A stretch of DNA of 26,680 bases from a virus. Lineage: Duplodnaviria > Caudoviricetes. The notes below the pieces were generated by a model. The model made no database searches. It was not told the DNA's origin and saw only the letters and a program-made list of their open reading frames with translations. Both the position numbers and the translations under genes were made by a program. Below, piece by piece: positions 1-26,680 of this stretch. Positions within the stretch are counted from its first letter, which is position 1. Every line of letters begins with the position of its first letter. The DNA is taken from IMG/VR virus record IMGVR_UViG_3300038318_000053, positions 1-26,680 of that record; one strand, written 5' to 3'.

Positions 1-14
1 ATGATAATAACGAA

Positions 15-200
15 ATGTCTTTTGATGATTTTGTAGAAGAGCTTAAGGGAATTGTCGCATGGCAAGAGGCGTATCGCAGAGAATATGAAGTGTCTATTGG
101 CGATGCGTTTGAAGAAAATGTGAACAAACTTGAAAAATGGGACTGCTATATGCAGTTTGAACTCAATGCAAGGATGTTTGCTGAGTGGCTGATAAAATAG
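15..200 (+). CDS. Small hypothetical phage protein (start may lie upstream of the window)
   Basis: 61-aa ORF at the window edge, followed by a structured intergenic region and terminator; no recognisable motif. Confidence 0.5.
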   Translation: MSFDDFVEELKGIVAWQEAYRREYEVSIGDAFEENVNKLEKWDCYMQFELNARMFAEWLIK

Positions 201-218
201 ACATTAAAGAAATGATGA

Positions 219-341
219 GAGGTGTGACGGTTCTGACACCTCGGTAAAATAAAAATTGAGCGATGAAATGGTCGGAGGCCGACCCGCTTGAGGATGACAA
301 GTGTTTTGAGTAATTCGCTGCAAAGTTTTACTTAATCATTC
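219..341 (+). ncRNA. Candidate structured RNA or 3' UTR element of three consecutive hairpins
   Basis: GAGGTGT(219-225)/ACACCTC(236-242); GAGCG+GGTCGG(258-275)/CCGACC+CGCTT(279-289); GGATGA..TTGAGTAA(292-313)/TTACTTAA+TCATTC(328-341). Family not recognised. Confidence 0.3.
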
Positions 342-345
342 GGAT

Positions 346-387
346 ATAAAACACAGGTGTGAAATATCACCTGTGTTTTATTATATT
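346..387 (+). terminator. Rho-independent terminator-like hairpin (possibly bidirectional)
   Basis: 14-bp inverted repeat ATAAAACACAGGTG(346-359)/CACCTGTGTTTTAT(368-381) followed by a T-rich run. Confidence 0.75.
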
Positions 388-405
388 TAGAAAGGAGTAA
401 AAGGA

Positions 406-1299
406 ATGGGTGCAAAAGAAAAAAAGATAGAACCTAAAGAATCTTATTGTAGTATACATAGGCGTATGCTACCAATAGATGAATTTTATAAATCGACTAA
501 TCCTAATCACGGCAATGGTGTAGTACAATATTGCAAGGGCTGTACTGTTGAGATAATGAAAAGGAATTTAAAGAAATACGATAATCTTGAAAGTGCTTTG
601 TGGGCAACTTGTGCTACATTAGATATACCATTTATTAGGAAGGTATATGAGCGACTTGAAGATAGATTAAAAAACAGTGGTCAAAAGATTACTAATTACA
701 TCGGTGTATATTTAACTTTACTGAGTGGTATGAGAAGCAAGTCGGTTACGTGGGACACATTTGGAGATACTGATGTGCCTATGGGAGAAGCTAATAAGTT
801 TTCTGAGGCTGATTTGAGCCGAGAAGAGCAAGTTAAACATCTACTTATGCTTTGGGGCGAAGATTTTAGTGTTGAGGAACTAGGATTCCTTGAATGGAAA
901 TATGGTACATATACTAATGATATGAGCTTAACACAATATCAAGCATCTAGATATAGAGATTTGTGTTTGTGTGAATTGGTGATTCACAAGAATGAGGATG
1001 TTGATTCAGTCAACAAGGCTATGAATAACAAGTCTAAAATTGCTAAAGACTTGGGTATTGACCAATTTACTATTGACAAAGAAAAAACTGACGCTGAGAA
1101 AATAATTGAGAATGATATATATATGATGGAGAAATATGAGCCAGCGGAATATTATGCTGACAAAGACTTGTACAAAGATTATATGTATATTGGTAGAGAT
1201 TGGAAGAAGTATGTGTTGCGTCCAATTCGTAACTTGATAATGGGTTCAAAAGATTATGAAGTGACGGATGATAGTAAGTATGGTGATGATGATGAGTAA
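406..1299 (+). CDS. Putative terminase small subunit with N-terminal Cys/His zinc-finger-like motif
   Basis: Strong SD (AGAAAGGAG); CSIH...FYKS...YCKGC motif; lies directly upstream of and overlaps TerL. Call is based on synteny. Confidence 0.6.
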   Translation: MGAKEKKIEPKESYCSIHRRMLPIDEFYKSTNPNHGNGVVQYCKGCTVEIMKRNLKKYDNLESALWATCATLDIPFIRKVYERLEDRLKNSGQKITNYIGVYLTLLSGMRSKSVTWDTFGDTDVPMGEANKFSEADLSREEQVKHLLMLWGEDFSVEELGFLEWKYGTYTNDMSLTQYQASRYRDLCLCELVIHKNEDVDSVNKAMNNKSKIAKDLGIDQFTIDKEKTDAEKIIENDIYMMEKYEPAEYYADKDLYKDYMYIGRDWKKYVLRPIRNLIMGSKDYEVTDDSKYGDDDE

Positions 1300-1549
1300 T
1301 ATTATTGAAGATAGTAAATACGGTAAATTGCTCACACAGTATCTTAAAAGAGAAAAAGCACGACCTGTTGTTGTCGATAAGGATTTAAAAAATAAGAGGA
1401 CAAAACAATGGACTACTTTTTATAGACGAAACATGAATTTATATGCAACGGAAAGGCTAAGAATTAAATTAAAACCTTTTCAGCACATAATGTTGTATTT
1501 AATGGGACAATCAGATGTGTTTTTTGCAATATGTTCAAGGGGATTAAGT
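1292..1549 (+). CDS. terL: Terminase large subunit, exon 1 (spliced CDS join 1292..1549,3294..4886, about 616 aa)
   Basis: FYRRN..LKPFQHIML (adenine-binding Q motif) and FFAICSRGLS, the first half of Walker A. Start inferred at ATG 1292 (GGTGA SD; overlaps the upstream gene end). Confidence 0.88.
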
Positions 1550-3293
1550 AACTAAAAAATATCAAATAAACAGAAAGGGGTTTACCCCATGAGCAAGAAA
1601 ATAACTAAAGAGCAAATAGAATATATTATTAACAATTATGGTAAACAAAATGAGAGAGATATGGCAGATACCTTAGATTTGACGTTAAGGCAAGTTAGGA
1701 GAACCATATATAATAATAATTTGAATAAAAACGAATATGGTATTATACAAAGGAGCGACTCGAAGCTAACGCCGCAAGAAAAATGTTTTGTATTGGAAAA
1801 TTATTCACATATGTCTACCATAGAAATATCTAAAATATTAAATGTTTCTAGAGATGATGTTGCAATATTTGCACAAAGACATAAGTTGAAAAAAGCATCT
1901 GATAAATATAAAGATAATGGCACGTTTACATTATCTGAAAAACAGTTTATCATTGATAACTATGCAGATATGACTACTAGAGAAATGGGAAGGTTGTTAA
2001 ATTCTTCGCTAAGTAAAATTTATTCATATGCTAGAACGCATAATTTAACTAAGAGTAAAAATTATATAGAATTTAGACAACGAGATGAAGGACTAACTTT
2101 AAAGCAAAAAGAGTTTATTTTAAGTAACTATTCTGATATGCAATCTAATAAAATTTGCAAAAAACTTAATATTACTTATGAGCAGTTAAGGTCTTTCGCA
2201 TCTAACCATAATCTAAGAAAATCAGTTCAAGGACATAATAATCCTCATCATTACTATGAGGAGCTTTTAAAAAAAAGAAAAGATAAAACAAACTATAATG
2301 TTTTTGATTTTATCAATAATTCCGAAGAAATTAAATTACCTTTGGATTTATTATATAAAAGTAAGTATGGTAAATATTGTGTGAATAGCAACTACTTCAA
2401 CAAAATAGACAATGAATTTAAAGCATATTGGCTAGGGTTTTTATATGCAGATGGATGTGTAACTATCAAGAAACCGAATGGCAAGAAGTCTTTTGTTTTG
2501 AGCTTGGCTCTTGCTATTAAAGATGAAGAGCATATAAAAAAATTTAGAAGTAGTATTCAGTCGGATGCTCCAATTAAGTCACGTAATATTAGAGATGATT
2601 TTTACAGTAGCTATATTAATATATGCAATAGAACGATAGTTGAGGATTTAAACAATCTCGGGTGTGTTCCATGCAAGTCACTCAAATTAAAGTTTCCTAC
2701 AAAAGATACAGTCCCTATAAAATATCTTAGAGATTTTATTAGGGGATATTTTGATGGTGACGGGTGTATACATATTAATACTCAAAAAAGAGAAGTAGGC
2801 ATTAGTTTTGTAGGAACATATGAATTTTTAAAAGATTTGCAAAACGTAATGTGTAATGAACTAGATATTTCTCATGTAAAGATTTATAAGAAAGAAAATC
2901 AACAAGCATATGCTTGTGGGTGGGGAAGTGTCAGGAGTTGTGAAAAAATTTATAAATATTTGTATAGAGATTGTAACATATGTTTAGATAGAAAATTAAA
3001 AAAATTTGATATTTTATATTGCTTGGATTAAACAAAATATGGATAGTTTAATCTGAAAGAGGGCAAAATCGGTGAAGTCCACCTTGAGAGGGATAATACC
3101 GAGGTAATTATAAATTTTAAAAAATTTATAACACCGTAACGAGTAGTGGTTGAACCTGCGTTTTGTAGAATATAATACCACCAAGAGTGTCCTCCGCACA
3201 CCATATTATATGTGCGAAAATGTACTCTGTTCTTATACGATAAGGTAAAAGTATAAGAATCATAGGATAAAGAGCCTATGAGATAACAAAAAG
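1550..3293 (+). mobile_element. Group I intron in terL (1744 nt) with homing endonuclease ORF in the P1 loop
   Basis: 5' exon ends TTAAGT and pairs with IGS GCTTGG (3021-3026, U-G wobble); P2 GATTAAAC/GTTTAATC; P4 ATCGGT/ACCGA; P7 AAC-GAGTA/TACTC-T; terminal G3293. Removal restores SRGLS|KSFIVSLYC in frame. Confidence 0.92.
1589..3031 (+). CDS. Intron-encoded two-motif LAGLIDADG homing endonuclease with four N-terminal HTH-like repeats
   Basis: Motifs AYWLGFLYADGCV and DFIRGYFDGDGCI; N-terminal ~55-aa repeats of the form T..EK.FI..NY..M...EI...LN.S......A..HNL.K. Confidence 0.9.
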   Translation: MSKKITKEQIEYIINNYGKQNERDMADTLDLTLRQVRRTIYNNNLNKNEYGIIQRSDSKLTPQEKCFVLENYSHMSTIEISKILNVSRDDVAIFAQRHKLKKASDKYKDNGTFTLSEKQFIIDNYADMTTREMGRLLNSSLSKIYSYARTHNLTKSKNYIEFRQRDEGLTLKQKEFILSNYSDMQSNKICKKLNITYEQLRSFASNHNLRKSVQGHNNPHHYYEELLKKRKDKTNYNVFDFINNSEEIKLPLDLLYKSKYGKYCVNSNYFNKIDNEFKAYWLGFLYADGCVTIKKPNGKKSFVLSLALAIKDEEHIKKFRSSIQSDAPIKSRNIRDDFYSSYINICNRTIVEDLNNLGCVPCKSLKLKFPTKDTVPIKYLRDFIRGYFDGDGCIHINTQKREVGISFVGTYEFLKDLQNVMCNELDISHVKIYKKENQQAYACGWGSVRSCEKIYKYLYRDCNICLDRKLKKFDILYCLD

Positions 3294-4886
3294 AAATCCT
3301 TCATTGTTTCGCTCTATTGCGTCATTAAAGCTCTTTTATTCCCATACAGCGAAATTGTAATAACGTCATCGACAATAGACCAAGCAAATAAGATAGTGGA
3401 CAATAAAATAGAAACAGAATTGATTGGAAAATTATCATCTATTCTTAAATGGATGAAAGAGCAAGGCATGATAAAAATAACACAACCAAAAGATTGTAAA
3501 TGTGTAGATTTTTGGAACGGTAGTTGGATTAAGGTTATGCCAGCGTTAGATTCATCTAGAGGTGAACGTGCTTCTGTTTTGGTGGCAGAAGAGTGCAGAC
3601 TTATAAAAAAGGGAATTTGGGATTCTGTATTTAAGAAGATGTCACATCCAAGACAGGCTGAATTTTTAAAGCAACCTGAATATGAGTCCGAAAAAAGTTT
3701 ACTTGAAGAGTGTCAGGAAATATATATTACTTCAGCATATTTTAAATCGGAATGGTTTTGGCGTAGTTTTGTAAATACTGTAAAAGGATGCTATAATGAT
3801 AGAAGTATTGACTACAATTTTTATGCTGGCGATATATTTACTTCAATCAAACATGGTCTTAAAACTATTAAAGATTTAAAAAAATCTAAGCAGGATTCGG
3901 GTGAATTAGAGTTCCGAATGGAAGATTTGAATGAAATGGTCGGAGAGGGAGAAAATGCTTATTTTACATTAGATATGTTTAAGCGTAATCAGGTTCTTAC
4001 TAAAGCCTTTAAACCATTTATTTCATCTGAGTTTAATGCAAATGTAAATTTGAAAAACCGACAAAAGGGTGATAATGAATATAGATTACTTTGTGTCGAT
4101 TTGGCATTTACAGATAATGCACAAGGCAAAAGTGAAGAAGCCGATAGATGTGCATTAGAATGTTTAAGTGTAATTTGCAAAGATAATGGCAAAATAAGTC
4201 GGCAATTAGAGTATGTTGAATCTTTAAGTGGTGGCGATGATAAATTAGTAAAAAGAAGAATGAGAGAATTATTTTGGGATTATCAATGTGATTATATTAT
4301 AATGGATTTGCGTAATGGGGGTGAAAATTATTTTAATGATTTATCAACTCCGTGGCAACACCCCGAAAGAAATGAATGGAATACACACGGATTTGGGTTG
4401 TGTATGGAAGATGAATTACAAGTTATACCAACAGGTAAAATCAATGAACTTATGAATAGAACGGTTGACCCTGAATATATACCTTGTATGATTCCAATTC
4501 AAGCGAGTGCTGAATTTAACTCTGTTGCATGGAAATCGCTTTGGAAGTCTTTAAATAATGGTGTTTTAAAATTATTGGAAGATGAACTGCAAGCGGAACA
4601 AAGAATTGATGCAACAAAATATGCTTTTATGACAAGTGAAGAGAAGGTAAGATATAAAAATCCGTTTGTGCAAACGGATTTATTGATAACAGAAGGTATT
4701 AATTTAAGCCAAACTTGGAGAAATGGTACTTTAACTTTGCATGAACCACGTTCAGGACATAAAGATAGAATGTCCGCACTTCAATATGGAAGCATAATAG
4801 CGGATAAGATAGAAAATAAATACGCAGTATTACAAAATCAAGATAAGTTTGATGTTGCGGATTATGCAAATTATTTAATTTATTAG
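3294..4886 (+). CDS. terL: Terminase large subunit, exon 2
   Basis: Frame is open from 3294 (KSFIVSLYCVIKALLFPYSEIVITSST); SRGERASVLVAEECR (Walker B region), YITSA coupling motif, RNase H-like nuclease residues LLCVDLA and HKDRMSA. Confidence 0.92.
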   Translation, partial: KSFIVSLYCVIKALLFPYSEIVITSSTIDQANKIVDNKIETELIGKLSSILKWMKEQGMIKITQPKDCKCVDFWNGSWIKVMPALDSSRGERASVLVAEECRLIKKGIWDSVFKKMSHPRQAEFLKQPEYESEKSLLEECQEIYITSAYFKSEWFWRSFVNTVKGCYNDRSIDYNFYAGDIFTSIKHGLKTIKDLKKSKQDSGELEFRMEDLNEMVGEGENAYFTLDMFKRNQVLTKAFKPFISSEFNANVNLKNRQKGDNEYRLLCVDLAFTDNAQGKSEEADRCALECLSVICKDNGKISRQLEYVESLSGGDDKLVKRRMRELFWDYQCDYIIMDLRNGGENYFNDLSTPWQHPERNEWNTHGFGLCMEDELQVIPTGKINELMNRTVDPEYIPCMIPIQASAEFNSVAWKSLWKSLNNGVLKLLEDELQAEQRIDATKYAFMTSEEKVRYKNPFVQTDLLITEGINLSQTWRNGTLTLHEPRSGHKDRMSALQYGSIIADKIENKYAVLQNQDKFDVADYANYLIY

Positions 4887-4899
4887 AAAGGAGGTCTAG

Positions 4900-6504
4900 A
4901 TGTCTGAGAAAAAATTGACGAAAGAGCAAGCTAAAGAAACTGTCGAGTTTGCTCAAAGTTTTATAAATTCTTATTATGGGAATTATGGATTATATACTCC
5001 GCAATTATTAAATCAAACTTTAATTGATTTAAACATTACGCCCGAAAGTGCGACTTATGATAAAATAATTAAAGCATTAGATAACGCAAAGTATGATGCT
5101 AAAAATATTCAAGGATATTCACAATGGGTAGAATATAATGATATGTTAATGGCAAGAACATTAAGATATTATGCCAATATGCTTGCATTTGATTTGACTA
5201 TTGTTTGTACTAATGCCGATAAAAAAGATTATAAGAAAAAAGAGTATAAAGAAGATAAAAATAGAGTATATAAGTTTTTAGATAATTTTGATTATAAGGC
5301 AGAGTTTCAAAATATGGTGCTAGAAATGCTCCGAAGAGAAACTGTTTTTACATGGTTAAGAACAAATAATGGTAGCGTTGGAGATATTGATTTAGATGAC
5401 ACTAAGACCACAAAAGCACCAAAGTTTACTTTACAAAAAATGCCACAGGAGTATTGTACTCTTACTGGATATTTTGAATATGGATTATTATATGACTTTG
5501 ATATGAATTGGTTTTTGAGAGCTGGTGTAGACTTAAATGGATATGACCCTACTTTTAAGACAAAGTTCAAAGAAGTATTTACTGATACTGGAGTAAATAG
5601 ATATGTGCCTACTAATCAGTTGAATCGAAGAGATGGCACATTTGCTTATACTGTTCAAACATCGCCCGATTCGGGTGCGTGGTGTTTTAAATTCGATACA
5701 ACTAACTTCAACTCAGTCCCATTTTTAGCACCAGCGTTACAAAATTTTATAAACGATAGAGAAATTCAAGCGTTACAAAAGAATAAAGATATTGCCAGTG
5801 CGTATGGACTCCTCGTTGGTGAATTGAGAATGATGGACAAGCAAAAGAGCGGTCAAACCACAGACGCTTTTGCAATTAATCCAACTACTTTAGCAACATT
5901 TTTAAAGTTAATACAACAAGGTATGAAAGCGTCTATTAATGTAGGTGCAATGCCGTTAGAGAATACAGATTTCTATCAGTTTGAAGATAAAAACGAGGAT
6001 ATGTATAATAATCAACTTTCGAGTAGTGTTGGTGTAAGTGCAAGTGCAAGCAATCTCCTTTATTCAAGCGACAAAATGAGTCAAGAAGAATCAAGAAATG
6101 CCATTGTTAACGATGGCAATTTAATGAAAAAGTTATACGCTCAATTTTCTAATTTCTTAGAATTTTATATAAATAAGAAAACAAGAAAATATAAGTTTAA
6201 GTTTATATTTGACGGAATTAATTTCCCATTTGATAGACAAAATAGGCAAGAGGCAATTAATACTATTGCAGATAAAGGGATTGTGTTGTCTCCGTCTGCG
6301 TGGGCGAGTGCTTATGGATATAGAACAAATGATTTTGAGCACATGATAGAAGAAGCGAGCGGTGGCGAATTTAGTGACAATTTAATGCAACTATTATCTA
6401 TCCATACTACTTCAAGTAGCGATGGAGGCAAGGTTGGTAGACCACGCAAGCGAGGGTCGTTATCGACACAATCACGAGAATATGATACTTCTCAAGATGA
6501 TTAG
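4900..6504 (+). CDS. Portal protein
   Basis: 534 aa, directly after TerL, strong SD (AAAGGAGG), C-terminal GGKVGRP tail typical of portals. Confidence 0.8.
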   Translation: MSEKKLTKEQAKETVEFAQSFINSYYGNYGLYTPQLLNQTLIDLNITPESATYDKIIKALDNAKYDAKNIQGYSQWVEYNDMLMARTLRYYANMLAFDLTIVCTNADKKDYKKKEYKEDKNRVYKFLDNFDYKAEFQNMVLEMLRRETVFTWLRTNNGSVGDIDLDDTKTTKAPKFTLQKMPQEYCTLTGYFEYGLLYDFDMNWFLRAGVDLNGYDPTFKTKFKEVFTDTGVNRYVPTNQLNRRDGTFAYTVQTSPDSGAWCFKFDTTNFNSVPFLAPALQNFINDREIQALQKNKDIASAYGLLVGELRMMDKQKSGQTTDAFAINPTTLATFLKLIQQGMKASINVGAMPLENTDFYQFEDKNEDMYNNQLSSSVGVSASASNLLYSSDKMSQEESRNAIVNDGNLMKKLYAQFSNFLEFYINKKTRKYKFKFIFDGINFPFDRQNRQEAINTIADKGIVLSPSAWASAYGYRTNDFEHMIEEASGGEFSDNLMQLLSIHTTSSSDGGKVGRPRKRGSLSTQSREYDTSQDD

Positions 6505-6516
6505 AAAGGAGAATAT

Positions 6517-6717
6517 ATGTCTGAAAAATTTACAGAAGCACAATTAAATTTAATTGATATTTTATTCGACCTTTCTGTTCAAATGAACAATGCTACTGAT
6601 TATGATTCCGTAGATAAAGATATAGAAACGGTTGATAAAATATCTGCTATTATAAAAAGAATGGGCGATACGATTCTTTTAGATAATAGAGGGGAAAGTG
6701 GAGGTGTAATAGAGTGA
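6517..6717 (+). CDS. Small hypothetical protein
   Basis: SD AGAAAGGAG; GTGA overlap with the next gene. Confidence 0.65.
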   Translation: MSEKFTEAQLNLIDILFDLSVQMNNATDYDSVDKDIETVDKISAIIKRMGDTILLDNRGESGGVIE

Positions 6718-7229
6718 ATGTAAGTGAGAAAACTATTGATGGATTATATGTGTTAATAAAACAATGTTTTGAAGAAAACCGATGGACTGATAGAATGGTC
6801 TCGGTTTTAGGTGTAAAATTTGCGTGTAATCAGTCATCTCTTTTAATTCATCATGGGGTTGCTCATGCCTACCCTAAATTGTCCGATAAAATTGGTGAAC
6901 TGTGTTTAGAAAGATATAATATACCTGTTGAATATGGTAGTACCAATGAAGGCAAGCAAGAGTATGGAAGCGTAATGTCAATGATACAAGAATTAGAGGA
7001 CAGAAGCATCGCTTTTCAAAACATGCTTATGGGAGTAATGAAAATTGCGTGGGAAGATAATGATTTGCAAGTATATTCTGATTTAAGTGAAATTCTTTCA
7101 GATTATAATTTTATTGTGGAGCAAGTTATACTACTCAATGACAAAATGCATTATTATGGCGAAGATGGGATTATGAAATTTGACCATGATGTGGATAAGT
7201 TTTGGAGCTTAGACGAAAATTTGTTTTAA
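6714..7229 (+). CDS. Ferritin/Dps-like four-helix-bundle protein (putative)
   Basis: SD GGAGGTG; 171 aa, helical, with ferritin-like pattern EENR...HHGVAH..LSDKIGE...ELED....AWEDNDLQVYSDL. Recognised by pattern only. Confidence 0.5.
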   Translation: MNVSEKTIDGLYVLIKQCFEENRWTDRMVSVLGVKFACNQSSLLIHHGVAHAYPKLSDKIGELCLERYNIPVEYGSTNEGKQEYGSVMSMIQELEDRSIAFQNMLMGVMKIAWEDNDLQVYSDLSEILSDYNFIVEQVILLNDKMHYYGEDGIMKFDHDVDKFWSLDENLF

Positions 7230-7241
7230 GGCGGTGATAAT

Positions 7242-7439
7242 ATGATTATGAGACAAAAGCCAAAAGATATTGAAAATTATTGGAAAATAGATGCTCATAT
7301 CTGTAGACTGCTGAACAAAGATAATATTTTGCCAAGATATTTATATGGCGGCAATTTTTATTTTATAAAAAACGCAGAAATAAATGCGTGGTTGGAAAAT
7401 TATTATGGTGCTATGAAAGGTGGTGAGAGAAACGAGTAA
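7242..7439 (+). CDS. Small hypothetical protein upstream of prohead protease
   Basis: SD AAGGCGGTGA; 65 aa; overlaps the next gene's start region. Confidence 0.65.
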   Translation: MIMRQKPKDIENYWKIDAHICRLLNKDNILPRYLYGGNFYFIKNAEINAWLENYYGAMKGGERNE

Positions 7440-9075
7440 AAACATTAAGTTTTCTATTGAACATTTTGATATGTCGGATTTTGATAACGAAGAATTTGCG
7501 ATAGCGAATGTTAAGTTCCTCTCTACCAAGCCTAATTCACATGGGTTGGGAATATCACCAAATGTATTGCGTGAATGTGCGCCAACCGTTTTGGGAAAAT
7601 GGCTTGTTGCAAAATATGATAAGTATGCTAATGATACTACAGACCATGACTCAACTGAGAATATAATGGGAATTTTCCCGTCCAATCAAGAAATAGTGTT
7701 TACAGATGAGGACGGTTATTTAGTTGCGTCCGCAAATGTGGTTCTATCTAAAGTATATGCGAGCGAAATATATGAAATGTTTCAACTGGACAATTTTAGA
7801 GATGTTTCGGTAGAAATGAAAGTTGAATCACATTTTGAAGGCTCAGTGGAAGTTGTAGACTCGTTTAAAATTGTAGGTGTTACAATTTTAGGTAAGAGAG
7901 TTAATGGCTCATGCCCTGATGCTAATATGGAGATTATAAGATTTTCGCAAGAAAATGCAAATAAATTTTATAATGAACAAACCAATACAACTTTTGATGT
8001 ATTGAAAAGATTTTCTGAGGAAAGGAGGAAAAATATGGCTGATAAAACTTATAAGGTAAACAATACAGAGTTAAAAGAGACACCATGGGGAGATGTTGAC
8101 AAAACAAAATTAAGAAATGCCGTGGTAGAAGCAAAGAACAAAGCAGAATTAGTTAAGTCTGTCTATCTTGTAGTTGAAGATGGCTGGGAAGATGCTCCTT
8201 CTGAAAAACTTAAATATCCAGTAATGGAATTAGTTGGAGATACATTTTATTATAATCGTTATGGACTTAAATCTGCGTTGGGTTATGCTAAGGCAGAGGG
8301 CGATAATAAGGTTGTGTCTGAAATAGAAAAATTATATAAGAAATTTGATTTAGATGATAAAAAGGAGGACGAAGCTCAAATGTCTGATACTAAGAATTTT
8401 GAAATTGAAGGTCGTGAGGCTTGGGGTGATGTCATCAAGAAAGTACAAGACCACGAAGGTAAAGAGGCTTATGTCGAAAGTGTTGAAAAAGACTACATTA
8501 TCTATACAAAGGGTGATGTAAGATACAGAGTTGAGGCTAAGGTCGAAGTCGGTGAAGATGACAAGAGCGTAAAGGCTGAAATTAATTGGGAGTCTGTTAA
8601 AAAGGACGCTGACCAAAAGATGTCTGATGATGATGTAGAAATGCAAGACGATGCTGAGGAAATGTCGGCAGATGCCAATGTTGACCCAACAGCTCATGCT
8701 GATATGCTGAAAGAGGAAGCGGAAAAGAATCAATCTCTTGTTGATAAGCTCGCTGAAAAAGAGAATATTATTATGGAGTACGAAAAAGAACTCAAAGAAT
8801 TAAGGCAGTTTAAATGCGATATGGAAGATAAAGAAAAATGCTCTACTGTAGCTACGGCTATGGCTGAAGTAAAAGAGTTTATTGACGATACAGAATTTGA
8901 GAGCCTTAAAAAAGAGGGAATGGCTTGCGATATGTCTGAACTCGCAGGATGGACAAATAAAATTAAGTCTGTCGCTTTTGAGGCAGTTAAGAACCATAAT
9001 ACTAACAACAATGGTATTTGGTCGATGTCAAACCCTGATATAGTTAACCCTGAACCTAAAGGTTTATGGGGATAA
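7420..9075 (+). CDS. Prohead protease-scaffold fusion (start uncertain: GTG 7420/7423 or ACG 7432; nested starts at 8035 and 8380)
   Basis: N-terminal protease-like region (PNSHG, TTDH, RDVSVEM, GVTILG) and acidic coiled-coil C-terminus; lies between portal and capsid genes. Confidence 0.78.
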   Translation: MVRETSKNIKFSIEHFDMSDFDNEEFAIANVKFLSTKPNSHGLGISPNVLRECAPTVLGKWLVAKYDKYANDTTDHDSTENIMGIFPSNQEIVFTDEDGYLVASANVVLSKVYASEIYEMFQLDNFRDVSVEMKVESHFEGSVEVVDSFKIVGVTILGKRVNGSCPDANMEIIRFSQENANKFYNEQTNTTFDVLKRFSEERRKNMADKTYKVNNTELKETPWGDVDKTKLRNAVVEAKNKAELVKSVYLVVEDGWEDAPSEKLKYPVMELVGDTFYYNRYGLKSALGYAKAEGDNKVVSEIEKLYKKFDLDDKKEDEAQMSDTKNFEIEGREAWGDVIKKVQDHEGKEAYVESVEKDYIIYTKGDVRYRVEAKVEVGEDDKSVKAEINWESVKKDADQKMSDDDVEMQDDAEEMSADANVDPTAHADMLKEEAEKNQSLVDKLAEKENIIMEYEKELKELRQFKCDMEDKEKCSTVATAMAEVKEFIDDTEFESLKKEGMACDMSELAGWTNKIKSVAFEAVKNHNTNNNGIWSMSNPDIVNPEPKGLWG

Positions 9076-9106
9076 ATAAAAATAAAAGAAAAGGAGATAA
9101 TAAATT

Positions 9107-9652
9107 ATGGCAAATTGCGTTTTAGTTCCTAGCAAAATTACAGCTATGGATGTTGATGCTTACAATGAAAGAGGAATTTATACCGCCGCAGTTAACAACG
9201 GCACACCGTTAGTCCGTGGTGCTCTTTCGACAACAAGTGGACAAGGTGAGGTATTTAGTGTTACCCCTGCATCCGCTATAGCGGCAGACCTTTGGATGGC
9301 TTATTCGCCTGAGGTTGTTACAACTGTAGACGGAAGTCTTGCATTTAAGGGGTTAGATGTAAATCCACAGGATTTTACAAATGTAGCTAATGTACCTTTT
9401 GATATGTTCAAGCCTAATGCTGGTGTAGATATTATTCAAGTTACTGGTGATTTCTTCTCAGCAACTCCAGCCGCAGGTGCGACATACGTAGAGCTTGATT
9501 CTTCGGGTGCTTTCGTAGCTAAAAGTGCCGCTACAACTGGTTATACTGGATTAGGATTTAGCATTATAGGTTCTGCTCCTGTTACTATTGCTAATGGTGC
9601 GCTTGGCGGTGAGCAAGTTACTGCTTACTACTTACTTTGCACACAGAACTAG
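9107..9652 (+). CDS. Putative head decoration / minor capsid protein
   Basis: 181 aa, Ala/Gly/Thr-rich, strong SD, directly upstream of the major capsid gene. Confidence 0.6.
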   Translation: MANCVLVPSKITAMDVDAYNERGIYTAAVNNGTPLVRGALSTTSGQGEVFSVTPASAIAADLWMAYSPEVVTTVDGSLAFKGLDVNPQDFTNVANVPFDMFKPNAGVDIIQVTGDFFSATPAAGATYVELDSSGAFVAKSAATTGYTGLGFSIIGSAPVTIANGALGGEQVTAYYLLCTQN

Positions 9653-9688
9653 TTTAAAAAATAAATAGAAAAGGAGATAAATAAAGTT

Positions 9689-10786
9689 ATGAATAAAATG
9701 TTACCTAATTTAACTGCGTTTTCCGCTGGCAACGAAAAGCCTTATGAGCAAATGAGAGATTATTTCTTCCATTACATGAGTGCTAAGAACGGAAAGAAAT
9801 ACGGAGATTTTGATGCTTCTGTTTCACTTGACGTAAAAGAAAAGAAAATGCATGATGCTCTTATGTCCGAAATTGCAAGGGTTTCGGGACAACCAATAAG
9901 AGAGGATATGGATATGGCACATTTCTCAATGAACCCAATGATTAAGTGGGCTTCGTTCGCAGTAATTGATGCTATGATTGATGCTATCCTTCCTGAGACT
10001 ATTATTGACTCTATTGGAGTTTATACAGATATTAGACCAGTGGGATTTGGAGACTCTGCTTCGTTTAGAATTGAGCCTAGAAGTCTTTATACAGTATCGC
10101 AAGGAGCAAACGCTCAAAGAACTGGATTTATTCATAAGCAGTTCGCAACGACTAAAACAATGGTAGCTGTAAACCACACTATTACAGTTGAGGTTTCGCT
10201 TTATGCTGTTCTTGCTGGACAAGAAGATATTGGTAGATTCGTAAGAAAGGCTATCATATCTCTTGAGACACAAATGACGCTTGATGCATATAATGCACTC
10301 AATGCTGGTCTCACTGCGGCAAGTGTACCTGCGGCTCTTACTCAGTCGGGATATACACAAGATGGGCTTCTGAAGCTCTGTAACACCGTTACAGCTTACA
10401 ATCAGGGAGCGAAAGCTGTTATTGTTGGTACTGTAAGCGCATTATCTAATGTCCTTCCTAACCAAGCAAGTGGTTTCAGAATTTTAACTGATTCGGATGC
10501 AATGAACATTCAAGTAATTAAGAATTTCTTTGATTATGATGTTCTTGTACTTCCGCAGGTTGCTACTGGTGCGGCTGACTATGGTCTTGCATTAGATGAC
10601 AAGAAGATTTATGTAGTGTCGCCTACTAGCGATAAGTTAATTAAAGGTGTGGTTGAAGGCGGGACGCTCACAAATTCTAATGATTTTTATGAGAACGCCA
10701 ACCTTACTCAGAACGCTACTCTTAATAAGAGATGGAATTTTGAGTGGGTATCAAACGCAACTGCGGGACTTGTTCAGCTCGCATAG
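9689..10786 (+). CDS. Major capsid protein
   Basis: 365 aa, strong SD, position after protease/scaffold and decoration genes, followed by a long hairpin. Confidence 0.8.
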   Translation: MNKMLPNLTAFSAGNEKPYEQMRDYFFHYMSAKNGKKYGDFDASVSLDVKEKKMHDALMSEIARVSGQPIREDMDMAHFSMNPMIKWASFAVIDAMIDAILPETIIDSIGVYTDIRPVGFGDSASFRIEPRSLYTVSQGANAQRTGFIHKQFATTKTMVAVNHTITVEVSLYAVLAGQEDIGRFVRKAIISLETQMTLDAYNALNAGLTAASVPAALTQSGYTQDGLLKLCNTVTAYNQGAKAVIVGTVSALSNVLPNQASGFRILTDSDAMNIQVIKNFFDYDVLVLPQVATGAADYGLALDDKKIYVVSPTSDKLIKGVVEGGTLTNSNDFYENANLTQNATLNKRWNFEWVSNATAGLVQLA

Positions 10787-10807
10787 TTGTAAGATAAAAT
10801 GTATATT

Positions 10808-10841
10808 ATATGCCCTCGAAGATTATTCTTTGAGGGCATAT
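10808..10841 (+). terminator. Stem-loop after the capsid gene (attenuator or mRNA stabiliser; weak U-tract)
   Basis: ATATGCCCTCGAAGA(10808-10822)/TCTTTGAGGGCATAT(10827-10841), loop TTAT. Confidence 0.65.
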
Positions 10842-10873
10842 TAATATAAAAAGGATTAAAAGGAGAATAATAA

Positions 10874-11524
10874 ATGGCAACAAATAAAACAAAAGCTCAA
10901 TTAGAGAGCGAAGTAAAAGATAAAAGTAAGGAAATCCGAGATTTAAAAAAATCAATTAGTAATGTAGAACAGCAAATGGAAGAAATGCGTAATATGGTGT
11001 CGCAATTTAATCAATCTGCTAATACGACAACTTCTACTAATGCCAAAGGCAAGATTGACGCCGATGAAGAGATTGCGGTAATTTCTTTGACACCAAATAT
11101 GGTGTATCTTACTACAGAAGGTATGGGGCAAGGAGAAGTGTTTGAGTTTGAAAAGTATGGGGATATTATAGATATTCCTATGGGAGACTTAAAGGCATTA
11201 GTGTCTCATAATAAATCATTTTTCCAACAAGGTGTAGTTTTTATTCAAAACGAAGCGGCTGTCAAGCAATTAAGGCTGAAGAAATATTATGAAACAATTC
11301 TTTCAGATGATGTGTTGTCTAATATTTTAGAGCAACCATCTGCAAAAGTTATTGAGATTTATAAGATGGCTTCAAAAGCACAGCAAGAGAACATCGTAAA
11401 GATGATTACTGAAAAGAAATATAATCATCAATCAGTAGACGCAAATGTGCTTAAGGAAATTGGCGATTTATGTGGTAGAAATTTAATTGATTTGGAAAAT
11501 CCTATGGATATAACTATTGAATAA
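10874..11524 (+). CDS. Hypothetical head-module protein with N-terminal coiled coil
   Basis: 216 aa, SD AAAGGAG, position between capsid and connector genes. Confidence 0.7.
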   Translation: MATNKTKAQLESEVKDKSKEIRDLKKSISNVEQQMEEMRNMVSQFNQSANTTTSTNAKGKIDADEEIAVISLTPNMVYLTTEGMGQGEVFEFEKYGDIIDIPMGDLKALVSHNKSFFQQGVVFIQNEAAVKQLRLKKYYETILSDDVLSNILEQPSAKVIEIYKMASKAQQENIVKMITEKKYNHQSVDANVLKEIGDLCGRNLIDLENPMDITIE

Positions 11525-11544
11525 TGGAAAAGGAGGTGCTGTTA

Positions 11545-11991
11545 ATGGCTACGTCTTTTGAAGTTGTATATGATAGAGCATTGACAACTATAGTAGATTA
11601 TAAATTAAACGCTTTAGCTCAAAGTGATTATAATAGTTTTCTTTTATATCTACAAGGTATTTTAGTAAGGGCAATACCCGATTTTAATGAGTGTCTTACT
11701 GATTTAAGTTATGATGTAACCTTAGAGACTCCTTCCTTTACAAACAACTTGTCGAATAAAGAAATAAATATTTTGGCAGAGATTATGGTGTATGATTGGT
11801 TTTCGGGAAAAATAAACGATGTGACACAGTTTCAGGGGCATTTAAACAATAAAGAGTTTAAGGTTCACTCTGAGGCACAGAATTTAAAAGAAAAATCGGA
11901 GTACCTTGATAGATTGCGTGAAAAATATCGGCAAGATATAACTGATTATCAACTTATTAATATTTCTAGCATATCTTACTTTAATGTATAG
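11545..11991 (+). CDS. Putative head-tail connector/adaptor
   Basis: Start moved to ATG 11545 (SD AAAGGAGGTG; MATSFEVVYDRAL); helical, ~148 aa; synteny. Confidence 0.6.
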   Translation: MATSFEVVYDRALTTIVDYKLNALAQSDYNSFLLYLQGILVRAIPDFNECLTDLSYDVTLETPSFTNNLSNKEINILAEIMVYDWFSGKINDVTQFQGHLNNKEFKVHSEAQNLKEKSEYLDRLREKYRQDITDYQLINISSISYFNV

Positions 11992-12007
11992 GAAGTTGGT
12001 GGAATAG

Positions 12008-12340
12008 TTGATAAAAGATAAATTAATCAATGAAACCTATAAGGTCTTGTGTGTATATGAAAGTTACGAAAAGGGACTTGTTACTTTTGAGAATTATAAA
12101 TGTTGTTTAAGAAGAGTTATAATTATGTTATCGGGGGTTACATCATGTGATGTGGTTTTAAATAGTATAATCGAATTAAATGGGTTGCGTATTTTGGATA
12201 ATACTGTAACACATAAAGATGTAAAACAAATAGTATTACACATTACGAATGAGATTAAGAGAAATTTAGATGATAATATATCATTGAATTTTGAAGATAT
12301 ACGAAGGGAGGAATTGTTAGATGCTAACATATTACTCTAA
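12008..12340 (+). CDS. Hypothetical protein
   Basis: 110-aa ORF with TTG start and GGTGG SD, fills the gap in the operon. Confidence 0.6.
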   Translation: MIKDKLINETYKVLCVYESYEKGLVTFENYKCCLRRVIIMLSGVTSCDVVLNSIIELNGLRILDNTVTHKDVKQIVLHITNEIKRNLDDNISLNFEDIRREELLDANILL

Positions 12341-13568
12341 TTATTTACAAAACCTTTCTGAATCTTCATCGAGTTCATATACAGATTTGTTACAGGCTAC
12401 TATTAATGACCAATGGGATAATACAACTCAAGTTATAAAGGTAAAAGAACAGTCACAAGTTGGTTCAAGTGTTTACAATAGTGTGGTGGTTCGTGTAGAT
12501 TATGCTATTGATATGGGAACAGGCTATAAACAAGATGATGACCATAAATTGTTTGCATTTCAAGATTTAACACATAATGTAGCAAAGGGCAGATTATATC
12601 AATATGATGATGATTACTGGATAACAATTAATACATCTGAGGTCGGTTCTATATCTAAGGATATTAATGTGCGTAGATGCACAAATATGATGCGATGGAT
12701 AGACCCGCAGACTGGATATTTAAACGAAGAACCGTGTGTAATTGAATATGTATTAGAATCGCCCAATGCTTTAAAAAACAAAGAGATTGTGGTTGCAAAT
12801 GGTCACATCTCGATACTGTGTCAAGGAAATTTAGTAACGAGAAATATACCTAAAAATACTAGATTTTTATTTAATGGACAACCGTTTAAGCTTTTAGCAA
12901 CTCAAAATATGTTAGATGAGGGAATTACAGAAAACCAAAATTCTGATTTATTGTATATAGATATGTATTTAGATATGATTGAGCCCGATGATGACTTGAC
13001 AAATAATATAGCTAATGCAAGCCAATATCAATACACAATAAATACGTATTGCTCAATAAATGAGCAAGTAAGTGGGTTCAGCGGTGTAGCGTATTCTACC
13101 GTCACATTAAATGGAAACGCTGTAAATAGGAATATTAATTATTCGGGGAATAGTAATGTAACCGTTAATACAACGACTGGAGCGTATACTCTGACTGGTG
13201 CTGTTGGTACGGTTGCAACTATTACAGCGAATATAGTGGGTAACCCTAATTTAACAAGTAGTATTAATATAAATATTGTTCAGTCAATAACAGATAGTTA
13301 TGAAATGGTGGTATCGCCGTTGTATGATGTCGTTAAAGTGGGACAGAGTATTACGTTCACAGCGAATGAGTATAAAAATGGCGTTGTGCAATCTACACCT
13401 TGTCAGTATTCAGTGGATGGGTTAGCACTATCTGCGTACACTTTAGCACAAACTAATAATAGTTTTATTATCACACCAAACACATTTAGTTCAATACCAA
13501 TATCTCTCACGTTATATACTCAAAATTGCACAAAGACCGTTCAAATATATTGTAAATCGGCATTTTAA
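12321..13568 (+). CDS. Putative head-closure/neck protein with C-terminal Ig-like beta domains
   Basis: SD GGGAGG; N-terminal beta-rich region; C-terminal Thr/Val/Asn-rich segments (GTVATITANI, VKVGQSITFTA) resembling Ig-like folds. Confidence 0.55.
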   Translation: MLTYYSNYLQNLSESSSSSYTDLLQATINDQWDNTTQVIKVKEQSQVGSSVYNSVVVRVDYAIDMGTGYKQDDDHKLFAFQDLTHNVAKGRLYQYDDDYWITINTSEVGSISKDINVRRCTNMMRWIDPQTGYLNEEPCVIEYVLESPNALKNKEIVVANGHISILCQGNLVTRNIPKNTRFLFNGQPFKLLATQNMLDEGITENQNSDLLYIDMYLDMIEPDDDLTNNIANASQYQYTINTYCSINEQVSGFSGVAYSTVTLNGNAVNRNINYSGNSNVTVNTTTGAYTLTGAVGTVATITANIVGNPNLTSSININIVQSITDSYEMVVSPLYDVVKVGQSITFTANEYKNGVVQSTPCQYSVDGLALSAYTLAQTNNSFIITPNTFSSIPISLTLYTQNCTKTVQIYCKSAF

Positions 13569-13573
13569 GGAGG

Positions 13574-14161
13574 GTGAATATGAATAATTTTACGCCAACG
13601 ACATTTAATAAATTTGAATCACTCCCCTATATCCCTTATAAAATAGCGGTAAAATTATTAGAAAATGATAATTTATTCAAGCTATTAAAATATAACAGCT
13701 ATGAATGTCTTTCTGAACCGAATTTAACGATGGAAGAAAAGGCAAACATGATATGGAAAGACCAAGCAAATATGGCTGATTTCTATGTATATCTTACTAA
13801 TGTTGAGCCTGATGAATTAATAAATTCTAAGACGATACTAAAAATATATAAATATGATAATAACCCAATTACTCCAATGATGTCTACTATTTCATATAGA
13901 TTAGATATTCTTTGTGGGACAAAAAACGCTCTTGTTGATTATAACGAAGTGCCTTGCCCTAGATTAGATGTAATTGAAATGGAGATTTTAAAATCTCTCA
14001 ATGGCGAAGATGTTGCTGGAGCTGGTTATTTACAATTTAATCATGAATTGTCAAGGTCTTGTAGGTCTATGATGACTATTGGTAATAACTATACGTTTAC
14101 TGGCACAACTATGGTTATGGCAACACAATTAAGTGTAGACCCTTATGATAGTGGGTGTTAG
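13574..14161 (+). CDS. Putative tail terminator/completion protein
   Basis: SD AAGGAGG (true start may be ATG 13580); size and position upstream of the tail tube gene. Confidence 0.5.
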   Translation: MNMNNFTPTTFNKFESLPYIPYKIAVKLLENDNLFKLLKYNSYECLSEPNLTMEEKANMIWKDQANMADFYVYLTNVEPDELINSKTILKIYKYDNNPITPMMSTISYRLDILCGTKNALVDYNEVPCPRLDVIEMEILKSLNGEDVAGAGYLQFNHELSRSCRSMMTIGNNYTFTGTTMVMATQLSVDPYDSGC

Positions 14162-14164
14162 CGT

Positions 14165-15010
14165 ATGGAGGATGTACGGAAATTTATAGAGCCATACGTG
14201 GCATTTGATAAACCTGTCGAATATGAGGGGTTTAAAATTTATCCTATAAAAGCTAAGGATTACTACGATTTCGTCAATAATTATATTGTTTTAAAAATGG
14301 AAAAGAATAAAGTTCCTGATGTAAAAATTATACAAATGAGTTATTTAGAATATTTATTTAGAATAATTTGTGAAGATGAAAGTGCTAAAAATGCGTTTTT
14401 AGTAGTATTGAGATTGTCTTTTGGTATTGAATTTTCTCAAAAGAAAATGATGCCATATAACGACCCTATTACTAACGAAGCGTTTCATAAGGGGGCATTT
14501 TTACAATTAGTCAATAAAAATAGCGATATTGCACGATATTATATAAATGGATATGGAGTGCAATTTGTAATTGAGGGAAACAGAGTTTATTTATTGTTAT
14601 TTGGCAAAAGGATTTCAGCATCGCAGTTTGATGAAATAATTAGAATTATATTTTATCAAAATGATTACTCTTATGATGATTCACCTATGAGTGCGGATTT
14701 CAAGCGAGTGGTGGACGAATATTATTCTCTTAAAAATAAGGGGCTAGTGTCGCCAACTATCGAAGATAAAATGATAGATATTATGAGTCAAACAGGATTG
14801 ACAAAAGAAAAATTATGTGAAATGCCAATACGAACTATAGATAAACTTTTGGTTACAATACAAGATGCAATAAATTATCGAATCTCTCATACGTATAATA
14901 TATTAAGTACAGAAAAGAATGATATAGACGATTGGGTAGTTAAGAAAAAGAAAGAAAGATATTCTGAAGTATTTTCTAGTACGGACGAAATAGAAAGTAA
15001 GTTTAAATAA
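14165..15010 (+). CDS. Hypothetical tail-module protein (possible assembly chaperone)
   Basis: 281 aa, charged, not structural in composition; directly upstream of the tail tube gene. Confidence 0.55.
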   Translation: MEDVRKFIEPYVAFDKPVEYEGFKIYPIKAKDYYDFVNNYIVLKMEKNKVPDVKIIQMSYLEYLFRIICEDESAKNAFLVVLRLSFGIEFSQKKMMPYNDPITNEAFHKGAFLQLVNKNSDIARYYINGYGVQFVIEGNRVYLLLFGKRISASQFDEIIRIIFYQNDYSYDDSPMSADFKRVVDEYYSLKNKGLVSPTIEDKMIDIMSQTGLTKEKLCEMPIRTIDKLLVTIQDAINYRISHTYNILSTEKNDIDDWVVKKKKERYSEVFSSTDEIESKFK

Positions 15011-15027
15011 TTTTTAAGGAGGAGACT

Positions 15028-16098
15028 ATGCAAAAATATATTTTAGCAGGTGTGGGAACTGTTCTCGGTTTTGATAGAACGGCTAACAGCAATTTGTTAT
15101 TTAATGCTCACACTTTAACAGAATCTTCAGTAACCACTGAAGTTACAGCAGAGGATATTCGAGGAGGATTAAGCAATCCTATACTCGGAAAATATTTCCA
15201 TAACTCCATGATGAACTGCACTATCACAGATGCGCTGTTTAATTTACAGTATCTTGCTCTGAATGTTGGTGGAGATATTACGATTGGTGGAGACAGTATT
15301 GCAAGCGAAACAGTTACAACGTCTGTTGCTAACCAAATTACAGTGACAGGAACTCCTGCCGCCTTCGGCACTGCTGGAACGGTTGGTTGGTATTCGTTAG
15401 CTGGAAAGGACGATTGGTCAACAATTACATTTACAGGGAAAAATGCACCTGTGACAAATCTTCCGCAAGGAACAGAGGTATGTGTTAAGTACAATTCAGA
15501 TGATACATCAATGTCATCATTTGTTGTTTCTTCTAACATCATTCCTTCTGAAATTCATCTTCAGATGATTTTCCCACTATTTTCGGCTGGGCAAACAACA
15601 TTTACAAGTTCATATCAAGTTGGAGAATTGATTGTTGATATTCCAAGATTCTTATTGAATGGTGGATTTGACCTCAAGCTTACATCTTCGGGTGCGGCAA
15701 CAACTGCTTTGAGTGGTTCTGCATTAGTATCTTATGAGACAGCTAGTTGTAGTGATATGGGGCAGTATGGTAGAGTAATGGAGAAGATTTCGGGTGCAAC
15801 ATGGTACGATGGGCTCGATACTATTGCTGTTGATAATGCCGATATTCAGCTTGCAACAAGTGAAACACAAACACTCAAGCTGTGGGGCGTTTATAATAAT
15901 GGAACGGCTATGAGTACACAGCCATTAGACAATACCCTTATGACATATACAGTTACGCCATCAAACGTTGCGACAGTATCAAATGCTGGTGTTGTAACAG
16001 CTACGGCAACTGGAAGTGCTTCAATTAAGGTTGTAGCTACCGATACCGCAAGTTCTTCAAATCCTATTGAGGGTTATGCAAGCGTAACAGTATCTTAA
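15028..16098 (+). CDS. Major tail tube protein with C-terminal Ig-like (Big_2-type) domain
   Basis: SD AAGGAGG; EDIRGGLSNPILG motif; C-terminus NVATVSNAGVVTATATGSASIKV matches the Big_2 pattern; followed by a terminator. Confidence 0.78.
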   Translation: MQKYILAGVGTVLGFDRTANSNLLFNAHTLTESSVTTEVTAEDIRGGLSNPILGKYFHNSMMNCTITDALFNLQYLALNVGGDITIGGDSIASETVTTSVANQITVTGTPAAFGTAGTVGWYSLAGKDDWSTITFTGKNAPVTNLPQGTEVCVKYNSDDTSMSSFVVSSNIIPSEIHLQMIFPLFSAGQTTFTSSYQVGELIVDIPRFLLNGGFDLKLTSSGAATTALSGSALVSYETASCSDMGQYGRVMEKISGATWYDGLDTIAVDNADIQLATSETQTLKLWGVYNNGTAMSTQPLDNTLMTYTVTPSNVATVSNAGVVTATATGSASIKVVATDTASSSNPIEGYASVTVS

Positions 16099-16109
16099 TT
16101 TAATCTATT

Positions 16110-16147
16110 AAAAAGGGGGATGGGATTTTTCTATCTCTCTTTTTTTT
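16110..16147 (+). terminator. Rho-independent terminator
   Basis: GGGGGATGGGA/TTCTATCTCTC stem (several G-U pairs) followed by 8 T; A-run upstream. Confidence 0.7.
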
Positions 16148-16168
16148 AATCAAAGGAGTGCGTGTTAA

Positions 16169-16552
16169 ATGTTTTGTGAATATTGCAAAGTGGCGAGTTA
16201 TAAAGATTTATGCCAGTGTAAAATAACAGGCAAACCTTGTGGATTTGTTCGTAGGTGTTTACATGACAAATGTTGGAAGCCGTTAGATTATATGACATAT
16301 TGTAAAATAAGGAAAGAGGGTGTTATTGTGCCTAAAGGTAAGAATAGAGTTAGATTCGAAATGAGGGGTATACTATATGTAGATGTTGATGATTTTACAT
16401 ATGAAATTAAAAACCCTTATGATTATACTCCTAATTATGTAGAGGTTACTAAAGTTGGCGGCGAATATTATATAAAAGGATTTGAGCCAAAGAAAAAGAG
16501 TGATGTTGCTAAAGATAGCGACAAGACCAAAGATGAAAAGGAAAAGGAATGA
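16169..16552 (+). CDS. Hypothetical protein with Cys-rich N-terminus
   Basis: SD AAAGGAG; eight Cys in the first 45 aa; ATGA overlap with mazF. Confidence 0.7.
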   Translation: MFCEYCKVASYKDLCQCKITGKPCGFVRRCLHDKCWKPLDYMTYCKIRKEGVIVPKGKNRVRFEMRGILYVDVDDFTYEIKNPYDYTPNYVEVTKVGGEYYIKGFEPKKKSDVAKDSDKTKDEKEKE

Positions 16553-16923
16553 AACGCTTTGTAAATCAATGGTGCGTTTATAATGTAGATTTGGGCGAAC
16601 CTAATGGGTCAGTGCAAGGCGGTGTTCGCCCTTGTCTAATCGTTCAAAATGCTATAGGTAATTCATATAGCCCAACAACAGTATGCGTACCTATTACTCA
16701 TCAGCAAAACAAATCCAATATTCCTCCGCATTATACATTGTATAAATCGGAATATCCGTTTTTTAATTATAATACCAATGTATTATTGTGTGAGCAAATT
16801 GTGACGATTGACGTACATAATCAAGTATTACAGTATATGGGCAAAATAAAAGATAATGATAAAGAGCCTATATTGAATACTATTAATAAGAATTTCATTT
16901 TAAAGGATGAAAGGAGCAAATGA
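16549..16923 (+). CDS. mazF: MazF/PemK-family endoribonuclease
   Basis: VDLGEPNGSVQGGVRPCLIVQNAIGNSYSPTTVCVPIT and LCEQIVTID closely match the Bacillus EndoA/MazF signature, with catalytic Arg (RP) and Thr present. Confidence 0.92.
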   Translation: MKRFVNQWCVYNVDLGEPNGSVQGGVRPCLIVQNAIGNSYSPTTVCVPITHQQNKSNIPPHYTLYKSEYPFFNYNTNVLLCEQIVTIDVHNQVLQYMGKIKDNDKEPILNTINKNFILKDERSK

Positions 16924-17366
16924 TGAAAGAAATAACAATGGCTAAAGATATTCACGATAGTGAATATGATGTGGATATAAGACCGTATATAACCAAGAGC
17001 GAGAAAACACAAATCGTTGAAGGTATGCTTGGCATGGAAGATTATTTTGATAGAGAGCTTTATTTAGACTCTGCGTTACTTGAACTTTGTGCTGGAATAA
17101 AAGAATCGGTAGATTACGACACATATAAATCTTCGGGATTTATTCTCATGGTTAGGGATTATGTAACGGATGATATTCAAGAAATTTATGACGCTATAAA
17201 GTATTATGAGAGCGTTGAAATGTCAGTTAAACAAACATTAGGTAAAATGACTGATGTTATGGAAAAGACCTCTAAATCACTTCCAAGTAAGGCAAAAACA
17301 AACAAGATGATTGATGTGCTTTTAGCTAAGGGCGAAGAATTAATGGGTGAGAAACCTCAAGAGTAG
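16920..17366 (+). CDS. Hypothetical protein, possible tail assembly chaperone
   Basis: 148 aa, acidic and helical, SD AAAGGAG, between tail tube and TMP. Confidence 0.5.
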   Translation: MMKEITMAKDIHDSEYDVDIRPYITKSEKTQIVEGMLGMEDYFDRELYLDSALLELCAGIKESVDYDTYKSSGFILMVRDYVTDDIQEIYDAIKYYESVEMSVKQTLGKMTDVMEKTSKSLPSKAKTNKMIDVLLAKGEELMGEKPQE

Positions 17367-17377
17367 AGGTGATATAA

Positions 17378-17833
17378 ATGGCTACAGAAATAAGAACTGA
17401 AGCCCAATTAAACAAAGTGTTGGGTACAATTACTTTAAGTGTATTAGATGATGTTTTGGAAAATATGAGAAATGCCTTGGAAAATTGTATAGAGGAAGAG
17501 GTGTATTCTACTTATGAGCCAATGTATTATGAAAGAACATACGATTTTCGTATGGCTTGGGAAGTGGAAAAAGCCAAAATTGTTGGTGCGGCTATGAGCG
17601 GAGAAATAGAATTTAATCCTGATTTATTAGATGTTGACGAAACTTATTTTCAACATACTCAAGCTGAGAAATTGGCTGAATTGGTATATAATGGATATGC
17701 TCCAAATTGGACTAACGCTGTAAATAGCACCCCAGCACGAAATTATTGGAATCCATTTATAACAATAGTCAATGAAAATTTTAGAAATTGGGTAAAAGAA
17801 GGATATATAAAAAGAGGATTGGTGGTTCTTTAA
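17378..17833 (+). CDS. Putative neck/tail completion protein
   Basis: SD GAGGTGA; EEVYSTYEPMYYERT...PARNY pattern loosely like HK97 gp10-type proteins. Confidence 0.45.
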   Translation: MATEIRTEAQLNKVLGTITLSVLDDVLENMRNALENCIEEEVYSTYEPMYYERTYDFRMAWEVEKAKIVGAAMSGEIEFNPDLLDVDETYFQHTQAEKLAELVYNGYAPNWTNAVNSTPARNYWNPFITIVNENFRNWVKEGYIKRGLVVL

Positions 17834-18375
17834 TGTGTGAACAAATTGTACTGTCTTTAGACATGTCTACAACGTGTACTGGGTGGGCATTATTTAAGGA
17901 AAAAGAGTTAATTGATTACGGAAAGATTACGCCAAATAAAAGCGATGAATGGCAAGACCGATTACAAGAAATAACTTTTGAAATAAAATCGGTAGTTGAG
18001 CATTACAACCCAACTAAAATTGTTGCTGAAGATGTACCATTAAAGCGAAGCGGTGGTATGAAAACATTGGTTATGTTAGGAGCTGTTCAGGGTGCTTTGT
18101 TGGCAATATGCGGAACATATGACATTGAATATCAATTAGTCCCTGTTGCCACATGGAGACGCAAAGTTGAGTTATTTGATGGGACAGAAAAAGGAAAGGA
18201 AAGAAGTGTTTTAAAACAACATTCTATAGAATTGGCGAATAAACTATTTGACTTATCGTTGGTTTATAAAAGTCCTACAAGTAAATTTAACGATGATGAT
18301 ATTAGCGATGCTGTTCTAGTGGGTTATTCCACTTTCTTAAAGGATAAACGGTTAGGTAAAAAGATAGATATATAA
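17833..18375 (+). CDS. RuvC-like Holliday junction resolvase
   Basis: VLSLDMSTTCTGWALF, KIVAEDV, VPVATWRR and DDDISDAVLVG give the D-E-D-D RNase H-fold catalytic set; start ATG 17833 overlaps the upstream TAA. Confidence 0.85.
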   Translation: MCEQIVLSLDMSTTCTGWALFKEKELIDYGKITPNKSDEWQDRLQEITFEIKSVVEHYNPTKIVAEDVPLKRSGGMKTLVMLGAVQGALLAICGTYDIEYQLVPVATWRRKVELFDGTEKGKERSVLKQHSIELANKLFDLSLVYKSPTSKFNDDDISDAVLVGYSTFLKDKRLGKKIDI

Positions 18376-18402
18376 CCTTGTAAATAAGAAAGGAGGAAAT
18401 AT

Positions 18403-18813
18403 ATGGCAGGTAGTACATTTTCCGTACTGGTTGATGCTCACCTTAATACTGCAACTTTGAGAGCTGATTTAGAATCTATGAGCAAAACTGGAACTCTAAG
18501 TGTTGATATGACGCAAGCTCAAAAGGGCGTAAACACTATGAGTGAGTCTATAAGTGGTACTCAAAAAAAAGTAAAAGGTTTAAGTGGAGTATTAAAAGAT
18601 TTTGGTACAACCGTAGGGAAAGTATTTAAGTTTGCGGCGGCTACTGCGGCTATTGGTGCTGTTACGACCGCTGTATATAGTGCTGGTCAAGCAATAAAGG
18701 AATATGATGCGGCACTTATAGATTATCAGAAAGTTTCTGATTTGAGTGGTGAATCATTAAATAAGTATGCTAAACATTTGGGCGAATTGGGTTCAAGTGT
18801 GGCGAGGACTCGT
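18403..18813 (+). CDS. tmp: TMP exon 1 (411 nt)
   Basis: SD AAAGGAGG; ends ACT CGT; YDAALIDYQKVSD motif. Confidence 0.9.
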
Positions 18814-21800
18814 AAACCATGGTGCGAGAACGTATAGTAATATGCGTTAAGAATCTACCTAAAACTCATAACTCTTAAAGCCTTATAAACTACAGCACAA
18901 GGATGAAATATGCCTAAATGCGAATGTGGGAAACTGTTAAAAATTATAAGGATAATCTATGATTGAAAAATCTAAGGGTGGTAAAAATAGATGATGAGTA
19001 GCGAAGTTCCGAACAGGAATGTGTTGAACGACTACCACGATGCAATAATAAGGTATGTGATAATACACGAAGCATCATATGTGGGTACAACTCAAGCGAG
19101 TTGGAAACGGTAGACCCCTTATATTAGGGTGAAGAAATAGTCTGAACAATTTATGAAAGTAAATGGAGATGAACAATCTCATTAAGAAGTAGCGATTCTT
19201 AATAAACGAAAAATAGACCGAAATGATTTCAGCTTCAACAGAATTTAAGAAAAGTGGATATTCTGATAAAGATAGTGCAAAATTGGCGAAAGTTGCATCT
19301 TGATTATAAGGATGAGTGTGTGGTGACATACATTAAGAATAGGGTGAATTGCTGGAAAGCTAAACTTAATTGAGCAAGCCAATCAGCATCCAAGATTTTG
19401 TTGAAATACAAAATAAGGTTCACAGACTATCGAAAGCAATCAAGTAAAATAATACTTGACAAATGTAACTAATTATGATATAATTAGAATAAGTCCAATA
19501 ATGGAACGAAGCGAGTAGAGTACACTTTAAGTAAAGTGGAAGTGCCCTATATCTGTAGATTACAGATAAAGATATAGTCGAAACTCATGTGAAAATATGA
19601 GAGGTTGTTTAAGGAGAAATAATATGGCGTGGTATATACCGCAATCACAGATGAATAATAACCCACTAGATAGAAAAATTGTAATAGATAAAATTAGTCA
19701 ATATGGATATAAGCCTATAAATAAGAATTTTGTTTATATTAATCAAGAAACAAAAATACCATGTTATGATTGGGATGGTTATATAGTAAATGTAGCGTAT
19801 GCAAGATTAGGTAAAGTAAAAAATTTTTTAAGGTTTGATACAAAAAGTAACTTAGAAAATTTTGTATATAATGCTAATATACTAGGCTCTAAACTTAATA
19901 ACAAATCCAAAGTTGTTAATGTGTATAAAACTTCTAAGGATAAAATACGTAAAAATAGTAGGATAGTTGTTGGGTGTATTTGTGATTGTGGAGAATATTT
20001 TGAAACTGATTGGGCAGAGTGGAGAATGGGGCGTAAATCAGTATGTGAAGATTGCATTACAAAATATTCTAAGTTAGAAATGACAGTAAGAAAATTTTTA
20101 GACTGGAATCATATTGCTTCTATATACCAATATAAATTTGATGATTGCGTATTAAAAAAATGTTTACCGTTTGATTTCTTTTGTCCCATGGAGAATTTAT
20201 GTATTGAAGTAGATGGAGAACAGCATCGAAAACCAAGAGCTTTTAATGGTGGAGATAAGGCTTTTGAAAATATTCAATCACGTGATAATATAAAAACGCA
20301 ATATTGTAAAAATAAAAATATTGCATTATTAAGAATAACGAATAAAGAAATTATAAATGGGAAATATCGAGACAAAATTCTTAAAGCAACCAATCGAAAG
20401 TAACGATTTCGATTTAATATAATTGTTATATCAGAACATCGCCGATGAACAATTAAGTGCGTCAGATGCATCGAGTGTAATTATTTCGCAGATGAAAGCG
20501 TTCAATATTACTGCGGATAAATCAACACATATCATTGATAGTATCAACGCCGTAAGTAACAATTTTGCCGTATCTTCAGGAGATATAGGTAGAGGATTAA
20601 CGTCAGCAGGTGCGGCGTTAAGTACATATGGTAACTCGTTTGAACAGACGATTGGGTAAATAACTTGCTCAAGTAAAACGACTTTAATTGACGGGGAAAC
20701 CCTAAAGTTTTATACACCAACTTATAATGGAGACATATATAAGGGCAAACAGTAATGTGTTTGGTATGGTAAAAGATATAAAGATATATGGGCAATCCGC
20801 AACCAAGCATCTAAAGAGTATAGATGAAGGCTCAAAGATTATCGAAAGCAATAAATGTAACTAATTAATTTTAGAATAAGTGCTATTAAGCAACGAAGTG
20901 AGTAGAGTAAAACACGAGTGTGTTTGAAAAGGGTCGGTCTAATATAGACATGATATAATCTAATCTTATGTGAGAGCATAAGGCAATAATTTGCATAAAG
21001 GATTAACGAACCTTTATAAATATAAATGTAGTGACAGCGGGTACTGAGGTAATGCACGGTAAAGCCCAACAAGTTGCGAGAGGGAGAATTTAGCCCTAGT
21101 TGTATAGAAATATGCAATAGCAACAGAAATATAAATACAAATCTAAACCCAGTAAATCCTAAAGTTCTAATAACTACAACGTAATGATGAAATAAGCATA
21201 AGCGTGAATGTGCGAAAGTATTAAAAATATTAGAAATGGCTCATGGTTGAAAAACCTAAAAGTTAATACAATGGAGTTTTGGGTGCAAAGCCTCGAATAG
21301 AGGTGTGTCTAACGACTATCCCATAGGTGAACATATCACAATAGGAGTAAGGCTACTATGTCTAAGGTAGCGGGTGAAATTCCCTTAATTTGAAATGATT
21401 TGCTCTTAACAGGTAATGCTGAAGATGAAGAAATAGTCTACTCTCGTATGAAAGTGCGAGGAATTTAATGTTGATAATAGGAATATATTATCAACATTAG
21501 TTCATTAAAGTGTGACGAACTTTAATAAATATCAAGGCTAAATACAGTCGCAGGGCGTGTAGCTAAAAACAGCGATGCCCTAGCGAAATATGGAGTATCA
21601 GTAAAAGATTCAAATGGGAATTTACGTTCAACATACGACATCTTAAAAGATTTATCGCCGCAATGGAATAAGATGTCAAACAGCGAGAAAGTTTCATTAG
21701 GAAATACATTAGCAGGTTAAATGATTTTAGCCCGTATAGACTTAATTGACGGGGAAGAAAAGGGTCGTGCCTTTTATCTATACTAATAGTATGGATGCCT

Positions 21801-24800
21801 AAAGTTTTGCATACCAACCTAAAGTGGTAACATATTTGGGGGCTTAAAGTAACTAATTAAGATATGGTAAAAAATGTAAAAATATATGGTCAATCCGCAA
21901 CGAAGATTCCATTGGAATATGGAATAACGCTCAACGCATATCGAAAGCAATTAGTATAATACTAATAAATGTAACTTTATTATATAAAGAATAAGTGGGG
22001 AATCCCAACGAAGCGAGTAGAGTAGGTCATAATGCTAATGACCGAAAGAGTCTACACTTAGGAATAAGTGAAAATATATGCTGGTCAACATAGGAAAACT
22101 ATGTGAGTATTTTATTGATAAAAAGGAAAAAGATGAAGAGAAAATTTGTAGATTTAACAGGTCGAAAATTTGGATTATTAACACCACTATATCGTACACA
22201 TATTGGAGACAATGGTAAAAAATTAGAAAAGATTAGTTATTATTGCTCTTGTGAATGTGGTGGACATTGTTATGCCACGTATACACAATTAGTAAATGGA
22301 AATATTACGAGTTGTGGATGTAATAGAGGGCACGGTGGCAAAAAATATAAACTTAAATTTTTAGATGTTAAAAAAACATTTAATGATAGAGAACTTATTT
22401 TAGATGCTAATGAATACATTAATTCTAAAACCGCAATGAATTGCCATGATGCAGACGGATATAAATATAGTTTATCAAACGACTCAGTTTCAGATAAAAG
22501 GACAAAATCATTTGATAGATTTTGTAAGAAAAACAAGTTTGTATTATATAATATACAACATTGGATAGATTTACATGGAGTTCAAACTAAGTTGCTTAAT
22601 ACAGAATATCATGGCGAGAGAGATGTCTTAAACTTAGTTTGCGAATGTGGTAGACCCTTTCAAAGTACATGGAATCATTTGCAAGTATTAGATAAAACTA
22701 AATGTTATACATGTTGTAATGGGTCTCGATTAGAACAAGATATAGAAGATTATTTAATTGAAAATGATGTGAAGTATGTTAGAGAAAAAACCTTTAAAGG
22801 ATGTCGTGATAAAATAAGTTTACGATTTGATTTTTATTTGCCTGAATATAATCATGTGATTGAAGTAAATGGGGCACAACATTATATAGAGGTGGATATG
22901 TTTATTGATACTTTGGCTGAAAGACAAAGAAGAGATAAAATAAAATTAAACTATTGCTTGAATCACGATATAGGATATACCGCAATTCCTTATTGGGATA
23001 TAACTGGGCACAAAGCAAATAATAAATATAAAGAAACAATCAATAAAATACTGAAATAATTTAGCACATTATTTCAAACACAAACGGTAAATCAATATAA
23101 GGTAACACAAAATAAAATGCCTTTAACAAACTATATCGGTTAAAATCTAGAGATAGACAAGACCGAGCAAAGACTTGACAACTGTCAAGAATGTGTAACG
23201 ACTGCGATAGCCTTTATGGTAACATATAGGTTTAAGTTTGTTCTTGTTATAAACAAGTAATATACAGTCTGAACTCACACTATAATCTAAATATGAAATG
23301 TGAGAAATAGCTAGAAATAACTATTCGCCTTGTAGTGAGGTCAGTAACCAACAATTTGATGGTGAAAGTAACAGAGTGATTTGCGGCAGTAATGGGAAAT
23401 TTCAAAACTGCCATCAAAGCTAATGAAACTGCGTTAAATTCTTCGGGTTCAGCCGCCAAAGAGAACTCGAAGTATATGCAAAGTTTAAGTGCTTAAAATT
23501 CGGATTTAGGTACTATATTATAGCGATATAATATAAGCAACAGACTTAATTGCTGGAAACCCCTTAGAGATTCATAAACTACAACATAATTAGAAATAAT
23601 AAGTGTGAATGTTAAAAAATTATGAATATTGGGCAATCAGCAGAGAAGCCTCACTTGAAATAGTGGGGAACTTTCAACGACTATTAAAAGCAATTAGTGT
23701 AATACTAATAAATGTAACTTTGGAACACAAAGAATAAGCCATTATAATGGACGAAGCGAGTAAAGTACATGATAAATTCATGGAAAGAGTCTGCTCTATG
23801 ATAAATAGATGAAAATATAGTCTATCCTCATGTGAAAGCATGAGAGAAATATAATAAATAGGTGAAAATATGGATTATGAGGAAATAAAGAATAAAGTTG
23901 AACAATATGGCTATGTGCTATTAAGCGATTCTTATAAAAGCAATAATGATATTATATATATAGCATTACCATATTATATGTTTGAAACAGATGAATATAT
24001 TAAAATTTTAAATACCTATTTATAAAATATTTCAAATAAGAGAAAGTCGAAGGATTAAAAGCGGCATGGCAAGAATTAATATTAGGAAACGGTGGATTAG
24101 TACAAGGGGCTAAAGTTTTACTTGATGTAGCTACTGGTTTTCTCAAATTGGGTGACTCTATTGGAGGAATACCTATAGCATTAACTGCGGCGGCGGCGGG
24201 GTTCGTTAGCTTGTTAATACATTTATCTAAATTTTCAGATGCGGCAACTAAAGCGGCAGAGGCGAGTAAAGAACTTACCATTATTCAAAAGGCAAGTGCT
24301 GGATGGGATGTATTAACAGCGGCGATATCAAAATACGCCTTAAAAATAAAAGATACTGCTGTTGCACAAGCATTTTTAAACAGCCAAATGTCAGCGATGT
24401 TAGCGGTCGCCGCACCGTATATAGCAATAGTGGCTGGAATCGTTGCTGGTGCATACGCATTAGATAAAGCCAACAAAAAATGGGGCGGTAGTCTTTCTAA
24501 TGATGCGGCGTTCCAAAAGGCATCTAAAAATATTGATGCATACAGTAAGAAACTCAAGAGTATGGAAAAGGGTACGCAATCCGATTTGAGTTCTGCAAGT
24601 GGAGATGCTAATTATTATAGTGCTTTATACGACCAGCTTATGGATATAACCGATGCAAATGGTAAAGTTAAAAAAGGTGAAGAGGCAAGAGCACAGTTCA
24701 TAACTGGCACGTTAAATAGTGCATTGGGCACTAATATGCAACTTCAGAATGGTATCATAACTGGGTTAAATGGCGAAAAGGGTGCTGTTGAAAAATTAAT

Positions 24801-26680
24801 AAAAGCTAAACAAGCTGAAGCAATACTTGAAGCGTATAAAGATGATTATGTCCAAGCATTAAAAGATAGAGAAAAGGCTGAGAAAAACTATCAAACAGCA
24901 TACGAAAAAAATAAAAAAGCACAAGCTAAAGCGGCTAAAACTGGTTCAACGGCAGACGCAAAAGCGGCACAGCAATCTCAGAAAGCCTTAGATAAAGCTA
25001 CTGCTAATCTTCATAAAAATGCTAAAGCCCAAGAGAAATATACTAAGGCTATGAAGTTAGCGGCTGAGGGTAAAACTGATGAAATTATTAAATTAAGTAA
25101 TCAGGAAATAGATACCGCCGATGACGTTACAAGCAAGCATTATGCATCATCTAAGAAAAAAGTAAAAGCTATCAATAAAGAAATTGATGCTATTAATACT
25201 CAAATTGATGGGTATAAAAATTTACAAAAGGGTGTAAGCAAAAATAGTGATGAATACAAAGAGTACCAAAGTCAAATTGATAAATTAAAGACAAAAAAGG
25301 GAGAACTAACGACAGCTCTTAATACCGAAAAGGCGGCGATGAAGTCTAATGGAGATGCCACTAAAAAAGCTGGAGATAAAATGTCGTTAGCTCGTGTGCG
25401 AGCTGTAAATTTAAAGAACACACTACGTAGCGGATGGTCAATTAATCTTTCGGGCGTATTTTCATCTCTTAATAGTCTTATAACCAAAGCTGGTCAAGCA
25501 AGAGAGGCTATTAGGAAAGCAAACGGCGGTGGTACTAGGGGCGTTAACGCCACATCAACTAAAGCCGCAGGCGGTGAGTCTCAGGGTGGAGATACGCTCG
25601 TAGGTGAAAAGGGGCGAGAACTTGTTCAGAGTGGCGATATTGCATATATGGTCGGCGAGTATGGTGCAGAAATTGTCAAATTAAAAAAAGGCGATTTTGT
25701 ATATACTAATGCTCAGACTGAGCGTATGCTCAAAGGTCAAAAGTCATCACCTAGACTTAAAGCTCGTTCAAAAGGTACAAAAGATACTTTAGATAGTTAT
25801 TTTGATACTTACGAGGAATGGTTATCTAAAGGCAGTAAAAGTGTATCACAATATTATAATGCGACTGTAGGAAATGCAACAACATATAAAAAGCGTAAAT
25901 GGATAAGTGCATCTGATTACATGGATGCTTTAGAGAGTAGTGCTAGTACATTATTTTCAACGATGGACGATTTATATGATGCTGGAGCAATTTCTACAAA
26001 AAATTATTATAATAATCTGCTTAAATATGCAAATGCATATAAATCAAAAGGTGCTTTAACTGTTAAAGAGTATTTTGATTATATAACTAAAGCAAAAGAT
26101 ACACTTGTTGATTCTGTCAAGAACGATTTGGAAAAATTAGAAGATAAAACGAGTGGAACTGTAGATTCTTTAGAGTCTAAGTTTGGTGCGTTTACAACTT
26201 ATGCCGATGAGCAAAAGACAATATTGCAAGGGCAATTAGATGCTCTCGATGCTAAAGAATCGGCTTTAAATGGGACTGATTTAGCTGGGCTTCAGAAAAA
26301 CTTGGAAACGGCTCAAAATAGCAAAAATGTTCGAGTGTATAGCGCGGCGAAAGGCTGGCAGTATGAAGCCGACCAAAGTGCTGTCGATGAAGCTCAAAAG
26401 GCTATTGATGAGTATAACCTTAATCAAGAAAAGCAAGCAATACAAGACCAAATGGATGCGTATGATAATTTCTTGAGTGAGCAAGAAACGTATTTGAATA
26501 AATATATTCAAGAACTTGAATTAGGTAAAACTATTGAAGAAGTTGTATTTAAAGATAGAGAACAAAACTTTGATAATTTCAAAGAATCGTATCTCGAATA
26601 TATGAAAGACATGTTGAAGGCTCAGGATGAGTATGTAGCGGCTCAGAAAGAAAACTCATTAGTTTCTAATGCTGATAATT
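18403..26680 (+). CDS. tmp: Tail tape measure protein gene split by 7 group I introns: join(18403..18813,19217..19300,20426..20657,21029..21084,21538..21717,23087..23103,23379..23493,24043..>26680), more than 1244 aa
   Basis: Joined exons read in one frame: SSVARTR|TEMISASTEFKKSG..KVAS|LYQNIAD..EQTIGL|VTAGTE..QVARG|LNTV..LRSTYDILKDL..TLAG|VNQYKV|FAAVMGNF..SGSAAKENSKYMQSLSA|KVEGLKAAWQEL, which is a TP901-type TMP core. Downstream KAAGG..LVGEKGRELV motif. 3' end is outside the window. Confidence 0.93.
18814..19216 (+). ncRNA. TMP group I intron 1 (403 nt, no ORF)
   Basis: P1 CTCGT/GCGAG (U-G); P10 GGT/ACC; P7 AAC-GACTA/TAGTC-T; terminal G19216. Confidence 0.9.
19217..19300 (+). CDS. tmp: TMP exon 2 (84 nt)
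   Basis: TEMISASTEFKKSGYSDKDSAKLAKVAS. Confidence 0.88.
19456..19484 (+). promoter_or_regulatory. Consensus sigmaA/sigma70 promoter inside intron 2
   Basis: TTGACA(19456-19461), 17-nt spacer, TATAAT(19479-19484), with extended -10 TG at 19476-19477; 140 nt upstream of the endonuclease ATG. Confidence 0.75.
19624..20403 (+). CDS. Intron-encoded EDxHD/Vsr-like (PD-(D/E)xK fold) homing endonuclease
   Basis: SD AAGGAG before ATG 19624; CDCG..CEDC zinc motif, SKLE, LPFDFF..LCIEVDGEQH..RDNIK..YC..NI.LLRI. Confidence 0.85.
   Translation: MAWYIPQSQMNNNPLDRKIVIDKISQYGYKPINKNFVYINQETKIPCYDWDGYIVNVAYARLGKVKNFLRFDTKSNLENFVYNANILGSKLNNKSKVVNVYKTSKDKIRKNSRIVVGCICDCGEYFETDWAEWRMGRKSVCEDCITKYSKLEMTVRKFLDWNHIASIYQYKFDDCVLKKCLPFDFFCPMENLCIEVDGEQHRKPRAFNGGDKAFENIQSRDNIKTQYCKNKNIALLRITNKEIINGKYRDKILKATNRK
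20426..20657 (+). CDS. tmp: TMP exon 3 (232 nt)
   Basis: LYQNIADE...IIDSINAVSNNFAVSSGDIG...GNSFEQTIG plus 1 nt. Confidence 0.9.
20658..21028 (+). ncRNA. TMP group I intron 3 (371 nt, no ORF)
   Basis: P1 TTGGGT/GCTCAA; P4 AATTGACGGG/AATCCGCAA; P7 AA-GATTA/TAATC-T; terminal G21028. Confidence 0.9.
21029..21084 (+). CDS. tmp: TMP exon 4 (55-56 nt)
   Basis: (L)VTAGTEVMHGKAQQVARG; 3' boundary ambiguous by 1 nt within a G run. Confidence 0.85.
21085..21537 (+). ncRNA. TMP group I intron 4 (453 nt, no ORF, non-canonical 5' splice site)
   Basis: IGS ATTTAGCCCT is fully complementary to the ligated junction AGGG|CTAAAT; P7 AAC-GACTA/TAGTC-T; similar to intron 1; terminal G21537 (or 21536). Confidence 0.85.
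21538..21717 (+). CDS. tmp: TMP exon 5 (180 nt)
   Basis: LNTVAGRV...YGVSVKDSNGNLRSTYDILKDLSPQWNKMS..TLAG. Confidence 0.9.
21718..23086 (+). mobile_element. TMP group I intron 5 (1369 nt) with endonuclease ORF in the P9 region
   Basis: P1 GGT/GCC; P10 TGATTT/AAATCA; P4 AATTGACGGG/AATCCGCAA; P7 AAC-GCATA/TATGC-T; terminal G23086. Confidence 0.9.
22133..23059 (+). CDS. Intron-encoded EDxHD/Vsr-like homing endonuclease with N-terminal Cys-rich domain
   Basis: SD AAAGGA before ATG 22133; DLTGRKFGLLT..YCSCECG..TSCGC, CECG..CYTC, SRLE, LRFDFYLP..VIEVNGAQH..RDKIK. Confidence 0.85.
   Translation: MKRKFVDLTGRKFGLLTPLYRTHIGDNGKKLEKISYYCSCECGGHCYATYTQLVNGNITSCGCNRGHGGKKYKLKFLDVKKTFNDRELILDANEYINSKTAMNCHDADGYKYSLSNDSVSDKRTKSFDRFCKKNKFVLYNIQHWIDLHGVQTKLLNTEYHGERDVLNLVCECGRPFQSTWNHLQVLDKTKCYTCCNGSRLEQDIEDYLIENDVKYVREKTFKGCRDKISLRFDFYLPEYNHVIEVNGAQHYIEVDMFIDTLAERQRRDKIKLNYCLNHDIGYTAIPYWDITGHKANNKYKETINKILK
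23087..23103 (+). CDS. tmp: TMP exon 6 (17-nt micro-exon)
   Basis: GTAAATCAATATAAGGT encodes VNQYK(V); needed to keep the frame between exons 5 and 7. Confidence 0.82.
23104..23378 (+). ncRNA. TMP group I intron 6 (275 nt, compact, no ORF)
   Basis: P1 AAGGT/GCCTT; P10 AAAT/ATTT; P4 ATCGGT/ACCGA; P7 AAC-GACTG/CAGTC-T; terminal G23378. Confidence 0.88.
23379..23493 (+). CDS. tmp: TMP exon 7 (115 nt)
   Basis: FAAVMGNFKTAIKANETALNSSGSAAKENSKYMQSLSA. Confidence 0.9.
23494..24042 (+). ncRNA. TMP group I intron 7 (549 nt) with endonuclease remnant
   Basis: P1 AGTGCT/GGTACT; P10 TTCGGATTT/AAAGTCGAA; P4 AATTGCTGGAA/AATCAGCAG; P7 AAC-GACTA/TAGTC-T; terminal G24042. Confidence 0.9.
23870..24025 (+). 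pseudogene. Internally deleted homing endonuclease remnant (51-aa ORF)
   Basis: SD AGGTGA; MDYEEIKNKVEQYGYVLLSDSYKS resembles N-terminal parts of the other two TMP endonucleases, and NNDIIYIALPYY..EYIKILN resembles their C-termini (NHDIGYTAIPYW..KYKETIN); catalytic core absent. Confidence 0.75.
24043..26680 (+). CDS. tmp: TMP exon 8 (partial, runs off the window; absent from the ORF track)
   Basis: Frame reads KVEGLKAAWQELILGNGGL..., Ala/Lys-rich coiled coil with hydrophobic segments and the AGG..LVGEKGRELV motif, still open at 26680. Confidence 0.92.

Follow-up and report, generated by a model that had tools for sequence, protein, structure and literature searches.

Seven group I-type introns in one phage tape measure gene, the fourth with a variant 5' splice-site pair

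The stretch of DNA analyzed here (26,680 nucleotides of the Caudoviricetes record IMGVR_UViG_3300038318_000053, referred to below as the window) contains, from position 18,403 to its end, a gene for a tape measure protein (TMP) that is interrupted by seven introns (Table 1). Its identification as a phage tape measure gene is based on the PhageMin_Tail core, the long open reading frame (ORF) in a tail module and the existence of a colinear homologue. The exon and intron lengths proposed in an earlier note on this DNA tile positions 18403-26680 exactly, and removal of the introns yields, as that note had claimed, one continuous frame of 1244 codons with zero stops that remains open at the window end. 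The presence of seven introns in the one gene was confirmed by spliced alignment to a profile of 20 intron-less homologues, built with the window excluded and used without any splice-site bonus, which opened exactly seven gaps of 403, 1125, 371, 453, 1369, 275 and 549 nt, i.e., all of the proposed lengths; with a small bonus for a terminal G and an exon U, six of the seven borders also coincided with those proposed. Collectively, the introns amount to 4545 nt and exons 2-7 to 684 nt, and the introns sit in the conserved N-terminal domain of the protein. An assembly artefact is unlikely, because the whole stretch is covered by one contig of X1, a run that may be its source, and a contig of run X2, from another study, shows zero differences over exon 4 and the greater part of intron 4 (21028-21441).

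Table 1. The divided tape measure gene: exons, introns and elements within the introns, in window coordinates
Feature	Positions	Strand	Basis
TMP exon 1, 137 codons	18403..18813	+	intron-less profile; PHROG TMP matches; weak Pfam TMP_2
Intron 1, variant core, U·G splice pair, no ORF	18814..19216	+	RF00028 25.3 bits; helices
J5/4 of intron 1, ending in A	18992-18994	+	helices
Exon 2	19217..19300	+	joined frame; intron-less profile
Intron 2, standard core, U·G	19301..20425	+	RF00028 51.8 bits; relatives occupied at same site
Homing-endonuclease-like ORF of intron 2, likely start 19624	19597..20403	+	phrog_559, 9084, 7140
Exon 3, PhageMin_Tail core	20426..20657	+	PF10145 44.9 bits; phrog_4211
Intron 3, standard core, U·G, no ORF	20658..21028	+	RF00028 26.8 bits; helices
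Exon 4, 55 nt (56 in the register of the earlier note)	21029..21083	+	intron-less profile; relatives
Intron 4, variant core, no ORF	21084..21536	+	RF00028 32.4 bits (3' half); P1 fold; relatives
J5/4 of intron 4, G-U-U	21276..21278	+	helices; variant-core alignment
Exon 5, 181 nt (180 in the register of the earlier note)	21537..21717	+	PF10145 33.2 bits
Intron 5, standard core, U·G	21718..23086	+	helices; site filled in 30/106 relatives
Homing-endonuclease-like ORF of intron 5, likely start 22133	22103..23059	+	phrog_559, 9084, 7140
Exon 6, 17 nt	23087..23103	+	intron-less profile; same micro-exon in L082
Intron 6, compact third core type, U·G, no ORF	23104..23378	+	helices; relatives
Exon 7, final 12 nt unlike intron-less allele	23379..23493	+	strain comparison
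Intron 7, standard core, U·G	23494..24042	+	RF00028 38.9 bits
51-codon ORF inside intron 7	23870-24025	+	open reading frame
Exon 8, open at window end	24043..26680	+	joined frame; weak TMP PHROG match

The nearest cultured relatives that we found are the Enterocloster phages PMBT24 and CB473P3 (portal 46-47%). PMBT24 has a similar gene order, with a RuvC gene ahead of the TMP gene and a MazF-like gene nearby as in the window, and the joined TMP of the window is colinear with its unbroken counterpart there (38% identity, residues 4-444, E 2e-86). Neither of the two phages has an intron in the N-terminal domain of TMP, where the window has seven.

An ordered P3/P4/P7/P8 core that includes the P3/P7 pseudoknot was read by hand in each of the seven introns, with the P7 strands that the earlier note had listed for these and for an eighth intron of the window (1550-3293); all seven end in G and have the G-binding G-C pair of P7. 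The Rfam model RF00028 matched five of them, with intron 2 alone (51.8 bits) passing the gathering score of 50 and the other four scoring 25.3-38.9, and gave no match for introns 5 and 6, whose cores hence rest on the hand-read helices (P3 and P4 of intron 5 are fully paired) and on the same-site introns of relatives. Six introns have an insert of ~80-120 nt between P7 and P3', the interval in which P7.1 and P7.2 are the mark of subgroup IA2. Intron 6 has a core resembling that of the eighth intron, with relatives present in L082 and also within the TMP gene of the cultured phage TR-TP1, which contains introns related to introns of the window. The ORFs of introns 2 and 5 match homing-endonuclease families in PHROG; Pfam gave a weak match to DUF559 for intron 2 only, and no credible match to the intron 5 ORF was found in the PDB. 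The 51-codon ORF of intron 7, with zero family matches in PHROG and Pfam, is likely a nuclease remnant.

U·G pairing at the 5' splice site is regarded as nearly universal among group I introns, and P1 has it in introns 1-3 and 5-7. The earlier note overlooked that intron 4 has a G-C pair instead. The border of this intron can slide by one base to the same product (relatives favour 21084-21536), and in either register the 5' exon ends in a G that pairs with a C of the guide sequence, for which reason we filed the intron as a variant. Its J5/4 has no A at the place equivalent, by position, to the wobble-receptor A. The G-C geometry recurs at the same site in relatives from diverse phages, with a terminal G and an intact frame; a BLAST search with intron 4 among cultured phages and plasmids yielded no match covering 80%. 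Three of the hits, L265-L267, are standard-core introns with a common P5 extension, and L268, whose identity as an IStron was not confirmed, has a standard core as well.

Introns 1 and 4 are members of a variant-core lineage that, in the sample examined, is found almost only in tape-measure genes. Its P4/P5/P6 helices have double-sided changes at 10 of 16 pairs, a number that none of 500 shuffles equalled. The exon ends in U for 88 of the 90 introns placed in the standard core and for 25 of the 47 with the variant core, a comparison confined to exon-terminal bases, as the automatic calling of P1 partners was noisy and pairs were read by eye. Within the lineage the splice pair covaries with the receptor position: U·G is accompanied by A and any other pair by loss of the A in 79 of 81 members, from which set 14 of the 43 loci without A had been omitted as unresolved, and the best other alignment column agrees with the splice pair in 62 of 81. 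The two exceptions are L108 (site 261) and L170, and L225, a row that was dropped, seems to be a third. Independent contrasts went the same way in six cases and the opposite way in none, with two ties (p=0.031); a first such test on 47 rows was underpowered (four the same, none opposite, p=0.125). Both states exist in the gene described here, U·G with A in intron 1 and G-C with U in intron 4. In the standard-core introns L120 and L133 the exon appears to end in A and the receptor As are kept.

The docking of P1 in the Tetrahymena, Azoarcus and Twort introns, where U·G is met by A207, A87 and A83, respectively (PMC1891724, in part), involves the same helical framework, and six introns of the window keep the wobble; intron 4, in contrast, has neither the wobble nor an A at the equivalent place. 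Because the published contact is with the 2'-OH of A207 (PMC1891724, in part) and the variant lineage has a 4x3 loop in place of the usual 3x3 (PMC2219692, in part), the equivalence of the receptor is one of position only. With confidence slightly better than even, we propose that this widespread phage ribozyme lineage has repeatedly exchanged U·G for G-C, C-G, C·A or U-A by way of a single J5/4 receptor base, a natural and reversible switch of 5' splice-site specificity. The loss of U·G and the loss of the receptor A would compensate for each other and might make sites ending in G or C usable. Natural covariation of receptor and splice pair was not found in the literature searched, which included few subscription papers or older group I work.

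Splicing after G has a precedent in the group B (IS607) IStron BcISt1, for which it was demonstrated in vivo by RT-PCR at a target ending in GG; the mechanism was left open in the discussion of that report (PMC4227781, in part). The 5' exon ends in GG for these IStrons and for intron 4 alike, but the former include an IS component and retain a U·G pair that is displaced by one base, whereas intron 4, at 453 nt, lacks IS genes and any + strand ORF of 50 codons and has no U·G nearby (one is present only in L006, L008 and L108). The one clear group B-like element sampled, L266 (TnpB, CGG end), has a standard core with receptor As, in contrast to the variant core of intron 4. Group I introns also occur in the TMP genes of Bacillus cereus-group prophages (TMP-IVS1, -IVS2 and -IVS3), likewise with early in-frame stops and with a nuclease gene that is often lost; as described in the accessible part of PMC2504315, these occupy three sites with no more than two per gene, compared with seven in the window gene and 16 sites in its family, and that part mentions no splice site without U such as that of intron 4. 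Several introns per virion structural gene are likewise known from Twort orf142, which has three introns and shows skipping of exons (PMC11878797, in part), and from the capsid gene of crAss-like Zeta phages, in five fragments (PMC7886860, in part); both have fewer introns than the window TMP and represent other genes and phage groups.

Comparison of strains indicates that parts of this arrangement come and go. Intron 1 is missing from run X2 through an exact skip of 403 nt and also from X3, X6 and X11, intron 7 is missing from X3 and X6, and the nuclease gene of intron 2 is deleted in X2, X3, X6 and X8 (three, one and three studies, respectively). In the block 21028-23946, X2 differs from the window at one position across three contig pieces (414, 1308 and 1221 nt), whereas its flanks differ at 21/514 and 52/656 positions, as would be expected of a recent transfer. 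Among the strain differences in exon 1, 16 of the 19 listed are at third-codon positions (hand count, 40 rows shown). The corresponding genes of 106 relatives have 0-5 introns each at 16 sites, with no site occupied in more than 39 of them and with 21 relatives having none in the TMP region examined. These counts leave out L059-L061, which scored low, and L064, which was misaligned; double breaks at columns 260-272, which arise from a variable protein linker, were merged by hand, and breaks at columns 375-377 were dropped as edge effects, some of which may be real downstream introns. The seven introns of the window TMP gene thus exceed the maximum of five in the relatives; under independence the probability of seven or more is 7e-5, a descriptive value only, since the loci are related. 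The data did not bear out a preference of the introns for the best-conserved motifs (site conservation 0.658 versus 0.640 in the rest of the domain, p=0.23).

The variable occupancy of 16 sites, together with the presence or absence of introns among strains, fits a homing hot spot and not a dosage switch; in all likelihood the introns are selfish passengers that splice themselves, and not a regulator. We consider it probable that the seven group I-type introns, which fall into three core types, entered the gene separately through homing and that each catalyses its own removal, one at a time, intron 4 doing so at a G-C pair with the receptor A replaced. Each would be excised through the two-step guanosine mechanism. 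The first stop, 0-13 codons into every intron, may keep ribosomes off the core, and agrees with the rule of early in-frame stops stated in PMC2504315 (in part). The putative nucleases of introns 2 and 5 might drive homing, and co-conversion might bring along neighbouring introns that have no nuclease. A virion requires few copies of tape measure protein, which may be why the intron load is tolerated.

If all seven introns are active, it follows that tail assembly requires seven splicing events, and the earlier note went on to suggest that the introns set the dosage or timing of TMP. Any unspliced intron would truncate the protein, with a multiplicative fall in yield, and introns may be non-neutral (PMC3984707, in part). 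The retention of introns to reduce or delay TMP output is nevertheless improbable, and the suggestion was not supported: near-identical strains vary in their introns and nuclease genes with no conserved subset, 21 of the 106 relatives have no introns in this region and the TMP gene of the cultured phage PMBT24 is unbroken.

Very unlikely, in our estimation, is the possibility that one or more of the introns, above all intron 4, are dead and the gene or phage defective. Besides the missing U·G of intron 4 and the missing Rfam matches of introns 5 and 6, this possibility could draw on the RNA: no spliced joint was seen in the contigs of RNA runs X11 and X20 (nor in X3 and X6, which are probably DNA), and the contigs of both RNA runs continue unspliced across exon-intron borders, the uncovered parts being uninformative. 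A joint in X11 that lacks intron 1 was rejected as a product of splicing, for it has exon-2 differences in common with the intron-less DNA allele. Against a defective gene stand the 1244 codons with zero stops, the mainly silent strain differences, the identity of intron 4 in the second study (X2; 21028-21441), the recurrence across diverse phages of its G-C geometry together with a terminal G and an unbroken frame, and the splicing of BcISt1 after G. Least credence is due to the idea that in intron 4 and its kin the cut falls one base further on, opposite the next guide letter, with a terminal base that is not G, or that exon skipping makes the functional product: although L006, L008 and L108 have a U·G pair one base downstream and exon skipping is reported for both phage SIOphi and Twort orf142 (PMC11878797, in part), the terminal base in the later register is variable (A, C or G) and in the preferred register is G in all resolved cases, the G-binding pair of P7 is intact, a cut at the downstream U·G with a terminal G causes a frameshift in all three of those relatives, and among exons 2-7 exon 2 alone, which intron-less homologues possess, can be skipped singly in frame.

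Closely related natural introns that differ both in the splice pair and in a single receptor base allow the mechanism of splicing after G to be tested by two-base swaps. If true, the proposed exchange of the splice pair would loosen the rule that a splice site must follow U, which limits engineered trans-splicing and RNA circularisation; in the Anabaena intron, a change of U·G to G·U abolished circularisation (PMC12355055, in part). In the literature searched, which included few subscription papers, we found no phage gene containing at least five introns. Seven is the highest count found for one phage gene, and it illustrates how much splicing an essential virion gene can probably bear, in a kind of multi-intron gene that ordinary annotation breaks into fragments.

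The division of the tape-measure protein (TMP) gene into eight exons and seven introns, proposed in an earlier note from the sequence alone, is borne out by comparison with uninterrupted relatives. The proposed segments tile exactly, and the joined exons form a frame of 1244 codons without a stop. Spliced alignment of the gene, with no splice-site prior, to a profile of 20 distinct intron-less homologues (out of 150 fetched loci, the window being excluded) opened seven gaps, each of exactly the predicted intron length, and the joined protein is colinear with the unbroken TMP of PMBT24 (38% identity, residues 4-444). The claimed group I cores were also recovered, with P3, P4, P7, P8 and a terminal G in all seven introns; an Rfam group I search matched five of the seven, one of them above the gathering score, and left two unmatched. 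A single contig of sequencing run X1, the likely source, covers the whole stretch, and the same introns are present in other studies. Translation is halted 0-13 codons into each intron, and phage introns with such early stops are described in part of PMC2504315. No spliced RNA was seen in the contigs of two RNA runs. The seven-intron feature of the TMP gene is real.

The window comes from an AT-rich tailed phage and comprises its head-to-tail module, in which genes for the portal, virion proteins, a MazF-like protein and a RuvC-like resolvase are followed by the TMP gene. Because the closest relatives found among cultured phages are those of Enterocloster (46-47% for the portal, 55% for exon 3), a clostridial Firmicute is, by sequence likeness, the likely host; the run with the best coverage of the window is a fermentation metagenome. 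As a speculation, the resolvase might aid homing repair.

Coordinates of features in the window and in related loci, with associated observations
Feature	Locus	Position	Observation
TMP gene	window	from 18403
Eighth intron	window	1550-3293	separate from the TMP gene; LAGLIDADG ORF (1589-3031) apparently in P1 loop, guide sequence at the ORF's end
MazF/PemK-like toxin gene	window	16549-16923	within tail module; PMBT24 also has one near its TMP gene
RuvC-like resolvase gene	window	17788-18375	immediately 5' of TMP gene; common to PMBT24
9-nt motif	window	19461, 20853, 21967, 23710	solely in the P7.1 region of introns 2, 3, 5 and 7, which have the standard core; intron 2 copy overlaps a sigma-70-like promoter 5' of the nuclease ORF
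Part of intron 6	window	23118-23173	matched by contigs of very high depth in X1 and X8, therefore a related intron in an abundant unrelated locus
Split TMP gene of cultured phage TR-TP1	L269	2365-10194	at least two nuclease-bearing introns, annotated as separate genes; one related to intron 6, with its ORF inserted in P6
Standard-core introns, site 242	L120, L133	6230 (both)	exon end apparently A opposite G; receptor As retained
Variant-core introns, site 137	L008/L009, others	5917-6613 (L008/L009)	many with promoter-like sequence 3' of P9; some with a small hydrophobic ORF in place of a nuclease
Paired introns, site 321-324	L036/L037		11-nt exon between them, even smaller than exon 6 of the window (17 nt)
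Group B-like IStron with TnpB	L266	about 2100-3860	lies within the Bacillus phage vB_BceH_LY2 portal gene; the annotation names only transposases

The cores are of three types: introns 2, 3, 5 and 7 share a standard core (local identity uneven, 66-88%, with the listed segments ranging over 70-88%), a variant core unites introns 1 and 4 (73% over 116 nt), and intron 6 has a compact core with P4 strands resembling those of the eighth intron. Nuclease-like ORFs lie inside introns 2 and 5, and a short ORF, likely a nuclease remnant, inside intron 7.

The suggestion that the seven introns might set TMP dosage or timing fares less well, in that their variation among strains and relatives follows the course of gain, decay of the nuclease and loss, and speaks against a regulatory set that is conserved. 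Intron 1 is absent in runs from three studies (exactly so in run X2), intron 7 is absent in one study, where the last 12 exon bases are changed at equal length, and the intron 2 ORF is deleted in three studies. In X2 the intron-rich block is near-identical to that of the window, against a divergence of 4-8% in the exons on either side, and this comparison suggests that the block was recently transferred as a unit. For the wider family, 134 of the 150 loci were aligned, 16 duplicates being excluded. Among the 106 relatives covering the TMP domain, counted with near-copies retained and with search seeds biased to unbroken exon-3 motifs, there are 16 intron sites, and the introns per locus number none in 21, one in 37, two in 32, three in 11, four in 2 and five in 3. 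Relatives have introns at six of the seven sites used in the window; the exception is site 365, though two relatives have an intron at 362.

The 5' exon of intron 4 ends in G in both possible registers, pairing with C. The same geometry is found at this site in nine variant-core relatives, in a tenth (L108) and in four more, and in most of them the terminal G and a leucine that is present in 19/20 intron-less homologues are both preserved only if the glycine codon is cut after its second G. A standard-core intron adjoining the site in L067 apparently has U·G. Standard-core introns, as assigned by site, have an exon-terminal U in 88 of 90 cases; variant-core introns have U in 25 of 47, G in 14 and C in 8.

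Double-sided changes back the variant-core helices P4, P5 and P6, a test biased towards the structure in that it was drawn from the very sequences used to test the pairing. Solved ribozymes have an A in contact with the U·G wobble (PMC1891724), and the base directly 5' of the P4 3' strand in the variant core would be its equivalent, by position only. This receptor base is A in all 25 variant-core rows with an exon-terminal U and non-A in 21 of the 22 without one. Viral contigs were scanned twice by pattern (85 and 28 matches), and this brought in further members, whose flanks, as judged by eye, are TMP-like in nearly every case. Resolution of 17 A candidates gave an exon-terminal U in every one; among the 43 non-A candidates, terminal G and frame settled 26, 3 were contigs already included and 14 were dropped. 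In the merged set of 81 distinct cores, with splice pairs read by eye, pair and receptor base agree in 79, the best other column agreeing in 62. On a tree built without P1 and J5/4, the two traits change 11 and 9 times, and independent contrasts agree in 6 cases, oppose in 0 and tie in 2 (p=0.031). The exceptions are L108 and L170, with L225, among those dropped, a likely third; two introns of the standard core whose exons apparently end in A are a counter-case.

TMP introns at three sites in Bacillus prophages are reported in part of PMC2504315. The highest earlier counts that we found, in portions of the respective papers, are the three introns of Twort orf142 (PMC11878797) and the five fragments of a crAss-like capsid gene (PMC7886860). 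BcISt1 is proven to splice after G, by a mechanism that PMC4227781 leaves open. Intron 4 is predicted to resemble a group B IStron at its splice site, yet would not be one, because the group B-like element L266 has a standard core with receptor As, whereas the core of intron 4 is the variant. Exceptions with C-G are reportedly found in fungal introns.

We propose that each of the seven introns would self-splice independently, that the two nucleases would drive homing with co-conversion of neighbouring introns, and that the load would be tolerated because few TMP copies are needed. At intron 4, a Watson-Crick P1 would dock on a remodelled receptor. The intron count lies at the extreme end of a known kind, and the introns are probably selfish. 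More surprising than the count is a lineage of variant ribozymes whose receptor has changed to match, and this is directly testable.

Follow-up and report, generated by a model that had tools for sequence, protein, structure and literature searches.

A phage tape-measure group I intron predicted to splice after a G-C pair instead of the U·G wobble

According to the accessible text of PMC2504315, a U held in a U-G pair precedes virtually every group I intron, and an initial annotation of the DNA studied here described an intron in a phage tail gene, intron 4, whose 5' splice site appeared to break this rule. Could such an intron be a working ribozyme and, if so, what would place its cut? The window analysed was the whole 26,680-base virus record, a tailed-phage head-and-tail gene block whose terminase-like protein is 44-57% identical to its counterpart in Enterocloster phage CB457P2, which suggests that the window phage may have a Firmicutes host. 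The host gene of intron 4 and the intron that serves as its internal comparator are:

18403..26680, + strand: tail tape-measure protein (TMP) gene, classed in PHROG as tail length tape measure protein; seven group I-type introns divide it into eight exons, and it is open at the window end.
18814..19216, + strand: intron 1, a member of intron 4's clade without the J5/4 adenosine, with U·G at the 13-nt position.

When joined, the TMP exons gave 1244 codons with zero stops, and an eighth intron (1550-3293) interrupts the gene read as terminase. The annotation had held that the seven introns other than intron 4 all follow an exon U paired to a guide G, and this was borne out: each is preceded by U and ends in G, the U·G partner being assigned by script for the six other TMP introns and by eye, as G3021, for the terminase intron, in which the script's top match was another site within the nuclease ORF. 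The 5' site of intron 1 at 18813 (U·G) is backed by intron-less alleles in contigs. Just three of the eight window introns (2, 3, and 4) were matched by Rfam RF00028 at E <= 1, and the match to intron 4 (21255-21460; 32.4 bits, E 7.8e-5) fell under the gathering score of 50. Among the other introns, the nuclease ORF of the terminase intron sits within P1; this intron and intron 6 (23104-23378) are of a different structural type; exon 6, flanked by introns 5 and 6, is 17 nt long (23087-23103); and intron 7 (23870-24040) holds an apparent decayed nuclease ORF remnant, at which the contig of run X2 has a 4-base insertion. Alleles without intron 1, without intron 7, or without intron 2's nuclease ORF were also present in contigs, and the tape-measure gene of L119 carries a tandem pair of introns with a short exon between them (2300-2400).

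The elements that define the splice junction of intron 4 are:

21029..21084, + strand: exon 4, 56 nt, ending at Gly261 codon GGG; G21084 is the predicted -1 nucleotide.
21085..21537, + strand: intron 4, 453 nt, group I, with an IA-like layout and extra helices between P7 and P3.
21088..21097, + strand: internal guide, made up of the P1 segment 21094-21097, which base-pairs with the end of the exon, and the P10 segment 21088-21093, which base-pairs with the opening 6 nt of exon 5.
21537, + strand: terminal G of intron 4; with a one-base slide of the cut, 21536 would take its place.
21538..21717, + strand: exon 5, starting with the Leu262 codon.

The junction A-R-G/L-N-T was set by intron-less homologues, and sister-allele contigs with loose ends from runs X3 and X9, which belong to the same phage group, enter exon 5 reading A-R-G-L-N-T. 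At this junction (VARG/LNTV in the annotation) the exon ends in AGAGGG, at 21084, and G21084 faces guide C21094; the claim that intron 4 lacks the wobble at its 5' splice site was therefore upheld, the pair being G-C. Also confirmed was the claim that the guide is a perfect 10-nt complement of the ligated exons. It comprises four Watson-Crick pairs in P1 and six in P10, occurs once in the window, and would be matched by chance with a probability of ~1.3e-5 (first 31 positions, intron composition). The cut can be slid one base to the left (after 21083, with G21536 terminal), where the pair is also G-C. If left unspliced, the RNA meets an in-frame stop at 21091-21093. Intron 4 does not qualify as a homing-endonuclease intron, with no ORF of >=80 aa on the + strand of 21085-21537, and six of its homologues, at 1.4-1.6 kb, are long enough for a nuclease ORF.

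Immediately downstream of the guide lie two further elements:

21099..21118, + strand: P2 hairpin, 8 bp, with a GAAA (GNRA) loop at 21107-21110 that starts 13 nt after C21094.
21120..21124, + strand: part of a 12-nt insert found in the window copy only, predicted to pair with exon positions 21073-21077 and form a P1/P2 three-way junction.

Local folding placed P1 (21081-21084 with 21094-21097) stacked beside the 8-bp P2 (z -3.4). A U·G pair at the same 13 nt from the P2 loop was found in the canonical-type introns of L065, L082, and the window and in intron 1, and by eye also in L121 and L513; the exception was L033's first intron, with U·G at 14 nt. On the basis of established group I folds, we presume that the P2 GNRA loop of intron 4 contacts P8.

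The catalytic core was assigned as follows:

21138..21143, + strand: P3 5' strand, pairing with 21397-21402, with both-side changes in 5/6 pairs.
21147..21159, + strand: P4 5' strand, J4/5, and P5 5' strand; J4/5 is 21153-21156, with both adenosines kept.
21273..21284, + strand: P5 3' strand, J5/4, and P4 3' strand; J5/4 is 21276-21278 and reads GUU rather than AAU.
21314..21318, + strand: 5' strand of P7, which carries the guanosine-site G and pairs with 21434-21438; the G-C is invariant in 12/12.
21404..21425, + strand: P8 base (21404-21407 with 21422-21425), presumed P2-loop receptor region.

Over 12 homologues, 98.1% of the 468 cells in core helices were paired and 21 of the 39 pairs had changed on both sides, whereas none of 500 shuffles scored as high and slid controls reached 30-44%, the structure having been drawn from the window copy, which favours it over the slid controls. 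Compensatory changes were also found in P1, P10, and P7 among the introns at intron 4's site. Whole-intron minimum-energy folding missed the pseudoknotted core and was left out of the structure model. Intron 4 thus has the hallmarks of a group I intron, namely a P3-P7/P4-P6 core, the guanosine-site G-C, a terminal G, and a P1/P10 guide. Extra sequence is present between P7 and P3. Intron 4 lacks the canonical splice-site features, i.e., the U·G wobble and an A-rich J4/5-J5/4 receptor (mapped by position).

Introns at the same TMP site were gathered from other phages by protein and motif searches, with L064 (identical to L063) counted once. The annotation had proposed that a conserved G-C would be informative, and conserved it was: at least 11 other distinct introns occupy the site, of which 10 have G-C, one (L252) has a compensatory C-G, and none has U·G, although the rows here and in the wider clade are related, some being near-duplicates, and the counts are of non-independent events. 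In L252 the site codon is Ala, and the C-G pair involves the guide base located 13 nt ahead of the P2 loop. Four of the 12 site introns (L252, L363, L378, and L473) were retrieved with a pattern in which two exon Gs were fixed; the eight found without exon constraint (the window's, L063, L065, L068, L082, L120, L128, and L129) are all G-C. This site-targeted pattern returned mostly noise (at least 316 loci among the matches listed, from 10/64 metagenome and 23/64 genome parts), and contributed L252 and three phylogenetically new G-C introns at the TMP site (L363, L378, and L473). Insertion follows a whole codon in four of the 12 and a codon's second base in eight, which argues that what is kept is the RNA pairing rather than the codon phase. 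All 11 distinct empty Gly-Leu contexts have Leu, with Gly encoded by GGT in 7, GGA in 2, GGC in 2, and GGG in 0 (four Gly-Met contexts were excluded as likely misaligned). A U at the third codon position was on offer in 7/11 empty alleles, yet the four introns inserted after a whole Gly codon all follow GGG, the window's rarest Gly codon (30/270, 11%).

Introns insert at no fewer than five neighbouring points in the tape-measure stretch around this site, which is thus an insertion hot spot. Introns in L008 and L009 (2540-2930), considered as same-site candidates, were rejected, being inserted 2 nt downstream with a canonical U·G. A guide-plus-P2 pattern run on viral contigs gave two matches, both by chance and with no intron. 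No phage or plasmid record was found by blastn with intron 4 at 80% coverage. Searches with three clade members returned partial matches, and of six regions examined (L193, L194, L195, L513, L514, and L515), L193, L194, L513, and L514 are of canonical types and L515 is a candidate metagenomic clade member; neither these searches nor the blastn search with intron 4 returned a cultured phage with its design.

How the wobble is normally read is described in the accessible portions of PMC1891724 and PMC13692252, in which the amine of G22 in the Tetrahymena ribozyme contacts A207 in J5/4; the former names A207 in Tetrahymena, A87 in Azoarcus, and A83 in Twort as the readers. Intron 4's clade, gathered by a shared motif that excluded the J5/4 strand, had support of 100/99 in a tree of 42 cores from which five near-duplicates were excluded. 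We take the middle base of J5/4 to be the A207 equivalent, an assignment made by position, and in part by residue numbering, rather than by a structural match. Of 40 clade rows, 35 have G at this base, two have U, one has C, and two have A. J5/4 was AAU in all seven canonical-type introns detected, and also in window introns 2, 3, 5, and 7. Guide position 13 in the same 40 rows was C in 28 and G in 12, the G standing opposite exon C in 10 and U in 2. At other sites, inspection of both ends by eye found C-G with a terminal G in L074, L078, L087, L094, and L130, and G-C with a terminal G in tail-tube or similar host genes (L098, L116/L260, L313, L134, and L240); many of these by-eye assignments permit a one-base slide. 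The link between receptor and pair is loose, since the adenosine is missing from intron 1 and L121, both of which have U·G, and L018 has AAU with an apparent G-C.

These results establish intron 4 as a real, conserved variant of a group I intron, for which splicing is predicted. The suggestion that it is a natural ribozyme variant is thus supported by the 11 other site introns, the compensatory C-G, the covarying core, and an independent contig, splicing itself being a prediction. Judging from the sequence, splicing at the G-C pair in vivo is highly probable. Free guanosine would attack after 21084 and the freed exon 3'-OH would then attack after G21537, two ordinary transesterifications that would restore A-R-G-L-N-T. 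We infer that splice-site recognition is altered in intron 4. P1 would stack on P2 and the P2 GNRA loop would dock on P8, such that distance, and not reading of the wobble, would place the cut. We propose that U·G is no longer selected because the wobble-receptor adenosine was lost; G-C, C-G, and U·G would then all be tolerated, and G-C-rich P1 pairing, aided in the window copy perhaps by the extra exon-insert helix, would replace the lost docking contact. On balance we favour this account, in which a ruler is combined with a lost receptor, and intron 4 is probably a G21084-C21094 group I intron that is likely self-splicing, with a P1 predicted to be set by distance. For the broader proposition, that a whole phage clade has dispensed with the wobble-receptor system, losing the J5/4 adenosine, using a P2-P8 ruler, and self-splicing accurately after G, C, and U, we put the chances at about even.

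The G-C junction could be right and the ribozyme nevertheless weak or non-autonomous, P1 being held by a protein or other helper and the receptor change being drift. Loss of a G22-A207-type contact is costly in model ribozymes, according to the portions seen of PMC1891724 and PMC13692252. The latter reports that C(-1)·G cuts docking ~100-fold in an engineered canonical Tetrahymena ribozyme, and the available part of PMC12355055 reports that swapping U·G for G·U abolished circularisation by the Anabaena intron. Since engineered canonical ribozymes tolerate a changed splice pair poorly, these reports count against a working G-C intron 4. Moreover, its P1 has just four pairs, and clade members with U·G are likewise without the adenosine. 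However, no maturase-like factor is evident and the window copy has no ORF, the core and peripheral helices covary like those of self-splicing introns, and the design recurs across many phages, in tape-measure as well as tail-tube genes. We therefore consider dependence on a helper unlikely.

Both cuts could instead fall one base later, which would place A21085 opposite G21093, end the intron at C21538, and give an mRNA reading A-R-G-I-N-T. This reading retains a guide G at the splice pair, and in 3/9 relatives it would create a U·G and in 4/9 an A-U, with an identical mRNA. Strict reliance on the terminal G would also be misplaced here, as L018 and L513 apparently end in A, one base past, or without, the G. 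L018 is an intron of the clade in a TMP gene (520-910); its 6-pair P10, taken with the open frame, points to a terminal A and a G-C 5' pair, and its J5/4 strand is AAU. In L513, the terminase intron of the cultured Enterocloster phage CB457P2 (1740-1790 and 3005-3025), U·G lies at 13 nt beside a perfect 6-pair P10, and the pairing implies a terminal A one base past G with the D-L-R motif kept. Among the nine site introns with both ends, however, a cut at 13 nt always leaves an intron ending in G, an open frame, and Leu as the next residue, whereas with the later cut a terminal G is seen in 0/9 despite the invariant guanosine site. The later cut would also replace Leu with Ile, Ile, or Phe in three of the four whole-codon introns, as against Leu in 11/11 empty alleles. 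In 9/9, the base that opens the 3' exon is paired to guide position 14, and the C-G pair of L252 sets its guide G at 13 and not 14. Finally, the later cut would require two exceptions of the window copy rather than one and would still provide no U·G. Cuts displaced in this way are accordingly improbable, and the junction after G21084 is retained.

The annotation had also raised a sequence error or a dead allele, under which nothing would be spliced and the tail gene would be broken. Part of the region is contained in 20 of 24 runs among the matches listed, from 13 studies, and contigs of seven runs were compared. The contig of run X2, from an independent study of 2025, covers 21028-21441 with 0 differences from the window; it alone, at depth 6, covers the 5' site, which none of the contigs from X3, X8, X9, X10, and X11 does. 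The 3' site is spanned by contigs of X2, X5, and X11, again with 0 differences, so that contigs agree with the window at both splice sites. A sequence error was thus rejected, the same 5' site having been recovered independently 11 years later. In favour of a dead allele, the contigs hold no spliced RNA, the source contig is from an uncultured phage, and the Rfam score is under the gathering threshold. Among the joints listed from the contigs examined, none was the 21084-21538 joint of spliced intron 4, although spliced forms that are rare would escape contigs, and the contig of X11 (recorded as RNA, though it may be DNA) crosses the 3' site unspliced. Against this stand the design shared by 11 other introns, with their compensatory C-G, the compensatory changes in P1, P10, and P7, the covarying core, and a gene that is open for 1244 codons when joined and stopped at 21091-21093 when not; a dead or misassembled allele is very unlikely. 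An X11 joint that skips intron 1 was considered as splicing and rejected, since X2 and X3 share its substitutions, which identifies an intron-less DNA allele. The sister alleles of X3 and X9 have no intron 4 and apparently carry a different intron ~10 nt upstream (window 21070-21075), within a Val codon. Use of another U-ending 5' site nearby is scarcely credible: the in-frame option after U21074 (net -3 residues) adjoins the site of that different intron, but all four in-frame U options found need G21099, the first base of P2, have a 3-pair P1 at 8-nt spacing, and yield a protein of changed length, and none of them would explain the 10-nt guide match.

The U·G pair is regarded as wholly invariant. 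In the literature covered, chiefly the main text of recent open-access papers, we came across neither a natural exon-G/guide-C splice pair nor a loss of the J5/4 receptor. The accessible text of PMC11878797, PMC13521648, PMC5192423, PMC8565351, PMC7877785, PMC10254303, and PMC6274277 contained nothing on exon-G cases. A 2025 database requires the U and, in the part available, rejected 16,427 candidates for not following one (PMC11835236); if our reading is true, the clade would be invisible to databases of this kind. Similarly, the accessible part of a 2026 preprint names the U(-1) requirement as a key limit for trans-splicing ribozymes (PMC13692252), and the clade, if the reading holds, would serve trans-splicing and RNA circularisation as a natural scaffold free of it. 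What selects a 5' splice site without the wobble can be tested directly in the ORF-less, 453-nt intron 4, since tailed phages need the gene, no U·G option lies near the cut, and the gene also holds intron 1, a sister with U·G, and four canonical introns.

The closest known counterparts are the IA1/IA2 group I introns TMP-IVS1 to IVS3 in tape-measure genes of B. cereus-group prophages, as described in the accessible text of PMC2504315. By that description, intron 4 resembles them in the type of host gene, the presence of several introns per gene, an optional nuclease, and site-adapted P1 and P10, whereas its G-C pair departs from their U-G rule. With canonical phage introns (window introns 2, 3, 5, and 7; L513; RF00028) it shares the P3-P9 core, the guanosine site, a GNRA-capped P2, the 13-nt spacing, and P10. 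However, those introns have U·G and AAU in J5/4, while in intron 4's clade P4 differs and the J5/4 adenosines are mostly missing. Chemistry and core fold are expected to be like those of the Tetrahymena, Azoarcus, and Twort ribozymes; unlike them, intron 4 has by position no receptor adenosine, and their docking contact could not form as such. Hur and Waring reportedly described, in 1995, two fungal mitochondrial introns with C·G at the 5' splice site, which would share with intron 4 a natural Watson-Crick pair instead of the wobble. In the fungal introns the exon base is C and the guide G is kept, whereas in intron 4 the exon has G and the guide C, both bases having changed; a C-G pair of the fungal type is also present in 10 of the 40 rows of intron 4's clade.
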